Shown here: positions 1-64,000 of the stretch, piece by piece
Layout of the letters: each line of letters starts with the position of its first letter
Numbering within the stretch: the stretch's first letter is position 1
NCBI GenBank assembly: GCA_021813405.1
Contig: JAKAKS010000008.1
Span: forward strand, 62,771 to 126,770
DNA length: 64,000 nucleotides
Source of the DNA: Nitrospirota bacterium
GTDB taxonomy: Bacteria > Nitrospirota > Thermodesulfovibrionia > Thermodesulfovibrionales > JdFR-88
Direction: 5' to 3'
Translations under genes and position numbers: made by a program
The notes under the pieces: generated by a model
Databases searched by the model: none
The model's input: the letters and a program-made list of their open reading frames with translations, nothing else
Told to the model about the DNA's origin: nothing

Positions 1-660
1 GCGCAATACGCCCGCAGCAAAAACGCTGTAACCATAATAGACAACACATTTGCCACTCCGGTAAACCAGAACCCCTTGAAGCTGGGCGTGGATGTGGTTG
101 TGCACAGCGGCACAAAGTATTTTGGAGGGCATAGCGACCTGTGCTGCGGCGTTGCGGTTGCCGGAAAAGAAAACGCCCGGCGCATACGCTCTGAAGCAAG
201 GCACCTGGGCGGCAGCGTGAACGCGCTTACGTGCCACCTTATTGAAAGGAGCCTGAAAACGCTTGCCCTGAGGGTGGAACGCCAGTCTGAAAACGCGCTG
301 CGGATTGCGCAATTCCTGGAAAAGCACCCGAAGGTCAGGAAGGTGTACTATCCCGGACTTCCCAGTTCGCCCTATTACGGTTTGGCCAGGGCCCAGATGG
401 AGGGTTTTGGCGCGATGGTTTCGTTTGAGCCTGATATGGATGCGGAACGGTTTACAAGGAACCTGCGCATTATAAAACCGGCGGTAAGCCTTGGCGGCGT
501 GGAATCCACCATATGCCCGCCCGCGGCCACATCGCACGCCGGGGTCCCCGCGGCTGACAGAAAAAGGCTTGGCATAACAGACGCACTGCTCAGATTGTCC
601 GTGGGAATAGAGCACTGCGAGGACCTGATTGCGGATATCGGCGGTGCGCTGGAATTGTAA
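1..660 (+). CDS. Cys/Met-metabolism PLP-dependent enzyme (cystathionine gamma-synthase/beta-lyase family), C-terminal part; the gene starts upstream of the window
   Basis: Frame 1 is open from base 1 (AQYARSKNAVTIIDNTFATP...). PLP-lysine region HSGTKYFGGHSD. Family-typical C-terminus LRLSVGIE. Confidence 0.85.
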   Translation, partial: AQYARSKNAVTIIDNTFATPVNQNPLKLGVDVVVHSGTKYFGGHSDLCCGVAVAGKENARRIRSEARHLGGSVNALTCHLIERSLKTLALRVERQSENALRIAQFLEKHPKVRKVYYPGLPSSPYYGLARAQMEGFGAMVSFEPDMDAERFTRNLRIIKPAVSLGGVESTICPPAATSHAGVPAADRKRLGITDALLRLSVGIEHCEDLIADIGGALEL

Positions 661-682
661 TATGTTAAACTTGCATCTTGCT

Positions 683-710
683 TTGCAGTGTCATTTGGCA
701 TTAGTATAAT
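683..710 (+). promoter_or_regulatory. Putative sigma70-type promoter TTGCAG-N16-TATAAT
   Basis: TTGCAG at 683-688 and TATAAT at 705-710, about 60 nt upstream of the 773 start codon. Confidence 0.4.
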
Positions 711-727
711 AGGCTGAATAAAAAACG

Positions 728-743
728 TGTGCCATATGGCACA
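728..743. promoter_or_regulatory. Perfect 16-bp palindrome TGTGCCATATGGCACA; candidate operator for the adjacent Xre-like protein
   Basis: Read directly from the sequence. It lies between the putative -10 box and the RBS (GGAAAGGAG) of the HTH gene. Confidence 0.5.
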
Positions 744-772
744 AATACAAGAACGTAAGGAAAGGAGACGCA

Positions 773-1201
773 ATGAGCGCCGCTTCCGTCAATAAAGTGC
801 TTCTGGAGACAATGGGGCTGAAAGACTCCGATTTGAAAAAGCAGAAAGCCAGGGGGATGCTGGCCTTCGACGCCATTATAAGAAAAGGCATTCCGTGCAT
901 GAAGCTTCAGTCCCTTAAAGAGGCCCTGGCCCTTACGGACAGCCAGGTGGCCGATTGCCTTGGCATAAGCCTCAGGACATTCCAGAGGAAGCGGGACGCG
1001 CGCGAAAAGCTCTCCGTTCACGAAGGCGACAGGTTCTTCCGTGCTGCCAGGCTTTTTGCTATTGCCGCGTCGGCCCTTGGCAGCCGCGACAAGGCGCGGG
1101 AATGGCTCTGGAAATCCCAGAAGGCATTGGCAGACAGGGCGCCTATCGAGGCAATGCAAACGGAGGCCGGCGCCAGAGAGATAGAGGCCCGGTTTAAATA
1201 A
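773..1201 (+). CDS. Xre-family HTH protein with a DUF2384 (MbcA/ParS-type antitoxin) C-terminal domain
   Basis: 142 aa. HTH-like segment LTDSQVADCLGISLRTFQRKR. C-terminal RFFRAARLFAIAASALGSRDKAREWLWKSQKALADRAPIEAMQTEAG fits the DUF2384 pattern. The stop overlaps the next ATG (TAATG). Confidence 0.7.
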   Translation: MSAASVNKVLLETMGLKDSDLKKQKARGMLAFDAIIRKGIPCMKLQSLKEALALTDSQVADCLGISLRTFQRKRDAREKLSVHEGDRFFRAARLFAIAASALGSRDKAREWLWKSQKALADRAPIEAMQTEAGAREIEARFK

Positions 1202-2538
1202 TGCGCACCGTGGACATCATAAGGAAGAAGCGGGACGGCGGCTGCCTTGCGCCTGAAGAGATATCGTCTTTAATTCAGGGGTACAGCGCAGGCGCGGTGC
1301 CCGATTACCAGATGGCTTCCTTTTTGATGGCCGTTTATAACAATGGCATGCGCGATGATGAAACCATGGCCCTTACCCAGGCCATGCTCAACTCCGGCTC
1401 CAGGCTGGACCTGAGCGGCGTCACCGGCATTAAAATAGACAAGCACTCCACCGGCGGCGTGGGCGATAAAACCAGCATCATCCTGGCTCCTCTCATGGCG
1501 GCTATGGGGCTTAAGGTGCCCATGATAGCCGGGCGCGGGCTGGGCCATACCGGCGGAACCATAGACAAGCTTGCCTCCATTCCCGGTTTAAGCACGGAGG
1601 CCGGCCCGGAAGATATTCGGGAACGGCTTAAAACAGTGGGCTGCTCGATCAGCCGGCAAAGCGGCGCGATAGCCCCCGCGGACAAAAAGATATACGCCCT
1701 GCGGGACGCCACCGCAACTGTGGAGTCCATCCCGCTTATAGCGGCAAGCATCATGTCGAAAAAACTTGCCGAGTCTCTTGACGCCCTTCTTCTGGACGTG
1801 AAGACCGGCTCCGGCGCGCTGACAAAGGACATTGAAGGCGCCAGAAAACTTGCCCGGCTTATGGTGGACATCGGCAACTCCATGGGTGTAAAGACCGCGG
1901 CCGTTATAACCGATATGGACGCGCCGCTCGGGCGCGCCGTGGGCAACAGCCTGGAGGTAAAGGAATGCGTATCCGCCCTTAAAGGCAAGGCCGCGCCGGA
2001 CCTGATGGAAGTCACGCTTGTGCTTGCCGCATGGGCGCTGCACCTGGCCGATTCTGTAAGCGAAGAGGTGCCGGTGAGGACAATGGCCGGTCCCGTTGTG
2101 GCCGGTTATAAAAACGAGGTATTCGATTACCTTGAGCACGCCGACGCATTCAAGAAGTTCGCCGAGTTTGTGGATGCCCAGGGTGGAGACCCGGAGGCCG
2201 CTTTCAAGCTGTCGATGCTGCCCGCGGCAAAGGAAATCAAGACGGTAGAGTCCCCGTGGGAAGGATATATAAGAAAACTGGACGCCTTTGCCGTTGGCCA
2301 TGCCGCGGCGCTCCTTGGCGGCGGACGGGACAGGATGGAGGATGATGTTGACCTGTCGGCCGGTATCCTGATAAACAAGAAACCCGGGGACAAGGTGGCC
2401 AAAGGGGAGCTGCTTGCCACGCTGCATACCAATGACACCGCCCGGCTAAAGGAGGCCGGCGAGGTCTATCTTTCCGGGATTGAGATAACGGAGCGCGACC
2501 TGCCTGCCAGGAAACTTATTCTGGACGTAGTGGTCTGA
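1201..2538 (+). CDS. deoA: Thymidine / pyrimidine-nucleoside phosphorylase
   Basis: 445 aa. Family motifs KIDKHSTGGVGDK and GRGLGHTGGTIDKL. Typical length. Confidence 0.9.
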   Translation: MRTVDIIRKKRDGGCLAPEEISSLIQGYSAGAVPDYQMASFLMAVYNNGMRDDETMALTQAMLNSGSRLDLSGVTGIKIDKHSTGGVGDKTSIILAPLMAAMGLKVPMIAGRGLGHTGGTIDKLASIPGLSTEAGPEDIRERLKTVGCSISRQSGAIAPADKKIYALRDATATVESIPLIAASIMSKKLAESLDALLLDVKTGSGALTKDIEGARKLARLMVDIGNSMGVKTAAVITDMDAPLGRAVGNSLEVKECVSALKGKAAPDLMEVTLVLAAWALHLADSVSEEVPVRTMAGPVVAGYKNEVFDYLEHADAFKKFAEFVDAQGGDPEAAFKLSMLPAAKEIKTVESPWEGYIRKLDAFAVGHAAALLGGGRDRMEDDVDLSAGILINKKPGDKVAKGELLATLHTNDTARLKEAGEVYLSGIEITERDLPARKLILDVVV

Positions 2539-2665
2539 TTCAAAGCCTGTCCTGTAATTTCCATTTGACTTTTTCCGTGGAAGTGCAAAAATCTTCATAT
2601 ACGGTTTGAGCACGTAAAAAATGCCTTCCTCTTGCTAACTGAAAGCCGGTCAAAAGGAGAATGCC

Positions 2666-3124
2666 ATGGGTAAAAACAGGATTTCATGGTTGATGGCTGT
2701 CATTTTAGTGCTTTTCGCTGCTACCGTGGCGCAGGCCGCCTGGAGGGGCGGCATGGGCAGCGGCGGATGGGGTATGGGGTCGGCTTACCAGAGGATGTAC
2801 AATCCGCAGACCATTGAAACGGTTTCCGGTGTTGTGGAATCCGTGGAGAAATTCAAACCGATGAGAGGGATGTATTCCGGGATACACCTTATGGTCAAAA
2901 CGGAAAAGGGAGTTGTCCCGGTGCACCTTGGGCCGGACTGGTACATTGACAGGCAGGATGTAAAGTTTAAAAAGGGAGACAAGGTGGACGTTACGGGCTC
3001 AAAAATTACGTTTGATGGAAAGCCCGCAATCATCGCGCAGCAGATAAAAAAGGACGGCGGCACGCTTGTGCTAAGAAACAGCGCAGGCATACCGGAATGG
3101 GCAGGATGGCGCAGAGGCAGATGA
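2666..3124 (+). CDS. Secreted protein of unknown function (beta-rich, OB-fold-like C-terminal domain)
   Basis: 152 aa. Signal peptide ...LVLFAATVAQA, Gly/Trp-rich linker, AAGGAG RBS upstream. Confidence 0.6.
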   Translation: MGKNRISWLMAVILVLFAATVAQAAWRGGMGSGGWGMGSAYQRMYNPQTIETVSGVVESVEKFKPMRGMYSGIHLMVKTEKGVVPVHLGPDWYIDRQDVKFKKGDKVDVTGSKITFDGKPAIIAQQIKKDGGTLVLRNSAGIPEWAGWRRGR

Positions 3125-3150
3125 AAGGTCAAAAATTCATCTAAATCAGA

Positions 3151-3381
3151 CCGGTTAGCCGTTACCGCGGCATTTGCCGATATGCCTTTAAGCTCTCATC
3201 TTGGTTTTTTCTTTTTCCGAGGGCGGTGTTCGTCTGCGTTATGGCGCGGTCTTTTCCACCAGATCCACCGTGGTACCATGCGCGGCTCACATGAATACGG
3301 CAAACGGCCATCGCCGCTTGACTGCCGGCAGGTCCGCCGCGCCAATTCGCTCACAACCCGCCACGCTTTGCCCGGTACGTC
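3151..3381 (-). repeat. R1 interspersed structured element, copy A (candidate ncRNA)
   Basis: On the minus strand it contains GTGAGCGAA, CCGTATTCATGTGAGCCGCGC (3280-3300, identical to 58243-58263) and TAACGCAGACGAACACCGCCC (3221-3241), followed by TCGGAAAAAG. Only weak ORFs overlap it. Confidence 0.6.
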
Positions 3382-3566
3382 AAATGCAACATCAAAAAAT
3401 CTCTGTGAATAATTCGGGAGATGTCCCCAGATTATGCTGAGGCGCGCCCCTAACAGAGTCGAACACTGCCCCGCGAAAAAGTAAAACCCGGCTATTTTAA
3501 GATTCAGGTATATCGGCGAACGCCGCAAATAAACTTGCCCTATAGGAAACCAGCAGAGCCAAAAAT
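3325..3566 (+). repeat. R1 element, diverged copy F, head-to-head with and overlapping copy A
   Basis: GGTCCGCCGCGCCA (compare AGTCCGCCGCGCCA at 58161). TAACAGAGTCGAACACTGCC at 3451-3470, followed by CCGCGAAAAAGTAAAACCCGG (compare copy B). 3' ATATCGGCGAACGCCGC...CAGCAGAGCCAAAAA. Confidence 0.45.
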
Positions 3567-3642
3567 TACAAATGTGAAACGTATCTGTCTTTTTAGCTAA
3601 TTCCGCGCTATATGCAACATCGAAAAACTCTATTGTGTTAAT

Positions 3643-4089
3643 ATGATTGCGTTGTACAATAAAAACTCAGGGAGGGGAGAAGTGAAACTGTTTTTTTCTG
3701 CAACTTCAATTTTATTATGCCTTTCTTTAGTGAGCTGCGCCTCGATCATACACGGAACATCTCAGGATGTAGGTTTTTCAAGTACGCCGCCTGGGGCTTT
3801 TGTCACTGTCGACAATCATCCCGAATGTACAACTCCATGTGTAGCCCACCTCAAGCGAAGGGATAACCATGTAGTTAAAATGGATCTCAATGGGTATCAA
3901 ACATTTAGTGCTACGCTTACGAGAGAGGCATCCGGTTGGGTATGGGGAAATATAGTATTTGGCGGCCTTGTAGGTCTTGTAGTGGATGCCGTAGATGGCG
4001 GTTTTTATAACCTTACTCCAAAACACGTTACGGCCACATTAGTTGCTAAGCCTACAACGACAGCTCTAACGAATAGCACTGGGAAATAG
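3643..4089 (+). CDS. PEGA-domain lipoprotein
   Basis: Lipobox LSLVSC. PEGA-like core PPGAFVTVDN...NGYQTFSATL. Gly-rich hydrophobic C-terminus. The real start is probably GTG 3682, behind GGAGGGGAG. Confidence 0.7.
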   Translation: MIALYNKNSGRGEVKLFFSATSILLCLSLVSCASIIHGTSQDVGFSSTPPGAFVTVDNHPECTTPCVAHLKRRDNHVVKMDLNGYQTFSATLTREASGWVWGNIVFGGLVGLVVDAVDGGFYNLTPKHVTATLVAKPTTTALTNSTGK

Positions 4090-4128
4090 GCGCTTCTTTA
4101 AGATTAAACATCTTTTTATAATAAATCC

Positions 4129-4154
4129 AGGGCGGGGTTCTCCCGCCCTTTTTA
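4129..4154 (+). terminator. Rho-independent terminator
   Basis: AGGGCGGGG-TTCT-CCCGCCCT followed by a T run, 40 nt after the stop at 4089. Confidence 0.75.
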
Positions 4155-4198
4155 CTTCACTTACGCCCCCCGGATTACACCCAACACCCCTCAATACC

Positions 4199-4570
4199 CA
4201 TGACACAAACTTAATGACATATGTCATATTGACGATGTCATGGCCTGCCGGGGTAAGATGGCGCTGGCAGAGGGGCTTGCCCGTTCCTGCTCTTTGAAAA
4301 AATGCCGTAAAATGACCGGCAAGCCGGAGAATAACCGCTAAAACGTTAATGTGACGCGGAGAGGTCCAAATCTCAAAAAAATCTCAAAAAATACGGCCAG
4401 TTACGTCTGGAACAGGCTTTTTGGGGCGAAAAATCAAAAACTTTTAAAATCGGGCAGTCAGGCGGAATTGACAACGGAAAAGATGGAACAAATGGAACAA
4501 AAATTTGGCCTTAAGCGGGCCGGAAATAAACGGAAATCCCGAAATTGCCGGAACATATAAAAAGAAAAGG
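4199..4570 (+). repeat. R2 element copy 1 (nested palindrome, GGA/GGAAC direct repeats, A-rich tail)
   Basis: CATGACACAAACT (4199-4211), TGGAACAAAAATTT (4493-4506) and GGAACATATAAAAAGAAAAGG (4550-4570) are each identical to blocks at 60618-60630, 60997-61010 and 61053-61073. Confidence 0.6.
4200..4243. promoter_or_regulatory. PAL motif: ATGACA-N8-ATGACATATGTCAT-N8-TGTCAT
   Basis: Central perfect 14-bp palindrome ATGACATATGTCAT at 4214-4227, with outer ATGACA/TGTCAT half-sites. Related sites at 16667, 30112 and 60611. Confidence 0.55.
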
Positions 4571-4585
4571 CTTGGCGGGGGCTTT

Positions 4586-5395
4586 CTACGGCTTATATCC
4601 AGCGATGATAATCCCGGCCTGGTCGGCCAGCCGCACGCACGCGGTTTTGTCCATGAATATGGTTGCGCCGGCCTCCACTGCAAGCACAGATGCGTTGGCG
4701 GCCAGCATTGATTCTATGGTTGCGGGGCCTATTGCGGGCACGTCGAACCTGGGGTCCTGCTCCGGTTTTGCAACCTTCACCACAACGGCCCCTTTCATGG
4801 CAAGCCCGCCGCCGCGCTCTATTGCCTTGTCCGTGCCCTCTATGGCCTCCACAGCCATTACCGCGCGGTTTTTAACAACAACCGTCTGGCCGATATCAAG
4901 CCGCCCCATCTCCTTGGCCACTTCAAACCCGAACTCGATGTCCTTCCATTGGGCGGACGATGGTTTCTTTTTTGTGTAAACCCCTTCTTTGGCAAGCAGG
5001 CCGGGGCAGAAGGCGGCGGTATTCAGAAGCGTTATGCCGTCCTTTTCCAGTTCCCTTGTTATGGCCAGCATTATAGTGTCGTCCTTGCGGTCTTTGAGTG
5101 TAAGCAGCAGTTTTATGGCGCGGGCGTCAGGCGTTATCCGGTTTTTATAGAGGAGCTGTTTTGATACCTTGCCGGCAAACACGGCCTCTTTTACGCCGTG
5201 CTTTTTAAGGGCCGCTATCATCCTGCCCAGCTTGCCCACATTCACGCGCTCCACGGCGTGCGCGGCGGAGAGGGATTCCGGGTCCGCCACGGGGTCCAGG
5301 GCCACGGCCACCACCTGCACGCCGTTTTTGGCGGCCTCTTCAACGATGGCGCGGGGCAGATCGCCCTTGCCGGCGATAAGCCCTAGCGTTCTCAT
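4586..5395 (-). CDS. lpxI: UDP-2,3-diacylglucosamine pyrophosphatase LpxI (DUF1009)
   Basis: 269 aa. N-terminus LGLIAGKGDLP. Directly downstream of lpxA in the lpxD-fabZ-lpxA cluster. Confidence 0.8.
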   Translation of the reverse strand: MRTLGLIAGKGDLPRAIVEEAAKNGVQVVAVALDPVADPESLSAAHAVERVNVGKLGRMIAALKKHGVKEAVFAGKVSKQLLYKNRITPDARAIKLLLTLKDRKDDTIMLAITRELEKDGITLLNTAAFCPGLLAKEGVYTKKKPSSAQWKDIEFGFEVAKEMGRLDIGQTVVVKNRAVMAVEAIEGTDKAIERGGGLAMKGAVVVKVAKPEQDPRFDVPAIGPATIESMLAANASVLAVEAGATIFMDKTACVRLADQAGIIIAGYKP

Positions 5396-6217
5396 TTAAA
5401 AAGGCAGGGCGGTCTTTGAGGCCGACGGCCGGCAGATGCCCCGCTTAGAGCTCAATACAAATTCAACCAGGGTCTCTATCTCGGCGGAACGGGGCAGGTC
5501 CTCCCGGATTTTTTTGACCGCCTCCTTCAGCGTGTGCTTGCTCCTGAAGAGGATTTTGTAGGCCCTGGTAAGCTCGTTTATCGTCTCTCTGGAAAAGCCG
5601 TGCCTCCTTAGCCCCACAAGATTGAGGCCGTAGAGTTTTGCCCTGGGGCCTGAGGCCATTGTGTAAGGAGGTATGTCCTGCCCGATGCCGCTGAAACCGC
5701 CGGTCATCGAGTAAGAGCCTATGCGGGTAAACTGGTGCACGGCCACAACCCCGCCTATTATCGCATGGTCCTGCACCTCCACGTGCCCGCCAAGGGTGGC
5801 AGCGTTTGTGATGATCACATTGTTTCCTATTACGTTATCGTGCGCAACATGGGCGTAAGCCATGATGAAATTATTATCGCCAAGCACTGTCCGGCCGCCG
5901 CCGCCCACCGAGCCACGGTGAATGGACACATACTCGCGGATCACGTTATTGGCCCCAATTGTTACCCCGGTTCTTTCGCCCCTGTACTTCAGGTCCTGCG
6001 GGGGCAGCCCTATGCCCGCAAAGGGATGGATTACGCAGTTGGGGCCGATTACCGTATCGCCTTCCACTATTACGTTGTTTGCCAGCTTGCAGCCTGGCCC
6101 GATTTTAACGCCTTCCCCGATTATGCAGAAGGGGCCTATTGAGACGTTTTCTGAAATGGAGGCGGATTTATGCACTATCGCAGACGGATGCACCGATGTC
6201 TTTTGTTGTTTGGCCAT
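5396..6217 (-). CDS. lpxA: Acyl-ACP--UDP-N-acetylglucosamine O-acyltransferase
   Basis: 273 aa left-handed beta-helix hexapeptide repeats. Synteny after fabZ. Confidence 0.9.
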   Translation of the reverse strand: MAKQQKTSVHPSAIVHKSASISENVSIGPFCIIGEGVKIGPGCKLANNVIVEGDTVIGPNCVIHPFAGIGLPPQDLKYRGERTGVTIGANNVIREYVSIHRGSVGGGGRTVLGDNNFIMAYAHVAHDNVIGNNVIITNAATLGGHVEVQDHAIIGGVVAVHQFTRIGSYSMTGGFSGIGQDIPPYTMASGPRAKLYGLNLVGLRRHGFSRETINELTRAYKILFRSKHTLKEAVKKIREDLPRSAEIETLVEFVLSSKRGICRPSASKTALPF

Positions 6218-6218
6218 T

Positions 6219-6650
6219 TCAGATGTCCTTCCCGCTTACCATCGCGGTGAATTCGGCTTCCGAGACAACTTTGCCGTCCACCAGCGCCTGGCCGGAGAAC
6301 TTCCAAACGTTTCCACGCTGCTGGACCACCTTCACCTCCAGCCGTATCTGGTCGCCGGGGGTAACAGGCTTTCTGAACTTGGCCTTTTCTATGCTCATGA
6401 AATATACCGCCTTGCCCTGCCTGCCCGATTTAAACGCCAGCACTCCAGCGGTCTGGGCCAGCGCCTCAATTATCAGCACCCCCGGCATAATCGGGTTCCC
6501 GGGGAAATGGCCGGTGTAAAAGTGCTCGTTTATGGTGGAGTTTTTAATGCCTACCGCGCTTACATTCTGCTCCAGTTCCACTATCCTGTCCACCAGCAAA
6601 AAAGGGGGCCTGTGGGGCAGGATGCTTTGAATCTCCTTGATATCGATCAT
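6219..6650 (-). CDS. fabZ: 3-hydroxyacyl-ACP dehydratase FabZ
   Basis: 143 aa. LPHRPPFLLVDR and GHFPGNPIMPGVL motifs. Confidence 0.95.
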   Translation of the reverse strand: MIDIKEIQSILPHRPPFLLVDRIVELEQNVSAVGIKNSTINEHFYTGHFPGNPIMPGVLIIEALAQTAGVLAFKSGRQGKAVYFMSIEKAKFRKPVTPGDQIRLEVKVVQQRGNVWKFSGQALVDGKVVSEAEFTAMVSGKDI

Positions 6651-7681
6651 TGATGTCCCTCCTTTTCAAGCTCAAGCAGCTTTTTTTCCAGCGCGGACAC
6701 TTTTTTGGACAACTCCGGCAACTTTGCCAGCACCGCCATGGATTTAAGCCATTCCCTGTGCGGCTGCACCGGGCTGCCCGCGTACGCGCCTTTTTTAAGC
6801 TCCGCGCCCGGCATCACCCCGGCATTTGCGCCCAGAATTGAGCCGGCCTCTATTTTTACGTGGTCTGCAATTCCGGCCTGGCCTGCCACAACCACGTAAT
6901 CTCCCAGCGCGGAACTGCCCGCAATGCCCGCCTGGGCCACAACAAGCGCCCCTCGTCCTATCTTGACGTTATGCGCTACCTGCACAAGGTTGTCTATCTT
7001 GGTCCCGCCGCCTATCTCGGTTTGTCCCGTAGTTGCGCGGTCTATCGTTACGCAAGCCCCTATTTCAACATCGTCTCCGATTGTCACGCCGCCGATATGG
7101 GGTATTTTCACATGGCGGCCTTCGCGCACCGTGTAACCGAAACCGTCGGAGCCAACCACCGTACCGGCATGGATTATCACTCGGTTTCCGATGCTCACGC
7201 CCTCGCGGATGGTTACATTGGGGTAGATTATACAATCCTCGCCTATACTGGAGCCTTTCCCAATGAACACCCCCGGATAAAGCACGCTGCCCCTGCCCAC
7301 CGTAGCCCCTTCCTCCACATAGCAGAGTGGGTAAAGAGATGCCTCCGCGGATACGCCAGTGCCTTCCTTTACAACGGCCCCTTGCGATATGCCCCTGGGG
7401 TGATTGAGCGGCTTTTGAAAGGCGGCCAGAAGCTTGATAAAACCCAGCTGCGGGTCGTCCACTTCCAGCTGGAATATTTGCGCCCCGGGCGTGAACGCAT
7501 CGGGGGAAACGATTATGCAGGAGGCTCTGGTTTCCGGCAGCGCCTCCCTGGAAGATTTTTTACTTAGGAAGGTTATGTCGCCTGGCGCGGCCGTATCCAG
7601 ACCGGAAACGCCCGTTATCTGGCATTCCGGGTCCCCGGCCAGCCTGCCCCCAAGCAAGGCGGCGATTTCACCCAGTTTCAT
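6647..7681 (-). CDS. lpxD: UDP-3-O-acylglucosamine N-acyltransferase
   Basis: 344 aa. LpxD N-terminal domain plus hexapeptide repeats. 4-nt overlap with fabZ. Confidence 0.9.
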   Translation of the reverse strand: MKLGEIAALLGGRLAGDPECQITGVSGLDTAAPGDITFLSKKSSREALPETRASCIIVSPDAFTPGAQIFQLEVDDPQLGFIKLLAAFQKPLNHPRGISQGAVVKEGTGVSAEASLYPLCYVEEGATVGRGSVLYPGVFIGKGSSIGEDCIIYPNVTIREGVSIGNRVIIHAGTVVGSDGFGYTVREGRHVKIPHIGGVTIGDDVEIGACVTIDRATTGQTEIGGGTKIDNLVQVAHNVKIGRGALVVAQAGIAGSSALGDYVVVAGQAGIADHVKIEAGSILGANAGVMPGAELKKGAYAGSPVQPHREWLKSMAVLAKLPELSKKVSALEKKLLELEKEGHQ

Positions 7682-7690
7682 CCGGATTTC

Positions 7691-8239
7691 TTACTGGCCC
7701 TTGCTCCCGGCGGAGGTTGCCAGCATGTCGTTATATTTCTCTATTACCTCTTTTGTGAGGTCCGTGGCGCCGTTGGCGTAGAGCACCGAGTCCGCCGGCA
7801 GGATGAGATTGTAATTCTCCTTCTTCCCGATGGCGTCTATCACCTTCTTGAGGCCTTCTACTATCACGATCTCTTTCTCCTGCTGCTTCTTCTGTATGTC
7901 CTGGACGGCGTCATTGTTGATCCTTTCGGCGTCCCTGTTAAGCTTTTCTATCTGGTCCTGCTTCTCTCTTACCGCATCGGAAGACAGCACCAGGCTCTGC
8001 CTGTCCAGGTCCGCCTTCAGCGCGTCCCTTTCGTCTATTTTTTTTGCTATGCGGGCCTGGTATTTTTTCTGTATCACTTCCAGGTCCCTCTTGGCCTGCT
8101 TGCCTGCATCGGACTCGTTTATGGCCTTTTGATAATCCACGTAGCCTACCTTCAACTCCGCCGCTGCGGCATGGCCGGCAAACACCGTCTGTCCGGCCGT
8201 GAGGGCCAATGCAAATATCATAGTCAGAATGGTTTTCAT
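7691..8239 (-). CDS. skp: Periplasmic chaperone Skp/OmpH
   Basis: 182 aa. Signal peptide, charged coiled-coil region. Located between bamA and lpxD. Confidence 0.85.
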   Translation of the reverse strand: MKTILTMIFALALTAGQTVFAGHAAAAELKVGYVDYQKAINESDAGKQAKRDLEVIQKKYQARIAKKIDERDALKADLDRQSLVLSSDAVREKQDQIEKLNRDAERINNDAVQDIQKKQQEKEIVIVEGLKKVIDAIGKKENYNLILPADSVLYANGATDLTKEVIEKYNDMLATSAGSKGQ

Positions 8240-8290
8240 CTTTCCTCCAGTATGGTATTCATGCCGGTGAGGGCGGGCATTCAGACCCGC

Positions 8291-10663
8291 CTAAAAGAAC
8301 CCGCCGAACGTGAATTCGAACCGGTTTCTCTTCTCATCGTAATTTTTCCTTATGTTGTAGCCCCAGTCTATGCGGATGGGGCCTATGGGCGATATCCACC
8401 TGATGCCAACCCCCGTAGTATACCTGTAATCCCTGGGCAGCAGGGTGTCATACGCGCTTCCCGTGTCGAAGAACACTTCGCCCTTGAATTTAAAGGCGCT
8501 TACAAGCGGGAATATGTAATCCACATCGGCTATGGCCTCGTTCAGGCCGCCTATGGGCTCATCGTTAATATCGCGCGGGCCGCCCTCTCCATAGCCAAGC
8601 CCCATAACCGTGTAGATACCGCCCACGTAAAATCTCTCATATAGCGGCACGGCCTTGCCAAACAGTCCAGTGCTGTAACCCAGCGCCCCCGAGAGTGCAA
8701 GAGTGGTGTCGTCAGAAAGCGGGATGTACCAGGATGTGTCAAACTCGCTTTTTAAATAATCGTTGTCGCCGCCTATGCCAGCGAATGTCAGGTAGAAGCT
8801 GTTTTTAGAGCCTGTATGGGGATCCAGGTAGTTGTCCCTGGTGTCCCGCGCAATAGTGGGCGTTATGCTGCTTGTCAGCTTGGAGCCGGCCTGGTCCTGT
8901 ATCTGTGGGCTTGCGGTGCCAAGCACGCCGTAGATATTGTCGTTTTCCAGTTTGTAGTTTGCCCCGATCCACCAGTTTTCCCAGTAATTCTTGTTCAGGC
9001 CGAAGGTAAAGCCCGTCGCCTTGCTTGCATAATCCAGGTAGGTCCTGCTGGATTTGTAAATGGATGTGGACATCGCAAGCTTCTGGCCCAGGAACCACGG
9101 GTCCATATAGGTGAATTCATAATCGGAGGAGATGCTGCCCAGTTCCCCCTTCAGTTTTATCGCGCGCCCGGTGCCCCCGAGATTGGACTGGGTGATATCC
9201 ACCATGCCGATTATCTTGTCCACGGAGCTGTAACCGCCTCCTATGCTGAAGAAGCCGGTGCTCTTTTCCTTTACGTTTACATCAAGGTTCACCAGTTTTT
9301 TCTCCGGGATGGGTTCCGGCTGGATGGCCACGGAATCGAAGAAGTTAAGGTTGTTTATGTTCTGATAGCTTTTCTTGAGCTTTGCGCTGTTGAAAAGGTC
9401 CCCTTCGTTCAGGGTTATCTCGCGCCTTATAACGTGGTCCTTGGTCTTGGTGTTGCCGGAAATCTCTATCCTGCCCACATGGTACTGGTCCCCTTCATCC
9501 ACGGTGAAGCCTACGGAAACGGTCTTTGCGGCCGTATCCGGCGCCAGATTTGGGGAGATGCTGGCAAGGGCGTAGCCCTTCTCGGCGTATTTGTTGGTGA
9601 TGTCCACCACGTCTTCGCGCAAAAGCGCCCGTGACAGGGGTTTGCCTGTTTTTATCTTCAGTGACTTCTCTAGTTCCGGCGTGCTGAACACCTTATTGCC
9701 GGAGAAGCTTACTGAGGAGAGTCTGAACTGGTCCCCTTCGGAGATTGCGTATTTGACGTAAGCCCATTTCCTGTTTGGCGAGAAAGTGACGTCCGGGCCT
9801 GAAACGGATGCCTGGAGATACCCATTATTGAAGTAAACGTCCGCTATCTTTTCCGCGTCCGCCTGAAGGTCGTTCTTCTTGTAATAGCCGCCCTTTGTCA
9901 GGAAAGAGAAAAAGCCCCGTTCCGTGCTGGTCATGGCTTTTCTGAGTTTGCTGGAGGGTATATGCTTATTGCCCACGAATTCTATCTTCTTTATCATCGT
10001 CTTGGGGCCTTCTTTTATCATGAACACCAGGACGGCCTCGTAATCATTTAGCTTGTGGACAATGGGCACCACCTGGGCAAGCCCGAAGCCCTCGTCCTCA
10101 TATAGATGCCGCAGCTTTACAACGTTGTCATTGATAAGCACGGTGTCAGCAACGGCCCCGGTGGGCACCTTGATCTTGTCGGTGATTTTTGAGGTGCTGA
10201 GTTCCTTGTTGCCGTAGAACTGCACGTTTATAATGGAAGGCTTTTCCTTGACTATATAGATGAGCTTGATGCCGCCCTCAAATGGCTCGGCATCTACCTT
10301 AACGTCATCGAAGTACCCGGTTGCGAAGATGTTTTTTATGTCTTTTGTGACAGCCGAGGGAGACAGCGGAAGTCCCACGCCCTGGCTTATGTGCTTCCTG
10401 ACCGCGCCCGCTTCGATCTTCCGGAGCCCCTGTATCTCGATGGCTACAACATTAGGCTCGGCCTGTTTGGGCTGGCCTGAAGACTCGTCCGCCATCGCCA
10501 GGCCGGCCGCGGCAGGCGTTATTAGAACCAGCGCCGCAAATACCAGGCTTATCGCGGTAAGTAAAACTGCCGTACGTGCTGTTGCCGGATACCCGGCATT
10601 ATTCTTAGAGGGGGAGAACACTCCTAAGCGCCTTGCTGCCAACGTACCTCCAGGTTTTTTCAA
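8291..10663 (-). CDS. bamA: Outer membrane protein assembly factor BamA
   Basis: 790 aa. POTRA repeats followed by an Omp85 barrel ending ...NRFEFTFGGFF. Confidence 0.9.
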   Translation of the reverse strand: MKKPGGTLAARRLGVFSPSKNNAGYPATARTAVLLTAISLVFAALVLITPAAAGLAMADESSGQPKQAEPNVVAIEIQGLRKIEAGAVRKHISQGVGLPLSPSAVTKDIKNIFATGYFDDVKVDAEPFEGGIKLIYIVKEKPSIINVQFYGNKELSTSKITDKIKVPTGAVADTVLINDNVVKLRHLYEDEGFGLAQVVPIVHKLNDYEAVLVFMIKEGPKTMIKKIEFVGNKHIPSSKLRKAMTSTERGFFSFLTKGGYYKKNDLQADAEKIADVYFNNGYLQASVSGPDVTFSPNRKWAYVKYAISEGDQFRLSSVSFSGNKVFSTPELEKSLKIKTGKPLSRALLREDVVDITNKYAEKGYALASISPNLAPDTAAKTVSVGFTVDEGDQYHVGRIEISGNTKTKDHVIRREITLNEGDLFNSAKLKKSYQNINNLNFFDSVAIQPEPIPEKKLVNLDVNVKEKSTGFFSIGGGYSSVDKIIGMVDITQSNLGGTGRAIKLKGELGSISSDYEFTYMDPWFLGQKLAMSTSIYKSSRTYLDYASKATGFTFGLNKNYWENWWIGANYKLENDNIYGVLGTASPQIQDQAGSKLTSSITPTIARDTRDNYLDPHTGSKNSFYLTFAGIGGDNDYLKSEFDTSWYIPLSDDTTLALSGALGYSTGLFGKAVPLYERFYVGGIYTVMGLGYGEGGPRDINDEPIGGLNEAIADVDYIFPLVSAFKFKGEVFFDTGSAYDTLLPRDYRYTTGVGIRWISPIGPIRIDWGYNIRKNYDEKRNRFEFTFGGFF

Positions 10664-10757
10664 AGTAGTAGTATAACCTTGGAAACGGAGATAAGTAAAC
10701 AGAATCCGGGCGGCCCCGGATTGCCTCTGCCGGGAGCGCGCCCGCCCTGTTTTTCCC

Positions 10758-11996
10758 TTAACATCCGGACTTTTTTCCGGTGGTTGGCAGGAAGGCCGTT
10801 AATATCCCAAGCAGCGGCAGGAACGAGCATACATGATACACATAATCTATGCCGCGCAGGTCCGCCAGCCAGCCCAGCACCGCAGCCCCGATCCCGCCCA
10901 TTCCGAAGGCAAACCCAAAGAAAAAGCCGGAGACGGTGCCCACCTTGCCGGGCACCAGCTCTTGCGCAAAAACTATTATGGCCGAAAATGCTGAAGCCAG
11001 AATGAAACCGATTATGAAGGAGAGAATGCCGGTCCATAACAGGTCCGCATACGGCAGCGTCAGCGCAAAGGGCGCAGCCCCCAGGATCGATCCCCATATC
11101 ACGCCTTTTCTGCCGATACGGTCGCCTATGGGGCCGCCAAGCAAGGTGCCAGCGGCAACCGCAAACAGGAAAAGGAAAAGATGTGCCTGCGCCGACTTTA
11201 CAGTGAGGTGGAAACGGTGCATCAGGAAAAAGATATAATAGCTGCTAAAGCTTGCCAGGTAGAAGTACTTCGAAAATATCAGCGCAAGCAGTATTGCCAT
11301 GGCCAGCGCCACATTGCGTGCCGGCCTTTCTTCGCGCGTGCCGTCATTGGCGTGGCCGTGTTTTGCAATGCGCCAATTGCGCTTGTACCAGCCGCCAACA
11401 CGCAGCAGTACGGCTATTGCCAGCAAGGCCGCAAGTGAAAACCACCTGATGCTGCCCTGTCCCATAGGGATAACTATCCACGCCGCCAGCAGCGGGCCCA
11501 TGGCGGTCCCCGCGTTGCCGCCAACCTGGAAGATGGACTGTGCCAGCCCGTGCCGCCCGCCCGATGCCATGCGCGCCACGCGGGAGGACTCCGGATGGAA
11601 AATCGATGACCCGGTGCCTACCAGCGCCGCGCCAAAAAGCAGCATGCCGTAGCTGTTTGCGGACCCCAGTACCAGAAGCCCCCCCATGGTGCATCCCATT
11701 GCAAAGGCAAGCGAATACGGCTTCGGGTGACGGTCGGTGTAAAATCCCACCAGCGGCTGAAGCAGGGACGCCGTAAGCTGATAGCAAAGCGTAATCAGCC
11801 CGATTTGCGCAAAGCTGAGCTGGAATTTCCCCTTGAGCAGCGGATAAACGGCCAGAAGAAGGGACTGCATGATGTCGTTCAGGAAATGCGAAAGACTGAT
11901 GGCGCCAAGCACCCTGAAGCCGGTGCTTCCGTAAGGCGCGTTTTGCGCGCCGCCGTTTTCAGGTTGATTCCGGATCATGAGAGCGGGGCCTGGCAT
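10758..11996 (-). CDS. MFS transporter (Fsr/fosmidomycin-resistance-like)
   Basis: 412 aa polytopic protein. N-terminal SLSHFLNDIMQSLL motif typical of this MFS subgroup. Confidence 0.8.
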   Translation of the reverse strand: MPGPALMIRNQPENGGAQNAPYGSTGFRVLGAISLSHFLNDIMQSLLLAVYPLLKGKFQLSFAQIGLITLCYQLTASLLQPLVGFYTDRHPKPYSLAFAMGCTMGGLLVLGSANSYGMLLFGAALVGTGSSIFHPESSRVARMASGGRHGLAQSIFQVGGNAGTAMGPLLAAWIVIPMGQGSIRWFSLAALLAIAVLLRVGGWYKRNWRIAKHGHANDGTREERPARNVALAMAILLALIFSKYFYLASFSSYYIFFLMHRFHLTVKSAQAHLFLFLFAVAAGTLLGGPIGDRIGRKGVIWGSILGAAPFALTLPYADLLWTGILSFIIGFILASAFSAIIVFAQELVPGKVGTVSGFFFGFAFGMGGIGAAVLGWLADLRGIDYVYHVCSFLPLLGILTAFLPTTGKKSGC

Positions 11997-12092
11997 TGCC
12001 GGACGCTTTTATGATAGCACTTCCGCACAAATTTCTTGCCGTCCATTTTTCTCTTGACTTTTGCAAGGTACATGCGATAAAAATAGAAGGCC

Positions 12093-13196
12093 GTGAAAGG
12101 ACAAACTTCAAAAACCATAAAGACAGCACTCATTGTGACGCTTGTCACATTCATGCTTTGCGCCCAGATGGAAGCCACCGCCTTTGCCGCCGGCCAGGAC
12201 GTTGGCGTCATAAACGGGCTGGTGGACAACTCTATCGCCCAGAAGGCGGTGGAAAAGAATGTAAATGCCTTTACCGATGTCTTCAGAAAACCCTTCGCAA
12301 AGTGGCTCAGCCGCTCCAGAAAATACATCGGCATGATGAAACGGATATTGACGGAGCACAATGTTCCGGCGGACATGATCTTTCTTTCAATGATAGAAAG
12401 CGGCTTCAGCCCTTATGCCTATTCGCCGGCAAAGGCTGTGGGGCCGTGGCAGTTCGTGGACTCTACAGCCCGCCGGTACGGGCTTAAGATAGACAAATGG
12501 GTGGATGAGAGGCGGGACCCCGAAAAATCCACCAGGGCGGCGGCCATGTACCTTAACGACTTGCACAAGATGTTCGGTTCCTGGGGGCTTGCGATGGCTG
12601 CCTACAACGCGGGGGAGGGCGCCGTGAAGCGGGCTCTTGAGCATGTAAACGGCAATGATTACTGGGCCCTTTATCAGACCAACAGGATAGCCCAGGAGAC
12701 GAAAGATTACGTGCCCAGGATCATAGCGGCCAAATATATTTCTATGGATCCGGCAGCGCACGGTTTTACAGATATCCAGTACGAAAAAAAGACGCCCTAT
12801 GACCAGGTTGTGCTTTGGTCTCCGGTGGACCTGGATGTGGCCGCCAAATGCGCCGGCACGGACGTGCAGACCATTAGAAAACTGAATCCGGAGCTGAAAA
12901 GGTGGTGCACTCCGCCGAACGTGAGAAATTACATCCTCAAGATACCCCAGGGCACGCTGGTTACGTTCCTTGACAACCTGAGCAAGCTGCCCGCTCAGGA
13001 CCGCATCTCGCCGCAGCGCATTTATTCCTCAAGGCGTGGAGACACGCTTCGCAGGATAGCGTTCAGGTTCGACTTGTCAGTGCGTTTGCTGGCCGATTTA
13101 AACGGGCTGCGAAGCATTGGCAGAAGGCTCAGGCCGGGAACACGGATAACTCTTCCGCCGGCCGGCAAGTCCCAGTACCTTATAGCAAGAAGCTAA
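12093..13196 (+). CDS. Lytic transglycosylase with C-terminal LysM domain (MltD-like)
   Basis: SLT catalytic region MIESGFSPYAYSPAKAVGPWQF. LysM-like YSSRRGDTLRRIAFRFDLSVRLLADLNGL. Confidence 0.85.
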   Translation: MKGQTSKTIKTALIVTLVTFMLCAQMEATAFAAGQDVGVINGLVDNSIAQKAVEKNVNAFTDVFRKPFAKWLSRSRKYIGMMKRILTEHNVPADMIFLSMIESGFSPYAYSPAKAVGPWQFVDSTARRYGLKIDKWVDERRDPEKSTRAAAMYLNDLHKMFGSWGLAMAAYNAGEGAVKRALEHVNGNDYWALYQTNRIAQETKDYVPRIIAAKYISMDPAAHGFTDIQYEKKTPYDQVVLWSPVDLDVAAKCAGTDVQTIRKLNPELKRWCTPPNVRNYILKIPQGTLVTFLDNLSKLPAQDRISPQRIYSSRRGDTLRRIAFRFDLSVRLLADLNGLRSIGRRLRPGTRITLPPAGKSQYLIARS

Positions 13197-13292
13197 GCCC
13201 CGGTTTTTTCTTTTTTTAGCTGTGCGGGCAATTCGCCTGCATGGCTGGATTCTCATTTTCAAAGACTTTTATCTGCAAGAAACCATGAGGAA

Positions 13293-13480
13293 CCGGTTTG
13301 GCTATTCCGGAATTCCTGTGGGTGTATGGCGTGCTCCCAAAGGCTGTCACTCCAGAGCGAACAGCCGGATCCTGAGTCTTAGTGGCGGGTTTTACTTTTT
13401 CCGCGGGACGGTGTTCGTCTCCATTGGGGCCGCCGTCTTACGATTTTCTTTTGTTCAAATCATCGCTCATTTACCACCCG
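13293..13480 (-). repeat. R1 element copy B (candidate ncRNA)
   Basis: The minus strand reads GGGTGGTAAATGAGCGATGA...AATGGAGACGAACACCGTCCCGCGGAAAAAG...GCCTTTGGGAGCACGCCATACACCCACAGGAATTCCGGAATAGCCAAACCGG. The last module closely matches 17199-17246. Confidence 0.55.
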
Positions 13481-13569
13481 TTCCCCCCCCCGGGTAACGC
13501 AAACCAAACGGGCAGGGAACCCGGGAGAGTCAAATCCTGAAGCCCCTTTATTTAAAGGGCCCGGAAATG

Positions 13570-13601
13570 AAAAGCGCAGCCCGTTTGTGAGCGGGCCGCG
13601 C
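13570..13601 (-). terminator. Rho-independent terminator for the 13622-14365 gene
   Basis: Minus strand GCGCGGCCCGC-TCACAAA-CGGGCTGCGC followed by TTTT. Confidence 0.6.
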
Positions 13602-13621
13602 TTTCGCCAGATGTTTAAGAG

Positions 13622-14365
13622 TTACTTTGTGCCCTTTTTTGCAGGCCCGGCTTTAAGTGCCTTCTTTTGGCCTGCCGCAGGCGCCGGGGTGTTTGCCACC
13701 GCTGCCGCGGGCGAGTTCGCCAAAAATGGCGAGGACGGGAAGTTCTGTCTTAACGTGCCAAGCTCCCTTTGGGCTTCCGTTTTGTTGCCTATCGCATCGT
13801 AAATGCGGGCGCTTTCATAAAGGGCAAGGTCTTTCAGCGAGGCGGATTTATCATTTTCAATGGCCCCAAGGTATTTAAGGGCGTCCTGCTGGTTGCCCAT
13901 TTTCATAGAGGCCATTGCCATCCTGTACTTGGCAAGAGGCACCAGCCCGTCATCCGGGAACCCGGCTGCCAAGTTTGAGAATGTCTTGATGGCATCGGCG
14001 TATTTCCCCATATCATACTGGATGGACCCTATGTAAAAAAGAGGATAGGCCGATTCCTTTGTATTATAGGCCTCCTGGAATTTTTCAAGTGCTTTTTGAA
14101 GCCTCTCGTCCTTTGTCATTGGCTCTTTAAGGTAAAGGTTGTAATAGAGCTTGTAGCCCTGGTAATTGAGATTGGTGGACTTGCTGTTCCGGTAGCTTAT
14201 ATAAAAATAGATGCCTCCGGCCAGCACCAGCGCGGCAACGGCGGCCGCCCCCGCAACAATAAGAGAGCGCTGCTTTGCTTTCAGGTTTTCTTTTATTTGT
14301 TCAAAGTCCTCAGCCTGCTCCGGCCGGGGTTTTTTTACAGATCTTTTTTTAAGGGATTTAGGCAT
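13622..14365 (-). CDS. Membrane-anchored TPR-like protein (YfgM-like architecture)
   Basis: 247 aa. Basic N-terminus, one TM (LIVAGAAAVAALVLAGGIYFYI), helical-repeat periplasmic part. Confidence 0.65.
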   Translation of the reverse strand: MPKSLKKRSVKKPRPEQAEDFEQIKENLKAKQRSLIVAGAAAVAALVLAGGIYFYISYRNSKSTNLNYQGYKLYYNLYLKEPMTKDERLQKALEKFQEAYNTKESAYPLFYIGSIQYDMGKYADAIKTFSNLAAGFPDDGLVPLAKYRMAMASMKMGNQQDALKYLGAIENDKSASLKDLALYESARIYDAIGNKTEAQRELGTLRQNFPSSPFLANSPAAAVANTPAPAAGQKKALKAGPAKKGTK

Positions 14366-15020
14366 CCGTCCTCCTCAGGGCTTTTTCCAGTATGGTCCGT
14401 GAATTCTCGAAAACCCTCCCGGCCTCATCCGGCGTAAGCCCGGCGCCAAACAGCACTTTAAGGGCCGTTGCCTTCGCTATAAGGTCCGAGGGGGAATGTG
14501 CGTCTGTATTGATTACCATCCGGGCACCTGCCATCGCAGCTGCCTTTGCAACGTGCCCGTTTGATATTGAATGGCCTTTCCTGGCGGTTATCTCCAGCGC
14601 AACGCCTTTTTCCTTAGCCGCCCGCGCGTCATCAGGGGAGATGAGCCCGGGATGGGAAAGAATGTCAGCCAGGGCCTCAATGGCCGCCCGGTTTGTGCCT
14701 TCCTTCACAGGCTCGGCAAGGGTCTCTCCATGCACAACTATTATGCGCGCGCCAAGCCTTCTGGCCTCCTGCACCAGTTCCGCTATAAGGGCCGGCGGAA
14801 CGTGGGTAATCTCCGCTCCCGGCACAATGTCCAGTGAAACATGTCCTTTCAGCTTTGCAACCGCCTTCACCAGCGCTGGCACCACGGAATCTATATTGGA
14901 TGCGTCCACGTGGTCGGTTATCGCCAGCCCGGAAAGGCCCAGCGCTTCGGCGCGCCTGGCAAGCTCAAAAGGCAGGAGCTCTCCATCGCTAAGCACGGTA
15001 TGGGTGTGCAGATCGATCAT
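14358..15020 (-). CDS. PHP-domain metal-dependent phosphoesterase (histidinol-phosphatase-like)
   Basis: 220 aa. MIDLHTHTVLSDG... and ITDHVD motifs. Confidence 0.8.
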   Translation of the reverse strand: MIDLHTHTVLSDGELLPFELARRAEALGLSGLAITDHVDASNIDSVVPALVKAVAKLKGHVSLDIVPGAEITHVPPALIAELVQEARRLGARIIVVHGETLAEPVKEGTNRAAIEALADILSHPGLISPDDARAAKEKGVALEITARKGHSISNGHVAKAAAMAGARMVINTDAHSPSDLIAKATALKVLFGAGLTPDEAGRVFENSRTILEKALRRTDA

Positions 15021-15110
15021 ATCCTAGAAAGATAACGGATTTACAGGGAAATTGTAAAGTTTTAAGGGGGTTATGGCCTATTTGATTTGCGCAAACCGGT
15101 ATGCGTTTTA

Positions 15111-16568
15111 TTAAACGGCATTTGTGCGCCTGGTCTTAAACAGCATCCAAACCGTGCCCCACCACAGAAAAAGCGTGCTGAAAAGCACAAGCCCAAAATC
15201 CCGCAGATAGAAGAAAAAGCCTTTATCTATCGAGGTGAGCAGATGGCTTGCCGCAAGGAATATCAGCATTGCCTTCCAAGCAGGCGGCATATGCCCGTAT
15301 GAGTAGCGGTCCCATATCAGAAATACCATCAGCGTTGTAACCGGCAGCAGCATGGAGACGTAATGCGGATGGAACACAGGGCTGGCCACAAGCATAAGCG
15401 GCGTGAGTGATGCCAGCAGAAGCGTATCATGTATATTTTCATAGCTGTTGGGACTGCCTGGGAGCCGGAGTCCTTTGTGCCAACCAGCCGCTGCCAGGGC
15501 TGTTATAACCAGCAAAACCGCGATAATCCAGTGCGTGGCGCGCACCCAGGGCGCGGCAGTTGGCGGGCGCTGCTGCCGGGGCACCGAGGCGTACATGATA
15601 TTGTGCATTACCACCATGGGTGAGTTGCTGTCCGTACTGGTAATCCCCGTAAGCTCTCCGCCAACGGCGCTTTTTGTGCTTCCCTGCAATCCCCCCTTTA
15701 TTACCTCGGTGTAAAAAGAGTTGTAGGCCTTTACGGTCCGCGCTGGCCCCATGGCCGCAAGCGGTATGAGGCCAAGGGTCAAAATAAGCCCAACCGCAAT
15801 CCCGCCCAGCATGCGCCAGGAACGCCGCCAGACTGGCATCAGGATTAATAACGCCGGGATCAGCTTTATGGCAATCGCCGCAGACAGCCAGATGCCTGCA
15901 CGGAATTTTCTGCCGCGTACAATGTTTGCGGCAGTCACGCAAAGGATAAACGCAATCAGCAGGCCTGCCTGTCCGCGCATCTGGGAACGGCCTATTGCGG
16001 GCAAAAGCGCCAGAACAGGCACTATCCTTAGCGCCCACCAACGCCTGCTTGAAACAAGCGGCGGCCCGCTGGCCGTATACGGTATCTCTTCCAGCGCGCT
16101 GGCCAGGATGTGCACTCCCCAGAACCCCAGCGCCATTGTAAGCAAGTACCAGAACCCCACTGTAACCGCATACGGTACATAGCCAGCCCGGCTGGCCCCG
16201 GCAGGCGGGTCCGCCAGCGGCGTCATCAGCACGGCAAAAAAGGGCGGGTAGACGTAATGCCATCCCCTATCATCCGTGATGGAGTAAATATCGCCTTCAT
16301 TTCTGATGGCCCATGCAGCCCTGAGATAGGTACCCACATCGGTCTTGCGCGTGTGCTGGAGCGCGCCCCTCAGTTCCACCCAACCCCCAAAGAGGACAAC
16401 AAGCGCAACCAATGCCCAAAGCCATCCGCGCATGCGGCTTGAAAGCTGGGCTGCCCCCGGTTCTTCTTCAGGCTTGGGCGGTTCAATCTCAACGCGTACA
16501 GGGTGGGCCCTGGCGGATGCAGTGCCGGGCTCCGGGATTAAATCGGGTGTTTTTAATTCCTCAGGCAT
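15111..16568 (-). CDS. Polytopic membrane glycosyltransferase-like protein (DUF2029/GT87-like)
   Basis: 485 aa with many TM segments. WHYVYPPFFAVLMTPL loop typical of the DUF2029 family. Confidence 0.65.
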   Translation of the reverse strand: MPEELKTPDLIPEPGTASARAHPVRVEIEPPKPEEEPGAAQLSSRMRGWLWALVALVVLFGGWVELRGALQHTRKTDVGTYLRAAWAIRNEGDIYSITDDRGWHYVYPPFFAVLMTPLADPPAGASRAGYVPYAVTVGFWYLLTMALGFWGVHILASALEEIPYTASGPPLVSSRRWWALRIVPVLALLPAIGRSQMRGQAGLLIAFILCVTAANIVRGRKFRAGIWLSAAIAIKLIPALLILMPVWRRSWRMLGGIAVGLILTLGLIPLAAMGPARTVKAYNSFYTEVIKGGLQGSTKSAVGGELTGITSTDSNSPMVVMHNIMYASVPRQQRPPTAAPWVRATHWIIAVLLVITALAAAGWHKGLRLPGSPNSYENIHDTLLLASLTPLMLVASPVFHPHYVSMLLPVTTLMVFLIWDRYSYGHMPPAWKAMLIFLAASHLLTSIDKGFFFYLRDFGLVLFSTLFLWWGTVWMLFKTRRTNAV

Positions 16569-16666
16569 GTCTTATGTACTATGCATGTTTTAAGCGGGGC
16601 TTTTCAACTGTGGATATCCCCCGGATGTCCCGGAACGGATTTTTTAACTTTGTTAAAAATGCTGGC

Positions 16667-16705
16667 ATGAATTTCATGACATATGTCATATGGACAATGT
16701 CATGG
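16667..16705. promoter_or_regulatory. PAL motif copy 2
   Basis: ATGAAT-N3-ATGACATATGTCAT-N8-TGTCAT. About 100 bp upstream of the divergent 16568 start codon. Confidence 0.55.
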
Positions 16706-16906
16706 CAACCGGTGTTTCAATAGGGGCAGGGCGGTTTTGTTTTGCCGCCAGGATCTTTTAAAAGCCTGATACAAGACGGGATCGCCACGGCCAATATGGC
16801 CTTGCCATTACAAAGCAAAGATTGAACGGATTTGAACGGTGAAATACGTGAAATGTTTTAAAATCAAAGGCTTGCGGATTTCAGGTTGAACACTAAAAAA
16901 AAGGGG
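16667..16906 (+). repeat. R2 element copy 2 (PAL, ATTTGAACGG direct repeat, A-rich tail), immediately upstream of R1 copy C
   Basis: ATGACATATGTCAT at 16676-16689. ATTGAACGGATTTGAACGG at 16821-16839. TTGAACACTAAAAAAAAGGGGG at 16886-16906 (compare GGAACATATAAAAAGAAAAGG). Confidence 0.55.
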
Positions 16907-16966
16907 GTTCTTCAGGATTTCCTGTGGGTAAAACAACTGCTTTTGCAGGCCGTTTGGTTTGCCTTG

Positions 16967-17250
16967 CCCGGGGAAGCGGGCGGTTTCGCGGAGTGGGCTG
17001 TGCGTGCGTACGTCTGCAAGTGCCTGGCTAGCAATAGCTCCGGCGCGGGCAAATTCGGTGAGACTGGTAAAGACATGGCGGAATCTAACGCAGACGAACA
17101 CCGCCTGCGAAAAAATCAGAGAGCAGGCTGGCCATTGGCAAATGAGTCAGCAGTGGCGGAAGCGAAGCCGTTGGGGTCCGGCTTTCGCCGTGGTGAGCGC
17201 CTTTGAGAGCACGCCATATAACCACAGGAATCTCGGTAGAGCCAAAAAAA
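16967..17250 (+). repeat. R1 element copy C (candidate ncRNA)
   Basis: TAACGCAGACGAACACCGCC at 17086-17105. 3' module GCCTTTGAGAGCACGCCATATAACCACAGGAATCTCGGTAGAGCCAAAAAAA at 17199-17250. An upstream CGTCTGC (about 17010) is complementary to GCAGACG. Confidence 0.6.
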
Positions 17251-17262
17251 GGAGGCAGCCGG

Positions 17263-17964
17263 TCAGGCGGGGGTTCTTGCAAGGGCCAGGACGAACACCT
17301 CTTTTGCACCGGCCTTAAGTAGCGCTTTGGCGCAATGGTGCGCGGTGGCGCAGGTGGTGATAACATCGTCCGCAAGGATAATCCGCAGGCCGTTCGCGCA
17401 TGCGTCTGCCTTGAAGACGCCGCGAAGGTTTTTAAGCCGTTCCTCCCGGTTCAGGGAGGATTGGGGCAACGTGGCCCTGGTCTTTAAAAGCGCGTGCGGC
17501 AGGAATTCAAGCCCCTTCTCATCAGATATCGCCTTGCCTAAAAGAAGGCTCTGGTTAAAGCCCCTTGCAAGTATGCTTTTTTTTGAAACCGGCACGGCCG
17601 CCACGGCGTCCGCCTCCGGCATTTCAATGGCTGAAAGCAGCCTGGCAAGCGGCGCGCCCAACCTGCGTACCTTAGAGAACTTGAAGGCGTTAATCGCTTC
17701 TTTAAGCGTATCGCTGTACAGCCCATAATAAAAAGCTTTTGTAAACGCGGGCCTCTTTTCAATGCACCGCTGGCAGGTGACGGAGTAGGCGGAGACAAGC
17801 GGCTCTCCGCAGATATTGCAGCGCGGCCCCTCATATAACGGCATTGAATTCCAGCAACTGGAGCAAATGGGAGAGTGGGAGAACACGTCCGAAACAAGCC
17901 CGCACACAGGGCAATTGGAGGGGAAGACCGTTTTTAAAAGAGGGCGGGCCAGCAGGCCCGCCAT
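17263..17964 (-). CDS. comF: ComF family protein (amidophosphoribosyltransferase-like)
   Basis: 233 aa. N-terminal Cys-pair zinc fingers (CPVC..CSSC, CNIC..CQRC). PRTase motif IILADDVITTCAT. Confidence 0.85.
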   Translation of the reverse strand: MAGLLARPLLKTVFPSNCPVCGLVSDVFSHSPICSSCWNSMPLYEGPRCNICGEPLVSAYSVTCQRCIEKRPAFTKAFYYGLYSDTLKEAINAFKFSKVRRLGAPLARLLSAIEMPEADAVAAVPVSKKSILARGFNQSLLLGKAISDEKGLEFLPHALLKTRATLPQSSLNREERLKNLRGVFKADACANGLRIILADDVITTCATAHHCAKALLKAGAKEVFVLALARTPA

Positions 17965-17983
17965 ACCCTTGAAATCCGAGAGG

Positions 17984-20862
<2,879 letters not shown>

Positions 20863-20863
20863 C

Positions 20864-22024
20864 TTATTTCGCCTCCGCCAGAATCTCCTCGGCGGCGGCA
20901 ACACCGGAGCCGAGCTTTATGGGGTGACCAAGGGTCTTCAGCGTCATTTCCACGGCGGCAATGGCCGTTATCACATCGAACACGCCGGCATAGCCCAGGT
21001 GCGCTATCCTGAAAACCTTGCCCTTGAGCTTGTCCTGCCCTCCGGCCGCCGTTACGCCGTATTTTTCCCTTAACGTTTTATATATGGCCTGGCCGTCCAC
21101 GCCATCGGGCGCGTTTACAGCCGTAACCGAATTGCTTGGGTTTTCCTGGGGATACAGGGTGAGCCCCGCAGCCTTCATCCCGTGCCTTGTTGCATGGGCA
21201 AGTTTGGCGTGGCGCGCAAAGACGTTTTGCAGGCCCTCCTGCTCCAGCATCCTGAGCGCCTCTTCCAGCCCGATTATAAGCGATACCGCCGGGGTGAAAT
21301 TGGTGGAGTTTTTATGCAGCCCCTCACGCTCTTTTTTAAGATTGAAGTAGAACCGCGGGAGCTTGGATTTTCCGTTCATCTCCCATGCCTTTTCAGAAAC
21401 GCTGAGGAAGGCCAGCCCCGGAGGCAGCATCAGCCCCTTCTGGGAGCCGCCCACCATCAGGTCCACACCCCAGGCGTCTGTTTTAAGGTCGTGCGCCACA
21501 AGCGCGCTTATCGCGTCCACAATGAAGAGGGCGCTGCTGTGTTCCTTTATTATCCTGCCCAGCTTCTCTATATCATGGTAAACGCCGGTGGAGGTCTCAA
21601 CAGCCTGCACGAACACACCTTTTATATCTTTATCTTCGGCAAGCGCCTTTTTTACGGCGTCCGGATCCACGGCGCGCCCCCATTCAACGGCTGTTTCCTT
21701 TACCGAGAGCCCGTAGGAGGAGCATATCTTGGTCCATCTTTCGCCGAATTTACCGCCGTTTATAACCAGTACGTGGTCGCCCTGGTTGAAGAAGTTATTC
21801 ACCGAGGCCACCATGGCCCCCGTGCCGCTGGAGGTGAGGATGATAACGTCATTTCCGGTCTGGAAGAGCTTTTTAAGCCCGTTTTTCGCCGATTCGAAGA
21901 TTGGCGTGAAATCCGGCGCCCTGTGGTGTATCATGGGCGCGGCCATCCTCAGCAGCACGTCGGGGGGAACGGGCGTAGGCCCTGGAGCCAGCAGGTAACG
22001 TTTAAGCATCTGGAAAACCTCCAA
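20864..22024 (-). CDS. Class V aminotransferase (AGXT/SerC-like; probable phosphoserine aminotransferase role)
   Basis: 386 aa. GGSQKGLMLPPG PLP-lysine region. Immediately upstream of serA. Confidence 0.8.
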   Translation of the reverse strand: MEVFQMLKRYLLAPGPTPVPPDVLLRMAAPMIHHRAPDFTPIFESAKNGLKKLFQTGNDVIILTSSGTGAMVASVNNFFNQGDHVLVINGGKFGERWTKICSSYGLSVKETAVEWGRAVDPDAVKKALAEDKDIKGVFVQAVETSTGVYHDIEKLGRIIKEHSSALFIVDAISALVAHDLKTDAWGVDLMVGGSQKGLMLPPGLAFLSVSEKAWEMNGKSKLPRFYFNLKKEREGLHKNSTNFTPAVSLIIGLEEALRMLEQEGLQNVFARHAKLAHATRHGMKAAGLTLYPQENPSNSVTAVNAPDGVDGQAIYKTLREKYGVTAAGGQDKLKGKVFRIAHLGYAGVFDVITAIAAVEMTLKTLGHPIKLGSGVAAAEEILAEAK

Positions 22025-22114
22025 AAGGGTTATAAACTTTTCTATTGAGCCATAAAAAGTAACACACGGGGGCTTTGAAGGTCAAGAAAGCGCTGTATAT
22101 GTTAAATTAGCTTT

Positions 22115-23680
22115 ATGCGTAAAGTGGAGATATACGATACCACATTAAGAGACGGGGCGCAGGCCGAGGACCTTTCTTTTTCCGTGGAGGACAAACTCAG
22201 GATTACCCGAAAGCTTGACGAGCTTGGGGTGGACTATATAGAAGGCGGGTGGCCGGTTTCCAACCCGCGGGAGGCGGAATTCTTCAAGAAGGTCCAAAAG
22301 GAAAAGCTCTCCCGCTCCAGGATGGCCGTCTTCGGCAGCACCCACAGGCCCAGGCATAAGGTATCGGAGGACCTGAGCATGCGGGCCATCCTTGAAAGCG
22401 GCGCCTCCATTGCAACCATATTTGGAAAGACCTGGGATTTCCATGTTAAAGAGGCGTTTAAAATCCCGCTTGCCGAGAACCTGGAGATTATCTATGAATC
22501 CGTAAGGTTTCTTAAAAAGCACATGGAGAAGGTCTTTTTCGATGCGGAGCATTTCTTTGACGGATATGCAGCCAATCCCGAATACGCCATTAAATGCCTC
22601 GATGCGGCGGCCCAGGCAGGGGCGGATTGCCTGGTTTTGTGCGACACAAACGGGGGGACGCTTCCAGGCAAACTTGCGGAGGCGGCAGCTTCCGTAAAGA
22701 AGATGAAGTCGCCATTCGGCATACATGCCCATAACGACTCAGAGTGCGCCGTAGCCAACTCGGTTGCGGCGGTCGGTTTGGGGGCCTCCCAGGTGCAGGG
22801 CACAATAAACGGCTACGGCGAGCGCTGCGGCAACGCCAATCTCTGCTCCATAATACCCAATCTGAAACTCAAGATGAACGTGGACAGCCGTGCCGGGCGG
22901 TCATTGGATAAACTGACCGAGATTTCACGTTACGTAAGCGAGATATCGAACCTGAGGCCGTTCAAGCGCCAGCCTTTTGTAGGCGACAGCGCATTTGCGC
23001 ACAAGGCCGGTGTGCACGTGAACGCGGTGATGAAACACCCTGGAACGTACGAGCACATAGACCCGGAGCTTGTCGGCAATTCAAGGCGGGTGCTCCTTTC
23101 GGACCTGGCCGGGAAGAGCAATATTCTCAGGAAAGCCAGGGAGTTCAAAATCGAAATGGACGAAAAATCCCCGCTTGTTGGCGAGATAGTCCGTTCGCTG
23201 AAGGAACTGGAGGGGCAGGGTTTTCAGTTCGAGGCGGCCGAGGCCAGTTTTGAGCTTTTAATGAAGAAGGCGCTGGGGCTGCACAGGCGGTTTTTTGACC
23301 TGGCCGGTTTCAGGGTGATCGTGGAAAAAAGAAAAGAGGGAGAGCCTTCTGTCAGCGAGGCCACAATAATGCTGAAGGTGGGCGGGCATGTGGAGCATAC
23401 TGCCGCAACCGGCGACGGCCCGGTAAACGCGCTTGATAACGCTTTAAGAAAGGCATTGGAAAAGTTCTACCCGGAGCTGAAGGAGGTAAAACTCCAGGAC
23501 TACAAGGTGAGGGTGCTTACGACGGGCAAGGGCACATTCGCCAAGGTGCGGGTATTGATAGAATCCGGAGACGGAAAGCTCAAATGGGGGACGGTGGGGG
23601 TTTCGGAGAACATAATAGAGGCGTCTTACCAGGCGCTTGTGGACAGCATAGAATACAAGCTTTTAAAAGAAGAGGCCTAG
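22115..23680 (+). CDS. cimA: Citramalate synthase (long form)
   Basis: 521 aa. HMGL-like barrel ([15 protein letters not shown]) plus a LeuA-type C-terminal regulatory domain. Confidence 0.8.
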
Positions 23681-23689
23681 CCAGTAAAA

Positions 23690-24916
23690 ATGCAGAAGAC
23701 CTTCGTTCTGGACACAAGTGTTCTGGTGCATGACCCGGACGCGATCCATAAATTCGAGGACAACAGGGTAATAATCCCGATAACCGTAATCGAGGAACTG
23801 GACGGCCTTAAAAGAGGGCACGGCTCAGTTGCCTATTCCGTGCGCGAGGCGCTCAGAAATGTTGATGCGCTGAGGCAGCACGGCAATCTTTCAAAAGGGA
23901 TAACCCTTCCAAACGGAGGGTTTTTAAGGATAGCCCTGCAAGTCCAGAACGGAAACCTTACCGCGGACGACAAGATTATAAAAACTGCGCTGGAACTGGC
24001 GTCCTCAAAAGGGGCGGCCCCTGTGATAGTGGTTTCCAAGGACACGGCGGTGAGGATAAAGTCCGAGGCGCTTGGGATAGGGGCGCAGGACTACACTCAC
24101 GACAAGACATCCTTATTCCAGGAGTACGGGAAAATACTTTCCGCAGATATAAGCGGAGGGATCACGTCTGTAAGATACCTGCTTTCCGGCGACCGGATAT
24201 TCAGGCTGTGGGACGCCGGCAACCAGGCGCAGATCAAAAGGCAAAGGGCTGTTTCCGGCATATTGCCCAGGAACATCGAGCAGGAGTGCGCGATAGATGC
24301 CCTTACCGCGGAAGAGATAAGCGTGGTTGCCCTTACAGGCCATGCCGGTACCGGCAAAACACTTCTTGCGCTTGCGGCCGGGCTGTTCATGAAGGAGAAG
24401 GACGATTACGAGCAGGTTCTTGTGGCCCGCCCCGTGGTCCCGATGGGGCAGGATCTGGGATTTCTGCCAGGCGACGTGGAGGAGAAGCTGCGCCCATGGA
24501 TGCAGCCGATATTTGACAACCTTGATGTCATAGTTGCCACGCCGTCCGGACATAAGGATGAAAAGCCGGTATCGCGGTACAGAAGCTCCAATTACCTGGT
24601 GGAATCCGGAGCGGTGCACATAGAGCCGCTAACTTATATCAGGGGCAGAAGCCTGCCGCGCAGGTACATGATTATAGACGAGGCTCAGAACTTACGGCCC
24701 CTGGATGTGAAGACCATTCTTACAAGAGCGGGCGAGGGCACGAAAGTCATCTTCACCGGGGACCTGGACCAGATAGACACCCCTTATCTGGATTCCCATT
24801 CAAACGGGCTTTCCTACCTGATCGGCAGGTTTATAAACGAGCCCAATTTCTGCTACCTGAATCTGGTTAAAAGCGCCAGGAGTCCCCTGGCTGAGAGGGC
24901 GGCGGAACTGCTGTAA
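23690..24916 (+). CDS. PhoH-like ATPase with N-terminal PIN domain (YlaK-type)
   Basis: 408 aa. PIN-like FVLDTSVLVHDP. Walker A GHAGTGKT. IIDEAQN Walker B. Confidence 0.85.
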   Translation: MQKTFVLDTSVLVHDPDAIHKFEDNRVIIPITVIEELDGLKRGHGSVAYSVREALRNVDALRQHGNLSKGITLPNGGFLRIALQVQNGNLTADDKIIKTALELASSKGAAPVIVVSKDTAVRIKSEALGIGAQDYTHDKTSLFQEYGKILSADISGGITSVRYLLSGDRIFRLWDAGNQAQIKRQRAVSGILPRNIEQECAIDALTAEEISVVALTGHAGTGKTLLALAAGLFMKEKDDYEQVLVARPVVPMGQDLGFLPGDVEEKLRPWMQPIFDNLDVIVATPSGHKDEKPVSRYRSSNYLVESGAVHIEPLTYIRGRSLPRRYMIIDEAQNLRPLDVKTILTRAGEGTKVIFTGDLDQIDTPYLDSHSNGLSYLIGRFINEPNFCYLNLVKSARSPLAERAAELL

Positions 24917-24920
24917 AAAA

Positions 24921-25280
24921 CTAACCGCTCAGGCAGTTTTCGATCAAGGCCCTTAATTTCGCCAGATCGAACGGCTTGTCTATGTATTGCATCTGTTTTT
25001 CGTTTTTCTGGAGCTCGTCTATCTTGTCGAAATAGGCGGTCATGATAATCACCGGTATCCCAAGACGGGCGCTTATTATCTTTCCGGCCTCGATTCCGTC
25101 CATCTTGCCGCGCATCCTTATATCCATCAATACGGCATCCGGATGCTCCGATTCTGCCAGCGCCAGCGCCTCTCTTCCTGATTGCACCGGCCCGCATACG
25201 CCATAGCCCCACATACCAAGCAGTTCGGTAAGCCCCTTGGCCGTGTTTATCTCGTCTTCAGCTATCAAAATACGTTTCAA
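24921..25280 (-). CDS. Single-domain response regulator (receiver)
   Basis: 119 aa. ILIAEDE, phospho-acceptor in VLMDIRM, conserved K in IDKPF. Confidence 0.85.
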   Translation of the reverse strand: MKRILIAEDEINTAKGLTELLGMWGYGVCGPVQSGREALALAESEHPDAVLMDIRMRGKMDGIEAGKIISARLGIPVIIMTAYFDKIDELQKNEKQMQYIDKPFDLAKLRALIENCLSG

Positions 25281-25471
25281 TTTATTCCACCGAGAAAAAA
25301 TTTAATAAGACTATCATTGCATGGTCATTTGCGCCAGTCCCCATTTGGGGCATGGGAATCTAAATAAAATCATAATTTCAGATTGGTGATAGAATATGGC
25401 TGTAAGGGATAATTGCTCAGTTTTTTTAATTGGCCTGACTGGCCGTTGTCCTTGTGTGTGCAGGTGAGGAA

Positions 25472-25993
25472 ATGGACCGCACAATTGATGCAAGGATAAA
25501 AGATGCGATTGAAGCTTTTGAAAAGCTTCAAAAGAAATCACCTTTTATTTTTATCCACGATGGCGATTACTGGCTAAACCCTCACGCCAGGAAGCTTATC
25601 CACCGCAAGGCCATACCTGTTGACGATTTCATTGCATGGCTCAAGATAGGCGTTGCCCACCTGAAGAAATTCTCATATGATGATTTGACTATAAATATGG
25701 CGCAATTGCCGGGGGGTGCCGTTTTGGTTTTTTTGCAGCAGGAGGATAAAGGGGCCGGCGCCTGCCCCAGGGTGGATCTCACTATTAAGGAAAGGGAAGT
25801 GCTACGCCTTGTTATACGAGGGTTTTCCAACAAGAAGATTGCCGAATCTATGAGGATAAGCCCGCAAACTGTAAATGCCCACCTGGACCATGTGTACCAG
25901 AAGCTTGGCTGCTCAAACAGGGCGGCGGCCGTTACAATTGGGTTGAAGAACGGCCTTTTCCTTCCCCGGCGCGGTGAAAATAAACATTCCTGA
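25472..25993 (+). CDS. LuxR-family transcriptional regulator with an uncharacterised N-terminal domain
   Basis: C-terminal HTH LTIKEREVLRLVIRGFSNKKIAESMRISPQTVNAHLDHVYQKLG. ATG 25472 lies behind GGTGAGGA (the ORF-track start at 25454 is also possible). Confidence 0.75.
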   Translation: MDRTIDARIKDAIEAFEKLQKKSPFIFIHDGDYWLNPHARKLIHRKAIPVDDFIAWLKIGVAHLKKFSYDDLTINMAQLPGGAVLVFLQQEDKGAGACPRVDLTIKEREVLRLVIRGFSNKKIAESMRISPQTVNAHLDHVYQKLGCSNRAAAVTIGLKNGLFLPRRGENKHS

Positions 25994-26066
25994 GTTTCCG
26001 CATTCCCTCCATTTGTGCTGTATAATTTTCTAGTTTGACCTGACCGGGTTTATTCCGGGGATCGGC

Positions 26067-26891
26067 ATGGGAATGGATTTTCCGACCATAAGTTATCTCA
26101 TCCTCACATATACGGCATTGTCCGTGTTTACGGCAGGGATTCTCTGGAATCTTGTTGCGCATCGGGATAAAATTGCGCCGGCAGCGGCCAGGCCCGGAAG
26201 GGCAATACGCCTGCTGTATTCATTCATGATTGCCTGCATGGCATTTGCCATGCTGAGGCATGCAAGATTAGTCCTTAATCCCATTCCGGCCTGCCTTGCG
26301 GAATTCCAGAGTATAGGGTTGTACGGAGAATGCCTGCTCCCTTTTGTTGCCCTTGCGCTTTTGGCGGCTTATGCCAGGTATGAAGGCCCGGCCAGTGATG
26401 TTATTGCGCAGTGGATTGCCGCAGGCCTTCTGTTTCTGACCGCAGCTTCCGGATGGGCCGTTAAATACCTGGCTGGCAGCGCTGTTTCAGATGTGAAGAA
26501 TTTTCTTGTTGGCGCCCTCGCGTTCCGCCCGGCGCCAATTGATACGCATCCGCTTTTTCTGCTCCATTACACTTTATTCCTGGCCCTTGCGGCTTGTGCT
26601 CCGTTTGCCCGTATTCCAAAAGTGGTCTCAATCTCCTGCATGATTGTTATGGCTGGAATGCTGGTCGCGGCCAGGCCAAATCCTCAGATGCGCACGGCCA
26701 GTGGTTCTGATGCCGCAGCTCCCCGCAATCATTATCCGGTGGATTACTGGGTGAGAAGTCATGGTGAGATATTAACAGGATCGCGCGAATTCGGCATCGG
26801 GGAGTGCTGGTTATGCCATAATGCTGATGCTTCCTGCAATAACTGCCATAAGTATGTTGGCGTTCCAACCGTCCGGCAGGTGCTTGAATAG
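26067..26891 (+). CDS. Polytopic membrane protein with two C-terminal CXXCH motifs (putative dihaem c domain)
   Basis: 274 aa, several TM helices. C-terminal CWLCH and CNNCH. Confidence 0.6.
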   Translation: MGMDFPTISYLILTYTALSVFTAGILWNLVAHRDKIAPAAARPGRAIRLLYSFMIACMAFAMLRHARLVLNPIPACLAEFQSIGLYGECLLPFVALALLAAYARYEGPASDVIAQWIAAGLLFLTAASGWAVKYLAGSAVSDVKNFLVGALAFRPAPIDTHPLFLLHYTLFLALAACAPFARIPKVVSISCMIVMAGMLVAARPNPQMRTASGSDAAAPRNHYPVDYWVRSHGEILTGSREFGIGECWLCHNADASCNNCHKYVGVPTVRQVLE

Positions 26892-29207
26892 ATGAAACGG
26901 CATCTTTTAAAGATTTTCTTTATGGTGCAGCTGGTTTTACTTGTGCCTGGCTTATCCCATGCGGGGCAGGCCTACTTCTGCATCCAGTGCCATACGGCAG
27001 CACAGGTGGACAGCATGGCCGGGCAGCTCCCCGGCGGCGGGGCCAGCCTTTACCGCGCAAGCCATGACCCATGCCCGGCTTTAAGCAAAGTGAGAACCGA
27101 TATGTTTCTGACTGAAAGCCGGATATTGAGAACACAGTATGTCATCAGCCAGCCGGGAGCATGGGGAAGGCAGGGATTGGCCGGTTTCGATGGGGAACTG
27201 GACAGGCTCTACATACTTTTTCAGGATGTGAAATCGGGCTATCCAGCCAACCTGTCGGCCGGTGCCGTAACCGCCGGTCTTGCCGGGATAAACGCTGAAG
27301 TAAACCATATCTGGACAGAAGTTGACAGCGCACGCAACGGCATCCGGGAAGGCGAGGCAATTGTGGCTGGCGTACTGGGGCTTCTGCTCCTTGCGGCCGC
27401 TGTGTTTCCATTCTTAAGAAAACTGTCTTTTCGCGTGGGCAATAGCCTCCTGCTGCTGCTGATATCCCTTGTTCTTTTATCCTGCTCTTCTTCCCAGAGT
27501 GACGAGGCGTTTTATTCCGGGCAGATAGCAAAGGCCGATTACTTTTCAAAAGCGTCCGAAAACATGGCCTGGCGGTCTTGGGAGGCGGCCAGGCTGGCCT
27601 TCATTACAACTGACAGCGCAGAAAGTGATGCGCTTGTCTCTAAGGCGGTTACAATGGCCCGTTCGCTTGCGGCCCCGGATGAAATCAGGTATTCCCAAAC
27701 ACTTGTTCAACAGTCTGCCCAGTGGCCGCCGTATTGGAAAATGCGCGCTCTGCGTGCCGCGCAAAGGCTGGCAGCCGATGCGGGGACGGGCTGGCCGTTG
27801 AGGGCCATAGGCTCGTTAATGGCCCGGGCAGGGCGGGATGATGAGGCAAAGAAACTGATCCTGGAATCCGCCGCCATTTCCGGCAGGCTTGCGGCCACCC
27901 GTTACAGGGATGATGAACTTAAGGCGGCCTCTGTGGACCTCTGCGGGTTTGACCCGCCGGATGCGCTTGCAGTATCAAAAAAAATAAGCTCGCCTGTGAT
28001 AAAAGCTGCCGCTTTAAGGGAAATGGGGGGACGGCTTGGCTCTGTGCTGATGATAAGAAGCGCCCTTTTAAGGCTTGAGCAGGCCGGGCCGGTACGGGCG
28101 GGCAGGCTTTATAAAAAAGCAATTGAATCCGGCAAGATTGCCGCGGCCCTTGCCAGGGCCGGAGATCGGGATGGCGCAGAACAAGCCATTGATTTTGCTC
28201 TGGCAACGGCAAGTTCAACCGGGCCAGATATAAAGGCATTTGCCCTTGACGCACTGGCCGGATATGCGGCCCGGTTTGACCCTGGTAAGGCCCTGGCAAT
28301 CGCCGGGCAGATAGGCAAGGAATTCCCGGAACAGCGGCTGGAAGCAAGGCTTGCCGTTGCAGGCTCAAAGCGCAATCCCACGCGCGAAGAGCTTTTGTCC
28401 GTTATCAATGAGGCCGGCCTGATAAAAGACATTTACATCCATGACAGGATATTGGCCAGGGCTGTTTACATGCTTGGGGAAACCGCCCCGGAGGAAGCGC
28501 TTAAACAATCAGCCTTAAACCCTTTTAATTTCCGTCAGATGCGTTCAAAGGCCCTTTCATCCGCTTTCGCCCGCCTGGTTTCTGAAGGGGAAAGCGGCTG
28601 GCAAAAAAAGATAAACGTCTTTATTCCGGATGCGTACTGGCGCGCGCAGGCGTATTGCAGGGCGGCGCGCACGCGTGGGGAAGAACATGGCTTCAGGCGT
28701 ACATCGGCCCTTTTTTCCAGGGCCATGCGCGAGGCCAGGCTGGCAAAAAGCGAATTTTTGCCCTGGCCGATTGCCATGAACTGGGGGGCGCTGTGGCTTC
28801 AGTTCAACGATATGCCGCCTGGCCAGCTCCGGGAAGAACTAACAAGCAGGCTGGCCAATCTGGGTTACGGCACGGATGTTTCCGGACAGGAATTTCCCAG
28901 CCAGGGCGGCGAGGAAGATTTTGAGCGGATTTTGCGCTCCGCGCACCCTTATTTTGCCGCAGCATGGCTTGATAAGATAGCCAGGAGGCTGTATTTGGCA
29001 GGCGAAACCGGGGCGGCAAGAGAGGCGTATTCATTGGCTGTGATGAAATCGCGCGGGATAAAGGACGCTTTTTTAAGAGGAGAGATTTCCTCCGCTCTTG
29101 CAAAAAACGGGCTTATCATAGATAATAAAAATGCTCGCGCGGCCTTCGAAACCGCTTTGGATGCGGCCAGTCTGACAGGCCCCTTGCAAGGAAGCAGTGC
29201 TCCCTAA
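26892..29207 (+). CDS. Large Ala-rich helical-repeat protein with an N-terminal CXXCH motif and internal TM segments
   Basis: 771 aa. Signal peptide, CIQCH at residues 30-34, two hydrophobic helices around residues 155-200, then about 570 aa of Ala/Arg/Leu-rich repeats. The start abuts the previous stop. Confidence 0.6.
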   Translation: MKRHLLKIFFMVQLVLLVPGLSHAGQAYFCIQCHTAAQVDSMAGQLPGGGASLYRASHDPCPALSKVRTDMFLTESRILRTQYVISQPGAWGRQGLAGFDGELDRLYILFQDVKSGYPANLSAGAVTAGLAGINAEVNHIWTEVDSARNGIREGEAIVAGVLGLLLLAAAVFPFLRKLSFRVGNSLLLLLISLVLLSCSSSQSDEAFYSGQIAKADYFSKASENMAWRSWEAARLAFITTDSAESDALVSKAVTMARSLAAPDEIRYSQTLVQQSAQWPPYWKMRALRAAQRLAADAGTGWPLRAIGSLMARAGRDDEAKKLILESAAISGRLAATRYRDDELKAASVDLCGFDPPDALAVSKKISSPVIKAAALREMGGRLGSVLMIRSALLRLEQAGPVRAGRLYKKAIESGKIAAALARAGDRDGAEQAIDFALATASSTGPDIKAFALDALAGYAARFDPGKALAIAGQIGKEFPEQRLEARLAVAGSKRNPTREELLSVINEAGLIKDIYIHDRILARAVYMLGETAPEEALKQSALNPFNFRQMRSKALSSAFARLVSEGESGWQKKINVFIPDAYWRAQAYCRAARTRGEEHGFRRTSALFSRAMREARLAKSEFLPWPIAMNWGALWLQFNDMPPGQLREELTSRLANLGYGTDVSGQEFPSQGGEEDFERILRSAHPYFAAAWLDKIARRLYLAGETGAAREAYSLAVMKSRGIKDAFLRGEISSALAKNGLIIDNKNARAAFETALDAASLTGPLQGSSAP

Positions 29208-29232
29208 AATTTAATAGGAGGTGAACCGGCCA

Positions 29233-29418
29233 ATGTACCTGGTCAGCGTTGATGTAAACAAGTGTACAGGGTGCGAGGAATGCGTGAACGTGTGCCCTAA
29301 CAGCGTCTTTCAGATGACCGATGGGAAATCCGATCCGTATCAGGGTTCCGAGTGCGTGTTTTGTGAAAGCTGCCTCGGCGTATGCCCTTCTGCCGCAATC
29401 ACGATTACAGAAATGTAA
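29233..29418 (+). CDS. 2x[4Fe-4S] ferredoxin
   Basis: CTGCEECVNVCP and CVFCESCLGVCP motifs. AGGAGG upstream (GTG 29221 is an alternative start). Confidence 0.85.
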   Translation: MYLVSVDVNKCTGCEECVNVCPNSVFQMTDGKSDPYQGSECVFCESCLGVCPSAAITITEM

Positions 29419-29424
29419 TTTCAA

Positions 29425-29467
29425 CCGGGGATGCGGCCGACCCCAGGGTCCGGCCTCCCCGGTTTTT
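29425..29467 (+). terminator. Rho-independent terminator after the ferredoxin gene
   Basis: CCGGGGA...TCCCCGG stem with a GC-rich inner stem, followed by TTTTT. Confidence 0.75.
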
Positions 29468-29646
29468 AATTGCCTCCTCTTTTGTGCTCCAGATCAAGTA
29501 AAAACGTGTAATGTCCCTGCTTTAATTTTTCCCCGCCGCCGGGCCCAGTGGCGCTCCTGCTGTTTCTTAAGTCACTGTTTTTTTTAAATTTCTTTTATAT
29601 AATAACTAAACTAATTTATTAATTTAATTAATTTTCAGGAGGTAAA

Positions 29647-29955
29647 ATGAAGGTTAACTGTTGGGAATTTAAAAAGTGCGGCCGAGAGGCGGGCGGGGCC
29701 AATGCAAAGCAGCTCGGTGTTTGTCCTGCTTCCGTAAATGATCCGCTGCACGGAGTGCATGGAGGCGTAAAAGGAGGCAGGGCCTGCTGGGTGATCTCCG
29801 GTACCCTCTGCGAAGGCACGCTCCAGGGCACTTTTGCAAGGAAATTTGGTTCATGCAAGGAGTGCGAGTTCTATCAGCTGGTAAAAAAAGAAGAGTCTCC
29901 CAATTTCATGCTTTCAGCCACATTGCTAGCCAAGGTAGGCAAGGCGGCGTCCTAG
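29647..29955 (+). CDS. Stand-alone Cys-rich protein resembling the two-CW domain
   Basis: 102 aa. NCWEFKKCGRE ... RACWVISGTLCEG ... GSCKECEFY (7 Cys). Strong RBS AGGAGG, very AT-rich upstream region. Confidence 0.75.
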   Translation: MKVNCWEFKKCGREAGGANAKQLGVCPASVNDPLHGVHGGVKGGRACWVISGTLCEGTLQGTFARKFGSCKECEFYQLVKKEESPNFMLSATLLAKVGKAAS

Positions 29956-29969
29956 AAAAAGAAAATGAA

Positions 29970-30006
29970 AAGGGGCTAACCTCAATGGCTAGCCCCTTAT
30001 TTTTTG
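29970..30006 (+). terminator. Rho-independent terminator
   Basis: AAGGGGCTA-N11-TAGCCCCTT followed by ATTTTTTG. Confidence 0.8.
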
Positions 30007-30111
30007 CAATAGGCACGGGCGTCAATAAGAAGGTCTAAATTTCACTTTCAGGATACCTCGACCAACGCGCGTAATTTCAGGTGCATCAAACATTAGCGGT
30101 CCGCCGTAAAC

Positions 30112-30139
30112 ATGACATGAAAATCATGGCATATGTAAT
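30112..30139. promoter_or_regulatory. PAL motif copy 3 (degenerate)
   Basis: ATGACA-N8-ATGGCATATGTAAT. Confidence 0.4.
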
Positions 30140-30154
30140 ATAAAAAGAAAGGGG
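30112..30154 (+). repeat. Miniature/degenerate R2 element (PAL fused directly to the A-rich tail)
   Basis: ATGACATGAAAATCATGGCATATGTAATATAAAAAGAAAGGGG. It ends 14 nt from the stop of the convergent methyltransferase gene. Confidence 0.45.
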
Positions 30155-30167
30155 ATGGGCCTGCCAA

Positions 30168-30824
30168 TCACCTTCCATCGGTCCTGGCAACTGCCGGTTT
30201 TACCGCCTTTACCACCACAAACGAGCCCTCGCCGCGGCCTTCCTTTGCAGGCTCAATGGATTTTAAATCAGCCGGGTTGGTAAAGAGCGTCTGGACTATG
30301 CGGAAATCCGTGAACCCGGTGTCCTTAAGGAAGGCCACAACTTCGTCCACCGAATAGAATGTGGCAGGTCCGTAAAAGACGCTTTCGTTTTTATGTGCCT
30401 GGTAGAAAGCCCCGAGCGGGCTGTCCTTGTCTATAAGCCCGATTATCAATGCGCCGCCTGGCTTGAGCACACGGTACGCTTCTTTCACAGCCAGCCCCGG
30501 GTTGTCCACAAAACATATGGTTGTTACCATCAGGGCGAAATCGAACATGGAATCGTTGAATGGAAGCGCCTCAGCCACGCCATTTGTCACATTTATGCCC
30601 CGCTGGCTGGCTATGGCGCCCATGGCCTCTGAAGGCTCAATTCCATTTTTTATGCCGAGGGGGGCGGCAAACCGGCCGCTGCCAACCCCGATTTCCAGAC
30701 CGTCGCCCTGTCCGGGCAGCAGCGGCCTTATGGCTTCCAGTTCGGACTGATATGCAAACCTGTTTCGCTGGAACCAGGCTTCGTACTTTGCTGCATGGCT
30801 GTCAAACGGACCGGTTTTGGGCAT
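30168..30824 (-). CDS. Class I SAM-dependent methyltransferase
   Basis: 218 aa. Motif I LEIGVGSGRF and post-I/II regions (LKPGGALIIG). Confidence 0.85.
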   Translation of the reverse strand: MPKTGPFDSHAAKYEAWFQRNRFAYQSELEAIRPLLPGQGDGLEIGVGSGRFAAPLGIKNGIEPSEAMGAIASQRGINVTNGVAEALPFNDSMFDFALMVTTICFVDNPGLAVKEAYRVLKPGGALIIGLIDKDSPLGAFYQAHKNESVFYGPATFYSVDEVVAFLKDTGFTDFRIVQTLFTNPADLKSIEPAKEGRGEGSFVVVKAVKPAVARTDGR

Positions 30825-30842
30825 TGCCGTGCCCCTGTTTTC

Positions 30843-31184
30843 CTATTGCGTTATTTTAACAAGTACCGCTAATGCCGCCTTCGGCAGGCAGACGTCAGAA
30901 AGCTGGCATTTCCCAAGCTCTTTCTGGCTTAAGGTATTTACGGGTATGTCCAGCCCGGCCTGTCTTTTATAAACCTCCACCTGAAGCCCCGGGAATTCCG
31001 ATGGCAATCCGCCTTGCAGGGCCGCGACTTCCTGCTCAAATTTTTTGAAGCTGCCTGCAATGGTTTCGTAAGCCCTGGTAAGGCCCCGGCACTCCATGCA
31101 GTAAGGGTCTTTGAGCAGGGTTTCCATAACCCCGAATGCATAATTAAAACCCCTGAGCCTTGTGACAGCTGTTTTGTAATCCAT
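30843..31184 (-). CDS. Hypothetical protein
   Basis: 113 aa ORF in an operon-like position between the DsrE-like and methyltransferase genes. Contains CMEC and C..DVC. No family recognised. Confidence 0.5.
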   Translation of the reverse strand: MDYKTAVTRLRGFNYAFGVMETLLKDPYCMECRGLTRAYETIAGSFKKFEQEVAALQGGLPSEFPGLQVEVYKRQAGLDIPVNTLSQKELGKCQLSDVCLPKAALAVLVKITQ

Positions 31185-31193
31185 ACGACCTCC

Positions 31194-31565
31194 TTAAAAA
31201 GTGAGGGCCTGCCGCTCCAGAAGCATCTCAGCCAGAAAAGACCCCGGTTTGACCTCGGAATTTTCTATGCGCTCCACCTTGTCCAGCTCATAGTGCTTTA
31301 CGCAGGAAGCGCAGATGTAAAAGCGTGCGCCCAGGTCTGTAAGTGTTTTTATGAGTTCGGAAACAGGCGAGAACTCGTCTTTTTTCTGCCAGGTCAGCGT
31401 TTCCGCAAAACCTTTTTTGGCCAGAAGCACGCCTTTATCCATGAAGAAGAAATCCAGTTCCATGTCAAATGCCTTCATGTTTGTGGCAAGCTGCATAGCC
31501 CCGGCCACAACGTCCGGGTTGTCGTAAGAATGCGTAATCACAAAGACGAATTTTTTATTCTCCAC
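31194..31565 (-). CDS. DsrE/DsrF-like family protein
   Basis: 123 aa. FVFVITHSYDNPD...ICASC pattern of the DsrE-fold family. Confidence 0.65.
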   Translation of the reverse strand: MENKKFVFVITHSYDNPDVVAGAMQLATNMKAFDMELDFFFMDKGVLLAKKGFAETLTWQKKDEFSPVSELIKTLTDLGARFYICASCVKHYELDKVERIENSEVKPGSFLAEMLLERQALTF

Positions 31566-31647
31566 TTGGTCATCTCCTTTAATGATGGCACTTTATGTGA
31601 TTGGTGTCTTGCTTCCGGGGCGCTTCGAAATCAATTTTGTGGCAGGT

Positions 31648-32019
31648 CTAGTGGGCGCAGCCCCCGTGCCTGCCGCAGGTATGCCCCGGCACAAAGCGTG
31701 GAAGGGCTTGCTTTCCGAACGCCTCGATGTTGTCCTTTACTGTCCCTTTAATGGCCTGATAGGCCTCTATCCCGGCGGCATTCAGCTTGGCCAAAGCCCC
31801 GCCGCCTATGCCTCCGGTAAGAATGGCGTCCACCTGTTGGCCGCCCAGGGCAGCTATCGGGCTGCATGCCCCGTGCGCGTGGACCGCGTTCTGGTTGATT
31901 ACAGTTTTGCTCTCCCTCGTGTCCAAATCTATAATCAGAAAGGCGGGCGCAGAGCCGAAATGCCCGAATACCACGCTTTCCAGCCCTTCGTCTTTCTCTA
32001 CCGGCAAACATACCTTCAT
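31648..32019 (-). CDS. NifB/NifX-family (dinitrogenase FeMo-cofactor-binding domain) protein
   Basis: 123 aa. GHFGSAPAFLIIDL...ILTGGIGGGA pattern. Cys/His-rich C-terminus. Confidence 0.8.
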   Translation of the reverse strand: MKVCLPVEKDEGLESVVFGHFGSAPAFLIIDLDTRESKTVINQNAVHAHGACSPIAALGGQQVDAILTGGIGGGALAKLNAAGIEAYQAIKGTVKDNIEAFGKQALPRFVPGHTCGRHGGCAH

Positions 32020-32134
32020 TGGCGGCCTCCTTTTAATTTGAGCATATGCACATTATATGAATGAATGTAATAAAAGTCAAATTATAATTTTAGAATTGAA
32101 GGCGGGCAGGGCGGGAGGGTTTATTGCCTGGATA

Positions 32135-32425
32135 CTATTGGCAGGAAGTGTTTTCCAGGAGGATGGCCTTGCATTCCGAGATGGCCTGGGCAACCTTCTT
32201 CCGGGCGGACGACAGTATTCTCTGGACCGTGCCCCTGGATACACCCATTTTTACCCCAGCCTCTTCCTGCGTAAGGCCGTCCATGTCGCACAGCTTCAGG
32301 GTTTCCAGTTCATCCCTTAAAAGGACTATCTTTTCCAGCTGCGTCATCGGAATTCCGGTGGGCTTGAAACCCTTTCCTGTGAACGGGCATCCGCAGACCC
32401 TCGCTTTCTTATGCCTTGGAGACAT
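32135..32425 (-). CDS. DUF134 family DNA-binding protein
   Basis: 96 aa. FKPTGIP...DELETLKLCDMDGLTQEEAGVKMGVSRGTVQRILSSARKKVA matches the DUF134 sigma-70 region 4-like pattern. Confidence 0.8.
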   Translation of the reverse strand: MSPRHKKARVCGCPFTGKGFKPTGIPMTQLEKIVLLRDELETLKLCDMDGLTQEEAGVKMGVSRGTVQRILSSARKKVAQAISECKAILLENTSCQ

Positions 32426-32531
32426 GACTGTTTACCCCGTGGGATTTGAGCATTTGCACATTGTATGGAGTGCAAAAGATTCTGTCAAATTTCCCCCGCT
32501 GAAGAGGGGGAAATTCCGTTATAATAAACAT

Positions 32532-32852
32532 ATGATAAGCAGAATATTCTTGGGGCTGTTCTTCTGCATTGTTTGTATCGCTGCTTTCCCCGGCTCATCC
32601 AGCGCCAATCCCGAATATGCCCGTGCAACAGGGAAGAAGTGCGCAACATGCCACGAAAAAAGCAATCCGGACAGAGGCCGGGTTGCCAATATAAAATTTT
32701 TACGGGGCCAGCTTGCCGCGAAAGGGCCGGTATATAATGGCCGGGCAAAACAGGTTTCCGCCAACTACATGTTTGTGATTGCAGGCGGGTGGTTTTTGGC
32801 CCTCGTGTATGCACATTTTTTTAGACGGCGGCATCTCCGTTTCCTCAGCTAA
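32532..32852 (+). CDS. Small membrane-anchored c-type cytochrome-like protein
   Basis: Start trimmed to ATG 32532 (MISRIFLGLFF... signal peptide). Single CATCH motif and a C-terminal TM. The upstream part of the 242-aa ORF is antisense to the DUF134 gene. Confidence 0.5.
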   Translation: MISRIFLGLFFCIVCIAAFPGSSSANPEYARATGKKCATCHEKSNPDRGRVANIKFLRGQLAAKGPVYNGRAKQVSANYMFVIAGGWFLALVYAHFFRRRHLRFLS

Positions 32853-32866
32853 GGCCTCATTTCTCT

Positions 32867-33107
32867 TTACGGGAATAAAATTCCGTTATTTCTTTTCCCC
32901 CTTCTTCAAGTGAGTAACGGGGCCTCCAGTTCAGCAGATTGCGCGCCTTGGTACTATCAAAATAAAGTTCCGAATACTGGCGTCCGGTCATTCCTTAACG
33001 GGCGCCAGTGGTACAACATATCTTATGATTGTTTTGACGGTGGCCACATCCCGGATACCACGCCGCCTCTGCGGCTGGGAGATCCATTTGTATGCCCCCT
33101 TGTCATT
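32867..33107 (-). pseudogene. Remnant of the C-terminus of an NAD-dependent epimerase/dehydratase gene
   Basis: The minus strand translates to ...GIRDVATVKTIIRYVVPLAPVKE*, then, in another frame, TGRQYSELYFDSTKARNLLNWRPRYSLEEGGKEITEFYSRKEK*. No N-terminal Rossmann part is present. Confidence 0.5.
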
Positions 33108-33200
33108 AATTGCACAAAAGCATTTCCTCTGCTGGAAAATCCATTGATGCAGTGATTTGGCCAGTTGCCCGTGCGGAGAGATTTATGCGATAATCACAAA

Positions 33201-34883
33201 ATGAGACGTTTATTGCTGGTTTTTTCTGTCCTGTCAGTTTTTCTTGTTGCCGGCATTGCCTTTGCCGGAGAGGGTGAAAATTCCTACTATGAGTTCATCC
33301 GCGGATATCAGGCCCAGCAGCAGGGCCAATGGGAAAAAGCCCTTAATTACTACGAGCAGGCCCTTCAGATGGATCCCTCGTCGGAAGAGATCAGTGTACA
33401 GATAGCCTCTGTCCTGGCCAAGCTGGGCCGCATTAAAGAGTCCGCGAAAACATTGGAGGATGTAACACAGAAGGACCCCAAGAACACCAGGGCGCTCCTG
33501 ATGCTTGGCGATGTTTATAACAGCATGGGGCGCGTAACGGATGCCGAAAAGGTTTACAAGCAGGCGCTCAGTTTGGACCCCGCAAACGAAAGGGCGCTCC
33601 TGATGCTTGGCGTGCTGCAAGCCTCGAAGGGCGATTACAAAGGCGGCAGCCAAATGCTCCAGAAGATACTGGACCGCAATCCCAATAACCTTATGGCACT
33701 CTTTTACATGGGGCTTATCAACTTCGACCAGAAAAACTATGCCCAGGCCCAGGGCTACCTGAAGAAGGCGGCCGCCGTGGATCCGGAATTCGATGGCGCC
33801 CAGTTCTATCTTGGCGTGATAAGCGAGTTAAATGGCGATCTGGCCGCCGCGGAGCGGTATTACAAAACCGCTTCAGAACTTAACCCCGGCAACACCCAGG
33901 CCATAGAAAGGCTGGGCCAGCTTTACGTGCAGCAGAAAAACAGCAAAAAAGCAATCGAGCAATACAGGAAAATACAGAAAGCCAATCCCGGCGACACCAA
34001 TGTGCACAGGAAACTGGCGGTTTTATACGTGGACGAAGGAGATTACAATAACGCGGTGGACGAACTTCGTCTTGTGCTTGCCGCGGAGCCTACCGATACC
34101 CAAAGCGCCTATATGCTTGCCTTTTCACTGGACCAGCTTGGACGGACCAGAGAGGCCGCCTCTGAAATGGATAAGATGCTGGCCAGCACCCCGGGCGACT
34201 TCCGGGCGCTCATGTATCTGGGTTACCTGAAAACAAAACTGGATCAGCCGGCAGACGCCGTGGCTGCATATAAAAAAGCGCTGTCGCTGGACGATACCAG
34301 GCCGCAGCCCTTCATTTATCTGGGGTCGCTTTACCTGGATTTGAAAAAATACAGCGAAGCCGGGAAGGTGCTTGGCGACGGGCTGGCAAAGTTCCCCAAA
34401 AATGACGAACTGAACTTCTATATGGCCGTCTACTACGACAAGACGGACCATTTTGGTGAAATGGAAGCCAAACTTAAAAAGGCCATAGAGCTGAACCCCA
34501 AAAACGCCGATGCAATGAATTACCTTGGCTACAGCTATGCGGAAAAGGGGGTAAAACTTGACGACGCCCTTGCCCTTCTAAAGCGCGCCGTGGGGCTTGA
34601 GCCCGGCAGCGGATATGTAGTGGACAGCCTTGGGTGGGTGTATTACAAGATGGGCCATTATAAAAGGGCGCTGCAACAGCTGCTTAAGGCGAAAGACATT
34701 TTAACCACGGACCCAACCATATTCGAGCACCTGGGGGATATATACTTCTCGCTTGACCAGAAAGACAATGCCGCAAAGGCATGGGAAAAGTCGATCGGCC
34801 TGCCCAAGAAGGAAAAAGGGCAGAAAGAACGTGTTGAGAAGAAGCTGAAGGCCCTCCAGGCAGAGGCCCCAAAGAAGCAGTAA
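33201..34883 (+). CDS. Secreted TPR-repeat protein
   Basis: Start at MRRLLLVFSVLSVFLVAGIAFA. More than 10 TPR units (A..YY..AL..DP.. pattern). Confidence 0.85.
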   Translation: MRRLLLVFSVLSVFLVAGIAFAGEGENSYYEFIRGYQAQQQGQWEKALNYYEQALQMDPSSEEISVQIASVLAKLGRIKESAKTLEDVTQKDPKNTRALLMLGDVYNSMGRVTDAEKVYKQALSLDPANERALLMLGVLQASKGDYKGGSQMLQKILDRNPNNLMALFYMGLINFDQKNYAQAQGYLKKAAAVDPEFDGAQFYLGVISELNGDLAAAERYYKTASELNPGNTQAIERLGQLYVQQKNSKKAIEQYRKIQKANPGDTNVHRKLAVLYVDEGDYNNAVDELRLVLAAEPTDTQSAYMLAFSLDQLGRTREAASEMDKMLASTPGDFRALMYLGYLKTKLDQPADAVAAYKKALSLDDTRPQPFIYLGSLYLDLKKYSEAGKVLGDGLAKFPKNDELNFYMAVYYDKTDHFGEMEAKLKKAIELNPKNADAMNYLGYSYAEKGVKLDDALALLKRAVGLEPGSGYVVDSLGWVYYKMGHYKRALQQLLKAKDILTTDPTIFEHLGDIYFSLDQKDNAAKAWEKSIGLPKKEKGQKERVEKKLKALQAEAPKKQ

Positions 34884-34908
34884 CGCCCCAGGGCCCGGTA
34901 ATCAGACC

Positions 34909-35763
34909 ATGCTATCACTTCGAGCCCCCGCCAAGATCAACTGGGCGCTTTTTATTGCGGGCAGGCGGGACGATGGCTATCACGAAATCATTTCGCTTAT
35001 CCAGTGCATAGATTTATGGGACGAGCTTTCGTTTGAGCCCTTCGGGGCGATTACCCTTGAATCAGACTGCCCGGTGCCCCCTACGTCCAATCTTGTTTGG
35101 AAGGCGGCCCTGCTTTTAAAGGACTACGCGGGGGTGGATGCCGGCGCAAGAATAACACTCAAAAAAAATGTCCCCATGGAGGCCGGGTTGGGTGGCGGAA
35201 GCTCCGACGCGGCGTTCACGCTTATGGGGCTCAATAAACTATGGGGCCTGAAAATCCCAAACGGAAAGCTGGCCGCGCTTGGGGCGCAGCTAGGCTCCGA
35301 CGTGCCTTTCTTTTTTTATGGGCCGTCAGCCATTGTTACAGGCCGTGGTGAAGTGGTGAAGCGCGTAAAGACCGGCCAGCCAATGCACCTGACGGTTTCG
35401 AAGCCGGATTTTGGCGTGTCCTCCGGCTGGGCTTACAGGGCGCTCAGGGGATATACCGGGTTGACAAAAGCACGTGACAATATTAAACTCTTTATTCGCG
35501 CCTTGGCGCGAAGGGATTATTCCGCCCTGGAAGGCGCGGGCGGCAACGACCTTGAGCCGGGTGTCTGTGCGGCTTATCCAGAGATAGGCCGGATGAAGGC
35601 CGAGCTTGGTAGAAAGGGCGCTGTTTACGCTCATATGAGCGGCAGCGGTTCGGCCGTATATGGGGTTTTTGGCGGCCTGGATGAAGCGATGAAGGCTGCC
35701 TCCGGCATGTCCTGGTGGAGCCGGGCCGTCTCTACCGTAACCGAAGCAAATTTTTTAAGCTGA
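34909..35763 (+). CDS. ispE: 4-diphosphocytidyl-2-C-methyl-D-erythritol kinase
   Basis: 284 aa. APAKINW..L, GHMP kinase motif PMEAGLGGGSSDAA. Synteny with tRNA-Gln-prs. Confidence 0.9.
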   Translation: MLSLRAPAKINWALFIAGRRDDGYHEIISLIQCIDLWDELSFEPFGAITLESDCPVPPTSNLVWKAALLLKDYAGVDAGARITLKKNVPMEAGLGGGSSDAAFTLMGLNKLWGLKIPNGKLAALGAQLGSDVPFFFYGPSAIVTGRGEVVKRVKTGQPMHLTVSKPDFGVSSGWAYRALRGYTGLTKARDNIKLFIRALARRDYSALEGAGGNDLEPGVCAAYPEIGRMKAELGRKGAVYAHMSGSGSAVYGVFGGLDEAMKAASGMSWWSRAVSTVTEANFLS

Positions 35764-35858
35764 AGTCCGGAATTAAAGGGAATGGGATTTGACATCTTGA
35801 AAACGCCGCAATCAAGGCCCCGCGAGCTAAAGGATATGGGATCTTTTAATTTAAAGCT

Positions 35859-35933
35859 TGGGGCGTCGACAAATGGCAAGTCAGGAGATTTTGGATCTCC
35901 CATGTGGAGGTTCGAATCCTCCCGCCCCAGCCA
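35859..35933 (+). tRNA. tRNA-Gln (anticodon UUG)
   Basis: 75 nt. Acceptor TGGGGCG/CGCCCCA, anticodon stem GGAGA/TCTCC with loop TTTTGGA, T arm GGAGG-TTCGAAT-CCTCC, encoded GCCA 3' end. Confidence 0.9.
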
Positions 35934-35957
35934 TTTTTTTAAAGGAATATTTTAATT

Positions 35958-36899
35958 ATGCCTGTTGGAATAAAGCTTGTTTCCGGAAACGCGCACAAGG
36001 AGCTGGCTTCGTCCATATCCAGCCACCTTGGCGTACCCCTTACCGATGTTGCCGTCACGCATTTCAGCGACGGCGAGATAATGCTTCAGATAAACGATAA
36101 TGTGAGGGGCGCGGACGTTTTTGTTATCCAGCCAACCTGTCCTCCCGTGAATGAAAACATAATGGAACTGCTGCTGATGCTGGACGCGCTAAAAAGGGCG
36201 TCTGCGGGCAGGATCACCGCCGTTATGCCGTATTACGGGTATGCAAGGCAGGATAGGAAGGTGCAGCCCAGGGTGCCTATATCTTCCAAGCTGGTTGCGG
36301 ACCTGCTTACAACAGCTGGCGCGCACAGGGTGCTTACAATGGATTTGCACGCTGGCCAGATACAGGGCTTTTTCAATATCCCGGTGGACCATCTTTACGG
36401 GCAGGCTGTGCTGTACGATTATATAAAAAGAGGCAAATTCCAGGAGCCTGTAATAGTGTCCCCGGACGCTGGCGGTGTGGAGAGGGCCAGGAATTTCGCC
36501 AAGAAACTGAAGGCGTCGCTGGCCATCATTGATAAGAGGCGGCAGGCGGCCAACATATCGGAAGTCATGAACGTGGTAGGCGACGTCTCAGGAAAAGACG
36601 CGGTAATACTGGATGACATGATCGATACCGCCGGTACGATTACCCAGGCGGCCGAAGCCCTCAAGAAGAAGGGGGCAAGCAGGGTGTACGCTGCCTGCTC
36701 GCATGCCGTGCTCTCCGGCCCGGCAATAGACAGGGTAAACAAGTCCGCGCTGGAGGAACTGATAGTTACCGACACAATAGCGCTGGACAGCAAGCGGGAG
36801 CTTTGCTCCAAGCTGACCATACTTTCCGTGGCGGGTCTCTTTGCTGAGGCCATACGGAGGATCCATGAGGAATCCTCGATCAGCTCTCTTTTTATATAA
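35958..36899 (+). CDS. prs: Ribose-phosphate pyrophosphokinase
   Basis: 313 aa. YYGYARQDRK and VILDDMIDTAGT motifs. Confidence 0.95.
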   Translation: MPVGIKLVSGNAHKELASSISSHLGVPLTDVAVTHFSDGEIMLQINDNVRGADVFVIQPTCPPVNENIMELLLMLDALKRASAGRITAVMPYYGYARQDRKVQPRVPISSKLVADLLTTAGAHRVLTMDLHAGQIQGFFNIPVDHLYGQAVLYDYIKRGKFQEPVIVSPDAGGVERARNFAKKLKASLAIIDKRRQAANISEVMNVVGDVSGKDAVILDDMIDTAGTITQAAEALKKKGASRVYAACSHAVLSGPAIDRVNKSALEELIVTDTIALDSKRELCSKLTILSVAGLFAEAIRRIHEESSISSLFI

Positions 36900-36943
36900 G
36901 AGAAAAAATAAGCAGGATATAAAATACAGGAGGTGTGTTTTAA

Positions 36944-37609
36944 ATGGAAAGGATAACCCTTAAAGCTGAAAAAAGGCCTGAAGCGGGCAAAGGCGCGGCC
37001 CGGACCCTCCGCAGGGGCAGCATGATCCCTGCCGTGCTCTACCGGGCAGGCGGCTCTTTGCCAATAAAACTTCAGAAGCCCGAACTTATAAAATTCCTGA
37101 AGCAGACTTCGGGCGAGATGGTCATAGTAAATCTTCAGTTCCCCGAAGGCGAGACCCGTCTTGCGCTGCTGAAGGACTACCAGGTGGATCCGGTAAGAAG
37201 GGAACTTCTGCATACCGACTTCTTCGAGGTCTCCCTGAAGGAGGCTATAAAGGTCACTGTGGCTGTACACATAAAAGGCGAGCCCATCGGCATTAAAAGA
37301 GACGGCGGCATTCTTACCCATGGCGTAAGCCAGATAGAAGTGGAGTGCCTGCCTGACCAGGTTATCGGCCATGTGGACGTGGACGTCTCTCCCCTTGGGG
37401 CTGGCCAGTCACTTCACGTAAGCGACATAAAATTGCCCGAAGGCATGAAGGTGCTTACACACAAGGAAGAAGCCATAGCCATTGTATCGCTGCCCAGCAA
37501 GGCTGAAGAGGCCGCTCCTGCTGCAGCCGCTGCCGAGGGGGCCGCAGCCGAACCCGAAGTGATCAAGAAGGGCAAAGAGAAGGAAGAGGCTGCCCCGGCC
37601 AAAAAGTAG
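36944..37609 (+). CDS. rplY: 50S ribosomal protein L25 / general stress protein Ctc
   Basis: 221 aa. L25 N-terminal beta-barrel pattern (GKGAARTLRRGSMIPAVLY). Ala/Glu-rich tail. Confidence 0.9.
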   Translation: MERITLKAEKRPEAGKGAARTLRRGSMIPAVLYRAGGSLPIKLQKPELIKFLKQTSGEMVIVNLQFPEGETRLALLKDYQVDPVRRELLHTDFFEVSLKEAIKVTVAVHIKGEPIGIKRDGGILTHGVSQIEVECLPDQVIGHVDVDVSPLGAGQSLHVSDIKLPEGMKVLTHKEEAIAIVSLPSKAEEAAPAAAAAEGAAAEPEVIKKGKEKEEAAPAKK

Positions 37610-37619
37610 AGAACTCTTT

Positions 37620-37793
37620 GAACCTGTCTCAAAATTGATTTTGAAGCGAAATAGAGAGGGAGTTGTGGCAGGCAGGGAGACAAGGGGATACCGCCCGGAG
37701 GCGCAGCAGCGCTGCGTTGAGGACGGTTTTTCATTAGGCGGAGCATGCCGCGATTTCAGCCTTTTGCAGCCTAAAGCAATTTTAGGCAGGTTC
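37620..37793. repeat. 17/18-nt inverted repeat bracketing about 140 nt between rplY and pth
   Basis: GAACCTGTCTCAAAATTG (37620-37637) versus CAATTTTAGGCAGGTTC (37777-37793): one mismatch plus one indel. Confidence 0.5.
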
Positions 37794-37797
37794 TAAA

Positions 37798-38358
37798 TTG
37801 CTGGCGGTAATAGGTTTAGGCAATCCCGGCGCAAAGTACAGCAATACGCGCCACAACCTGGGTTTCATGGTTGTGGAGGAGCTTGCGCGCCGGTTTGCCG
37901 TTTCAGATAAAAAAACGGCCTTCTCCGGCAATTACGACGCCTGGACTGCCATTATAAGCGGCCAGAAGGTCATCCTGGCCGAACCTCTAACCTATATGAA
38001 TTTAAGCGGCGCGGCAGCCGCGGAGATAATGCGCAAGCATTACATTCAGCCCGCGGACTTCATTGTAATCCAGGACGATATAGACCTGGAGCTTGCCAGG
38101 GTAAAGATCAGGCGCGGCGGGTCATCCGGCGGGCACAGGGGGATCGAGTCTATAATAGGCTCGCTGGGCACCGGCAAATTCGCCAGGATAAAAATAGGCA
38201 TAGGCAGGGACCCGAAACTTCCGGCAGATGCCTACGTGCTCAAAAAGTTTCCTCCGGAAGAAAGGGAAATTATAAGTGAGGCCGTGTCCAGGGCAGCGGA
38301 CGCCGTGGCTGCGATTATCAAAGATGGGCTTGAAAAAGCCATGAATAACTATAATTGA
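37798..38358 (+). CDS. pth: Peptidyl-tRNA hydrolase
   Basis: 186 aa, TTG start. VIGLGNPG..Y..TRHN motif. Confidence 0.95.
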   Translation: MLAVIGLGNPGAKYSNTRHNLGFMVVEELARRFAVSDKKTAFSGNYDAWTAIISGQKVILAEPLTYMNLSGAAAAEIMRKHYIQPADFIVIQDDIDLELARVKIRRGGSSGGHRGIESIIGSLGTGKFARIKIGIGRDPKLPADAYVLKKFPPEEREIISEAVSRAADAVAAIIKDGLEKAMNNYN

Positions 38359-38378
38359 GGCGCGTCAACTAGCCCTTC

Positions 38379-38708
38379 TTATTTGCCCCCTTTTTTTCCC
38401 AGGATGTCATCCGCCCAGGAGAGCGCCGCTGCCACCGTCGGAAACCCTACCGTGCTTGTAAGCAGAAGCAGCGCATGATATATCTCTTCTTTTTCTGCCC
38501 CGGCCATAAGCGCCCTTCTTGTATGGGAATGAACTGCGCCCTCCGAGTGGACGGCCGCCGCGGCCGCCATCTGGATAAGGTGGGCCGTCTTTTCATCCAG
38601 TGGGCCAGCGCCCCTTGCTGCTTCGCCCAGCTTGTCCAGGGCGGAGGCGTACTCCGGGAATCTTTTCCTTATCTTGTTGTAATGGCCTGGAAGCGCTTTA
38701 ATATCCAT
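38379..38708 (-). CDS. Carboxymuconolactone decarboxylase (AhpD-like) family protein
   Basis: 109 aa. CMD-domain helical pattern (LDEKTAHLIQMAAAAAVHSEGAVHSH). Confidence 0.75.
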   Translation of the reverse strand: MDIKALPGHYNKIRKRFPEYASALDKLGEAARGAGPLDEKTAHLIQMAAAAAVHSEGAVHSHTRRALMAGAEKEEIYHALLLLTSTVGFPTVAAALSWADDILGKKGGK

Positions 38709-38724
38709 TTGATCCTCCTTCTGT

Positions 38725-39315
38725 TTAAAAACTTATTCCTGGCTTCATGCGGCCTGAAGCAATCTCTGCGCCGGCTTCGAAAACCTCTTTGAGGGCCTCC
38801 GGGTGCTTCAGGACGTCGCCTTTTGCGTCTATGCCAACATAGGCCAGCTTTTTCATATCAGTCAGGCTGACGGTCAGGAAAAAAGCCCGCGCAGTGGCGC
38901 CGGAGCATTTTTCGCCCTCTTTCTTGTCCATGCCTGCCACGGTTATAAAGAGGCCAGCGCGGTTTTCCCCCGGTATGGGTTTTTTTAACAGATATTTTTC
39001 GCACCATATGGACTGGCAGCGGTCTATCATCGCCTTGGTTTGCGAGGGCAGGCCGGAGAAGTAAACAGGCGCGGCAAGAATGACACCCTGGCAGGCCCGC
39101 AGCTCCGGATAGATCATCTGCATGTCATCTTTGATAACGCAATTGCCCGTGTCCGCGCAGCAGCCGCAATTCCTGCACCCCTCTATCTTCATGCCGGGCA
39201 GGTCGAATATCTTCAGTTCCGCCCCGGCCTGCCTGGCGCCTTTAAGCGCTTCGTCAAGCAGGGTGCGCGAGTTGCCGCCCTTCCTGGGGCTGCCGATGAA
39301 TGCAACTATCCGCAA
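38725..39315 (-). CDS. Flavodoxin-fold FMN reductase / iron-sulfur flavoprotein-like
   Basis: 196 aa. IVAFIGSPRKGGNS and Cys cluster CRNCGCCADTGNC. Confidence 0.75.
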   Translation of the reverse strand: MRIVAFIGSPRKGGNSRTLLDEALKGARQAGAELKIFDLPGMKIEGCRNCGCCADTGNCVIKDDMQMIYPELRACQGVILAAPVYFSGLPSQTKAMIDRCQSIWCEKYLLKKPIPGENRAGLFITVAGMDKKEGEKCSGATARAFFLTVSLTDMKKLAYVGIDAKGDVLKHPEALKEVFEAGAEIASGRMKPGISF

Positions 39316-39380
39316 AGATGGGGACCAGCCAACAGTAATTTCATTAAAAGATTATAGCGTATCGGAGGAAAGGATTGAAC

Positions 39381-40199
39381 TTACCTGAAGCTCTGCTCTT
39401 CAGACGGGAATACGCCTTTTTCAACCTCGTCCTTGTAGGCAAGCACGGCCTTCAGTGCCTCTTCCTTAAGGTTTGCATACCGCTTGGCGAACTTGGGCAG
39501 GAACCGTTCGAACATCCCGATAACATCGTACAGCACCAGCACCTGGCCGTCGCAGTGCGGCCCTGCGCCAATCCCAATCGTGGGGATGGAAAGCGTCCCG
39601 GTAATCTTCTTTGCCAGTTCCATGGGCACGGCCTCAAGCACCACCGCAAATGCCCCCGCCTCTTCCACAGCCCGGGCCTCCTCAATTAGCCTGGCTGCGG
39701 CGCGTTCCTCACGCCCCTGCACCTTGTAGCCGCCCATGCGGTGAACGGATTGTGGAGTAAGCCCCAAATGCGCGATTACAGGGATATCGGCCGTTACCAG
39801 CGCCTTTATCTGCCCTGCGATATTGACGCCTCCTTCCAGTTTCACCGCCTCGCAGCCGGCCTCCTTTAAAAACCGCCCGGCGTTGAGAACGGCCTGTTCC
39901 GGGCCGGCCTGATAAGACAGAAAGGGCATGTCTCCAACAAGCAGCGCATTTTTTATGCCTCTTTTTGCCATGATCGCGTGGTAGACCATCTGGTCCATTG
40001 TGACGGGTATCGTGTTTTCGTGCCCCTGCACCACCATGGCAAGCGAGTCGCCCACTAGCACCATGTCCACGCCAGCCTCGTCAACCATCCGGGCTGTGGG
40101 GAAATCATGGGCGGTAAGCATTGTAATCTTCTGGCCCGCAGCTTTTTTTGCAAGAATGGTCTGTACGGTTACCTTTGGCATGGTTCTGAATTTTAGCAC
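39381..40199 (-). CDS. panB: 3-methyl-2-oxobutanoate hydroxymethyltransferase
   Basis: 272 aa. [18 protein letters not shown] and KLEGG motifs. Confidence 0.95.
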
Positions 40200-40248
40200 A
40201 AAAAAACATTATAATAGCGAAGGATATTGCTATGCGGGGGTGAACACG

Positions 40249-41016
40249 ATGGCCCAGGATGTTGCGGCAAGGTTGGATTTAAAGGGGCTTTCCACAGAGG
40301 TCCAGAACAGGGTTTTCCCGCTGTTGGCCGAGGTGCTGGAAGGCGAGGGGGACAACGTACACTCGCTTTATGTGGTCGGCGCGGCGGCATCCGGCGGGCA
40401 TTATGTGGCGGGGGGCGAGATAAACACCCTCATACTTTTAAAAGACCTCGATTTCCAATTTGTTAAAAAACTGGCTCCCAGCGGCAAGGTGCATGGCAAG
40501 AGGCGGCTTGCCCCGCCCATAGTCCTGCCGGACGCATTTGTCAGAGAGTCATCATATGCCTTCCCCGTGGAGTTCCTCAACTACAAATACGCGCACAAGA
40601 CCGTTTACGGCGAAGATATACTGGCCGGGGTGGAGATAGACAACAGGGCCTTGCGGCAGCAGTGCGAAAGAGAGCTTGCAACCAGGCTTATCACTTTGCG
40701 GCAGGAATATCTGTACTCCCGCGGAGAAGCCGGAGCGCTTGGCGGACGCTGCATGGCCTGGAGCAGGCCTTATATGCCGGTGCTGCGGGCCGTCCTTCAC
40801 CTTTTGGGGGCGGACGCGGCAGAGACAGGCGATTACGAGGTGCTTGAAAAAATATCCGCGCTAACCGGGGCGGATTTCATGGTGTTTGCTCATAAGGAAG
40901 AAAAGGAGAAATCGCCTCTTCGCTTCCTGAAGGCAGCCGCACACCACAAGAGTTTTGAAAAAATATACGAGGTTACGGAAAGGCTCAGTCATTTGGTAAA
41001 TGAGATTAAAGTCTAG
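40249..41016 (+). CDS. Hypothetical protein
   Basis: Start trimmed to ATG 40249 (GTG 40240 is also possible), because the upstream part of the ORF is antisense to panB. No family recognised with confidence. Confidence 0.5.
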   Translation: MAQDVAARLDLKGLSTEVQNRVFPLLAEVLEGEGDNVHSLYVVGAAASGGHYVAGGEINTLILLKDLDFQFVKKLAPSGKVHGKRRLAPPIVLPDAFVRESSYAFPVEFLNYKYAHKTVYGEDILAGVEIDNRALRQQCERELATRLITLRQEYLYSRGEAGALGGRCMAWSRPYMPVLRAVLHLLGADAAETGDYEVLEKISALTGADFMVFAHKEEKEKSPLRFLKAAAHHKSFEKIYEVTERLSHLVNEIKV

Positions 41017-41803
41017 GTTTTTTATTTTCGCTTTCGCATTTCTCTTCCTTGCAGCAGCTCCGATTGTTGCCGCAGGTGACACATCCGGTCCATCATCTTC
41101 TCAATCCGCGCAACAGACCGTTCTTCCCGCAAACCCTTCCGATTACGTTATGGACCTTGCGGGGATAATAGATGCGAACACAGCCTCGCGCATAGACGCG
41201 CTGTTAAAGGAGCTTGAGGAAAAGACCGGCGCGCAGGTTGTGGTCCTCACCGTCCCAAGCCTTAATGGGCAGGACATTGAGCAATTCTCGGTTGATACCG
41301 GCCAGAAATGGGGGCTTGGACAAAAGGGCAAGGATAACGGTTTCCTTTTTGTTGTGGCCCCAAATGAAAGAAAATACTGGTTTTCAACCGGGTACGGGCT
41401 TGAAGGCACTCTTCCGGACAGCTATCTTGGCACCCTTGGCAGACAGGTTTTGGTGCCCGCATTCAAGGCCGGCCAGTATTCGCAAGGCATAGAACAGGCC
41501 GTTGGAGTGGTCGCGCAGCGGATAGCAAGCCGGAAGGGCATAACCCTTACAGGCGTGCCGCAGCCTCAGCAGATGGAGCGCCAAAGGGCCTCTTTTGTCC
41601 CGCTCATATTCGGGGGCCTGTTCTTTCTGCTTATCATTATATCGGCATTCAGGGGCGGCCTGCCCCTCATCCTTTACCCGTTGCTCTTCGGAGGCGGCGG
41701 ATGGGGCGGAGGCGGCGGGTTTGGCGGCGGTTTCGGGGGCGGAGGCTTTGGCGGAGGCGGCGGAGGCAGTTTTGGCGGAGGCGGAGCGGGCGGAAGCTGG
41801 TAA
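41000..41803 (+). CDS. TPM-domain protein (YgcG-like) with TM and poly-Gly tail
   Basis: 267 aa. Signal peptide, TPM pattern (AQVVVLTVPSL...GFLFVVAPNERKYWFSTGYGLEG), C-terminal GGGGWGGGGGFGGG... Confidence 0.85.
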   Translation: MRLKSRFFIFAFAFLFLAAAPIVAAGDTSGPSSSQSAQQTVLPANPSDYVMDLAGIIDANTASRIDALLKELEEKTGAQVVVLTVPSLNGQDIEQFSVDTGQKWGLGQKGKDNGFLFVVAPNERKYWFSTGYGLEGTLPDSYLGTLGRQVLVPAFKAGQYSQGIEQAVGVVAQRIASRKGITLTGVPQPQQMERQRASFVPLIFGGLFFLLIIISAFRGGLPLILYPLLFGGGGWGGGGGFGGGFGGGGFGGGGGGSFGGGGAGGSW

Positions 41804-41851
41804 GCTTGCCTGGCCATTTCAGAATTTAATATTATCAAGAAGGAGAGCGCA

Positions 41852-42415
41852 TTGAAAACCGGAGCGAAGGTAACGATAATAGTCCTGATAATTGCAACCT
41901 TACTCGCCATGTCCGCGGTTTCAGGGTACAACAAGGTTATTTCAATGAACGAGAATGTAAAAAGCCAGTGGGCGCAGGTTGAAAACCAGTTGAAGCGCCG
42001 GTATGACCTTATCCCCAACCTTGTGGCCACCGTAAAAGGCTATGCCGCTCATGAAAAAGGCGTGTTCGACGACATCGCCAACGCAAGGACAAAATATTTT
42101 CAGGCAAACGGGGTTAAGGACAAGATAGACGCTTCAAACCAACTGGAGGGGGCTCTTTCCCGCCTGCTGATGCTCAAAGAGGCATATCCGCAGCTTAAGG
42201 CAAACGAGAACTTCCTTAAGCTCCAGGACAGCCTGGAAGGCACGGAAAACAGGATTGCGGTGGAGCGCATGAGGTATAACGTTGACGCAAAGGCCCTCAA
42301 TGCATACATAAAAGGCATACCTGGCAGGTTTTATGCTGCCATGGCGGGAGTTTCCCCGGCCCAGTATTACGAAGCTCCGCAGCAGGAGCAGGAAGCACCG
42401 CAAGTAAAATTTTAG
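41852..42415 (+). CDS. lemA: LemA family protein
   Basis: 187 aa, TTG start behind AAGGAGAG. N-terminal TM and the QWAQVENQLKRRYDLIPNLV motif. Confidence 0.9.
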   Translation: MKTGAKVTIIVLIIATLLAMSAVSGYNKVISMNENVKSQWAQVENQLKRRYDLIPNLVATVKGYAAHEKGVFDDIANARTKYFQANGVKDKIDASNQLEGALSRLLMLKEAYPQLKANENFLKLQDSLEGTENRIAVERMRYNVDAKALNAYIKGIPGRFYAAMAGVSPAQYYEAPQQEQEAPQVKF

Positions 42416-42496
42416 TGCTGCCTGGGCGGCAGATGTCCGGATTATCCGTGCCACGCAGCCGGGGATTTGATATAATCTTCTGCGGATAACACGTTC

Positions 42497-43843
42497 ATGA
42501 CCACATTCGCCCATATCTACGAACGCATAGAGAGCAAGAAGGCCGATTACGCAAGCTACAACTTCTCCCACAAAGAGAATAACGCGCTTAAGACCTTCTT
42601 CGACCTGGCTCAGGAGTTCGATGACCTTACGGACTTCTACAAGCTCTGCGTTGCCATCCCGAAGGCATTCTTCGACCTCGATGCCAGGCTGTACATGCTG
42701 GGCGCGAGGGAGGGCATGCTGGTACTGGCGGCCCAGACTGAAAGCGGAGCATTGCCGCTGCGCACCCCGCTACCCGAAGATATAAAACCCGCAAGCCAGC
42801 CCTACTACACGGAAAAAGGCGGCCTTGTGCTTACTATTCATGGCAAGGAGATTTTAAGCGCGCAGCTTCCGTTCAAGGCGGAGGACAACGTGCTTGGGAT
42901 ACTGGAGGTCTATCCCACCTGGAATTTATCGGACCACCAGGCGCTTTTCTTCCAGAAATACGCAAACCGCGTAGGGTTCAACCTGCACAATAGGTTCATC
43001 ACCCAGAAAAATATAGAACACCTGAGGTTCATAAGAGGGCTTGTCTCGGACATCGAGCACAATATAATTGTGCCCAATATGGTTTATAAACTGTTCCTTA
43101 GAAATCTCAAGGCCAAGATATCCGACAGCCTGAAGCTTGAGGAAATGATAAAAGAATGCCTGGCCAGCGGGCAGTGCCAGGCCCCTACCATGTCAGAGTT
43201 CCTGGCGGCGATATCGGAGGTAAACCGCGGTATTTCTGCCGAGTTTGAAAATATAGAGAAGCACTACACCAATATGACACTGTTCCTGGAGACCCTGTTC
43301 AGGCGAAGCCATTTCGACAAGGGCAGGCTTACGCTGCGGACGAAGGCATGCAACATGAAGAAGGACATTGTGGCCCCCCAGCTGGAAAGATATGCGGGCA
43401 GGTTCAGGGACACGGGCATAGAGATAGACGACCGGCTAAGCGGCATTCCGGACGAAGAGATAATAACGGTTGTGGACCTTGGGCTGATGGCCCAGGTGTA
43501 CGCCAACCTGTTTTCAAACGCCCTCAAATTCACCAGGGAGATCACGGACGATTACGGACACACAAGGAAATACATATCTTATGGCCATGAAGTATTCAAG
43601 GACTACTTCGGCCCTGGCAAGGACGGAATAAAATACAACGTCTTTAATACCGGGCCGCATATTCCCGAAGGTGAAAGGGGCAAGCTGTTTGAGGATGGCT
43701 ACCGCGGGTCCAATGCGCCGGACATCCCGGGGACAGGGCACGGGCTTGCCTTTTTCAAGAACGTTATAGAGCTGCACGGCGGGGTGGCGGGCTACGAGGC
43801 CACCAAAAACGGTAACAATTTCTATTTCATCCTGCCCAGATAA
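42497..43843 (+). CDS. Histidine-kinase-like ATPase (GHKL) protein with an atypical phospho-acceptor region
   Basis: 448 aa. N box YANLFSNALKFT and G2 box GTGHGLAFFKNVIELHGG. No canonical HisKA H-box seen (only SDIEHNI). Confidence 0.7.
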   Translation: MTTFAHIYERIESKKADYASYNFSHKENNALKTFFDLAQEFDDLTDFYKLCVAIPKAFFDLDARLYMLGAREGMLVLAAQTESGALPLRTPLPEDIKPASQPYYTEKGGLVLTIHGKEILSAQLPFKAEDNVLGILEVYPTWNLSDHQALFFQKYANRVGFNLHNRFITQKNIEHLRFIRGLVSDIEHNIIVPNMVYKLFLRNLKAKISDSLKLEEMIKECLASGQCQAPTMSEFLAAISEVNRGISAEFENIEKHYTNMTLFLETLFRRSHFDKGRLTLRTKACNMKKDIVAPQLERYAGRFRDTGIEIDDRLSGIPDEEIITVVDLGLMAQVYANLFSNALKFTREITDDYGHTRKYISYGHEVFKDYFGPGKDGIKYNVFNTGPHIPEGERGKLFEDGYRGSNAPDIPGTGHGLAFFKNVIELHGGVAGYEATKNGNNFYFILPR

Positions 43844-43870
43844 AAACTTTTGATTTGAAAGGACAACTGA

Positions 43871-46861
43871 ATGCGCGCAATTGTCGTCTTCACGATAGCC
43901 TTTCTGTCAGTTGCGGGGCTTGCAATGGCCAGCGATATTAAAACGGGGGCGGGTGTTGCTGAAAAAATCCCGGCATGTTCAATAAATGTGTCATTTGACC
44001 TTAACGGGGCATCTCTTTCCGGCACGGAAGCCATAGACCTCCCGGAAGGCCAGTATAAAATATACACCGGCGGTCTGAAGATAACATCCACATCCATGAC
44101 AACGGCCCAGGTTTCTCCGGTGCTCAGGAAGGACCATATCGAGGCCTACGGCCCAGGCACGCTAAACATCTCCTTCCAGGGCAGGTTCACGGGGGCAGGG
44201 GAGGCGTTGCCGGCCGAAGTCCCAGGCGGCGGGGTTATCAACAATGATGGCGTGGAGCTTACCGGCCTGTGGTATCCGCAGATGGACGGTCTGGCAACAT
44301 ATGAAATGAAGGCGCTGGTGCCGCATGAATTTTCAGCCATATCGGAGTCCGACGAAATACAGTACACGGACACGGCAAGCGGCAGGCTGTACTCGTTCAG
44401 GTTCGCGCACCCGGTTGGCGGGATAAGCCTGGTTGCCGCAAAATACCAGGAGCTCTCCACAAATGTTGACGGCATCACCGTGTACACGTATTTTTTTCCA
44501 GCCGATGAGGACCTGGCCCAGACGTATCTTGATTACGCAAAAAAATATTTCAGCATGTACAACCGCCTTTTCGTCCACTACCCGTATAAAAGGTTTTCCG
44601 TTGTGGAAGGGGCGATGCCAACGGGCCTGTCCATGCCCACGTTCACGCTTCTGGGCAGGGATGTGGTCCGCCTTCCGTTCATACCCGGCACATCCCTTGG
44701 CCACGAGATCGTCCATCAATGGTTCGGCAATTACGTCTACTGCAACACTTCGGAGGGCAACTGGCTGGAGGCCATAACCAGCTACCTTGCAGACCATCAT
44801 CTGGCGGAACTGGAAGGCAAAGGCTGGCAATACAGAAAAAAGATAATGACCGATTACGCCAGCTATGTAAATCCTTCAAACGAGATTACCATTGCGCAAT
44901 TCCGGGAGCGCACCAGCCCGGCCACCATGGCCATAGGTTACGGCAAGGGCGCCATGATGTTCCACATGCTAAGGAAGATGAAAGGGGACAAGGATTTCTA
45001 CGCGGCGGTGCGGAAGCTGATAACGGACAACGAATTCAGATACGCGTCATGGGATGACGTGAAAAAGGCTTTCCAGTCGGTTTACAAGGAGGACCTGGGG
45101 TGGTTTTTTGACCAGTGGCTGTACCGCAAGGGAGTGCCCGGCTTTGCCGTGATGGACGGCACACCTCTTGTACTGCACGGCAAGCCAGTTGCCTCGTTCT
45201 ATATCGACCAGGGTGAAAAGCCTTACAGGCTTTCGCTGCCTGCCACTATTGTTACGGATAAAGGCACGGAAAACACCATGCTTCAGATTGCGGCCCCCAA
45301 GCAGTCCTTCCAGCTTAATGCGGCCGCTACGCCGCAGTCCGTTATTTTTGATGAAAACTATGACGTCATGCGCACACTGGCCCCGGATGAATTACCGCCT
45401 CTTATATCCAGGCTGATGGGGGCCAAAAAGAAAATACTTGTATACCCGGCTGATAAAAAAGAGCAATCCAAATACAATGACTTCATTAAATACTTCACCG
45501 GGATGGGATTTGCTTCCAAAAGCGAGGAACAACTGACGGACAACGAGATAAGGGAGAACACGCTCCTGGTGCTTGGAAACGGGACTGCGGTTGAGAAAAG
45601 GCTCTTTGGCAGGGCGGAAGGCCGCGGGCCGGGGTTCGTTATCGACGTGCGGATAAACCCCATTGCTACCTCCAGGGTGGTGGCATTTGCCAATGCCAGC
45701 TCGGCCGATGATGCAAGGCTTGCCGCTCCAAAGATACAGCATTACGGCCAGTATTCCTGGCTGAGGTTCGAAGGCGGCATTATAAGGGAAAAGAAAGCAG
45801 CCGTTTCCAAACGGGGCCAACCGCTGGACCTTTCAGAGGAGATACAGGCGGTAGAGCCGGCCAGATCATTGGGCCTTAACCAGGTAATCAAAAAAGTTAG
45901 CGGCTTCCCCGTGATATTCATTGGCGAGCGGCATACAAATTACGAGGACCACAAGGTGGAACTGGATGTAATAAGGGCCCTCCACCGTGAAGGCAAAAAG
46001 ATCGCAATCGGCATGGAGATGTTCCAGGTGCCATATCAGTTTGCGCTGGACGATTATATAGCCGGCAAGATAGACGAGCGGCAGTTCCTGAAGAAAAGCC
46101 AGTATTTCTCCAGGTGGGGGTTCGACTATAACCAGTACCGTGAAATAATAGAGTACGCCAAAGCCAATCACATCCCCATAGTAGCGCTTAATATAAGGGC
46201 CGGGATAGTGGACAAGGTGTCCCGCGGAGGACTGGACTCGCTTACCCCCAAAGAGAAAAAGGCCATACCGGCGGATATGGACATGTCCAACTCCGCATAC
46301 CGCAAACGGCTTGAGGACGTGTTCTACAGCCACCCGGGGAAGCTGAATTTCCATGATTTCTACCAGGCCCAGATCATATGGGACGAGACTATGGCCCACT
46401 CGGCGGCGGCATATATGGCGAAAAACCCCGGCGTCCAGATGATTATACTTGCCGGGGCGGAGCATGTCATGTACTCCGATGGCATACCGGACAGGCTGAA
46501 AAGGCGCACGGGTAAGGACTATTGCACCATCATAAACGGTGAATATGACAAGGGAGTGGGCAATTACGTTGTTTTCGCCGCCCCGATGGAGGCGCCGGAG
46601 GCCCCGAAGCTGGGCATATACACGGAAGAAAAGGATGGGGGGCTTTTTGTCAAATCGGTCCTGCCGGACAGCCCGGCTTACAGGGCAGGCATAAAAGAAT
46701 CAGACCGGATAACCGAAGTGGACGGCTGGGAGGTTTCCGGCCTGAATGACGTAAAGATAGCCATGTTCGACAAACTGCCCGGCCAGGTGGTTAGGGTGCG
46801 TGTGGTCCGCAGGAAATTCCTTTTTGGCCAGAGTACGCTGGACCTTTACGTGACGCTTTAA
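43871..46861 (+). CDS. Secreted fusion protein: M1-family zinc aminopeptidase domain + ChaN/Tiki-type domain + PDZ
   Basis: 996 aa. HEIVHQWFGN...NWLEAITSY (HEXXH-E). FIGERHTNYEDHKVELDVIRALH...IVALN (ChaN-like). C-terminal PDZ (GLFVKSVLPDSPAYRAGIKESDRITEVDG). Confidence 0.8.
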   Translation: MRAIVVFTIAFLSVAGLAMASDIKTGAGVAEKIPACSINVSFDLNGASLSGTEAIDLPEGQYKIYTGGLKITSTSMTTAQVSPVLRKDHIEAYGPGTLNISFQGRFTGAGEALPAEVPGGGVINNDGVELTGLWYPQMDGLATYEMKALVPHEFSAISESDEIQYTDTASGRLYSFRFAHPVGGISLVAAKYQELSTNVDGITVYTYFFPADEDLAQTYLDYAKKYFSMYNRLFVHYPYKRFSVVEGAMPTGLSMPTFTLLGRDVVRLPFIPGTSLGHEIVHQWFGNYVYCNTSEGNWLEAITSYLADHHLAELEGKGWQYRKKIMTDYASYVNPSNEITIAQFRERTSPATMAIGYGKGAMMFHMLRKMKGDKDFYAAVRKLITDNEFRYASWDDVKKAFQSVYKEDLGWFFDQWLYRKGVPGFAVMDGTPLVLHGKPVASFYIDQGEKPYRLSLPATIVTDKGTENTMLQIAAPKQSFQLNAAATPQSVIFDENYDVMRTLAPDELPPLISRLMGAKKKILVYPADKKEQSKYNDFIKYFTGMGFASKSEEQLTDNEIRENTLLVLGNGTAVEKRLFGRAEGRGPGFVIDVRINPIATSRVVAFANASSADDARLAAPKIQHYGQYSWLRFEGGIIREKKAAVSKRGQPLDLSEEIQAVEPARSLGLNQVIKKVSGFPVIFIGERHTNYEDHKVELDVIRALHREGKKIAIGMEMFQVPYQFALDDYIAGKIDERQFLKKSQYFSRWGFDYNQYREIIEYAKANHIPIVALNIRAGIVDKVSRGGLDSLTPKEKKAIPADMDMSNSAYRKRLEDVFYSHPGKLNFHDFYQAQIIWDETMAHSAAAYMAKNPGVQMIILAGAEHVMYSDGIPDRLKRRTGKDYCTIINGEYDKGVGNYVVFAAPMEAPEAPKLGIYTEEKDGGLFVKSVLPDSPAYRAGIKESDRITEVDGWEVSGLNDVKIAMFDKLPGQVVRVRVVRRKFLFGQSTLDLYVTL

Positions 46862-46876
46862 AAAACGGCACCATTA

Positions 46877-46973
46877 CAGATTTATAATTCCTTCGGGGCA
46901 GTTCTTTGCTTTTAAAGCCAGTCACCCGGCGGAGGCCGGGGACGTGGCTTTTGTTGTTCCATCCATTGGTTCC
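46877..46973 (-). repeat. Partial, diverged R2 element (direct-repeat and tail modules) in minus orientation
   Basis: The minus strand reads GGAACCAATGGATGGAACAACAAAAGCC...CCCCGAAGGAATTATAAATCTG (compare ATGGAACAAATGGAACAAAAATTTGGCC...CCCGAAATTGCCGGAACATATAAAAAG at 4483-4564). Confidence 0.35.
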
Positions 46974-47041
46974 CAAATGCATTCAAAGGTAACAGGCTGT
47001 TTCTGAAAGTTACAAGCCTTTTTGCATCCTGGGCCTGCCTG

Positions 47042-47075
47042 TCCGCCGGATTTGCCTCTGGGCGGGTTTTTTTTC
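47042..47075 (+). terminator. Weak terminator-like hairpin plus T run
   Basis: CCGCC-N13-GGCGG followed by GTTTTTTTT. Short stem. Confidence 0.35.
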
Positions 47076-47190
47076 TATTTATTGCGCCATGGGCATAATT
47101 GTTGCTTTTTGGAAAGTAAGTTGATCCTTTTTGCGCGTCCAGGAGTATTGCAGGGGGTGGAAATTTTTCCAGCATACCGGAGGTGGTGAG

Positions 47191-48042
47191 ATGGAAACCG
47201 AGGGCCTTTTGGATTCCCCTTTTTTCATGAATTCAAAGTCCGTTGCCTGCCGGGGTGAGGTGGTGGCCGGGGCCGGGCGCGAGGAGCTGGAATTCTGGAA
47301 AAGCCTGATTCTGAAAGACGAGCTGGTGGATGTCTGCCAGCTTAAGGATTTGCCTGCCTCAATCACAGGCAAGCGCAAAGTTGATGCGGCGGTGCTGGAC
47401 TGCGGCCCGGACGCCCCGGCGGGGCTGAAGATGCTGGCCGAAATAAAGGCGGCGCGCCCGGAGGTCCCGGTGATATTCATATCGCCCGACGGGTCCCCGG
47501 AAACCACGCTGAAGGCGTTAAAGGCCGGGGCAAGGCTGAGCTTTACAAGGCCTGTTGACGTGCTTTCCATGAAGGACGTGCTAAAGGAGTTTCTGAAGGC
47601 AAAAAGGGCCACAAGGGAGGTAAGGAGAAGATTCATACCTGCGGAACAGGATGCCGCAGGCCCCCTGGCGGCCACCAGCGAAAAACCAGCCGCGCTCCTG
47701 AGGGTTATGCAATACGTTGACGAGAACATATCCGAGAAGATCAGCCTTGACACTCTTGCCGGCGTTGCCAACATGAGCAAATACCATTTTTGCCGCTTCT
47801 TTCTGAGGCATGCCGGGATGAGCCCTATAAGGTACGTGGTGCGCATGCGCATAGAAAAGGCAAAGGCCATCCTGAAGGCAAGCGGCAGGACGGTCTCCTC
47901 CGTTGCCGACCAGACCGGTTTCAACGACCTTGGCACCTTTATAAGGCAGTTTAAAAACGCCACCGGGCTTACCCCGTCTGCGTACCAGGGCGGCAGCATA
48001 TCCGCAATGCCCATTGTACATGGGCAGGATTTAGTGGATTAG
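47191..48042 (+). CDS. Receiver-like domain / AraC-family HTH regulator
   Basis: Start at METEGL behind GGAGGTGG. REC-like VDAAVLDCG...VIFIS. C-terminal AraC HTH (KYHFCRFFLRHAGMSPIRYVVRMRIEKAKAIL). Confidence 0.75.
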   Translation: METEGLLDSPFFMNSKSVACRGEVVAGAGREELEFWKSLILKDELVDVCQLKDLPASITGKRKVDAAVLDCGPDAPAGLKMLAEIKAARPEVPVIFISPDGSPETTLKALKAGARLSFTRPVDVLSMKDVLKEFLKAKRATREVRRRFIPAEQDAAGPLAATSEKPAALLRVMQYVDENISEKISLDTLAGVANMSKYHFCRFFLRHAGMSPIRYVVRMRIEKAKAILKASGRTVSSVADQTGFNDLGTFIRQFKNATGLTPSAYQGGSISAMPIVHGQDLVD

Positions 48043-48083
48043 GGGCGCCACACCGGAGCGGTGTTCACGGCGAGGTGCAGGCA

Positions 48084-49364
48084 ATGAGACCGCGGCGGAT
48101 TTTAAAAAAAGGCCTGGCAGTCTTATATGCTGCTGTAATGCTTGTATCCTTTTGCGGGCTTGCCCCCCTGGCCGTTGTCGCCGGGCATCTGATGGCAGTC
48201 CGAAACCAGTTGCAGAGGGCGGCAAATGCGGCGGCGCTGGCCGGGGCCAACCAGCTTTATATTCAAAACGCGACAGGGGTTAACCCCGGCGCCAACCATG
48301 CGGCATATAGCGTGGCCACCTCCAGCTATGCGGAGGCATGCCCCATTGAGGTGGACAGGCCCGATTCCAACGATGCCGGAGTGCAGCGCGGCCACTGGAG
48401 TTTTGCCACTCGCACGTTTACCAGGAGCGACGCCGGGAGCATCCTCCCGGCCCTTTATGCAACCGATTCAAATCTGGAATTTATCAATGCCGTAAAGGTA
48501 GTTACCCGGCGCGGCGCGGCTGCGGGAAGGTCTTTTTTTGAAAAAATAGTAAGCGGTATGGGGTTTGGCCTAAGCGCGGAGGCGGTGGCCTGCGTGGGTT
48601 TCGCGGGTACACTGCTTCCGGGCCAGGCCACGGCCCCGCTTGCGGTATGCAAGCAGAGTATCACGGATTCCGGCGGTAATTATTCATGCGAAACAGGCAG
48701 GTTCATAAACAGCGGCACAAAAAACTCCGGCACAAAAAACCTCACCGGGTACTGGACGGATGAAAGCAACGCAAGCGGTTCCGGATGCTCCGGCATTGCC
48801 GGGACGGACAATAACGGTGTAAGCAGCATAATCCAGATTTCGGGCGAAAGCTGCAATGCCTCCAATACGAATGTCATATACATGAACAACTGGCTGAGCA
48901 CCAGCAGCGGGCCGATGCAAAACGCGTTCAGCAGCTTCCGGCAGTGCTGGATAGATTCGGCCGGCAGCGGCCAGATATGCAACAGCAGCGCCGTTGCAGG
49001 CTGTCCGGACCGGCCATGGCTGCTCACTGTTCCCGTGCTGGACTGCGCAAACGGAAGCCCAACGTGCAACCGGGTTATAGGGGCGGCGGATGTGGACGTG
49101 TTATGGATTACGGGGGATATCCCGGATTATACGGAAGCTCCAAGGGAAATAGGCAACTGGAAATGCCCGGAGCAATTCACCGGGCAGCAGTGCTGGAAAA
49201 ATTTTGTTGCGGCCTTCAACCTGCAAAACCCGGACGGCACGCCTGCCGCCTACCTGCCCAGGTCCATTTATATAATCCCCGATTGCAGCAAACACGCCCC
49301 CACAGGCGAGACTGGCGGAGGCCCTTTCGGCGTGACCGCGGGCATTCCGGAACTGGTGCGGTAG
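48084..49364 (+). CDS. TadG/TadE-like (Flp pilus assembly-type N-terminus) secreted Cys-rich protein
   Basis: N-terminal GLAVLYAAVMLVSFCGLAPLAVVAGHLMAVRNQLQRAANAAALAGA fits the TadE/G-like pattern. No other tad/flp genes are nearby. Confidence 0.6.
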   Translation: MRPRRILKKGLAVLYAAVMLVSFCGLAPLAVVAGHLMAVRNQLQRAANAAALAGANQLYIQNATGVNPGANHAAYSVATSSYAEACPIEVDRPDSNDAGVQRGHWSFATRTFTRSDAGSILPALYATDSNLEFINAVKVVTRRGAAAGRSFFEKIVSGMGFGLSAEAVACVGFAGTLLPGQATAPLAVCKQSITDSGGNYSCETGRFINSGTKNSGTKNLTGYWTDESNASGSGCSGIAGTDNNGVSSIIQISGESCNASNTNVIYMNNWLSTSSGPMQNAFSSFRQCWIDSAGSGQICNSSAVAGCPDRPWLLTVPVLDCANGSPTCNRVIGAADVDVLWITGDIPDYTEAPREIGNWKCPEQFTGQQCWKNFVAAFNLQNPDGTPAAYLPRSIYIIPDCSKHAPTGETGGGPFGVTAGIPELVR

Positions 49365-49400
49365 AACAAATGTGAAAAAAAAAGCGCGGATGCAGCCCTT

Positions 49401-52400
49401 TTAGCTCTGCCGTTTCAGTTGCGCGTTTTTAGTGCTGAACAGCACGGCCCTGTTTCTCATCCAGCCCTGCGTCTTGTCCATGTAAACGTATATCACAGGG
49501 GTAAGGAAAAGCGTAATCAGCTGCGAGAAGAACAGCCCGCCCACAACCGCAAGCCCCAGCGGCCTGCGGGACTCCGCCCCCGCCCCGAACCCGATGGCTA
49601 TGGGCAGGGTGCCCATAAGCGCGGCCATGGTGGTCATCATGATGGGGCGGAACCTTATAAGGCAGCCCTGGTAAATGGCCTCTTCGGGGTTTTTGCCATC
49701 TTTCCTTTCCGCATCCAGCGCAAAGTCTATCATCATGATCGCGTTTTTCTTCACTATGCCGATTAGCATTATTATCCCTACAAACGCGTACAGGTCCAGT
49801 TCCATGCCAAATATCTTCAGGGTCAGAAGCGCGCCGAAGGCGGCCGCCGGCAGGCCGGAAAGGATCGTAAGCGGGTGTATGAAGCTTTCATAAAGTATCC
49901 CAAGCACTATGTAGATAACAAGTATGGCCATTATAAGCAGCATGCCAAGCCCGCGCACGGAACTTTGAAACGCCTGGGCGGTGCCCTGGAAGCTTGTTGT
50001 GATAGTGGGCCCCAGCGTGCCTACCGCGGCCTTCTGCACCTCCGCAACCGCCTGGCTCAGTGAATAGCCGGGCTTCAGGTTGAACGAGATCGTCACGGCG
50101 GGTATCTGGCCCAGGTGGTTTACAGTGAGCGGGCCCACGCCGGGCGTAAGGCGCGCAACTTCGCTTAATGGCACCAGCTGGCCGGAATTGGAACGTATAT
50201 ACAGTTCAGACAGGGCGGCGGGGTCCTTCTGGTACTGCGGCTCCAGCTCCATTATCACCTGGTATTCGTTATTTGGCGCATATATCGTGGATACCTGCCT
50301 GGAGCCATATGCCGTGTAAAGCGCGTTTTCTATCTGCTGGGCCGTTACCCCCATGGAGGACGCCTTGTCCCTGTCTATCTGCACGTTTACCTGGGGGTTG
50401 GATATCTCAAGGTCGCTTGTCACGTCTTGCAGCCCCGGAAGCGTGCGCATCTTGTCCTCCATCTGTCCGGCGCCTGCGTAAAGCTCATCCGTACTGGGGG
50501 ACTCCAGGGTGTACTGGTACTGGCTTTTTGTGAGCATGCCGCCAATGCGTATGGTTGGCAGGTTCTGCATGAACACGCGGATGCCCGGCACTGCCGCAAA
50601 CTTGCCTCTCAGCTCCTGTATTATCTTGTCTATGCCCGGGCGCTGGTTCCGGGGTTTCAGCTTCATGAACATCCTGCCCTGGTTTATGGCCACGCTTGGG
50701 CCGGCAGGGCCGATGGCGGACATGAAGGACTCCACGTTGGGGTCTTTCTCAACAATGGCCATCAATTTTTTCTGGTGCGCCTTCATCGAATCGAAAGATA
50801 CGCCCTGGGAGGCCTCGGTGAAGGCGAATATCAGCCCGTTGTCCTCACTGGGCAAAAACCCCTTGGGCATGGTAACAAAGAGGTAAACGGTGCCGGCCAG
50901 TATCAGCACGGCAACTGACAGCACGGCCGGCTTATGCCGCAGCACTGTTTTTAACGTGCGCTCGTAGATGTTCAGCATCCCTGTAAATACTTTTTCCGAT
51001 GCTTGGTAAACCTTTCCGTGGTGCACATCGTGCGCGTGCTTTAGTATGCGGCTGCAAAGCATCGGGGTAAGCGTAAGCGAGACGAAACCCGATATCAGCA
51101 CCGCCGCGCTTATCGCAACCGCAAACTCGTGCAGCAGCCTGCCTATTACCCCGCCCATGAACAGCACAGGGATAAATACAGCGACCAGCGAGATCGTCAT
51201 TGAAACAATGGTAAAGCCGATCTCCTTTGAGCCTTTAAGGGCGGCCTGTAAAACGGGCTCGCCATGCTCGGTATGGCGCACTATGTTTTCAAGCATGACG
51301 ATTGCGTCGTCCACCACAAAACCCACCGATAGCGTAAGGGCCATCAGCGAAAGGTTGTCCACGCTGTAGCCCATCAGGTACATCACCACGAACGTGCCGA
51401 TAAGGGACATGGGCAGGGCCAGGCTTGGGATTATTGTGGCGGAGACGTTTCTCAGGAAAAGAAATATCACCATGATAACCAGGCAAAGCGCCAGCAAAAG
51501 GGTGAATTTCACGTCGTGAACAGATTGCATTATGGAGACGGACCTGTCGTAAAGTATGTTCATCCCCACGGACGGCGGCATCTGGGCCTGAAGCTTCGGC
51601 AACAGGGCCTTGATATTATCCACCACCTCCACCGTATTTGTGCCGGGCTGCCGCATGATGGCCAGCACCACCCCGCGTGTTCCGTTATACCAGCTTGCTA
51701 TCTTGTTGTTCTCCACGCTGTCAAACACGTTGCCTATCTGGTCCAGCCGTACGGGCGCGCCGTTGCGGTATGCAACAATAATGGGCCTGTACGCCTTTGC
51801 GTCCGTAAGCTGGCCTGCCGCCTGGATGGTTGTGGCCTGAGTGTTTCCCCACAGGGTGCCGGTGGGCAGGTTCACGTTGGCGTTCTGCACGGCGCTGGCG
51901 GCCTCGTCTATGCCGATGCCCATGGAGGCCATTTTATTTGGATCAAGCTGGGCGCGGACGGCGTACTTCTGGGAGCCAAACACGTTTACCTGCGCCACGC
52001 CGCTTATCATAGACAGCCTTTGGGAGATAAGCGTTTCCGCGTACTCGTCCACAGTGGACAGCGGAAGGGTGGGCGAGTGCAGGGCTATGAAGATAACCGG
52101 CTGGTCCGCCGGGTTCACCTTCTGGTACGTTGGCGGGGTTGGCATATTGGGCGGAAGCTGGTTTGCCGCCTTGGCTATCGCGGCCTGCACGTCCTGGGCG
52201 GCCGCGTCTATACTGCGGCTGAGGTCAAACTGTAGCGTTATCTGGGTATTGCCAAGGGCGTTTGTGGACGTCATCGAATCCAGCCCCGCTATTGTGGAGA
52301 ACTGCTTTTCCAGCGGGGTTGCGATTGAGGACGCCATGGTCTCCGGGCTGGAGCCCGGCAGCGACGCAGTAACCAGTATCGTGGGGAAATCCACATTGGG

Positions 52401-52511
52401 CAGGTCGCTAACCGGCAGGAGCTTGTAGCTGATAACTCCAAATACCAGGATGGCCAGCATGATAAGCGTGGTGGCTATCGGGCGTTTTATAAAAACTTCG
52501 GATATGCTCAC
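49401..52511 (-). CDS. RND efflux transporter, inner-membrane permease (AcrB/MdtC family)
   Basis: 1036 aa. 12-TM RND architecture, FIKRPIATTL N-terminus. Confidence 0.95.
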   Translation of the reverse strand: MSISEVFIKRPIATTLIMLAILVFGVISYKLLPVSDLPNVDFPTILVTASLPGSSPETMASSIATPLEKQFSTIAGLDSMTSTNALGNTQITLQFDLSRSIDAAAQDVQAAIAKAANQLPPNMPTPPTYQKVNPADQPVIFIALHSPTLPLSTVDEYAETLISQRLSMISGVAQVNVFGSQKYAVRAQLDPNKMASMGIGIDEAASAVQNANVNLPTGTLWGNTQATTIQAAGQLTDAKAYRPIIVAYRNGAPVRLDQIGNVFDSVENNKIASWYNGTRGVVLAIMRQPGTNTVEVVDNIKALLPKLQAQMPPSVGMNILYDRSVSIMQSVHDVKFTLLLALCLVIMVIFLFLRNVSATIIPSLALPMSLIGTFVVMYLMGYSVDNLSLMALTLSVGFVVDDAIVMLENIVRHTEHGEPVLQAALKGSKEIGFTIVSMTISLVAVFIPVLFMGGVIGRLLHEFAVAISAAVLISGFVSLTLTPMLCSRILKHAHDVHHGKVYQASEKVFTGMLNIYERTLKTVLRHKPAVLSVAVLILAGTVYLFVTMPKGFLPSEDNGLIFAFTEASQGVSFDSMKAHQKKLMAIVEKDPNVESFMSAIGPAGPSVAINQGRMFMKLKPRNQRPGIDKIIQELRGKFAAVPGIRVFMQNLPTIRIGGMLTKSQYQYTLESPSTDELYAGAGQMEDKMRTLPGLQDVTSDLEISNPQVNVQIDRDKASSMGVTAQQIENALYTAYGSRQVSTIYAPNNEYQVIMELEPQYQKDPAALSELYIRSNSGQLVPLSEVARLTPGVGPLTVNHLGQIPAVTISFNLKPGYSLSQAVAEVQKAAVGTLGPTITTSFQGTAQAFQSSVRGLGMLLIMAILVIYIVLGILYESFIHPLTILSGLPAAAFGALLTLKIFGMELDLYAFVGIIMLIGIVKKNAIMMIDFALDAERKDGKNPEEAIYQGCLIRFRPIMMTTMAALMGTLPIAIGFGAGAESRRPLGLAVVGGLFFSQLITLFLTPVIYVYMDKTQGWMRNRAVLFSTKNAQLKRQS

Positions 52512-52518
52512 AGCTTTT

Positions 52519-53706
52519 TCAGCGCGCCGCGCCCGCCACTGTGTTAGTGGATGCGTTAACCGCGCCAGAGGCTGTGGCGGCGGGGATTATCTTCACCTTC
52601 ACCCCAGGCATAAGCCTGGACTGGCCATCCGTAACCACCCTTTCGTCTGCTGAAAGGCCGGACTGGATTACCGTATATCCCCTGTATGATATCCCGGTCT
52701 TCACCGGGCGGACCTGCGCGGCCATGTCCGGGGTTATTACAAATACATATTCCCCCTTCTGGCCCGTCTGCACGGTGGGCGAGGGGACCACAACGGCATT
52801 CTTTAATGTGTACAGATAAAGCGAAACATTAAGGAACTGTCCCGGCCATAGCCGTCCGTTTTTGTTGGGGAACTCCGCCTTCAGCAGTACCGTGCCTGTG
52901 GACGTGTCCACAACATTGTTTATGAACACCAGCCGTCCTTCTTCAGGGGCGGATTCTCCAGCCGGGTACGCCTTTACCTTAAGTACGCCCGCGGACATGT
53001 ATTTTTTTATCTGGTCCAGGTACTGCTGGTTTACTGAAAAAGAGACGTAGATGGGGCTGATCTTGTCTATGGTGAGGATAGGCACGTCATTGGCTTTTAC
53101 GACGTTGCCTCCCTGTATGAGTATGCTTCCGGTCTTTCCGTCCAGCGGGGATTTTATATAGCAATATGCAAGCTGTACTTTGGCGTTTTCCACATTCGCC
53201 TGGTCCGCCTTCACAAGGGCGGCCTGGGCAGCGGCATTGGAGCTCATCTGGTCAAACTGCTCCTTGGCAACATAGTCCTTCTTTACAAGCAGGCCATACC
53301 TCTTTTGTTCCTCCTGCCAGTATTTTGCCTGCGCGGAGTCCCTTGCAAGCGTGGCCTCTGCCTGGGCCAGGGCGGCCTCAAACGGCCTGGGGTCAATCAG
53401 GAACAGCATCTGCCCCTTGCGCACGTTCTGGCCCTCTGTAAAATAGACCTTTTCTATCTGGCCGTTTACCATCGACTTTATCTGCACCGTCTGCATGGAT
53501 TCCGCATTGCCGATAGCGGTTACCGTTACAGGCACGTCCTTTGAGGACGAGACCGCGGCAATCACGGGGACAACCATCGCCTTCGGCTTCGGGGCGGTCT
53601 TCTTATCGCAGCCTGTAAAGGCAGTAGCTGCAATCAATGCAAATAAGACGGCCGCGCTCCGGCAAAGGATTTTCCGGGGGAGCGCATTTGAAAAACCGGC
53701 CTTCAC
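52519..53706 (-). CDS. RND efflux periplasmic adaptor (membrane fusion protein)
   Basis: 395 aa. Lipobox-like FTGC, coiled-coil hairpin and beta-barrel regions. Confidence 0.9.
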   Translation of the reverse strand: MKAGFSNALPRKILCRSAAVLFALIAATAFTGCDKKTAPKPKAMVVPVIAAVSSSKDVPVTVTAIGNAESMQTVQIKSMVNGQIEKVYFTEGQNVRKGQMLFLIDPRPFEAALAQAEATLARDSAQAKYWQEEQKRYGLLVKKDYVAKEQFDQMSSNAAAQAALVKADQANVENAKVQLAYCYIKSPLDGKTGSILIQGGNVVKANDVPILTIDKISPIYVSFSVNQQYLDQIKKYMSAGVLKVKAYPAGESAPEEGRLVFINNVVDTSTGTVLLKAEFPNKNGRLWPGQFLNVSLYLYTLKNAVVVPSPTVQTGQKGEYVFVITPDMAAQVRPVKTGISYRGYTVIQSGLSADERVVTDGQSRLMPGVKVKIIPAATASGAVNASTNTVAGAAR

Positions 53707-55037
53707 TTTGGACCTCCCAGGCCCATGGCCCTTTCAAGCGCGGCCTGGGCGGTTTTGTAATTATAAAGGGCTGCGTTACATGAGTAGCCGGCGCTTACGT
53801 ATGCCGCCATCGCGTCGGACACCTCTATCTGATTGCCAACACCGTATTTATACCTGCCGTTTGCCACGTCAAGGTTCTCTTTGGCCTGCGTCAAAGCCAG
53901 ATTGGCGGCGTCCACGCTTTGTCTTGCCACGTCCGTCTGTATCCATGCCTGGTCCACCTGCAAATATATGGCCTGCCTGAGTGCCGTCTCGTTCTGTTTC
54001 AGCAGGGCCAGCGCGGCCGTATTTTCACGTGCCTGGTATTTTGTGATAAACCCGTTAAAAACCGGGAAAGTGATAGTCGCCCCCGCGCCCCAGGCATGTT
54101 CAAGCGGAAACCTTTCGCCGCCATAGCCGTATTCGGCGCTGGCGGTGATGAAAGGCAGGAAGTTGCTCTTTGCCAGCCTGATAGCCTGTTTTTGTGACTG
54201 TTCCCTTAGAATCAGGGATTGCAGGTCCGCCCTCTGGTTGTAAGCCGAGGAAAGTGCATCGGCCAGAGTGGGCCCGGTCGGGCTGATGGAAAGATTGTCC
54301 TGTATAGTGTAATCCGGCGCGTTTGTAAGCCCCATTGCGTTATTCAGCTGGATTTTGGCAACCTTCACTGCGCCGCCCGCGTTAAGCAGGGCCAGCTTCG
54401 CGTTGGAGAGGTCCACCTCCGCGCGGGTCACGTCATATTTGGCCACTGTGCCGGCGCTGTGAAAGGCCAGGGCCTGGTCCAGATGCTGCTGGAACTGCGT
54501 GACGGCCTGCTGCTGCACGGCCAGATTGTGTATGGCCTGAAGCACGCCGAAATACGCCTGTTTTATCGCAAGTATTACGCTGTCCTGCGTGTCCCTAAGG
54601 TCTTTTTGGGAGGACCGGAACAGGAATTGCTGTCCCTTTACGCTGGAGGATGTGCGGCCGAAATCATATATGTTCTGCGACAGCGAGGCGGTGCCTGAAA
54701 ACCCGATAACCCCGTTAGTCCTGCCGGCGGAAAACGCGCTGGCTGCTGGGGCGCCGGTTGAGGCCGTGAAGTCCCCGGCCTGGGCGCTTACCTGCGGATA
54801 ATAGGCGGATTTTGCCTCCCCAACCCTGTTTTTGTTTACCAGTGCCGCTTGTCTTGCCGCCGCTATGGCGGGGTTTAGCCGCAGGCCAATCTCCAGGCAT
54901 CTTTCCAGGCTGATTGTTTCGCCGGGTTTAATAGGCGGCACTGCCTGCCCGCCGGAAGTGGCCGCGTTCTGCGCCATTGCCGGCAAGGGCAGAAGAACCA
55001 ATACAAATAGAATCTTCGATATGTACTTAAGGCGCAT
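53703..55037 (-). CDS. TolC-family outer membrane efflux protein
   Basis: 444 aa. Signal peptide and duplicated OEP repeats. 4-nt overlap with the adaptor gene. Confidence 0.9.
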   Translation of the reverse strand: MRLKYISKILFVLVLLPLPAMAQNAATSGGQAVPPIKPGETISLERCLEIGLRLNPAIAAARQAALVNKNRVGEAKSAYYPQVSAQAGDFTASTGAPAASAFSAGRTNGVIGFSGTASLSQNIYDFGRTSSSVKGQQFLFRSSQKDLRDTQDSVILAIKQAYFGVLQAIHNLAVQQQAVTQFQQHLDQALAFHSAGTVAKYDVTRAEVDLSNAKLALLNAGGAVKVAKIQLNNAMGLTNAPDYTIQDNLSISPTGPTLADALSSAYNQRADLQSLILREQSQKQAIRLAKSNFLPFITASAEYGYGGERFPLEHAWGAGATITFPVFNGFITKYQARENTAALALLKQNETALRQAIYLQVDQAWIQTDVARQSVDAANLALTQAKENLDVANGRYKYGVGNQIEVSDAMAAYVSAGYSCNAALYNYKTAQAALERAMGLGGPK

Positions 55038-55203
55038 TGTTGTAAATGTTAGCGAGTGCTTACTTAATATACATCAGCCGCCAAATAAAGGGAAGCCCCG
55101 CGCCTATCAATGTTAGAACTAAATGGGCCATAATGTGTAAAATAATGGATGGGCCGTTTTTTTTCCGGGCCGGTTTTTCCAGGGAGGAGCAGAGGAACTT
55201 AAA

Positions 55204-56322
55204 TTGTTACGGTTCAGCAAGTCACATAACGTACTGGCCGGAAGGCTGATAGTAACCGTGGGCGCTCTCATTGGCACTGGGGCCATCCTCTTCGGCCTTA
55301 TATTCATCAAGTACAGGGAAGTGCTTACCGTAGAAAAGCTCGTTTTGATTACGGCCTGTTTCGTGGCAACCATCAGCGTTTTGCTCTGCACTATCCTCTA
55401 CTACTTTGTATCAAAGCCGGTTGCCCTGCTTGAGGCCGGGATGAAAAGAATAGCGGCTGGAGAACTGGGCCAGCCCATTGAGATCAACTCCAGTGATGAA
55501 ATGGGGCTGCTTGCAAGGACGCTGAACTCCATGTCCGCGGACATGAAGCTGTATCATGAGCGGATGGAAGACGCGGTCAGCGAAAAGACCCGCAAGATAA
55601 TGGAGGCGCAGGAGGAACTGATAAACGCCGAAAAGCTTGCCTCGCTAGGGCGTATGGCGGCTGGCGTTGCCCACGAGATAAACAGCCCGCTTACCGGCAT
55701 TATCACCTTTGCCCACCTGGTGAAAGACAGTCTTCCGGCCGAAGACGGCCAGATAAGGGAGGACGTGCAGGTGATTATCGACCAGGCCAACCGGTGCTCC
55801 GCAATAATAAAGGGCCTTCTGGGGTTTGCCAGGAGGACCGATTTTGAAGTGGTGGACCTGGACTTAAACGTGCTCATCAGGACCGTTGTGGACATGGTGA
55901 AAAAGCAGGCCCGGTTCCACAATATCCGGTTGGACATGGCGCTGGATTATCACCTGCAGCCGGCCAGGGCCGACGCCAACCAGCTTCAGCAGGTTTTTTT
56001 AAACCTGCTTATAAACGCAGCCGACGCCATGAATGAGAAGGGCTCCATCTTCATATCCACGCGCTTATTGAAGGGCGACGGCGGCCGCGGCATGTTCGAG
56101 ATAGAATTCACGGACTCCGGGCCCGGAATACCGGAGGAGCATATAAACAAGATATTCGAGCCGTTCTTTACCACCAAGCCTGTGGGCAAGGGCACGGGGC
56201 TTGGGCTTGCGGTGAGCTACGGCATAATCAAAAAATACGGCGGTGACATTATCGTAAAGAGCGCCCCTGGCAAAGGTGCCAGCTTCTTTATAAGGCTGCC
56301 GATGCAGGGTGAGGCAAAATGA
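55204..56322 (+). CDS. Sensor histidine kinase (TM-HAMP-HisKA-HATPase)
   Basis: 372 aa. H-box AAGVAHEINSPLTGI. N/G boxes LLINAADAM, GTGLGLAVSYGII. Confidence 0.85.
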   Translation: MLRFSKSHNVLAGRLIVTVGALIGTGAILFGLIFIKYREVLTVEKLVLITACFVATISVLLCTILYYFVSKPVALLEAGMKRIAAGELGQPIEINSSDEMGLLARTLNSMSADMKLYHERMEDAVSEKTRKIMEAQEELINAEKLASLGRMAAGVAHEINSPLTGIITFAHLVKDSLPAEDGQIREDVQVIIDQANRCSAIIKGLLGFARRTDFEVVDLDLNVLIRTVVDMVKKQARFHNIRLDMALDYHLQPARADANQLQQVFLNLLINAADAMNEKGSIFISTRLLKGDGGRGMFEIEFTDSGPGIPEEHINKIFEPFFTTKPVGKGTGLGLAVSYGIIKKYGGDIIVKSAPGKGASFFIRLPMQGEAK

Positions 56323-56696
56323 AACAAAACGCGAATATTCTGGTAATAGACGACGAGGAAATAATCAGGAAAAGCTGCTTGCGCATACTGGAGCCTTTGG
56401 GGTTCAAAGTAGATACTGCTCCGGACGGGCCAAGCGCGCTTTCCATGCTGGGCAACAGGAGGACCTACGACCTTGTGCTCACCGACCTCAAGATGCCCAA
56501 TATGGACGGCCTGGAGGTCATGGCGGAGATACTGAAGCGCTTCCCCGGCTTAAGGATAATACTTGTTACCGGGTACAGCACCCGCGAGACCGCGGCCAGC
56601 GCCCTCAAGATGGGGGCTTTCAATTATGTTGAAAAGCCCTTCAATCCCGAAGTCCTGGGCACGGTGGTAAGAGAGGCCCTTGAGGGGATTGATTGA
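56319..56696 (+). CDS. Single-domain response regulator
   Basis: 125 aa. VIDDEE, LVLTDLKMP, EKPF. ATGA overlap with the kinase gene. Confidence 0.9.
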   Translation: MKQNANILVIDDEEIIRKSCLRILEPLGFKVDTAPDGPSALSMLGNRRTYDLVLTDLKMPNMDGLEVMAEILKRFPGLRIILVTGYSTRETAASALKMGAFNYVEKPFNPEVLGTVVREALEGID

Positions 56697-58072
56697 CGAA
56701 AATCCTCGTCCTGGATGACGAAGATATTGTCCTTAAGGCCTCCAGGCGTGTGCTTGAGTCCGAAGGCTACGCCGTAGAGACCACCGCTTCTCCTGAAAAT
56801 GCCCTGTCCGTAATAGAATCATCCTCCGTGGACATTGTACTGTCCGACCTGAGAATGCCCGGCATGGACGGGCTGGAATTCCTGAAAAAAGCAAGGGAGA
56901 TATCGCCTGAAACCGAGGTGATTATAATAACCGGGCAAGGCACCATAAAAAGCGCCGTGGAGGCGCTTAAGTTCGGGGCCTATGATTTTATAGAAAAACC
57001 CCTCAACCCGGACCAGCTTAAGTCCCTTGTGGCCCGCTGCCTGGAGAGGAAAAACCTGCTGTCGGAAAACCGCGAACTCAAGAAAGAGGTGCGGGCGCTA
57101 TATAACCTTGAAAACGTTATAGGCCGGTCCGCGCCGATGCAGGAGGTTTTCGAGCTTGTGGCGAAGGTGTCCAGGCTGGACACCACCGTTTTGATAGAAG
57201 GCCAGTCCGGCACCGGCAAGGAGCTTGTGGCCAGGGCCATCCATTACAACAGCCCAAGGCGCGACGGCCCCTTTGTGGTGATAGACTGCGTCACCATACC
57301 GGAGAACCTCATGGAGTCCGAACTGTTCGGGCACGTAAAAGGCTCGTTTACGGGGGCTGGGGCAACGGAAAAAGGGCTTGTGGAGCTTGCCAGGGGCGGC
57401 ACCCTGTTTTTTGACGAAATCGGCAACCTGCCCGAGACCGTCCAGGTAAAGCTCCTGCGGCTCCTTCAGGAAAAGGAATTCAGGCCGGTAGGCTCCAGGC
57501 AGATTTTCAAGGCGGACTCCAGGATAATTGCCGCCACAAACGCAAACCTTCAGCAGATGGCCGCCGAAGGCAAATTCCGGGAAGACCTTTATTACAGGCT
57601 TAACGTCTTCCCGATAAAAATGCCGCCCCTCAGCCTGCGCAAGGAGGACATTCCCGCCCTTGTGCGCCATTTCATAAAGAAGCATTCCGCAGCGTCCGGA
57701 CGGCGCAAGCTGCCGGATGTGTCCGTGGAGGCCATGAGCCGGCTGGTAAGGTACGACTGGCCCGGCAATGTCCGCGAGCTTGAAAATTCAATTCAAAGGG
57801 CGCTTATAATGGCGGGCGAACAGAATATAGACGTAAATCATGTGCTGATTGGCGATGAAAGGCGGCTTGCCCCGGCATCCGTTGAGGAGCTTAAACAAAG
57901 GAAGAAAGAGGCCCGCGCCAGGTCAGCCGGCGAGCTTGAGAAATCCTTCCTTATAGACCTGCTTACCAGAAACGGCTGGAACGTAACCCGCGCCGCTGCC
58001 GATGCAGGCATGGAGCGCACCAACTTCCACGCCATGATGAAGAAGCACAGGATAAAAAGACCGGAGAAGTAA
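56693..58072 (+). CDS. Sigma54-dependent response regulator (NtrC/AtoC family)
   Basis: 459 aa. Receiver + AAA+ (GQSGTGKE, GAFTGA-like GSFTGA, ESELFGH) + C-terminal Fis-type HTH. Confidence 0.9.
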   Translation: MTKILVLDDEDIVLKASRRVLESEGYAVETTASPENALSVIESSSVDIVLSDLRMPGMDGLEFLKKAREISPETEVIIITGQGTIKSAVEALKFGAYDFIEKPLNPDQLKSLVARCLERKNLLSENRELKKEVRALYNLENVIGRSAPMQEVFELVAKVSRLDTTVLIEGQSGTGKELVARAIHYNSPRRDGPFVVIDCVTIPENLMESELFGHVKGSFTGAGATEKGLVELARGGTLFFDEIGNLPETVQVKLLRLLQEKEFRPVGSRQIFKADSRIIAATNANLQQMAAEGKFREDLYYRLNVFPIKMPPLSLRKEDIPALVRHFIKKHSAASGRRKLPDVSVEAMSRLVRYDWPGNVRELENSIQRALIMAGEQNIDVNHVLIGDERRLAPASVEELKQRKKEARARSAGELEKSFLIDLLTRNGWNVTRAAADAGMERTNFHAMMKKHRIKRPEK

Positions 58073-58154
58073 AAAAACCTGAATTCTCCCTCCCCCTTCA
58101 GAGAAGAGGGGTTTAAATAACATTATTCCCTTATCCGGTTTAATATAATTTATT

Positions 58155-58410
58155 CCCGGAAGTCCGCCGCGCCAGGTAAGGCGGGGTGGGTAGTGAGCGA
58201 AGTGGCCGGGCGAGCCATTTCTGACCAGTGGCGCGGCGTTGGCCGTATTCATGTGAGCCGCGCGGCGCAGTTCTTAATTTATTGAAGCGAGACTAGGCCC
58301 TGTAACGCAGACGAACCCCGCCCCTCGGAAAAAAGGAAAAACTCAAATGAGAGGGCCAGGCGTACCGGCGAATGCCGCCGGAAAACGGAACAAGAAGGGC
58401 CCCGGACCGG
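58155..58410 (+). repeat. R1 element copy D (candidate ncRNA; best reference copy)
   Basis: AGTCCGCCGCGCC (58161-58173) is complementary to GGCGCGGCG (58230-58238). GTGAGCGAA. CCGTATTCATGTGAGCCGCGC (58243-58263). TAACGCAGACGAACCCCGCC (58303-58322) followed by CCTCGGAAAAAAGG. Confidence 0.6.
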
Positions 58411-58478
58411 AATCAGCAAGAATGGCAATCAGGGGATTAAGCCGGATATGCATTTAAGATTATTCCCTGATGTAAAGT

Positions 58479-58985
58479 TCATTTTCGAAGCCCATTTTTT
58501 ATTTTTAGCAATCCATCTACAACCCTTCTGTTTGACGGGTCTTTCTGGAGGGCCTGTTTTAAATAAAACTCCGCCCGTTCAGGCAGCCCAAGCTTCAGGT
58601 AAACCAGCCCAAGTTCCGCCTGGATGGCTGGGTCCTCCCGGTCCAGCGAAAGCGCGCGGTGAAGTATCTTTACGGCTTCCTTGTGATTTTCCAGCCTGGC
58701 AAGCGTAGAGCCGTAATAAAACATGTATTCCGGTCTTTTCGGGTCCAGCCCCGCAGCGAGGGTGAAAAACACCTCCGCCTTTTTAAAGTCGTTGTTCGAA
58801 TAATAAACCCTGCCCTGGTTGAAATTCTCCGATGCGGATTTTGGGTCCGGCGCAAGCTTTACCGAAGCCCCCGGCCTAAGCGTTGCATCGTAATTTATCC
58901 GTTTCGCGGGGTCTATCAGGTTAGCGTACGCAATCGAAATCCTGGAAAAAATAGCATTGAGCTTGTCCGTCAGTTCCACTGGCAT
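58479..58985 (-). CDS. 3' segment of a frameshifted J-domain/TPR gene (C-terminal J-domain helices plus TPR repeats)
   Basis: 168-aa ORF. The same frame stays open upstream and reads GQKAEPPEIKKAYYKAAREFHPDKNFH before the annotated M. TPR units follow. Confidence 0.7.
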   Translation of the reverse strand: MPVELTDKLNAIFSRISIAYANLIDPAKRINYDATLRPGASVKLAPDPKSASENFNQGRVYYSNNDFKKAEVFFTLAAGLDPKRPEYMFYYGSTLARLENHKEAVKILHRALSLDREDPAIQAELGLVYLKLGLPERAEFYLKQALQKDPSNRRVVDGLLKIKNGLRK

Positions 58986-59038
58986 GTGGAAATTCTTGTC
59001 CGGATGGAATTCCCTGGCGGCCTTGTAATACGCCTTTT

Positions 59039-60301
59039 TTATCTCCGGAGGTTCCGCTTTTTGTCCCAGAGGCCAAGCATTTCGTAATGGTCGTATTTTC
59101 CAAGCATCCGGTGCATCTCGTCTATCCTGGTGATTTGCTCTTTGGTTATATTCAGCGCATTTTCGCTAGCAGCGCTTGTGGGGCCGGTGTTATCGTTCCT
59201 TGTGCTGCCGGCATCACCGGCCGGAACCGGTCCTTCAACTTTCCCGGTGTATGCTCCTCTTGCCGTGGCCGGTTTAGAGCGCCCGGCGTCTTCGCGGCTT
59301 TCTTCCGGTGCGTCCTGGCTTGTTTCAGGCTGGTCTTTCAGCTCAAGGGTCCTTGCGTAGAGCAGGGCGTAAATAGTTTGCAAGGTCTTCGATTCAGGAA
59401 AGGGGGCTTCCTTAACAATTTCACTGAGATGCCGCCGCCCATCCGCCAGAGACATTATCATTTTGTCCTCGGAGGGAATCTTCATCGCCTGGAACAGATG
59501 CAGCGGATAAGAAAAAGGCGCGATAACGGAATCTTCCCGCAGCCCAGCCTCAAAAACCGCATTTTTATCGGCTGTGCGCTTGATGCCGCGATAGATCAGG
59601 TCCGGCGCGGAAATCTTCAGCCGCAGCAGGTTGTCGGGGAGCGGGCCATCATGGAAAAGAAAGGACCCTTCATGTAGGGAAAACACCCCAAGGCAAATCT
59701 CCTCCAGTTGACTGTAAACGGCTTTTATCATGTCATTTGGCGTAAGAGCGCCCAGTTCCACAAGGATGGCGCCCTGTTTCCTGCCGGTGGTTTTTAAAAG
59801 CTCCACGGATTTTTCGTACTGTTGGCGGGTGATTGTCCCCTTCCTAAGAAGCATGTCACCGAGGCTGTCTTCCACCTGGTTGGATGAAGAAAAGACGATA
59901 TTGCCCTGCTGCAAGTATATTTTCCTGACGGCCTGGTCTCTTCTGAATTCCAGAACACCGGTTTCTGCCGCCCCGCAGAGCCCCGTAAATATGTCTGGCG
60001 CCGTGAAAACGGAAAGCGAGCCTTCCACGTTTCTGGCCAGCGAGAGCCCTATTTTCTGGCCGCCGTGCCATATCACTTTGGCTTCGCAATGGAAATCAGG
60101 GTTTTTGCAGGAGACCTCAATTGTCCGGCCTACCGCCGAGAGGATTTTCCTGTCCGCCTGGACGCCTGCGCCCAGGATTGAATAGTCTTGCAGGGTGGCT
60201 TCTGCCGTCTCTTTGTTTATGGTTATCCGGAGCGGATTGTCTTTGCTGTTTTTAAACCTTCTGAACTGCCTTTTTTCGGGCGATTGCCAGCGTTTGCTCA
60301 T
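59039..60301 (-). CDS. 5' segment of the same gene: PilZ + DUF4388 + start of the J domain
   Basis: PilZ motifs RQFRR and DYSILG. DUF4388-like LEFRRDQAVRKIYLQQGNIVFSSS...LGDMLLRKGTIT. Ends ...KYDHYEMLGLWDKKRNLRR*, so the J domain is interrupted. Confidence 0.7.
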   Translation of the reverse strand: MSKRWQSPEKRQFRRFKNSKDNPLRITINKETAEATLQDYSILGAGVQADRKILSAVGRTIEVSCKNPDFHCEAKVIWHGGQKIGLSLARNVEGSLSVFTAPDIFTGLCGAAETGVLEFRRDQAVRKIYLQQGNIVFSSSNQVEDSLGDMLLRKGTITRQQYEKSVELLKTTGRKQGAILVELGALTPNDMIKAVYSQLEEICLGVFSLHEGSFLFHDGPLPDNLLRLKISAPDLIYRGIKRTADKNAVFEAGLREDSVIAPFSYPLHLFQAMKIPSEDKMIMSLADGRRHLSEIVKEAPFPESKTLQTIYALLYARTLELKDQPETSQDAPEESREDAGRSKPATARGAYTGKVEGPVPAGDAGSTRNDNTGPTSAASENALNITKEQITRIDEMHRMLGKYDHYEMLGLWDKKRNLRR

Positions 60302-60610
60302 GCGGCTTCCGCAAATGAGATGAGGTTTGTTGTAAACCTGTTAGCGCAAGGAACTGATTTAAAAAAACATAAAATACGCAACAGTACCTGATTCCTCTAC
60401 TTTTTGGCTCTATATTTGTACCAGTTATATCCACCAAATTTCAAGCGTTTTTTCAAGTTGGTCCGCTTAACTCACTAATTATTCATTCTTTCCATTAATT
60501 CCGGTGACACAAATCAGCGTTTGTTTGAAGGGAAGTAAACGGCTCAGGCGGAATGGGCATGAGTCCCGGTTTTCCTGTGTACTCAACACTCCTTGGCCTG
60601 TATCCCTTCC

Positions 60611-60668
60611 GGCAAAGCATGACACAAACTTTATGATATATGTCATATGGACTATGTCATGCTTTGCC
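60611..60668. promoter_or_regulatory. PAL motif copy 4, with 14-nt outer inverted arms
   Basis: GGCAAAGCATGACA-N8-ATGATATATGTCAT-N8-TGTCATGCTTTGCC. Confidence 0.55.
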
Positions 60669-61073
60669 GTGTTATGATCGCGGGTGGCGGGAACCCACCC
60701 CGGCCCTGCGCCCACCCCTCCGAAGAGGGTGGTTGCCAAAGGCCCTTTAAAAAAGACATCTGCCGGAATAGGTGATAACGCAAATGCCAAATTAGATTCC
60801 CGGTTAAAACGATCGGCAATGGCGGAGAAAAGATTTTTAAAGGCAGGGGTTTACAAACGTAAAAGGCTTGAAAAAACAGGAGGTTAGGTTTGTTCCAATT
60901 TTTTAGTTATGTTGCAGGCTGGAAGTTGAAATCATTAAAAAACGGGCACTTAGGGGTGGGGCTTCACTGCGAAAAGTATGGAACAGATGGAACAAGTGGA
61001 ACAAAAATTTAGGCCCAAGTTATTGAAAATAAAACGAAATACCAAAAAAGCTGGAACATATAAAAAGAAAAGG
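60611..61073 (+). repeat. R2 element copy 3 (extended palindrome, GGAAC triple repeat, A-rich tail)
   Basis: GGCAAAGCATGACA...TGTCATGCTTTGCC. ATGGAACAGATGGAACAAGTGGAACAAAAATTT at 60978-61010. GGAACATATAAAAAGAAAAGG at 61053-61073. Confidence 0.6.
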
Positions 61074-61320
61074 GGAAAATCAAGGTGAACAGATTCCCCT
61101 GGCCGCTGGAAAGGCGATGCAAAAAAACCTGCGCCCATATTACAATAACGCATTGCGCATGGAGGGGAGATAAACTGAAACGCCCGCTCAATTTTCTTAT
61201 TCCTTTCCACTTTCATTTTTCCGGCTCAATCGATCGCTTCCGGCAAAACAGACCATCTCCGCGCACTGGCAAGGCAGATAGTTTTGCAATCTCCAGGGGC
61301 AAACCCTCGCTTGTACGGAA

Positions 61321-61370
61321 ATGCGTGGTGGCCGGGATGTTTTATATCAGGCGCGGCATTCATGAGATGT
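61321..61370 (+). repeat. Partial R1 5' module (copy E), downstream of R2 copy 3
   Basis: GCGTGGTGGCCGGG...CAGGCGCGGCATTCATGAGATG (compare GTGGCCGGGCG...GTGGCGCGGCGTTGGCCGTATTCATGTGAGC at 58201-58257). Confidence 0.4.
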
Positions 61371-61437
61371 TTCTGGAACTAAATTCTGATTGGCCGAAGG
61401 CCGGTTATTTAAAAAATACCAAGCAAGGAGAATTTTG

Positions 61438-62301
61438 ATGCCCATGCTATTTCCCCCTCGGTTTGATTTCCGTTCCGTTTTCCGTGCTACCCTGGTTGCC
61501 GTTTTGCTTATTCCCCTTGCGGGCGTGTCTGTGGCGGGGGCCGACGGCGTTTCCAGGGCCGGCAAACTGGCCAGCGGTCATGAAGACGCTGTTATCACAG
61601 TAAAGGCCATCACCAGGATAAGCATTATGGTTGGAGGCAAGGAAGTATCTAAAACAGAAGATGCAGTGGAGACGCCCGCCACGATAATAGACCCCTCCGG
61701 GCTGGCGGTGCTGTCTTCCTCCAGGATAGACCCGTCCAAGCTTTACAAGCAGATAATCGACAAACTTAAATCCGGCCAGGAACAGGCCAAGTTCGAGGTG
61801 CAGACAACCATATCGGATATAAAAATGCTTACAGCCGGCGGCGACGAGCTGCCGGCAAAACTGGTGATGCGGGACAAGGATATGGACCTGGCCTTTGTAA
61901 AACCCGCTAAGGCCCCGGCCAGTCCGATGCCCTGGCTGGACCTCTCTGACAGCAGCAAGCCCGATATGCTAAGCCGTGTTGTGATACTTACCAGGCTGGG
62001 AAAGCCTGCCGGGTATATCCCTTCGCTATCCTTGTACAGGGTGGAGGCCGTAATAAAAAAACCATCGGTCTTTTACATGACGGACCAGAACATTATGCAG
62101 GGCAAACTGGGCGCGCCCGCTTTTACGCTGGATGGGAAGCCCGCCGGGATAGTGGTCCTTAGGTTCAATAATGTTGGGCAGAAGATATCGAGCATGGACA
62201 GGATATTCTACGGCCTGGACGGGTTTGGAATGTTCCCGGTGATAATCCCCTCTGCCCAGGTGCTGAGCGAGGCCAAACACATACTGAGCACAAAAAAATA
62301 A
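61438..62301 (+). CDS. Secreted trypsin-like (S1C/DegP-type fold) protein, apparently catalytically inactive
   Basis: Start ATG 61438 behind AAGGAG. DMDLAFVKP (Asp region). GKLGAPAF occupies the position of the GNSGGP serine motif. Confidence 0.55.
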   Translation: MPMLFPPRFDFRSVFRATLVAVLLIPLAGVSVAGADGVSRAGKLASGHEDAVITVKAITRISIMVGGKEVSKTEDAVETPATIIDPSGLAVLSSSRIDPSKLYKQIIDKLKSGQEQAKFEVQTTISDIKMLTAGGDELPAKLVMRDKDMDLAFVKPAKAPASPMPWLDLSDSSKPDMLSRVVILTRLGKPAGYIPSLSLYRVEAVIKKPSVFYMTDQNIMQGKLGAPAFTLDGKPAGIVVLRFNNVGQKISSMDRIFYGLDGFGMFPVIIPSAQVLSEAKHILSTKK

Positions 62302-62387
62302 AAAAACGGGGGCACTTGACACAGCCTTTAATGGTGAGACCATTTAAGCGGGCGCCAGATTTAAAAAATGCGTTAAGGAGGACAGCC

Positions 62388-62612
62388 ATGTTGTGCAGCC
62401 TTTCGCAACTGGACGGGACCATCATAGACCAGATAAAGTCTGCCGAGAGGAAGCTGGGGAAAACGCTGCTTGCCTATAATTGCTACGATACCAGGCCGGA
62501 AACCCTGTCCGCAGGCGAACTTAAGGAGATAGAGCAGCTGGAGGAAAAGCTTGGTGTGCTGCTGGTTGCGGTAAAACAGCCTGTCTCTGCTGCGGAGCCG
62601 CAGGACATTTAA
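62388..62612 (+). CDS. Hypothetical small protein
   Basis: 74 aa from ATG 62388 behind AAGGAGG. No family recognised. Confidence 0.45.
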   Translation: MLCSLSQLDGTIIDQIKSAERKLGKTLLAYNCYDTRPETLSAGELKEIEQLEEKLGVLLVAVKQPVSAAEPQDI

Positions 62613-62618
62613 GGTGAG

Positions 62619-63569
62619 TTAAAGCCTTATGTCTACGTATGCGCTTTGCCGCAGGGAGATAAGCCAGGCCTTATATTGCTTTTCAAAACGGATTGTCGTA
62701 AGTGCCTGCCTGGCTTTTTCGACATAGGCGCTTGGATCGCCGGGCTCGATTCTTTTGTTCAGCTTCAGTATGAATATCCCTTTGTCCGTTTGGAAGGGCT
62801 TGCTTATCTCGCCGGGCTTTAACTTGTCCAGCGCATTTTCGAATTCGGGCGAAAGCGTGCCTTTTTTCAGGGATCCAAGATCGGGGTCGGCAGGGGAATA
62901 GTACCTTGCAACGCTCAGGAAATCCTCTCCTTTTTTAAGACGCGCCAGCGCCGCGTTGGCATTTGCCATGGCTTTGTCCTTGTTTTCTCCCGTTGGAATG
63001 AAAATCTGGTAAACGTTGTAATATTCAGATGAGTCGTCTGCCATGCCCTGTGAGCGCGCATAGGCGATTGCCTCTGCCTTGGATACTTTGATTTTATCCC
63101 TGACGTCCACTGAAACCAGCTTGCCTATGAGTATCTGGTCCGACAGCCTGGCCCTGTACTCATTAAGTGTAAAACCCTCTTTCCGGAGGGCCTGCACAAA
63201 CTGGTTCTGGTCCATGGAGTATTTCTTCTTTATGGATTCTATTGCGTCTGATATCTCAAGCGGATCTACCGTGATGTTCAGCTTTGCCGCTGCCTGAAGC
63301 TCCAGGGTATGATCGATCATCTTGTCCAGGTACTTGCTCTCGTGGTCTTTCAGAAATTTCCTTTTTTCATCGCCTGTATCGGAGCTTAGCTGTTGGGCGT
63401 ACTCGAACTCCATTGCTTTGTAAAGCTCCGCCCAGGTGATCGCCTGGTTGTTTACCACGGCAATTATCCTGTCCAGCTCGAATTCTTCGGCCCGGGCCTG
63501 GACGGCAGGCCGCACAAGCGAAAGCAGAATCAGCAATACAATGAATATCTTTATTTTTATGCGCCTCAT
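62619..63569 (-). CDS. SurA-like peptidyl-prolyl isomerase (parvulin domain)
   Basis: Start taken at MRRIKIKIFIVLLILL (63569). SurA N-terminal-like region plus a PpiC-type domain (...GSLKKGTLSPEFENALDKLKPGEISKPFQTDKGIFILKL). Confidence 0.85.
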   Translation of the reverse strand: MRRIKIKIFIVLLILLSLVRPAVQARAEEFELDRIIAVVNNQAITWAELYKAMEFEYAQQLSSDTGDEKRKFLKDHESKYLDKMIDHTLELQAAAKLNITVDPLEISDAIESIKKKYSMDQNQFVQALRKEGFTLNEYRARLSDQILIGKLVSVDVRDKIKVSKAEAIAYARSQGMADDSSEYYNVYQIFIPTGENKDKAMANANAALARLKKGEDFLSVARYYSPADPDLGSLKKGTLSPEFENALDKLKPGEISKPFQTDKGIFILKLNKRIEPGDPSAYVEKARQALTTIRFEKQYKAWLISLRQSAYVDIRL

Positions 63570-63747
63570 AGCTTTGTCCTTCCGGAAGAGACACCCTGCA
63601 AGAACTAAGCCGCGGTCTTTTGAGGCCGGGCTTGGGCAAGCGGGCTTAATCCGTATTCTGCCATATCGGGCGCGGCCTCCGCAAGCCAAACGCGGCCAGG
63701 GGATTGCCTGGCGCTATGGCGGTTTTTATAATGTAAAATAATCATTC

Positions 63748-64000
63748 ATGGAAAAGTCTTCTCAAAGTTCGCCAGGGCTGGTCCCTTTCCCGGCTTTATA
63801 CCAGAAGGATTTCAGGTATCTCTGGCTGGGGCAGGCCATATCTTTTTCAGGCACCTGGATGCACTCCACCGCCCAGGGCTGGCTGATATACTCGCTTACG
63901 CACTCTCCGCTGTACCTCGGGGTTGTGGCGGCGTTCTCCTCAATGCCCGTGCTTTTTTTCTCGCTGCTGGGCGGCGTGGCGGCGGACAGATTCCGCAAGC
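63748..64000 (+). CDS. MFS transporter, N-terminal part (runs off the window end)
   Basis: ATG 63748. MEKSSQSSPGLVPFPALYQKDFRYLWLGQAISFSGTWMHSTAQGWLIYSLTHSPLYLG... matches the MFS_3/EntS-like N-terminus. Not in the ORF track because there is no stop inside the window. Confidence 0.7.
   Translation, partial: MEKSSQSSPGLVPFPALYQKDFRYLWLGQAISFSGTWMHSTAQGWLIYSLTHSPLYLGVVAAFSSMPVLFFSLLGGVAADRFRK

Follow-up and report, generated by a model that had tools for sequence, protein, structure and literature searches.

An inverted repeat in a Nitrospirota intergenic spacer probably consists of neighbouring, opposed pieces of a MITE-like dispersed element

In this study, we analyzed a 64,000-nt stretch of Nitrospirota DNA (the window) and arrived at the view, with a probability of roughly 0.8, that two sequences in one of its spacers, A and F, are adjacent and opposed pieces of a lineage-specific, non-autonomous MITE-like repeat, which we call R1. 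The inverted repeat seen at this locus is most probably the content common to these two neighbouring pieces, one of which is a stump. R1 has a MITE-like size and lacks coding capacity, and terminal inverted repeats, duplications of fixed length, dispersed copies and insertion polymorphism were all found in the family; this assignment rests on nine copies. Its value is mainly one of annotation, as approximately 520 nt with the look of paired RNA genes or of a regulatory palindrome can be read as a cluster of mobile-repeat copies.

R1 is a dispersed non-coding repeat of approximately 330–340 nt. The full unit, which begins with GGTTCTTCAGGATTTCCTGTGGGTA and ends with ACCACAGGAATC-N5-TAGAGCC, was revealed by three further copies on L115, a contig of a sister species whose LpxI is 88% identical to that of the window and whose flanking coding DNA is approximately 80–82% identical. 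A profile of 332 positions was built from seven copies and gave nine matches, five of them in the 64-kb window and four on related contigs. The E-values range from 1e-73 to 1.6e-29 for the seven building copies and are 1.7e-13 and 3e-7 for the two independent matches, a copy on contig L004 and F, respectively. The copies are 286–344 nt long with pairwise identities of 62–89%. R1 is regarded as non-coding because the indels that separate its copies have lengths not divisible by three and public records call no gene there. The minus-strand open reading frame at 3196–3528 was rejected as a coding sequence on account of such frame-breaking indels.

The best-preserved copy, c17, lies on the plus strand at 16905–17243 (profile match 16906–17249, positions 4–329). 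Copy c58, also on the plus strand, occupies 58131–58458 between convergent genes (profile match 58122–58447, positions 4–332). Copy c13 runs from 13576 to 13291 on the minus strand between convergent TPR and SLT/LysM genes (profile positions 4–332); it is an older, degraded copy, and the sister species has a copy (L115c) at the same position in its TPR–SLT spacer. The sister-species copies are all on the plus strand of L115: L115a at 7814–8149 (profile positions 6–326), L115b at 9227–9494 (3–293) and L115c at 19–323 (3–332). The L004 copy, from a locus in a Nitrospirae metagenome-assembled genome (MAG), is found on the plus strand at 3796–3922 and covers profile positions 166–296. In total, the window has five copies over its 64 kb, and the sister species three over 17.8 kb; the profile found no further copy in the rest of the window or in 7 kb of additional flank from the same species. 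No copy is farther than approximately 100 nt from a stop codon; both orientations occur, and several copies lie between convergent genes. This placement fits insertion into A/T-rich terminator regions.

R1 was found only in the window species, its sister species and the one other Nitrospirae MAG. By its protein neighbours, the window organism belongs to Nitrospirota/Thermodesulfovibrionales. A search for the core pattern in 185,579 species-representative genomes returned a single true locus, that on L004, and the other three matches were coincidences in coding sequences. A looser core pattern matched 105 stretches in JGI metagenomes (including L078), all by chance, since the likeness ended at the edges of the pattern by both blastn and the profile. 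Patterns for the core and the terminus gave chance matches or none in viral contigs. The profile had no match in approximately 43 kb from three distant relatives (L123, L124 and L125), whose LpxI or ComF is 58–67% identical. The spacer between the genes for LpxI and pyrimidine-nucleoside phosphorylase (PYNP) on L125 has a core-like 14-mer and motifs resembling the R1 ends; these did not reach significance (z ≤ 3.8 in one of 18 comparisons). ARAGORN predicted only a tRNA-Gln at 35859, and a tRNA or tmRNA origin of R1 was thus set aside. Our literature search found no report on MITEs in Nitrospirae.

The 520-nt spacer holds one R1 copy (A) and two stumps (F and G). Copy A (3126–3425, minus strand) is nearly full length, covering profile positions 4–299 of 332 with an nhmmer E-value of 2.3e-52. 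Its 3′ end, in which the last ~30 nt of the element are absent or diverged, adjoins the stop codon (3122–3124) of the upstream gene. Copy A is 69% identical to c58 over 219 nt by blastn (58172–58383). In the sister species, its identity to L115a is 72% over 187 nt, including a 38-nt stretch at 97%, and it matches the core of L115b at 88% over 34 nt. Fragment F (3438–3561, plus strand) is 5′-truncated and comprises only the 3′ third of the element: nhmmer aligned 3442–3522 with profile positions 182–260 of 332 and nothing more. F starts at approximately 3438 with TGAGGCGCG, contains the conserved core and a small CGGC-N4-GCCG hairpin, and is ended at 3560 by the family-terminal GCAGAGCC; the terminal motif CAGAGCCAAAA lies at 3554–3564. 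Fragment G (approximately 3600–3650, minus strand) has about 45 nt that align with the 5′ subterminal region of A.

A sequence-only reading of this region had described two R1 copies placed head to head. The two are indeed opposed neighbours, but F is a stump without two thirds of the element. The same reading had let F overlap A through a common 5′ module; the plus-strand profile match is confined to 3442–3522, and blastn detected no similarity between the plus strand of 3331–3442 and any other R1 copy. The supposed shared GC-rich core at 3332–3344 belongs to A alone: GGTCCGCCGCGCC is the complement of GGCGCGGCGGACC, a minus-strand segment internal to A that has no counterpart in F, and it resembles the 5′ part of c58 only because c58 has the two halves of a palindromic, GC-rich stem. 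The repeated motif ATGCAACATC(A/G)AAAAA was real. Its two occurrences, at 3384–3399 and 3612–3627 (one base away from the positions first given), are identical at 15 of 16 positions (94%), and the second lies within G, directly upstream of the lipoprotein gene as had been claimed.

The start of F is shared with the L004 copy. Both are truncated, they are 88.9% identical over 90 nt, and both begin with the same element start, TGAGRCGCG (window 3438 and L004 3806), in different organisms and at loci that are not related. Simple decay does not account for an identical truncation at different loci, which counts against a plain MITE. The common start suggests either a short subfamily that propagates separately or a non-random truncation point. 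Less probably, recurrent 5′ truncation could reflect copying from the 3′ end, as in retrotransposition; no 3′-initiated copy mechanism is known for SINE-like elements in bacteria. The A-run at the 3′ ends was rejected as a poly(A) tail, as in L115a and c17 it belongs to the target sequence that is duplicated on both sides.

The arm sequences named in the earlier reading were found where it had placed them. A repeat search recovered arms of 42 nt at 3203–3244 and 3448–3489, complementary at 32 of 42 positions (76%) with 203 nt between them, and a second, outer pair of 21 nt at 3167–3187 and 3506–3526 (86%). Gapped local alignment merged the two pairs into a left arm at 3167–3248, where the core and 3′ module of A stand as their reverse complement, and a right arm at 3443–3526, which holds the core and 3′ module of F, with identity in 63 of the 79 ungapped columns. 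The arms of approximately 82 nt thus enclose the body of A, because the 5′-facing ends of A and F are only about 15 nt apart. The alignment score was 33, compared with 10.8 ± 1.9 for 1000 shuffled sequences (maximum 21; z = 11.6), and the blastn E-value of the arm match within the window was 4.6e-6. Arm similarity at background level, the result that the earlier reading had named as speaking against it, is therefore not what the alignment gave. The modest arm identity of 76–80% is the only point in favor of a chance or compositional match, the likelihood of which we regard as negligible in view of the shuffle test and the matches to the family profile; the same module recurs at three other sites in the window (13364–13438 on the minus strand, 17065–17130 and 58289–58378 on the plus strand) and in two other genomes. 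The entire A and F composite is bracketed by a perfect 8-bp direct repeat, CAAAAATT (3130–3137 and 3560–3567); the repeat could be due to chance (expectation approximately 3%) or have been left behind when A and F were inserted or rearranged together.

Might the inverted repeat itself have a function, as cruciform or protein-binding DNA, as an invertible switch, or as a long RNA hairpin that serves as terminator, stabilizer or RNase III site in an intergenic transcript between the MamX-like and PEGA genes? The arms pair in both the minimum free energy (MFE) and centroid structures of the plus strand (z = −3.7 with DNA and −4.2 with RNA parameters), and a terminator scan found no canonical terminator after the upstream gene, which would suit such a role. 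We nevertheless consider it very unlikely. Arms that are approximately 80% identical and 194 nt apart are energetically unfavorable for extrusion, and the earlier proposal of a cruciform-prone site is correspondingly improbable. Neither flanking gene encodes a recombinase, and six independent assemblies of the same species are 99.95–100% collinear across the A and F region with no inversion or variant, giving no sign of a switch. Only one copy is present at the corresponding position in the sister species. Of the eight R1 loci examined, this is the only one with the paired arrangement, which is thus not a selected unit of the kind formed by REPIN doublets.

A second alternative holds that R1 copies are paralogous small-RNA genes, possibly borne by a mobile element, and that A and F are divergent structured RNAs with a functional core. 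The two most conserved islands of the family, GCGGGCGGU in the 5′ block and ACCGCCCGC in the core, are mutually complementary and form the sole consensus helix predicted by RNAalifold. This helix has eight pairs with compensatory changes in two of them, in an alignment of seven sequences, which is too few; c58 keeps an 8-bp helix with a changed sequence, GGCGGGGU:ACCCCGCC. Copies c17 and L115a fold better than shuffled sequences (z = −3.0 and −2.5), partly owing to their terminal repeats. The core is also recognizable in the position-shared copies A and L115b (88% over 34 nt, compared with only 80–82% identity in the flanking coding DNA of the two species), though it is degenerate in L115c. 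Against these points, the helix is not individually significant, with 0.016–0.36 of shuffles reaching the observed length in this GC-rich context, and it is broken in A and c13. F is unable to form it, as it lacks the entire 5′ block. For A and c58, the folds are no more stable than those of shuffled sequences (z = −0.7), promoter and terminator signals in A and F are at background in our scans, and Rfam gave only noise, both across the window at the gathering threshold and for three element regions at E ≤ 10. The 9-bp duplications and insertion polymorphism described below require transposition in any case. We therefore regard RNA genes as an unlikely explanation. The divergent transcription of two RNAs offered by the sequence-only reading is likewise not supported, since F is missing two thirds of the element, no promoter or terminator signal rose above background in either piece, Rfam had no match, and single copies fold at z = −0.7.

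Other roles for the core were rejected individually. As a sigma-54 or sigma-70 promoter in either orientation, its spacing is wrong by eye and the scan is at background. As an intrinsic terminator, it is followed by an A-run rather than a T-run in the orientation of the element, and on the opposite strand the T-run precedes the stem.

Evidence of insertion comes from the flanks. Three of the six full-length copies are bounded by exact 9-bp direct repeats: c17 by AAAAAAAGG (16896–16904 and 17244–17252), c58 by ATTATTCCC (58122–58130 and 58459–58467) and L115a by AAAATTCAA (L115 7805 and 8147). Repeats of at least 9 bp occurred in 0.96% of random window pairs with the same spacing, so that three of six corresponds to P ~2e-5. 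L115c is flanked by a decayed 11-mer, TTCGTAAAGAT and TTCTAAAAGAT, identical at nine of 11 positions, and no target duplication is recognizable at the flanks of A. Terminal inverted repeats were found at the very ends of c17 (25 nt, 72%; 16906–16930 and 17219–17243) and in c58 (29 nt, 72%). In L115a only subterminal segments pair (14 nt at 79%), and the terminal repeats are degenerate or unrecognizable in A, c13 and L115c.

Presence and absence also differ between the two species. Copy c17 is missing from the ComF–GT87 spacer of the sister species (contig L122; no match at E ≤ 10), where ComF, GT87 and a promoter-like motif unrelated to R1 are nevertheless all kept. The sequence CCCTTTTTTT occurs once in that spacer and, in the window, flanks c17 on either side. 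Conversely, the window lacks any counterpart of L115a, a copy located 3′ of LpxI. The empty orthologous sites are imperfectly clean because the flanks have diverged. For the gene next to c58, which encodes a sigma-54 activator, no close orthologue is on record (next best, 62%). The lineage-specific copies c17 and L115a have perfect duplications, and those shared by position (A with L115b, c13 with L115c) have lost them, a pattern expected of transposition followed by decay. Just past c17, GGGGGTTCTT, which consists of its 5′ end and flank, recurs at 17269–17300, 26 nt beyond the 3′ end and inside the 3′ end of the ComF-family gene, and is followed by the core-like GGACGAACACC. This may be a remnant of another R1 copy or a chance occurrence.

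We propose a pathway for the origin of the locus based on these features. A DDE-type transposase with its gene elsewhere would mobilize R1 in trans and would recognize the imperfect terminal inverted repeats (GGyTCTTCAGGATTTCCTGTGG...); their GGyTCT termini may resemble ISL3-type ends. Staggered cuts of 9 bp in A/T-rich targets just 3′ of genes would lead to duplication of the target, and old copies would decay and become truncated or rearranged. The spacer between the MamX-like and PEGA genes would be a site of R1 accumulation, where successive insertions and deletions produced the cluster of A, F and G. Read-through from the MamX-like gene would then give a transcript with an imperfect hairpin of approximately 80 bp. 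The gene lists of the retrieved loci contain no transposase, and no cognate element with R1 ends was found with the core pattern in species-representative genomes, JGI metagenomes and viral contigs or with the terminus pattern in viral contigs.

Other features that fit poorly with a MITE origin concern the termini and the interior of the element. The terminal repeats are imperfect and depend on the subfamily, and the ends of c58 and A are unlike those of c17. The strongest conservation is internal, in the core of approximately 30 nt and the complementary 5′ block, which hints at a constraint beyond that on a neutral MITE. This conservation could reflect subterminal transposase-binding sites kept for mobility, or a function at the level of the host. 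A variant in which R1 is the mobile carrier of a selected module, made up of the ~30-nt core (TAACGCAGACGAACACCGCCC...GAAAAA) and the complementary 5′ block, seems improbable to us; such a module might, for example, act at the RNA level in regulation or termination, or might bind protein, and R1 would have carried it to the 3′ ends of many genes. If the core is under selection, R1 would be a mobile element that distributes a functional module to such positions.

MITEs have been described in several bacterial groups, including Correia in Neisseria, RUP in Streptococcus pneumoniae, Nezha in cyanobacteria and Chunjie in Geobacter. R1 resembles them in being short, non-coding, intergenic and dispersed in both orientations, in its imperfect terminal inverted repeats, fixed-length target duplications and insertion polymorphism among close relatives, and in having truncated or clustered copies that could form stable hairpins if transcribed. 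It differs in its length (~330 nt, compared with ~100–200 nt for most bacterial MITEs) and in its 9-bp duplication at A/T-rich sites, which is distinct from the TA duplication of Correia and RUP. Furthermore, its termini are weak and specific to subfamilies while its best conservation lies in the internal core and the complementary 5′ block, and its parent insertion sequence was not found in the loci and patterns scanned. BOX elements of pneumococci and ERIC/IRU elements of enterobacteria share with R1 a mosaic of modules (5′ part, core and 3′ part) in various combinations, a location downstream of genes and a potential for RNA secondary structure. However, BOX and ERIC lack clear target-site duplications and terminal inverted repeats, both of which are present in the best-preserved R1 copies. 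The A and F locus is superficially similar to a REPIN doublet, in which two inverted REP sequences mobilized by RAYT transposases form a hairpin. REP units are ~20–35 nt long, whereas R1 units are ~330 nt. In REPINs it is the doublet that recurs and moves as a unit, with no duplication of the target, whereas in R1 single units carry the 9-bp duplications and the pair occurs at one of eight loci.

The genes around the spacer show what R1 adjoins. The upstream gene (2666–3124, plus strand) encodes a 152-aa secreted protein with a precomputed Pfam match to MamS_MamX (PF26390); a fresh Pfam scan gave no match at E ≤ 0.01. Its MamX-like counterpart in the sister species likewise has an R1 copy, L115b, next to its stop codon. 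The downstream gene (3643–4089, plus strand) encodes a PEGA-domain lipoprotein (Pfam PEGA, E = 2.1e-6) with a lipobox. Its likely start is the GTG at 3683, 3′ of the ribosome-binding site GGGAGGGGAG, and the terminator scan placed an intrinsic terminator at 4129–4149. This gene is absent from the called-gene lists of every public record of the locus. A sigma-70-like match at 3620–3647 on the plus strand, overlapped by G, may be a promoter for the lipoprotein gene, judging from its sequence.

The LpxI–PYNP interval as a whole is variable. In the distant relative on L125, the two genes are adjacent and convergent. In the window, the interval (1201–5395) contains a region with the promoter-like motif, the PEGA gene, G, F, A and the MamX-like gene; in the sister species, it contains L115a, ApbE, L115b, the MamX-like gene and RTC. 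The ApbE gene stands where the PEGA gene would be. R1 copies are located at the junctions of this variable region. An insertion hotspot, one of the possibilities raised by the sequence-only reading, agrees well with these data: three R1 pieces share a 520-nt spacer, duplications and differences in presence between species were observed, and the cargo of the interval differs in the sister species and is lacking in the more distant relative. R1 therefore marks sites of change in gene content in an uncultured Nitrospirota clade, the LpxI–PYNP interval being an example. In addition, the sister-species contig L116 ends inside an R1 copy, and contigs L122 and L115 end inside or beside copies. R1 probably fragments metagenome assemblies of this lineage.

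Several other features of the window were noted. A second conserved intergenic motif, unrelated to R1, consists of a palindrome, ATGACATATGTCAT, followed by TTGACA- or TGGACA-like and TAnnAT-like hexamers. It occurs at 4199–4263, 16661–16725 and 60618–60682 in the window, at approximately 4076–4125 on L004 and at 2494–2550 on L122, and is kept in the sister species even without R1. From its sequence, it looks like a common promoter with an operator. Two blocks of approximately 40–47 nt, 85% identical, are found 3′ of two of the palindrome-containing copies (window 4476–4570 and 60980–61073). The regions 4199–4570 and 60618–61073 are thus partial paralogues and may represent a duplicated small gene or sRNA locus. 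Two proteins encoded in the window, P0121 (56693–58072) and P0241 (17263–17964), are 100% identical to proteins in a MAG labelled 'Actinomycetota bacterium' at NCBI. All named homologues listed for the two belong to Nitrospirota, Thermodesulfovibrionales or Nitrospiraceae, and the Actinomycetota label is therefore probably wrong. Finally, a glycine-rich tandem repeat of GGxGG units with periods of 9–21 nt lies at 41687–41802, at the 3′ end of the open reading frame at 41000–41803.

Follow-up and report, generated by a model that had tools for sequence, protein, structure and literature searches.

Two repeat families adjoin in the comF intergenic gap of an uncultured Nitrospirota bacterium

Between a glycosyltransferase gene and comF, the 64,000-nt stretch of Nitrospirota DNA analyzed here (the window) contains a 695-bp gap with a palindrome, direct repeats, an A-rich tail and, immediately after them, a copy of a second repeat. 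Do these parts form one self-contained, regulated RNA gene, as originally predicted, or are they separate elements that happen to adjoin? We examined ~75 kb of this genome (including the window and a 6.2-kb extension on its right) together with a handful of contigs from relatives. The gap consists of one copy of a repeat termed R2 (16661-16907) and one copy, C, of a repeat termed R1 (16906-17243), and both are lineage-specific repeats of this uncultured bacterium, real and of a fairly ordinary kind. On balance, we favor reading the gap as a mosaic of two independent families, in which R2 carries a putative factor-dependent promoter (R2a) and R1 copy C is an inserted MITE-like element, rather than as one RNA gene.

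Contents of the comF gap and recurrence of its parts

All motifs on which the original prediction was built can be read in the sequence where they were placed, and they are non-random. The palindromic center ATGACATATGTCAT occupies 16676-16689 within a 45-nt palindromic block (16661-16705; PAL), ATTGAACGGATTTGAACGG lies at 16821-16839 and is followed by TGAAATACGTGAAATG, and TTGAACACTAAAAAAAAGGGGG spans 16886-16907. The R1 member does end ~13 nt short of the stop codon of comF (17263). Its left end, however, lies at 16906 instead of 16967, as judged by its inverted termini (16906-16930 and 17219-17243), so that the element starts right at the G-run in the tail of R2.

The two families do not travel together. 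The window and its extension hold four full copies of R2 and a compact one. Copy 1 (4199-4572, plus strand) is flanked by two convergent genes and has its tail 15 nt away from the stop of lpxI; copy 2 is the one at comF; copy 3 (60618-61075, plus strand) occupies the divergent gap between a PatA_N gene and a trypsin-like gene; and neither copy 1 nor copy 3 is followed by R1. In the compact copy (30110-30154, plus strand), the left two-thirds of PAL are fused directly to ATAAAAAGAAAGGGG, and a convergent methyltransferase gene has its stop 13 nt away. R1 thus follows only one of the four full copies, and four of the five R1 cores have no R2 upstream; these counts do not support R2 as a promoter cassette for R1, nor R1 and R2 as the halves of a single larger element. 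The same order had been said to recur at 60611-61370. R2 is indeed present there (60618-61075), but the DNA after it (61076-61437) has no similarity to R1: Smith-Waterman comparison with each of the five R1 copies, in either orientation, gave z ≤ 2.5, against z = 5-42 for true R1 pairs, and an R1 core HMM found no match in this segment.

Relatives point the same way. In the relative represented by contig L019, the comF locus is syntenic (purA-comF-...-GT87-PHP-TPR), with a comF protein 81% identical and coding-region DNA 77-84% identical. This locus carries PAL, the downstream hexamer, the hairpin with CTTTGAAAA and two TTGAACA boxes, and its third box and A-run end 10 nt from the comF stop, so that R2 abuts comF. 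We found no R1 at the L019 comF locus; a single AAAAAAAGGGAGG, 10 nt from the comF stop, stands in the place of the right-hand direct repeat of R1 copy C. In a second relative (L007), R1 lies upstream of PAL, the reverse of the order in the window. R2 (16661-16907) would accordingly be a long-standing resident of the comF 3' flank, and R1 copy C a separate MITE-like element that probably landed in its A-rich tail, so that the adjacency of the two would reflect an insertion site and not a function.

The 20-mer of the R1 core, searched in 185,579 species genomes, occurred at four loci, three of which were chance matches inside coding regions and only one, in L007, was real. A relaxed PAL pattern matched 11 loci in JGI metagenomes, of which only L016 was real. 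Viral contigs contained neither the full PAL pattern nor the R1 core, and their five matches to the 16-mer CATGACATATGTCATG are at about chance level.

The palindrome-led R2 family

R2 copy 2 starts with PAL, which belongs to module R2a (16661-16705; nhmmer E = 2.6e-13) and consists of alternating TGACA/TGTCA pentamers, with ATGACAT and ATGTCAT meeting in the central dyad (16676-16689). The pattern has seven strand-matches at four sites in the window (4200-4241, 16662-16703, 30112-30139 and 60619-60660), whereas shuffled sequences lead to an expectation of 0.00. Homologous blocks lie at 4199-4243, 60618-60661 and 30110-30141 of the window and in four contigs elsewhere (L029 280-323, L019 2515-2556, L016 13106-13150 and L007 4076-4120). 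A relative further removed (45% GC) also has the central 14-mer, at a single place (L035 14382-14395). The half-sites are conserved, while the two 8-nt spacers between them are mutually non-complementary, which allows only interrupted stems and favors protein binding over a hairpin. A dimeric transcription factor that binds PAL cooperatively is the most likely ligand.

What follows PAL resembles a promoter. A −10-like hexamer, TTCAAT (16716-16721, plus strand), is preceded by TGT and lies 33 nt from the center of the dyad and 19 nt after a −35-like TGGACA. A TAnnAT-like hexamer recurs at +33 from the dyad center in all seven PALs compared (five full R2 copies, L016 and L007), with a TGn extension in four of them, and 19 nt separate it from a −35-like TKGACR that PAL overlaps. 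A scan with the sigma-70 consensus called no promoter at R2a, where the 19-nt spacer exceeds the standard 16-18 nt. Promoters of the MerR family are factor-dependent and combine an over-long spacer of 19-20 bp with a dyad centered inside it. R2a shares with them the TKGACR-19 nt-TAnnAT geometry, constant in all copies, and the dyad-symmetric operator DNA; unlike in MerR promoters, its dyads sit at or upstream of the −35 element (at roughly −31, −46 and −60), and no MerR gene lies beside any copy. Judged by its geometry, R2a is plausibly a factor-controlled promoter that would fire rightward. The part of the original prediction that saw an operator and promoter module in PAL and the block downstream of it is supported in part, whereas the assignment of R2 to R1 as its own cassette is not.

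Two relatives have a protein gene in the same direction as PAL and within 110-240 nt downstream of it: an M15 peptidase gene (L016) and an ORF called DUF218-like from its sequence alone (L007). Where there is no such gene, transcription from R2a would cross the remainder of R2 toward the 3' end of the convergent neighbor; at comF, it would pass through R1 copy C and run antisense into comF. Behind PAL, every R2 has a hairpin of variable sequence and a conserved CTTTNAAAA block. In copy 2, this part (16730-16765, plus strand) consists of a GC hairpin (16730-16749) and TCTTTTAAAAGC after it, and a scan called it a terminator-like site. The post-PAL hairpins are no more stable than shuffled sequence and have no consensus structure.

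No regulator could be linked to PAL among the loci examined, and a literature search with its sequence returned no relevant operator. In L016, a gene for a LuxR-type regulator points away from PAL; we rejected this regulator as the binding factor, since PAL is missing upstream of the paralogous gene in the window (25454-25993). Sites for sigma-54, ECF, RpoH, LexA, Fur, CopY/BlaI and CRP/FNR were compared by eye with PAL and with the GAAC boxes described below; none fits in sequence and spacing together. A role of PAL as origin or terminus was likewise discarded, as no GC-skew switch occurs across the window.

The distal module, R2b (HMM match 16817-16909, E = 5e-18), has two or three tandem GAAC boxes, another box 54-56 nt downstream, an A-run and a G-run. 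It begins in copy 2 with two tandem TTGAACGG boxes at a 10-nt period (16822-16839, plus strand), and tandem KKGAAC boxes occur in all five full R2 copies. Copy 2 ends with the third box, TTGAACAC, and the A8 G5 tail behind it (16886-16907, plus strand). The phasing is fixed at 9-10 nt and then 54-56 nt (about five helical turns), the distance of the third box being kept in 5/5 copies. An HMM scan found no orphan R2b modules; R2b always accompanies R2a. A motif search placed AATCAAAGGCTTG, a match to the IHF consensus WATCAANNNNTTR, between the boxes (16862-16874); the motif recurs at the equivalent site in L029x and is absent from the other three full R2 copies, so it is a weak lead only. R2b is an unstructured, purine-rich stretch whose phased boxes are candidate protein sites; its pattern of boxes, A-run and G-run suits protein binding to DNA better than RNA folding. 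Their 54-56-nt phasing provides a concrete and testable hypothesis of a DNA-protein complex.

Multi-copy sRNA families such as Qrr1-5 and PrrF1/2 share an operator-promoter and have conserved folds and intrinsic terminators. The paralogous intergenic R2 units are like them in starting with the same block of putative regulator site and promoter and in having no ORF. They differ in that their middle is variable, their conserved 3' module is unstructured and no terminator is present; nor is R1 an R2 cargo.

A possible but, in our estimate, unlikely alternative is that R2 itself is mobile, as a non-autonomous, REPIN-, BIME- or MITE-like repeat whose two ends differ, and that any promoter activity is incidental. 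PAL would then be a hairpin or end recognized by a transposase, the three phased GAAC boxes (together with the IHF-like site) would serve as subterminal binding sites at the opposite end, and the A-run would be the target, namely the T-run with which a convergent gene closes at its 3' end. With one terminal and two phased inner sites plus an IHF-like one, R2 would have the layout of a transposon end or an att site. The distribution of R2 is also consistent with mobility: there are five PAL sites in ~75 kb, two of them between convergent genes with nothing to regulate; in copy 1, the compact copy, L029x and L019, only 10-26 nt separate the R2 tail from a convergent gene's stop; and the palindrome of copy 3 is longer by 8 complementary bases, with arms of 30 nt in all. 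Its several copies, the short-read contigs that end at PAL (L002, L003 and L032) and the flanks of the L029 copy, which has CTAAAAAAA and A-rich DNA on both sides, suggest that R2 may also be, or have been, mobile. Against this stand copies that are only 70-85% alike and the presence of R2 at the same locus in two species with ~80% DNA identity, which indicates a stable element that has not moved recently. The A-run and G-run are conserved within R2 subfamilies and hence belong to the element, not to the target. Furthermore, the inner spacers of PAL are not self-complementary, the distant relative has the 14-mer at a single site, and the available ~75 kb contain no RAYT gene or end-matched transposase.

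REP, BIME and REPIN elements go with RAYT transposases (PMC2817692), and intergenic repeat families have been described in P. fluorescens (PMC2718517). PAL is like a REP in being a short, extragenic, imperfect palindrome in several copies, often located in convergent intergenic regions or at the 3' ends of genes and within a modular mosaic. Unlike a REP, which is a GC-rich stem-loop, it consists of arrayed TGACA/TGTCA half-sites whose 8-nt spacers are non-complementary, and the same promoter-like block always follows it. REPs reach more than 100 copies per genome and have an associated RAYT gene; PAL has five sites in the ~75 kb covered, and no RAYT gene was seen there.

A bolder version of the factor-dependent promoter is that R2 constitutes an undescribed family of factor-gated transcription units, in which PAL, as operator and promoter, would launch an unstructured, purine-rich GAAC-box RNA or just convergent transcription against neighboring 3' ends. 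The copies would jointly act as a regulon of antisense or collision regulators for envelope-related genes, with R1 as secondary cargo at comF; we rate this as quite unlikely. The 3'-end neighbors it names are lpxI, comF, a methyltransferase gene and an MFS transporter gene.

A further reading, to which we give little credence, turns R2 around. Read leftward, it would act as 3' UTR or termination zone for the convergent gene (at this locus comF), a T-run coming right after the stop codon and PAL serving as terminal hairpin, or else as a long leader that feeds the gene on its left (GT87, vapB or PatA_N). On the minus strand, CCCC-T-run-TA(T/G)(A/T)(T/G)N does directly follow the stop codon at four loci, a T-run follows PAL in copy 2, L029x and L016, and a minus-strand gene starts to the left of PAL in copy 2, copy 3 and L019. 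However, copy 1, copy 2 and L019 have no canonical hairpin before the T-run, and copy 3 has no gene upstream of its tail. GT87 has its own conserved promoter-like region and in L019 is split from PAL by an inserted vapBC pair; in copy 1 and the compact copy, a convergent gene stands on the left of PAL, which leaves a leader nothing to feed.

With R2a as a rightward promoter, as we prefer, the module is the more interesting remainder of this locus: a 45-nt multi-dyad, operator-like array with a rigidly placed hexamer, found in front of protein genes and of non-coding DNA. Its reuse across related Nitrospirota points to a putative regulator and regulon in a lineage without genetics. Nothing here would overturn current knowledge.

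The R1 family and tests for RNA and coding function

nhmmer detected five R1 cores in the window: 3163-3252 (minus), 3439-3528 (plus), 13347-13436 (minus), 17074-17164 (plus) and 58291-58381 (plus). Only this unstructured core of ~90 nt is common to all copies, while their flanks vary. The core of copy C (..TAACGCAGACGAACACCGCC..GAAAAAA..; 17074-17164, plus strand; E = 8e-15) contains the exact 20-mer, which has three exact occurrences in the window against 0.00 expected. Copies A (3154-3375, minus strand) and D (58172-58391, plus strand, between convergent genes) form one subtype, with 69% identity over 219 nt, and copies B (13297-13547, minus strand) and C another. Copy E (3439-3528, plus strand) is a core only, lies head-to-head with copy A and is 89% identical to L007 3809-3897. 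Copy B lies in a 425-nt gap between convergent TPR and SLT genes, and the gap is missing in L023/L024, where the two genes adjoin directly.

Copy C itself (16906-17243, plus strand; 338 nt) has 25-nt imperfect inverted repeats at its ends (16906-16930 and 17219-17243; 72% complementary) and is flanked on the right by AAAAAAAGGAGG (17244-17255, plus strand), a direct repeat of AAAAAAAGGGGG (16896-16907). Its inverted termini and A-rich flanking direct repeats make it look like an insertion. The right-hand repeat may have arisen as a target-site duplication, or it may be what was originally the tail of R2 beside the comF stop. The shared sequence at both junctions (16896-16907 and 17244-17255) is AAAAAAAGG(G/A)GG, and A-runs also end copies E and B, so the apparent target duplication may belong to the element. 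The junction is further blurred by a perfect 10-nt repeat, GGGGGTTCTT, at 16903 and 17269, which extends into the last comF codons. Flanking direct repeats of other copies include 10-nt repeats at copy D and a 16-nt repeat, ATGCAACATCRAAAAA, at copy E (3384 and 3612; 15/16 identical); their length varies from 9 to 16 nt.

MITEs are non-autonomous elements with terminal inverted repeats, such as the Correia/CREE elements of Neisseria (PMC3184786, PMC10969869). Copy C is like them in its small size (338 nt), intergenic position, 25-nt inverted termini, short flanking direct repeats and missing conserved ORF, and in being present or absent between species at one orthologous locus. R1 and R2 also resemble Correia elements in lying beside the ends of genes, where they could carry signals of a promoter-like kind. 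Termini are common to all members of a MITE family, whereas in R1 only copies B and C have them in common: A and D have other flanks, E and the L007 copy are cores, and what is shared is the internal ~90-nt part. A MITE is also expected to have a target-site duplication of fixed length at both junctions; the R1 flanking repeats vary from 9 to 16 nt. We saw no transposase in the ~75 kb of this genome and no parent IS with ends matching R1; an IS3-type gene in L034/L035 belongs to another genome. R1 is best described as MITE-like and not as a clean MITE family, and its mobility is suggested by these junctions and by the R1-free comF locus.

RNA searches gave no sign of a known or conserved RNA in either repeat. 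At gathering thresholds, Rfam matched only a tRNA-Gln in the whole window; at permissive E-values on three repeat regions, the best scores were 14-21 bits compared with gathering scores of 37-100. A 16-bit CrcZ match on R2b was set aside as merely A-rich composition, and we found no tRNA or tmRNA origin of the R1 core. RNAalifold returned four invariant pairs with no compensatory change for the R1 core and no pairs for R2b. Folding z-scores ranged from −1.5 to +1.2 across the repeats, with the exception of R1 copy C as a whole (z = −2.5); this value stems from its inverted termini, which pair to make the closing helix in the minimum-energy fold. Together with the lack of a terminator-like site at the end of the composite, these results do not bear out the idea of a self-contained RNA gene.

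That R1 is instead a multi-copy family of trans-acting small RNAs, with the ~90-nt core as seed and variable structured flanks, we regard as improbable. The core is much better conserved than the flanks (copy E and L007 share 89% identity in it, whereas flanks of different R1 copies share 69-80%) and, as expected of a seed, no more structured than shuffled sequence, and 4/6 copies aim at the 3' end of a convergent gene. On the other hand, no conserved promoter or terminator surrounds the core, Rfam has no match to it, and the junctions of the copies are insertion-like. Least credible, and in our view very improbable, is the original model of PAL and R2 as a dedicated operator-promoter that expresses R1 as its RNA: R2 and R1 are contiguous on one strand (16661-17243), the promoter-like hexamer of R2a points to R1, and the L007 intergenic region also holds both R1 and PAL, but the model is largely refuted by the copy tally (R2-R1 seen once among four full R2 copies and five R1 cores), by 61076-61437, the R1-free R2 of L019 and the reversed order in L007, and by an R1 that has no conserved fold, terminator or Rfam match.

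If the mosaic reading is true, two unrelated repeat families piled up in one intergenic hot spot mimic a composite gene. Coding potential was rejected for both: six-frame comparison of the R1 copies gave no conserved open frame, and the small ORFs of the R2 copies lie in different frames. A 106-aa ORF in R1 copy C has no homologue among 5.8 billion proteins and matches only itself. Because gene callers place this spurious ORF on the element, the locus would then be useful as a caution for annotation and for scans based on sequence only.

The comF gap and its counterpart in a related species

The 695-nt gap between the GT87 glycosyltransferase gene (15111-16568, minus strand) and comF (17263-17964, minus strand) holds an R2 repeat (copy 2, 16661-16907) followed by an R1 repeat (R1-C, 16906-17243). 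Every motif listed here by the original prediction was found in its place. That prediction, which likened the locus to a self-contained regulated RNA gene and suggested that R2 is the promoter/operator cassette of R1 or that the two are halves of a larger element, rests on a real observation, partly mis-described. A second R2-then-R1 unit had been claimed at 60611-61370; R2 is present there (copy 3, 60618-61075) but R1 is absent, and 61076-61437 compared with every R1 copy like shuffled sequence (z ≤ 2.5; true R1 pairs, z = 5-42). Nor does R1 travel as cargo of PAL or R2: the two adjoin at one of the four full R2 copies, are reversed in contig L007 of a relative, and are not together at the orthologous site in L019, a contig of a related species. 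The gap is therefore read as a mosaic of two repeat families whose adjacency, judged from these arrangements, is incidental.

In L019, the comF protein is 81% identical (coding DNA 77-84%) and the gene order purA-comF-...-GT87-PHP-TPR is that of the window. A complete R2 lies downstream of comF in the same orientation, comprising PAL, GGTGTTTTAATAGGGG, a hairpin, TCTTTGAAAAGC, TTGAACAGGTTGAACA and a third box followed by AAAAAAAGGGAGGG, which ends 10 nt from the comF stop; no R1 occurs at this locus. An inserted vapBC pair separates PAL from GT87, and the conserved GT87 upstream region is kept. Since L019 carries R2 without R1, R2 has by this comparison long been present beside comF, and R1-C is an indel relative to the L019 arrangement, for which an insertion within the A-rich tail is the simplest account. 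R1 and R2 are both missing from more distant relatives (comF identity 55-58%), each of which has a different comF-PHP interval.

This interval (window 15020-17263; L019, L020, L023) is a variable hot spot, containing GT87 alone in the window, vapBC, GT87 and an amidohydrolase gene in L019, nothing in L020, and three small ORFs without assigned function in L023/L024. Proteins of the MAG GCA_027414835.1 (contig DAIBUB010000020) carry the NCBI label "Actinomycetota bacterium", which is probably a taxonomic mistake because ComF homologues from 58% identity downward all belong to Nitrospirota, Nitrospiraceae or Nitrospira.

Architecture and candidate function of R2

The PAL pattern occurs at four sites in the window (0.00 expected), with a fifth at L029 280-323, on the same contig 9.6 kb rightward of R2 copy 3. 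Alignment of the copies and comparison of their coordinates resolved R2 into two modules separated by a variable-length spacer, the distance from the PAL dyad centre to the first tandem GAAC box being 141-341 nt. The first module, R2a, opens with 45 nt in which TGACA and TGTCA pentamers alternate; the central perfect dyad joins ATGACAT to ATGTCAT, and additional dyads lie ~14.5 nt to each side. Because the 8-nt spacers are kept on the right arm without complementing the left arm, protein half-sites fit PAL better than a hairpin does.

The five full R2 copies all have a TAnnAT-like hexamer (TAAGAT, TTCAAT, TATGAT, TATGAT and TTTAAT) whose start is precisely 33 nt away from the dyad centre. The PALs of the relatives' contigs L016 (TATCCT) and L007 (TATGGA) have the same offset, and four of these seven PAL-linked hexamers bear a TGn extension. 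The closest -35-like hexamer (TTGACG, TGGACA or TTGACA) lies 19 nt upstream, a spacing too long for a standard promoter, and a promoter consensus scan made no call at R2a. Next come a GC-rich hairpin, which differs in sequence among copies and does not exceed shuffled sequence in stability, and the CTTTNAAAA block, which is conserved. R2a without R2b precedes a gene for an M15 peptidase in L016 and, in L007, an ORF called DUF218-like on the basis of its sequence; a relative further removed, with 45% GC, has the central 14-mer once (L035 14382-14395). Given the rigid operator-to-hexamer geometry, the co-directional genes after PAL in two relatives and the single 14-mer in L035, the most economical mechanism is that R2a is a putative factor-controlled rightward promoter; the original prediction's likening of PAL to an operator or promoter appears right. 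The 19-nt spacing suggests dependence on a bound factor. In the comF gap, a transcript from R2a would traverse R2b and R1-C and then enter comF antisense, in line with the antisense read-through that the original prediction considered possible.

In R2b, KKGAAC boxes stand in tandem, two or three per copy at a 9-10 nt period; a further box lies 54, 54, 54, 55 and 56 nt downstream in the five copies and is directly followed by an A-run and a G-run. The RNAalifold consensus fold of R2b contains zero base pairs. Conservation of short boxes with helical phasing, in the absence of RNA structure, points to a putative DNA-protein complex site; an IHF-like motif between the GAAC boxes of two copies is a weak lead. 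No R2b without R2a was found in the available sequence. A compact copy (30110-30154) fuses the left part of PAL straight to the A/G tail.

At four loci, a convergent gene (comF in L019, and elsewhere lpxI, a methyltransferase gene and an MFS transporter gene) has its stop codon 10-26 nt from the end of the R2 tail; copy 3 lies in a divergent gap. Such sites between convergent genes, together with the copy number, the breaking of short-read assembly contigs at PAL and the presence of CTAAAAAAA to either side of the L029 copy, would suit a present or past mobile REPIN-/MITE-like element targeting A/T runs at gene ends, which R2 may be; however, R2 is stable across species, its copies have diverged (70-85% alike) and no partner transposase was found in the available sequence. 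Leftward readings, in which R2 would be the terminator or 3' UTR belonging to the convergent gene, or else a leader for the gene on its left, suit only part of the copies.

Just upstream of the compact copy lie a small 2x[4Fe-4S]-type ferredoxin-like ORF (29221-29418, plus strand; judged by its Cys pattern) and a 102-aa Cys-rich protein without a Pfam match (29647-29955, plus strand). LuxR/GerE-type regulators of 168-179 aa are encoded at L016 13283-13789 (plus), divergent from PAL, and at window 25454-25993 (plus), a paralogue without PAL. The M15 peptidase gene and two small genes without assigned function downstream of the L016 PAL resemble a lysis cassette. In the 45%-GC MAG, an IS3-type transposase and two tyrosine integrases (L034/L035 7875-9049, 2323-3084, 17236-18534) lie near the single PAL-like 14-mer.

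The R1 family

A profile search located the R1 core at 3163-3252 (minus), 3439-3528 (plus), 13347-13436 (minus), 17074-17164 (plus) and 58291-58381 (plus); its 20-mer has three exact occurrences in the window. Only this ~90-nt core, laid out as YTAACGCAGACGAACACCGCC, 4-6 nt, GAAAAAG.. and a small CGGC-loop-GCCG hairpin, is common to all copies. The flanks of copy A match those of copy D (69% identity over 219 nt), B and C have a second, separate flank set, and copy E, like the L007 copy, consists of little more than the core (mutual identity 89%). Across copies, the core has neither a consensus structure nor a conserved reading frame, and its folding energy is not in excess on either strand. 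Gene callers place a 106-aa ORF on R1-C, for which a search of 5.8 billion proteins found no relative. R1 might instead be a family of small RNAs whose seed is unstructured, but no promoter, terminator or sign of expression was found for it.

R1-C has imperfect 25-nt inverted termini (16906-16930 and 17219-17243) that close its predicted fold (z = -2.5), and lies between AAAAAAAGGGGG and AAAAAAAGGAGG. A direct repeat of 16 nt (15/16 positions identical) brackets copy E, and ATTATTCCCT brackets copy D. R1-B fills a gap of 425 nt between a TPR and an SLT gene; in L023/L024 the two genes abut. With its inverted termini, small size, lack of coding capacity and presence or absence at orthologous sites, R1-C resembles a MITE, whereas the family as a whole lacks shared termini and the flanking repeats of R1-C are ambiguous as a target duplication. 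PAL is like REP/REPIN sequences in context only (background on MITEs, REPs and RAYTs: PMC3184786, PMC10969869, PMC2817692). No Rfam family matches R1 or R2, and public scans returned one related contig from genomes and one from metagenomes. Both families add new members to known kinds of intergenic repeat and were seen only in a poorly sampled lineage.

Features around the R1 copies

A perfect 10-nt repeat, GGGGGTTCTT (16903-16912 and 17269-17278), ties the 5' junction of R1-C to the last comF codons, and the 3' flank of R1-B (CCGGTTCCTCATGGTTTCTTGCA, within 13270-13300) resembles the comF-proximal flank of R1-C; B/C-type copies may therefore have spread along with flanking DNA. The R1 core at 17095-17120 (GAACAC-CGCCTGCG-AAAAAA) resembles the R2 tail at 16888-16907 (GAACAC-T-AAAAAAAAGG), with a GC-rich insert, and the two may have a common binding motif or origin. 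A 27-nt segment, GCGCGGCTCACATGAATACGGCAAACG (3280-3306 and 58237-58263), is 96% identical between copies A and D, far above the remainder; Logan contigs L027 and L028 terminate inside it.

Beside copy A, 2666-3124 (plus) encodes a 152-aa protein matching Pfam PF26390 (MamS_MamX, a magnetosome-protein-like domain). In L007, a ~51-aa ORF (3900-4045, minus) with a strong ribosome-binding site, AAAGGAGGTG, runs antisense into the R1 core, between R1 and PAL. A TPR ORF (58479-58985, minus; 168 aa) and a PatA_N/DUF4388 ORF (59039-60301, minus; 420 aa) lie 54 nt apart; their counterpart in relatives is a single 565-625-aa DnaJ-PatA_N-TPR protein, whose gene appears split or frameshifted in the window. 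At 41687-41802, a low-complexity Gly-rich coding repeat contains seven copies of GGCGGAGGC units.

Follow-up and report, generated by a model that had tools for sequence, protein, structure and literature searches.

R1, a lineage-restricted family of mosaic intergenic repeats in Nitrospirota with a likeness to degenerate MITEs

Background

The 64-kb window analysed here, by which we mean the whole stretch of DNA presented above, contains an intergenic element, R1, that recurs in several gaps between genes. The original prediction described it as an unannotated, modular, multi-copy and non-coding element that looks like a structured RNA, and offered three possible identities, namely a family of small RNA genes, a non-autonomous mobile element, or the remnant of a guide or scaffold RNA. 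The question raised by this locus is whether R1 is a family of RNAs that has multiplied or a DNA repeat that has spread between genes and diverged.

Results

Copies and modular architecture

The R1 family comprises five copies located in four intergenic gaps (Table 1), and no further copy was found by BLASTN comparison of the gaps with the window combined with a profile of the core. The repeat is non-coding and 90–360 nt in length (120–340 nt for the copies within the 64 kb), and one additional copy occurs in another MAG. Five gaps had been predicted to hold five copies; the number of copies is correct and the number of gaps is four, since copies A and F occupy the same gap (3125–3642), where they form an inverted pair. 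For the fragment reported at a sixth locus the sole candidate is 60386–60412, which has an exact seed of 12 nt and is at the level of chance, as a comparison of ~1,500 12-mers of the element with 128,000 positions is expected to yield ~11 chance matches. The copies are clumped: the stretch from 17.3 to 58.1 kb is free of them, as are ~13 kb of additional flanking sequence.

Table 1. Positions of the R1 copies, and of selected internal and boundary features, in the 64-kb window.
Feature	Position	Strand	Description
Copy A	3150–3387	(-)	A/D subfamily; core block 3222–3241; 21-mer common with D 3280–3300
Copy F	3438–3560	(+)	short form: core and 3′ terminal motif ...CAGCAGAGCC
Copy C	13297–13546	(-)	B/C subfamily; core block 13406–13425
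Copy B	16906–17243	(+)	B/C subfamily; terminal inverted repeats 16906–16930 / 17219–17243; core block 17086–17105
Copy B, candidate target-site duplication, left	16896–16905		AAAAAAAGGG; abuts inverted-repeat arm
Copy B, candidate target-site duplication, right	17244–17253		AAAAAAAGGA; abuts inverted-repeat arm
Copy D	58150–58417	(+)	reference copy, A/D subfamily; A-homologous body 58172–58383
Copy D, core block	58303–58322	(+)	TAACGCAGACGAACCCCGCC
Copy D, small hairpin	58366–58377		CGGCGAATGCCG
Copy D, left direct repeat	58122–58131		ATTATTCCCT; followed by inverted-repeat arm
Copy D, left inverted-repeat arm	58132–58144		TATCCGGTTTAAT
Copy D, right inverted-repeat arm	58436–58448		ATTAAGCCGGATA; followed by 10-nt spacer
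Copy D, right direct repeat	58459–58468		ATTATTCCCT

All copies have in common a core of ~90 nt built around TAACGCAGACGAACACCGCC. As predicted, this block is exact in copies B and A and has one mismatch in D; it never turned up in shuffled sequences. Its start in copy A had been placed at 3221 and lies at 3222. The diverged versions of the block in C and F (the latter at 3451–3470, plus strand) were recovered by BLASTN and profile searches with E values from 1e-12 to 1e-25. The core is laid out in all copies as ...CTAACGCAGACGAACACCGCC, followed by 6–8 C/G-rich nucleotides and then by AAAAAG...CAGGYATAYCGGCGAAYGCCGC, with AAAAAAT instead of AAAAAG in copy B, such that the C/G-rich stretch and the A-run said to follow the block are indeed constant and the exact AAAAAG is not. 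Identity in the core alignment is 40–60% between copies and 80% between F and the copy in the other MAG. Despite the heavy divergence elsewhere in R1, a core block of 14–20 nt is near-invariant, and the order of the modules is constant across the copies while their length and sequence vary.

The modules around the core distinguish two subfamilies and a short form. Copies A and D additionally share a 5′ module of 130 nt; D aligns with A at 69% over 219 nt (BLASTN, E 1e-23), and its profile match has an E value of 1.8e-19. The 21-mer CCGTATTCATGTGAGCCGCGC, reported as identical in these two copies, occurs exactly twice in the window, at 58243–58263(+) and on the minus strand in copy A, and was found 0 times in shuffled sequences. 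Copies B and C have a 5′ module of their own, which differs from that of A and D, and the 5′ terminus GGnnCTTCAGGATTT in common, as well as a 3′ module of 75 nt at 80–83% identity. The similarity originally noticed between the 3′ modules is recovered as 17193–17246 versus 13297–13350 (54 nt at 83%) and extends to 17174–17246 versus 13372–13297 at 80% (BLASTN). Copy F is a core-only form with a 3′ terminus of the B/C type (...AGAGCC, then an A-run), and the terminus ...AGGAAnnCnGnAnAGCC followed by an A-run is the same in B, C and F.

The description of R1 as an unannotated, modular, multi-copy, non-coding element stands, and with it the claim that no copy overlaps a credible ORF, as indels break every reading frame between homologous copies. 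This includes the frame of one public gene call within copy B (L005 9139–9459, equal to 16886–17206 of the window in converted coordinates; 106 aa, no Pfam match), which is broken by indels in the homologous copy C. Small toxin or peptide ORFs were rejected on the same grounds, with indels of 1–2 nt breaking the frames between A and D and between F and the copy in the other MAG. We also rejected the notion that the 5′ block is a degenerate inverted core: local alignments were no better than those of shuffled sequences, except in copy B, where the score of the 5′ block against the core was reached by 9 of 300 shuffles. A search of the 5′ modules with the core profile found nothing, and readings of the core as a tRNA T-arm, an attC site or a dif-like site were rejected by inspection.

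Genomic context

The sequence of the window recurs at 99.6–100% identity in GCA_027347715.1, GCA_027414875.1, GCA_027414835.1, ERZ272375xx, SRR17201078 and SRR13299515 (the contigs compared came from NCBI, ENA and Logan), and every R1 copy covered by the matching contigs is present. The finding of the copies at such identity in several samples and assemblies rules out assembly artefacts, a concern raised in the original prediction. No presence/absence polymorphism of R1 was seen among these strains. The SNPs between strains are clustered, and a comparison of their density inside and outside the R1 copies has no power.

The surrounding genes are ordinary chromosomal genes, including those for lipid A synthesis, BamA, purA, a two-component system with a sigma-54 activator, and an RND pump, and the source names of the protein relatives include Nitrospirae, Thermodesulfovibrionales and Dissulfurispiraceae. 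The gene tables span most of the window and list no transposase, RT, Cas, TnpB, IscB or integrase gene; no RAYT (Y1 transposase) gene was seen in them either. The R1 copies abut the stop codons or terminators of neighbouring genes, in mixed orientation relative to the neighbour. Copy C immediately follows the TPR gene's terminator hairpin (13571–13604), copies D and C both sit between convergent genes, and copy D adjoins a sigma-54-type response-regulator operon.

Distribution in other genomes

A 20-mer scan of one genome per species (185,579 species) detected one true homologue of R1, at a locus designated L004 in a Nitrospirae MAG. This copy is 89% identical to F over 90 nt, is non-syntenic and has unrelated flanks. 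It begins 5 nt past the stop codon of an ABC ATPase gene, and on reading the sequence its core A-run pairs with a downstream U-rich stretch that is followed by UUUUUU, in the manner of a terminator hairpin; this arrangement was not seen in the window copies. The three other matches of the genome scan (L001–L003) are located in coding sequence and were rejected, as were the 17 loci (L006–L022) obtained with a relaxed pattern run against 241 M metagenome records, all of which are chance matches with no flanking similarity. Whole copies and the A/D and B/C blocks had no match in viral contigs, plasmids or phages, a literature search returned none for the family, and ~90 kb of sequence from related genomes contained no R1 copy. 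Contig L038 (ERZ27237541) departs from copy D at window position 58240 into unrelated sequence, and no match was obtained in a protein search with a 47-aa peptide from this non-window tail.

Evidence for insertion

A comparison between species is available for copy B, for which the corresponding locus (L023) of a sister species, known from samples ERZ27233572 and SRR13162838, could be aligned. The gene order DZR_2 - GT87 - PHP - TPR is the same in both, the GT87 proteins are 78% identical and the flanking DNA is 77–85% identical; a palindromic operator-like motif in the gap between DZR_2 and GT87 aligns at 84%. Right after the DZR_2 stop codon the window carries ~345 extra nucleotides; at this position, with both flanks aligned, the sister species has no copy B, an observation made at one site and between species. 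Copy B is an insertion or a deletion relative to the sister species. Its ends form an inverted repeat of 25 nt (GGTTCTTCAGGATTTCCTGTGGGTA / TAACCACAGGAATCTCGGTAGAGCC) with 18 matching positions, a value reached by 0 of 2000 random 338-nt segments. The candidate target-site duplications next to the two arms agree at 9 of 10 positions, which is reached by 0.2% of random segments when flanks of 14 nt are considered and by 0.9% with flanks of 24 nt, and in the sister species the empty site contains AAAAAAAGGGAGG once. This direct repeat is A-rich and of low complexity, and it overlaps the A-run common to the 3′ ends of B, C and F.

Copy D is bounded in a similar way. Its inverted repeat matches at 11 of 12 positions in the 12-nt test window (P about 0.0007 for random segments) and at 12 of 13 by eye, and its flanking direct repeat matches at 10 of 10, as happens in 0.17% of random segments. 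On the right side, 10 nt separate the direct repeat from the inverted repeat. The inverted-repeat sequences of B and D are not the same. The A+F pair is bounded by inverted cores (3166–3190 versus 3503–3527, 19/25), a match reached by no random segment, and forms an inverted doublet with arms of ~85 nt that are ~200 nt apart. Copy C, and copy A taken alone, have no significant terminal inverted repeat or direct repeat, no flanking direct repeat was detected for C or A+F, and none was found by reading for F or the L004 copy. Target duplications are visible in only two of the five R1 copies.

Tests for a structured RNA

The structured-RNA reading of R1 is supported by none of the tests run. In a search of the whole window with Rfam 15 at gathering thresholds the only match was a tRNA-Gln, and with E values up to 10 the gaps of D and A/F gave only chance miRNA and snoRNA matches. 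Compared with dinucleotide shuffles, the two strands of copy D folded with z-scores of -0.36 and 0.00, and the values for sub-modules of B, C, F and D lay between -0.1 and -1.1. The consensus fold of the six cores computed with RNAalifold amounts on the forward strand to a single 4-bp hairpin (CGGC-NNNN-GCCG) that lacks compensatory changes and loses one or two of its pairs in C and B; the reverse-strand fold has 15 weak pairs and one compensatory change. A consensus from six sequences has little power and constitutes weak negative evidence. The first impression that the element looks like a structured RNA is thus not borne out by Rfam, by folding energies or by the forward-strand core hairpin.

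The sole helix predicted inside the core block is on the reverse strand alone and leans on G-U pairs, and A does not preserve the helices predicted for D. The internal complementarity pointed out in D does exist (58165–58174 / 58229–58238, 10/10), but it is not kept in A, the closest homologue, and the complementary segments of D reflect recurrent GCGCGGCG-like strings. In the 3′ module of B and C the fold is a single hairpin, in which a few changes affect both sides of the stem (GGCUUU/UAGAGCC versus GGCUGU/AAUAGCC; G-C to A-U). Two-sided changes are seen only in two-sequence alignments, mainly that of this hairpin, and carry little weight.

Signals expected of independent transcription units were sought with consensus scans, and no sigma-70-like promoter or intrinsic terminator common to the copies was found. 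The copies end in an A-run rather than a U-run, and the flanks upstream of them are unrelated to one another. Because a sigma-54 activator adjoins copy D, a Qrr-like dependence on sigma-54 was also considered and rejected: there is no TGGCAC-N5-TTGCW site near any copy, and window-wide counts of such sites are below those in shuffled sequences. The idea that R1 acts as a CsrA sponge with many GGA motifs was rejected as well, with GGA counts equal to the background.

Discussion

We propose, with a probability of roughly 0.5, that R1 is a degenerate, lineage-restricted MITE-like family with a mosaic build reminiscent of BIME and BOX elements. This interpretation is based on the occurrence of multiple non-coding copies in either orientation at gene 3′ ends and A/T tracts in a narrow range of hosts, on the empty site in a relative, and on the inverted repeats at the ends and the flanking duplications of some copies. 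Of the three identities originally offered, the evidence favours the non-autonomous mobile element. In the proposed scenario, non-autonomous DNA insertions would have entered A/T-rich tracts immediately 3′ of genes, in both orientations, before becoming fixed and decaying. The mobilising transposase would have acted in trans from elsewhere in the genome, the window having none. The family would now be inactive, as no presence/absence difference is seen among the 99.6–100% identical strains and the copies are only 40–80% identical in the core alignment. The simplest explanation for the near-invariance of the core block is that it forms a sequence-specific site. The internal 14–20-nt block AGACGAACACCG may have been kept for its sequence and not for a helix, and could represent a cis site for the mobilising enzyme or a point of contact for a host protein or RNA.

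Examples of bacterial MITEs include Correia/NEMIS of Neisseria, RUP of Streptococcus pneumoniae and Nezha of cyanobacteria. Like R1, MITEs are multi-copy, non-coding, intergenic sequences of ~100–400 nt that occur in either orientation, often near gene ends, within one lineage. They have terminal inverted repeats with a flanking direct repeat (in R1, copies B and D) and an empty site in a relative (in R1, for copy B), and their similar copies break short-read assemblies. Unlike in MITEs, the terminal repeats of R1 are not one sequence, the identity of the cores is 40–80%, target duplications are restricted to two of five copies, and no parent IS or transposase was identified. The fit is also imperfect in that conservation peaks inside the element, where a textbook MITE would be best conserved at its termini, and in that a MITE family active in the recent past would have much less divergent copies; neither an autonomous partner nor a transposase was found in the window.

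A possible, though unlikely, alternative is that R1 is a host DNA element of the REP/BIME type, that is, a mosaic of short protein-binding or 3′-end modules close to the ends of genes. Such modules would be retained for a role in nucleoid organisation, mRNA 3′ stabilisation or termination, and would spread through recombination or with the help of a RAYT-like enzyme instead of classical transposition. The mosaic build, in which the core stands alone (F and the L004 copy) or inside two different bodies, is consistent with this explanation, as are the proximity of the copies to stop codons or terminators and the contrast between an invariant block of 14–20 nt and a heavily diverged remainder. 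The resemblance extends to BIME/REP of enterobacteria and to BOX of pneumococci (boxA-boxB-boxC), which likewise combine a common module with alternative flanking modules in a fixed order, vary in the number and length of modules, lie at gene 3′ ends and have a species-specific sequence. REP and REPIN units, however, are imperfect palindromes of 20–40 nt, often arranged as inverted doublets, in genomes with a RAYT (Y1 transposase) gene, whereas R1 units span 90–340 nt around a ~90-nt core that is not palindromic. R1 has no sequence similarity to BIME/REP or BOX and no boxB-like tandem repeats, its orientation to the neighbouring gene is mixed, and no RAYT appears in the gene tables. The terminator-like hairpin right after the ABC ATPase gene in L004 would suit a 3′-end function, but is absent from the window copies. 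ERIC/IRU elements of Enterobacteriaceae also invite comparison, being imperfect palindromes of at least 100 nt in transcribed intergenic regions with internal indel variants; in R1, long imperfect inverted repeats are made up by A together with F and by the ends of B and of D. The copies of ERIC resemble one another much more closely than do those of R1, with which they have no sequence similarity, and ERIC is conserved across genera, in contrast to the confinement of R1 to one species-level lineage and one MAG.

It is more doubtful that the copies are paralogous genes for small or medium-sized RNAs, in which the invariant core would be a seed or bind a protein and the variable parts would form species-specific stems. 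Several features agree with such genes: the conserved blocks hold their order while the spacers vary, copies D and C sit between convergent genes, where independent sRNA genes are often located, and the ends of B, D and A+F are self-complementary yet different in sequence, as in a covarying closing helix. The hairpin of the B/C 3′ module with its few two-sided changes and the G-U-dependent helix of the core block on the reverse strand could be added to the list. Against this stand the lack of Rfam matches even at permissive thresholds, the near-zero z-scores, a six-core consensus with one compensatory change in all, the loss of D's predicted helices in A, the lack of any common promoter or terminator in the scans, the unrelated upstream flanks and the A-runs in which the copies end. 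RNA genes would also leave unexplained the flanking direct repeats of B and D, and the sister species lacks B at the corresponding site, with the family absent from relatives. A possible model would be Qrr1-5 of Vibrio, a multi-copy sRNA family with a conserved seed located beside the gene for the sigma-54 activator LuxO. R1 is similar in having several paralogues with one invariant block and, for copy D, a sigma-54-type response-regulator operon next to it. Unlike the Qrr sRNAs, R1 is 2–4 times longer, has no nearby sigma-54 promoter, terminator or conserved upstream region, and includes a copy (B) that is missing from the site in the sister species.

Variable self-complementary ends around conserved blocks are also what a covarying closing helix would produce, in RNA or in single-stranded DNA. 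A structural reading of R1 in either form has a low probability in our estimation, and we consider it improbable that the copies are functional folded nucleic acids, be it an RNA family or single-stranded DNA hairpins recognised by an HUH-type or recombinase enzyme, in which a covarying closing helix would surround invariant single-stranded blocks. Were this the case, R1 would represent a new class of structured element, present hundreds of times in each genome of an uncultured Nitrospirota lineage. Cataloguing R1 as a candidate structured RNA is unwarranted without transcript and covariation data.

Lastly, remnants of a guide or scaffold RNA (TnpB/IscB omega RNA or retron ncRNA) or integron attC sites left after loss of the protein gene are very improbable, as the likeness is a general one (non-coding, hairpin-rich ends, beside stop codons), TnpB, IscB, Cas, RT, integrase and transposase genes are absent from the Pfam tables covering most of the window, HEARO and the other Rfam models have no match, no copy contains the R''/R' pair (RYYYAAC ... 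GTTRRRY), the CCCTAAC at the 5′ side of the core being without a GTTRRRY partner, and the neighbours are housekeeping genes in mixed orientation with no cassette array.

On present evidence R1 is a species-specific dispersed repeat, a type of feature that is commonplace in bacterial genomes, and it accounts for several intergenic gaps that lack annotation in the gene tables of these contigs. If the internal block is a binding site, or if the copies are transcribed, R1 would provide a handle on gene-end regulation in a group without genetics. The family could also serve as a marker that aids binning and strain tracking of these MAGs. It probably explains why short-read assemblies of this Nitrospirota lineage break where they do: contigs of other assemblies and samples end or switch inside R1 copies, at window positions 3309 (two contigs), 58233, 58240 and 16949. 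Such contig ends suggest that similar copies exist elsewhere in the genome, and a high genome-wide copy number of R1 is plausible.

A second intergenic repeat family

Besides the mosaic intergenic repeat R1, a second intergenic repeat family, here termed R2, is found in the window, in the locus of a Nitrospirae MAG (L004) and in the corresponding locus of the sister species (L023). Each R2 element starts with the palindrome-rich block CATGACACAAACTTAATGACATATGTCATATTGACGATGTCATGG, in which several half-sites of the ATGACA/TGTCAT type overlap a TTGACA-like hexamer; about 19 nt downstream follows a hexamer resembling TATGAT/TAAGAT. Two of the R2 copies carry a second block about 270–360 nt beyond the first (start to start), containing TGGAACA direct repeats spaced 10–11 nt apart together with GGAACATATAAAAAGAAAAGG. 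The operator-like block is 84% conserved at the matching site of the sister species, and comparison with Rfam yielded only weak chance matches for R2. R2 resembles an operator or promoter of a regulon more than it does a part of R1.

Locations of R2 copies and of genes adjoining or overlapping R1 copies
Feature	Location	Strand	Source
R2	window 4199-4570		
R2	window 60618-61073		
R2	window 16661-16725		
R2	L004 4066-4130		
R2	L023 2494-2568 (sister species)		
TPR protein and PilZ-DUF4388 protein ORFs, by R1 copy D	window 58479-58985 and 59039-60301	-	
152-aa protein gene adjoining R1 copy A	window 2666-3124	+	
106-aa gene call	window 16886-17206 = L005 9139-9459	+	gene table of GCA_027347715.1

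Genes and insertions at R1 copies

In the sister species, an inserted VapB/VapC (PIN) toxin-antitoxin pair (L023 2641-3247) separates the operator-like motif from the GT87 gene, and the equivalent position in the window (~16620-16650) is without it, so that the same gap has received different insertions in the two lineages. The 106-aa gene call lies wholly within R1 copy B and has no Pfam domain in the gene table; it is probably spurious, as the homologous copy C has deletions of 29–36 nt across this region.

Next to copy D, separate ORFs encode a 420-aa PilZ-DUF4388 protein and a 168-aa TPR protein. Because relatives possess a single protein of 565–625 aa, in which DnaJ and TPR domains are also present, the gene adjoining copy D appears to be split or truncated in this species. 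For the 152-aa protein by copy A, the gene tables list a precomputed match to MamS_MamX (PF26390), and our own Pfam scan of this protein found nothing at E ≤ 0.001. The precomputed match may hint at the presence of magnetosome-related genes in this lineage of Nitrospirota.

Assembly discrepancies and other repeats

Contig L038 of assembly ERZ27237541 tracks copy D up to a stretch ending in GCGCGGCTCACAT and departs from the window at 58240. The 111 nt beyond the junction (L038 3952-4062) are absent from the window and are open in one frame, reading through as ELRRAAHITRQSLGFYRENASWTPISLPNLIDEVVGIYSSKLKARQI; a protein search with this peptide gave no match. The junction is either a chimera formed via a shared 23-mer or a true rearrangement at an R1 copy.

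Assembly GCA_027347715.1 breaks within an HMGL/LeuA-like gene at window ~22639-22848 (compare L005 1-3496 and L042), and its contig 8 runs on for 3.5 kb (EamA, pyridoxal decarboxylase) unmatched in the window. This discrepancy could reflect a mis-join of paralogues in one assembly or a strain difference.

Repeats of the GGCGG(A/C)GG type, 9–21 nt long, run across window 41687-41802, at the 3' end of a TPM_phosphatase-family ORF (41000-41803). They have no relation to R1 and, by our reading, encode a glycine-rich tail.

What the first reader, a model, noticed from the sequence alone, without database searches (positions are those of the whole stretch)
58479..60301. PilZ-DUF4388-DnaJ-TPR gene split by a frameshift inside the J domain
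ORF 59039-60301 (minus strand) encodes a PilZ domain (RQFRR and DYSILG motifs), a DUF4388-like domain, a low-complexity linker and the start of a J domain. It ends ...KYDHYEMLGL, then runs into WDKKRNLRR*. Shifting frame at about 59063-59077 (minus-strand CTTGGCCTCTGGGAC) gives ...PLGQKAEPPEIKKAYYKAAREFHPDKNFHMPVELTDKLNAIFSRISIAYANLIDPAKRINYD. This is the rest of a canonical J domain with the HPD motif. It continues into the TPR ORF 58479-58985.

One missing base relative to an intact gene would restore a protein of about 600 aa. Possible explanations are an assembly indel, a recent pseudogene, or (less likely, as no slippery heptamer is visible) programmed frameshifting. The architecture itself, a putative c-di-GMP receptor fused to an Hsp70 co-chaperone J domain, is unusual and worth noting.
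Basis: partly seen in the sequence, partly recalled or inferred. Interest (0 to 1): 0.55.

Follow-up and report, generated by a model that had tools for sequence, protein, structure and literature searches.

The report
One-base deletion splits a co-chaperone gene
A real one-base deletion in a run of six A's has recently cut an otherwise common Nitrospirota signalling co-chaperone gene (PilZ–PATAN–J domain–TPR) in two, so this is most likely an ordinary young pseudogene or truncated allele, not an assembly error or a programmed recoding event.

Summary
On the minus strand, ORF 60301-59039 (420 aa) carries PilZ, PATAN/DUF4388, a disordered linker and J-domain helix I. The -1 frame continues with the rest of the J domain (HPD at 59006-58998) and three TPRs, down to 58479.

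The lesion can be placed to the base. The syntenic orthologue (607 aa, 90% identical) and two further relatives read GGGAC-AAAAAA-GC (A6). The window reads A5 (59058-59062). Inserting one A gives a 607-aa protein with a full-length Pfam DnaJ match.

The A5 allele is on at least 10 contigs, and the five loci read come from five separate assemblies made by different pipelines. It is therefore real DNA, not an assembly indel.

Programmed frameshifting is not supported. Orthologues are in frame, there is no downstream RNA structure, and there is no SD-like stimulator at the right distance. The deletion does create C_AAA_AAG, which contains the shift-prone A_AAG. A -1 slip there would rebuild the ancestral protein exactly, so low-level leakiness is possible.

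No further decay is visible, so the event is young. The architecture is not rare: more than 100 protein clusters carry it, mostly in Nitrospirota, and PilZ-DnaJ/DnaK fusions are already catalogued in Myxococcus. Interest is low.

The parts
59039..60301 (-). ORF1, 420 aa (identical to database protein P0001 / NCBI MDA8155152.1). This is the N-terminal part of the broken gene: PilZ, PATAN, linker, J-domain helix I, then 5 out-of-frame codons (RNLRR) and TAA.
60038..60277 (-). PilZ domain (residues 9-88), with RxxxR (R11-R15) and DxSxxG (D39-G44).
   Evidence: Pfam gives 23.2-27.5 bits against a 22.5 cutoff. All 23 family N-termini match PilZ. D39 and S41 are invariant; R11, R15 and G44 are at least 90% conserved. 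The model is all beta-strand here.
59336..60025 (-). PATAN / DUF4388 (PF14332) domain with its helical insertion. The Pfam match covers residues 93-243; the folded unit in the model runs to about residue 322.
   Evidence: Pfam 65.9 bits against a cutoff of 25; AF2 pLDDT 84-96 over most of the region.
59153..59329 (-). Low-complexity disordered linker (residues 325-383).
   Evidence: pLDDT is below 50 over residues 325-383. Only 70% nt identity to the orthologue over residues 361-390, against 92-98% in the folded domains upstream of it.
59057..59143 (-). J-domain helix I and the loop to K415 (…KYDHYEMLGLWDKK), the last residues still in frame.
59058..59062 (-). The lesion: an A5 run (T5 on the + strand) where orthologues have A6. 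It is the only indel inside coding sequence across 5.5 kb of aligned orthologous DNA.
59057..59063 (-). C_AAA_AAG in the 0 frame, created by the deletion. It contains the A_AAG -1 shift-prone tetranucleotide.
   Evidence: Read directly from the sequence. Motif properties are from PMC5009743.
58878..59057 (-). Remainder of the J domain in the -1 frame (helices II-IV, repaired residues 416-475). The HPD codons lie at 59006-58998.
58479..58985 (-). ORF2 as callable from its first canonical start (ATG 58985), 168 aa. It begins downstream of the HPD and has no SD-like sequence. It contains J helices III-IV and the TPR domain.
58485..58844 (-). Three-repeat TPR domain (repaired residues 487-606).
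   Evidence: Pfam TPR_2, TPR_1 and TPR_8. pLDDT 90-98. Foldseek TM 0.9 to three-repeat TPR domains.

Best explanation
This is a single gene for a class-III J-domain co-chaperone with the architecture PilZ - PATAN(DUF4388) - disordered linker - J domain - 3xTPR. A genuine one-base deletion has broken it in this lineage: an A6 homopolymer in the loop between J-domain helices I and II contracted to A5.

Inferred role of the intact protein (from domain knowledge, not shown here): the PilZ barrel binds c-di-GMP; the PATAN and TPR domains hold a partner or client; the J domain, through its HPD, recruits DnaK (Hsp70) and triggers its ATPase. Chaperone action on that client would thus be tied to c-di-GMP level.

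In the window's lineage, translation ends 5 codons after the deletion. The main product is a 420-aa PilZ-PATAN protein with no HPD, so it cannot act on DnaK. The TPR part can start independently only at Met441, downstream of the HPD, and without a ribosome-binding site.

The gene is therefore most likely a young pseudogene or loss-of-function (truncation) allele that has become fixed in one Nitrospirota population. Because the deletion created C_AAA_AAG, a small fraction of ribosomes may slip -1 and remake the ancestral 607-aa protein. That would be incidental leakiness, not an evolved recoding signal.
For: Shown:
(1) Three intact relatives read GGGACAAAAAAGC (A6), encoding …LGLWDKKAE…: the syntenic orthologue (L011-L014, protein P0121, 607 aa, 90% identical, same SurA / 74-aa / trypsin-like and sigma54-RR / RR / HK neighbours), P0002 (67% identical) and P0003 (62% identical in alignment A1). 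The window reads A5.
(2) Adding one A gives 607 aa with a full-length DnaJ match at 52.6 bits.
(3) The A5 allele with the same junction is on at least 10 contigs. The 5 loci read come from two ENA MEGAHIT assemblies, two NCBI MAGs and a Logan assembly of SRR17201078. They differ from the window by up to about 10 SNPs elsewhere and by none inside the gene.
(4) It is the only coding indel in 5.5 kb aligned to the orthologous locus. The window is otherwise about 91% coding with intact ORFs up to 1036 aa.
(5) No ATG/GTG/TTG occurs in the -1 frame upstream of ATG 58985, which lies 3' of the HPD codons.
(6) There is no sign of long-term decay. The -1 frame has no stop over 192 codons. dN/dS against the orthologue is 0.26 downstream and 0.35 upstream. 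The window's variant residues are as family-compatible downstream as upstream.
(7) Domain calls hold across the family: HPD is invariant, RxxxR and DxSxxG are conserved, and 23 of 23 N-termini match Pfam PilZ. The AF2 model (pLDDT 80.5) shows four folded modules plus a disordered linker.

Inferred: the protein's function, from what is established for PilZ, J domains, and PATAN regulators that bind the type IV pilus motor (bioRxiv 10.1101/2021.06.11.447907, title and abstract; PMC12448109).
Against: The downstream frame is perfectly intact and shows no clear relaxation. That fits a very recent event but equally fits continued expression.

Lineage-polarised amino-acid changes are 8 (window) to 2 (orthologue) downstream, against 7 to 10 upstream. 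This hints weakly at relaxation, is not statistically significant, and most of the changes are conservative.

The A5 allele is the only allele seen for this lineage, so its loss is at least tolerated and could even be advantageous. No reads, transcript data or protein data were available. The five assemblies may come from one study site, so fixation is shown only for the sampled population.
Confidence: 0.75

Rival explanations
1. Compensated ('leaky') frameshift. The A5 allele is functional because ribosomes slip -1 on C_AAA_AAG at a useful rate. This would give mostly a truncated PilZ-PATAN protein plus some full-length co-chaperone, either tuning expression or creating a two-product gene.
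For: The 0-frame sequence GAC_AAA_AAG contains A_AAG, the minimal and classic bacterial -1 shift site (PMC5009743). A slip there reproduces the ancestral peptide exactly. The 0-frame stop lies only 6 codons downstream. Single-base deletions are suppressed by unprogrammed -1 slippage at about 1-10% in E. coli (PMC10861913). The downstream frame shows no decay.
Against: All orthologues are in frame, so the arrangement is not conserved. The 47 and 97 nt downstream fold no better than shuffled sequence (z = +0.37 and -0.32). The only SD-like element (GGGA) starts 5 nt upstream of the A-run, not at the stimulatory 10-14 nt. The P-site re-pairing AAA to CAA is imperfect. In-frame AAA_AAG occurs 18 times in ordinary long genes of this window, and AAG is used as often as AAA (469 vs 429), which suggests the dicodon is not strongly shifty here. 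Suppression efficiency depends strongly on the organism.
Confidence: 0.13
2. Assembly or sequencing artefact. The real genome has A6, and the missing base is a homopolymer error.
For: The lesion sits in a homopolymer, the commonest site for indel errors. No reads could be inspected.
Against: The same A5 junction appears in five assemblies from different pipelines (MEGAHIT k141 contigs, NCBI MAGs, Logan), with small SNP differences between them, and on at least 10 contigs in all. The exact repaired protein is absent from a collection of about 15 billion proteins. The window has no other fragmented genes. A 6-nt homopolymer is not an error-prone context for short-read assemblies (own knowledge).
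Confidence: 0.03
3. Phase variation. The A-tract is a contingency locus that switches the gene on (A6) and off (A5) by slipped-strand mispairing.
For: The on and off states differ by one unit of a homopolymer, and both tract lengths exist among close relatives.
Against: Tract length tracks lineage and does not vary within a lineage. Every contig of the window's lineage carries the A5 product, and the loci read for P0121, P0002 and P0003 are all A6. A tract of 5-6 nt is shorter than typical contingency tracts of 7-8 nt or more (own knowledge). Direct scans of a metagenome collection for A5, A6 or A7 in this background found nothing.
Confidence: 0.04
4. Functional gene fission. The two ORFs now work as separate proteins, a PilZ-PATAN sensor and a TPR protein.
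For: Both ORFs are intact and both are annotated as separate proteins in public records. Natural family members lacking the TPR part (for example P0048, P0053) or the PilZ domain exist.
Against: The break falls inside a domain, in the loop between J helices I and II, not at a domain boundary. ORF2 has no canonical start before Met441 and no SD. NCBI's 187-aa model has to start at an ATA codon. No relative shows a two-gene arrangement.
Confidence: 0.05

Closest known systems
PilZ-DnaK (CsdK1, CsdK2) and PilZ-DnaJ proteins of Myxococcus xanthus (PMC10313047; PMC8316039)
   Same: A c-di-GMP receptor domain (PilZ) is fused to a component of the Hsp70 system. Kuzmich et al. list four M. xanthus PilZ proteins that carry a DnaK or DnaJ domain.
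   Different: The family here also has a PATAN domain and a C-terminal TPR domain, and it is mostly from Nitrospirota. No homology to the Myxococcus proteins beyond the shared domains was tested. No member of this family has been studied experimentally, as far as the searchable library shows.
PATAN-domain regulators (PatA of Anabaena; PixG/PixH/LsiR-type response regulators of Synechocystis)
   Same: They share the PATAN/DUF4388 domain (PF14332, 65.9 bits). In cyanobacteria this domain mediates binding to the type IV pilus motor (bioRxiv 10.1101/2021.06.11.447907; PMC12448109).
   Different: Those proteins pair PATAN with a receiver domain. Here PATAN is flanked by PilZ and by J + TPR. A link to pili is hinted at only by one distant homologue that sits next to pseudopilin genes.
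Programmed -1 ribosomal frameshifting at A_AAA_AAG (E. coli dnaX, IS3-family transposases)
   Same: An A_AAG A-site slip motif sits in the 0 frame, and the downstream ORF is in the -1 frame.
   Different: The first position of the heptamer is C. There is no stimulatory hairpin or SD, and the arrangement is not conserved in orthologues.
'Savior' or compensated indels with low-level frameshifting (for example the G-run of herpesvirus thymidine kinase; reviewed in PMC5009743)
   Same: A one-base change in a homopolymer inactivates a gene while leaving a shift-prone run that could allow trace synthesis of the full product.
   Different: No evidence here of any benefit from the indel, nor of any frameshifted product.
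Class III (type C) J-domain proteins with TPR domains, such as eukaryotic DNAJC7/DNAJC3 (own knowledge)
   Same: A J domain is combined with a TPR partner-binding module. There is no G/F region, zinc finger or DnaJ_C domain.
   Different: The domain order is reversed (TPR is C-terminal here), the protein is bacterial, and it has added PilZ and PATAN sensor modules.

Membership tests
PilZ domain (PF07238) | Profile match at or above Pfam's gathering score | tested here: met
   23.2 bits (ORF1) and 27.5 bits (N-terminus alone) against a cutoff of 22.5. All 23 of 23 family N-termini match, best E-value 1.5e-13.
PilZ domain (PF07238) | RxxxR and (D/N)xSxxG c-di-GMP-binding motifs | tested here: met
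   R11-QFR-R15 and D39-Y-S41-IL-G44. D39 and S41 are invariant; R11, R15 and G44 are at least 90% conserved.
PilZ domain (PF07238) | Beta-barrel fold matching solved PilZ structures | tested here: inconclusive
   The AF2 model is all beta-strand over residues 23-95 with pLDDT 75-86. However, the listed Foldseek hits (top 50) were all TPR or TPR-like helical-repeat proteins, and profile-to-PDB sequence hits to BcsA and PA4608 were weak (E 0.13-0.24).
PilZ domain (PF07238) | Binds c-di-GMP | not testable with these tools
   Needs DRaCALA, ITC or a similar assay on residues 1-95.
J-domain protein (PF00226), class III | Complete four-helix J domain with an HPD tripeptide in one polypeptide | tested here: not met
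   As encoded, helix I is in ORF1, while HPD and helices II-IV are in the -1 frame. The ancestral gene and its orthologues do meet this feature.
J-domain protein (PF00226), class III | No G/F region, zinc finger or DnaJ_C (which would make it class A or B) | tested here: met
   No DnaJ_C or DnaJ_CXXCXGXG hit in Pfam.
PATAN / DUF4388 (PF14332) | Profile match above the gathering score | tested here: met
   65.9 bits against a cutoff of 25, profile positions 1-118 of 122.
Programmed -1 ribosomal frameshift site | X_XXY_YYZ slippery heptamer in the 0 frame | tested here: inconclusive
   C_AAA_AAG: the A-site half (A_AAG) is canonical, but the P-site half re-pairs at only 2 of 3 positions (PMC5009743).
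Programmed -1 ribosomal frameshift site | Stimulatory downstream structure and/or an upstream SD-like element at 10-14 nt | tested here: not met
   Fold z-scores are -0.32 and +0.37 relative to shuffles. The only SD-like element (GGGA) starts 5 nt upstream of the A-run.
Programmed -1 ribosomal frameshift site | Frameshift arrangement conserved among orthologues | tested here: not met
   P0121 (4 loci), P0002 and P0003 are in frame with A6. More distant members lack the tract altogether.
Phase-variable homopolymer (contingency) locus | Tract-length polymorphism within a population | tested here: not met
   All contigs of this lineage carry the A5 product, and no intact allele of this lineage is in the protein collection. 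Read-level minorities could not be examined.
Frameshift pseudogene | Collinear intact orthologues, with the lesion inside a conserved domain | tested here: met
   The syntenic locus L012 is 94-97% identical in nucleotides with an intact 607-aa gene. The lesion lies between J helices I and II.
Frameshift pseudogene | Secondary degradation (further stops or indels, relaxed dN/dS) | tested here: not met
   No further stops or indels. dN/dS downstream is 0.26. There is no excess of family-incompatible residues. This is compatible with a very young pseudogene or with residual function.

The most novel reading that the evidence does not exclude
The A5 allele is not dead but recoded by accident. The deletion that broke the gene also created an A_AAG shift site whose -1 slip restores the ancestral protein exactly. 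The cell would then make mostly a J-less PilZ-PATAN protein (a c-di-GMP-binding competitor or decoy) plus a small, possibly condition-dependent amount of the full co-chaperone. That would be a natural 'savior indel' caught at the moment a two-product recoding site is born.
Probability: 0.1. Interest if true: 0.5.

Novelty: new member of a known kind. Interest (0 to 1): 0.2.

Why it matters
The practical value is mainly for annotation. Two public protein records (MDA8155152.1, a 'DUF4388 domain-containing protein', and MDA8155151.1, a 'tetratricopeptide repeat protein' modelled from an ATA start) are really two halves of one frameshifted gene.

The finding also draws attention to a sizeable and uncharacterised family in Nitrospirota and Thermodesulfovibrionales that joins a c-di-GMP receptor domain and a PATAN domain to an Hsp70 co-chaperone J domain. 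That family, not this broken copy, would be the sensible target for asking how c-di-GMP might steer chaperone action.

The frameshift itself is ordinary. Its one mildly instructive feature is that a homopolymer contraction automatically leaves a shift-prone A_AAG, which could soften the loss.

Tried and rejected
- RNA structure downstream of the slip site (47 and 97 nt) was no better than shuffled sequence.
- Rfam found nothing at the locus, either at gathering thresholds over the whole window or at permissive thresholds over 58000-61500.
- Two scans of the JGI metagenome contig collection for the junction with A5, A6 or A7 found nothing. One used the window-specific flank and one a flank shared with the orthologue. 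The lineage is absent there, so this gave no population information.
- The dip in identity around 59201-58903 was examined as a possible recombination tract. It is mostly the fast-evolving linker, and distances to the outgroup are symmetric. The J region does have raised dS (0.44), which remains unexplained.
- The decay test using family-compatibility of variant residues gave no signal.
- The profile-to-PDB sequence search for PilZ gave only weak hits.
- In the Foldseek search with the whole model, the listed top hits were all TPR or TPR-like helical-repeat proteins, so it said nothing about the PilZ or PATAN folds.
- No conserved gene neighbourhood was found across distant family members.
- P0002 was considered as an intact paralogue in the same genome. 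This is unlikely: its locus (L006) is 47.8% GC against 53.9% for the window, and it occurs in different MAG accessions.
Full report
**1. Observation.**
- On the minus strand, an ORF runs from ATG 60301 to TAA 59041-59039 (420 aa) and ends …KYDHYEMLGLWDKKRNLRR*.
- The -1 (= +2) frame is open from 59165 (after the stop codon at 59168-59166). From 59057 it reads AEPPEIKKAYYKAAREFHPDKNFHMPVEL… through to the stop at 58481-58479.
- The first canonical start in that frame is ATG 58985, giving the 168-aa ORF.

Pfam results:
- ORF1 contains PilZ (residues 9-88; 23.2 bits against a 22.5 cutoff) and DUF4388/PatA_N (65.9 bits).
- ORF2 contains three TPRs and only a sub-threshold tail of the DnaJ profile.
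- After conceptual repair, the 607-aa protein gains a complete DnaJ match (52.6 bits, profile positions 1-63 of 63).

**2. The exact lesion.**
A homology search with the repaired protein returned the truncated 420-aa product itself (P0001) and more than 100 full-length relatives of about 560 aa with the same domain set. The 90%-identity cluster of P0001 also holds an intact 607-aa protein, P0121.

P0121 is the true orthologue. Its gene sits in the same neighbourhood as here: SurA-like, 74-aa ORF and trypsin-like on one side; sigma54 response regulator, response regulator and histidine kinase on the other. Its locus is 94-97% identical in nucleotides to the window.

At the junction, all four P0121-type loci read CTCTGGGAC-AAAAAA-GCC, and P0002 (67% identical) and P0003 (62% identical in alignment A1) have the same GGGAC-AAAAAA-GC core (A6) in slightly different flanks. 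The window reads CTCTGGGAC-AAAAA-GCG (A5, 59058-59062). More distant members lack the tract.

Inserting one A gives …LGLWDKKAEPPEIKK…, which is collinear with …LGLWDKKAEPSEIKK… in the orthologue. Across 5.5 kb of aligned orthologous DNA, this is the only indel inside coding sequence.

**3. Real or artefact?**
The exact 420-aa product is encoded on at least 10 contigs. The five loci retrieved come from two ENA MEGAHIT assemblies, two NCBI MAGs and a Logan assembly of SRR17201078.
- All five carry the identical junction.
- They differ from the window by up to about 10 substitutions elsewhere and by none inside the gene.
- The window itself is a clean assembly: about 91% coding, with uninterrupted ORFs up to 1036 aa.

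An assembly or sequencing indel is therefore very unlikely. One caveat: the assemblies may derive from one study site, so fixation is shown only for the sampled population.

**4. Programmed frameshift?**
A_AAG is the minimal -1 shift site in bacteria, and A_AAA_AAG is the dnaX site (PMC5009743). A -1 slip on this site would yield exactly the ancestral peptide. Unprogrammed -1 slippage suppresses single-base deletions at about 1-10% in E. coli, but far less in other bacteria (PMC10861913).

Evidence against a programmed event:
- Every orthologue is in frame.
- The 47 and 97 nt downstream fold no better than shuffles (z = +0.37 and -0.32).
- There is no SD-like element 10-14 nt upstream.
- The first heptamer position is C.
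- In-frame AAA_AAG occurs 18 times in ordinary long genes of this window, and AAG is used as often as AAA.

Low-level incidental frameshifting remains possible. An evolved recoding signal is not supported.

**5. Phase variation and gene fission.**
Tract length follows lineage (A5 only here, A6 only in relatives), and the tract is short. Scans of another metagenome collection for either allele found nothing.

Fission into two working genes is also unlikely:
- The break lies inside a domain, in the loop between J helices I (405-408) and II (418-432) of the model.
- The downstream frame has no ATG/GTG/TTG before Met441, which is 3' of the HPD codons (59006-58998) and has no ribosome-binding site.
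- NCBI's 187-aa model for the second half has to start at an ATA codon.

**6. Age.**
- The downstream frame has no stop over 192 codons.
- dN/dS against the orthologue is 0.26 downstream and 0.35 upstream.
- Where the window differs from the orthologue, its residues are as compatible with the wider family downstream as upstream.
- Polarising changes with P0002 as outgroup gives 8 window-lineage to 2 orthologue-lineage amino-acid changes downstream, against 7 to 10 upstream. This is a weak, non-significant hint of relaxation, and most of the changes are conservative.

The deletion is therefore young relative to the roughly 5% nucleotide divergence from the sister lineage.

**7. What the gene is.**
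The AF2 model built on a 44-sequence family alignment (mean pLDDT 80.5) shows five parts:
- an N-terminal all-beta module (residues 16-95);
- a mixed alpha/beta PATAN module (101-322);
- a disordered linker (325-383);
- a helical J domain (387-475);
- a three-repeat TPR domain (487-606).

Conservation supports these calls. HPD is invariant across the family. In the PilZ-bearing members, D39 and S41 are invariant and R11, R15 and G44 are at least 90% conserved. All 23 N-termini tested match Pfam PilZ. A sub-clade lacks the PilZ module altogether.

The TPR domain superposes at TM about 0.9 on three-repeat TPR domains, including the Hsp70/Hsp90 co-chaperones SGT, RPAP3, Hop and CHIP. That is generic for this fold, so no inference is drawn from it.

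The gene neighbourhood is not conserved among distant members: one lies beside pseudopilin genes, one beside RodZ, and one near a CbpA-type DnaJ.

The likely mechanism of the intact protein is inferred from the established roles of the domains. c-di-GMP binding to PilZ would modulate a PATAN/TPR-bound partner, and the J domain would deliver that partner to DnaK. PATAN domains bind the type IV pilus motor in Synechocystis (bioRxiv 10.1101/2021.06.11.447907).

**8. Comparison with what is known.**
PilZ fused to Hsp70-system components is already documented. M. xanthus has four PilZ proteins with DnaK or DnaJ domains (PMC8316039), and the PilZ-DnaK chaperones CsdK1 and CsdK2 have been studied (PMC10313047). 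The four-domain architecture here is common in Nitrospirota and Thermodesulfovibrionales MAGs, but the searchable literature holds no characterised member.

**9. Verdict.**
This is a confirmed, genuine and recent A6-to-A5 deletion that truncates a class-III J-domain co-chaperone after J helix I. It is most likely a young pseudogene or loss-of-function allele fixed in one Nitrospirota population (confidence about 0.75). About 0.13 goes to functionally relevant compensatory -1 slippage at the newly created C_AAA_AAG. It is ordinary as a genomic event. The protein family, not this broken copy, is what might merit experiments.

Noticed in passing
window ~58135-58454 (related copy at window 3167-3375): An insertion of about 320 nt relative to the orthologous locus L012. 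It lies between the stop of the TPR ORF and the stop of the convergent sigma54-RR gene. It has imperfect terminal inverted repeats (58116-58144 / 58436-58464, 29 nt, 72% complementary) and a flanking direct repeat …TTATTCCC. A 70%-identical 214-nt copy lies at 3167-3375 on the opposite strand. It looks like a small MITE-like mobile element acquired by the same lineage that carries the frameshift.
   Followed up: partly
window 60302-61389, with paralogous blocks at 4199-4263, 4476-4570 and 16670-16706: A 1.1-kb gene-free region lies upstream of the split gene. It is conserved (92-96%) in the orthologous locus apart from a 42-nt indel near 60750. Two blocks recur in the 496-nt convergent intergenic region 4090-4585. 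One is a palindromic ATGACA/TGTCAT array (60618-60682, 83% identical to its copy). The other is a TGGAACA-repeat block ending …CTGGAACATATAAAAAGAAAAGG (60980-61073, 79% identical). There is no Rfam match. It could be a regulator-binding module or an unannotated small RNA.
   Followed up: partly
public records for this contig (P0001/P0123: MDA8155152.1, MDA8155151.1): NCBI labels the proteins encoded on this contig (P0001, P0123), and P0002, 'Actinomycetota bacterium'. However, the 94-97% identical orthologous locus is in MAGs labelled Nitrospirae/Nitrospiraceae, and named homologues are mostly from Nitrospirota or Thermodesulfovibrionales. This is probably a taxonomic mislabel. The second half of the gene is annotated as a 187-aa protein starting at an ATA codon, which hides the split.
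   Followed up: partly
window 58878-59057 (J-domain remainder): Synonymous divergence from the orthologue is about three times higher here (dS 0.44; 13 synonymous differences in about 39 sites) than in the rest of the gene (0.07-0.27; 0.15 over the whole upstream part). The polarised synonymous counts are symmetric (3 vs 3). No clear recombination donor was found, and this remains unexplained.
   Followed up: partly
family alignment A1 (P0062-P0113 rows): A large sub-clade of the family starts directly at the PATAN domain and lacks the PilZ module. The c-di-GMP input is therefore an optional add-on to a PATAN-J-TPR core.
   Followed up: no
L006 875-2049 vs L007 875-1735 + 1732-2049 (neighbour of the P0002 gene): An IS3-type transposase (HTH_Tnp_1 + rve) is called as one 391-aa product in the NCBI record but as overlapping 105-aa and 286-aa ORFs in the ENA assembly of the same locus. 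That is the usual signature of a genuine programmed -1 frameshift in an IS element, a useful contrast to the case studied here.
   Followed up: no
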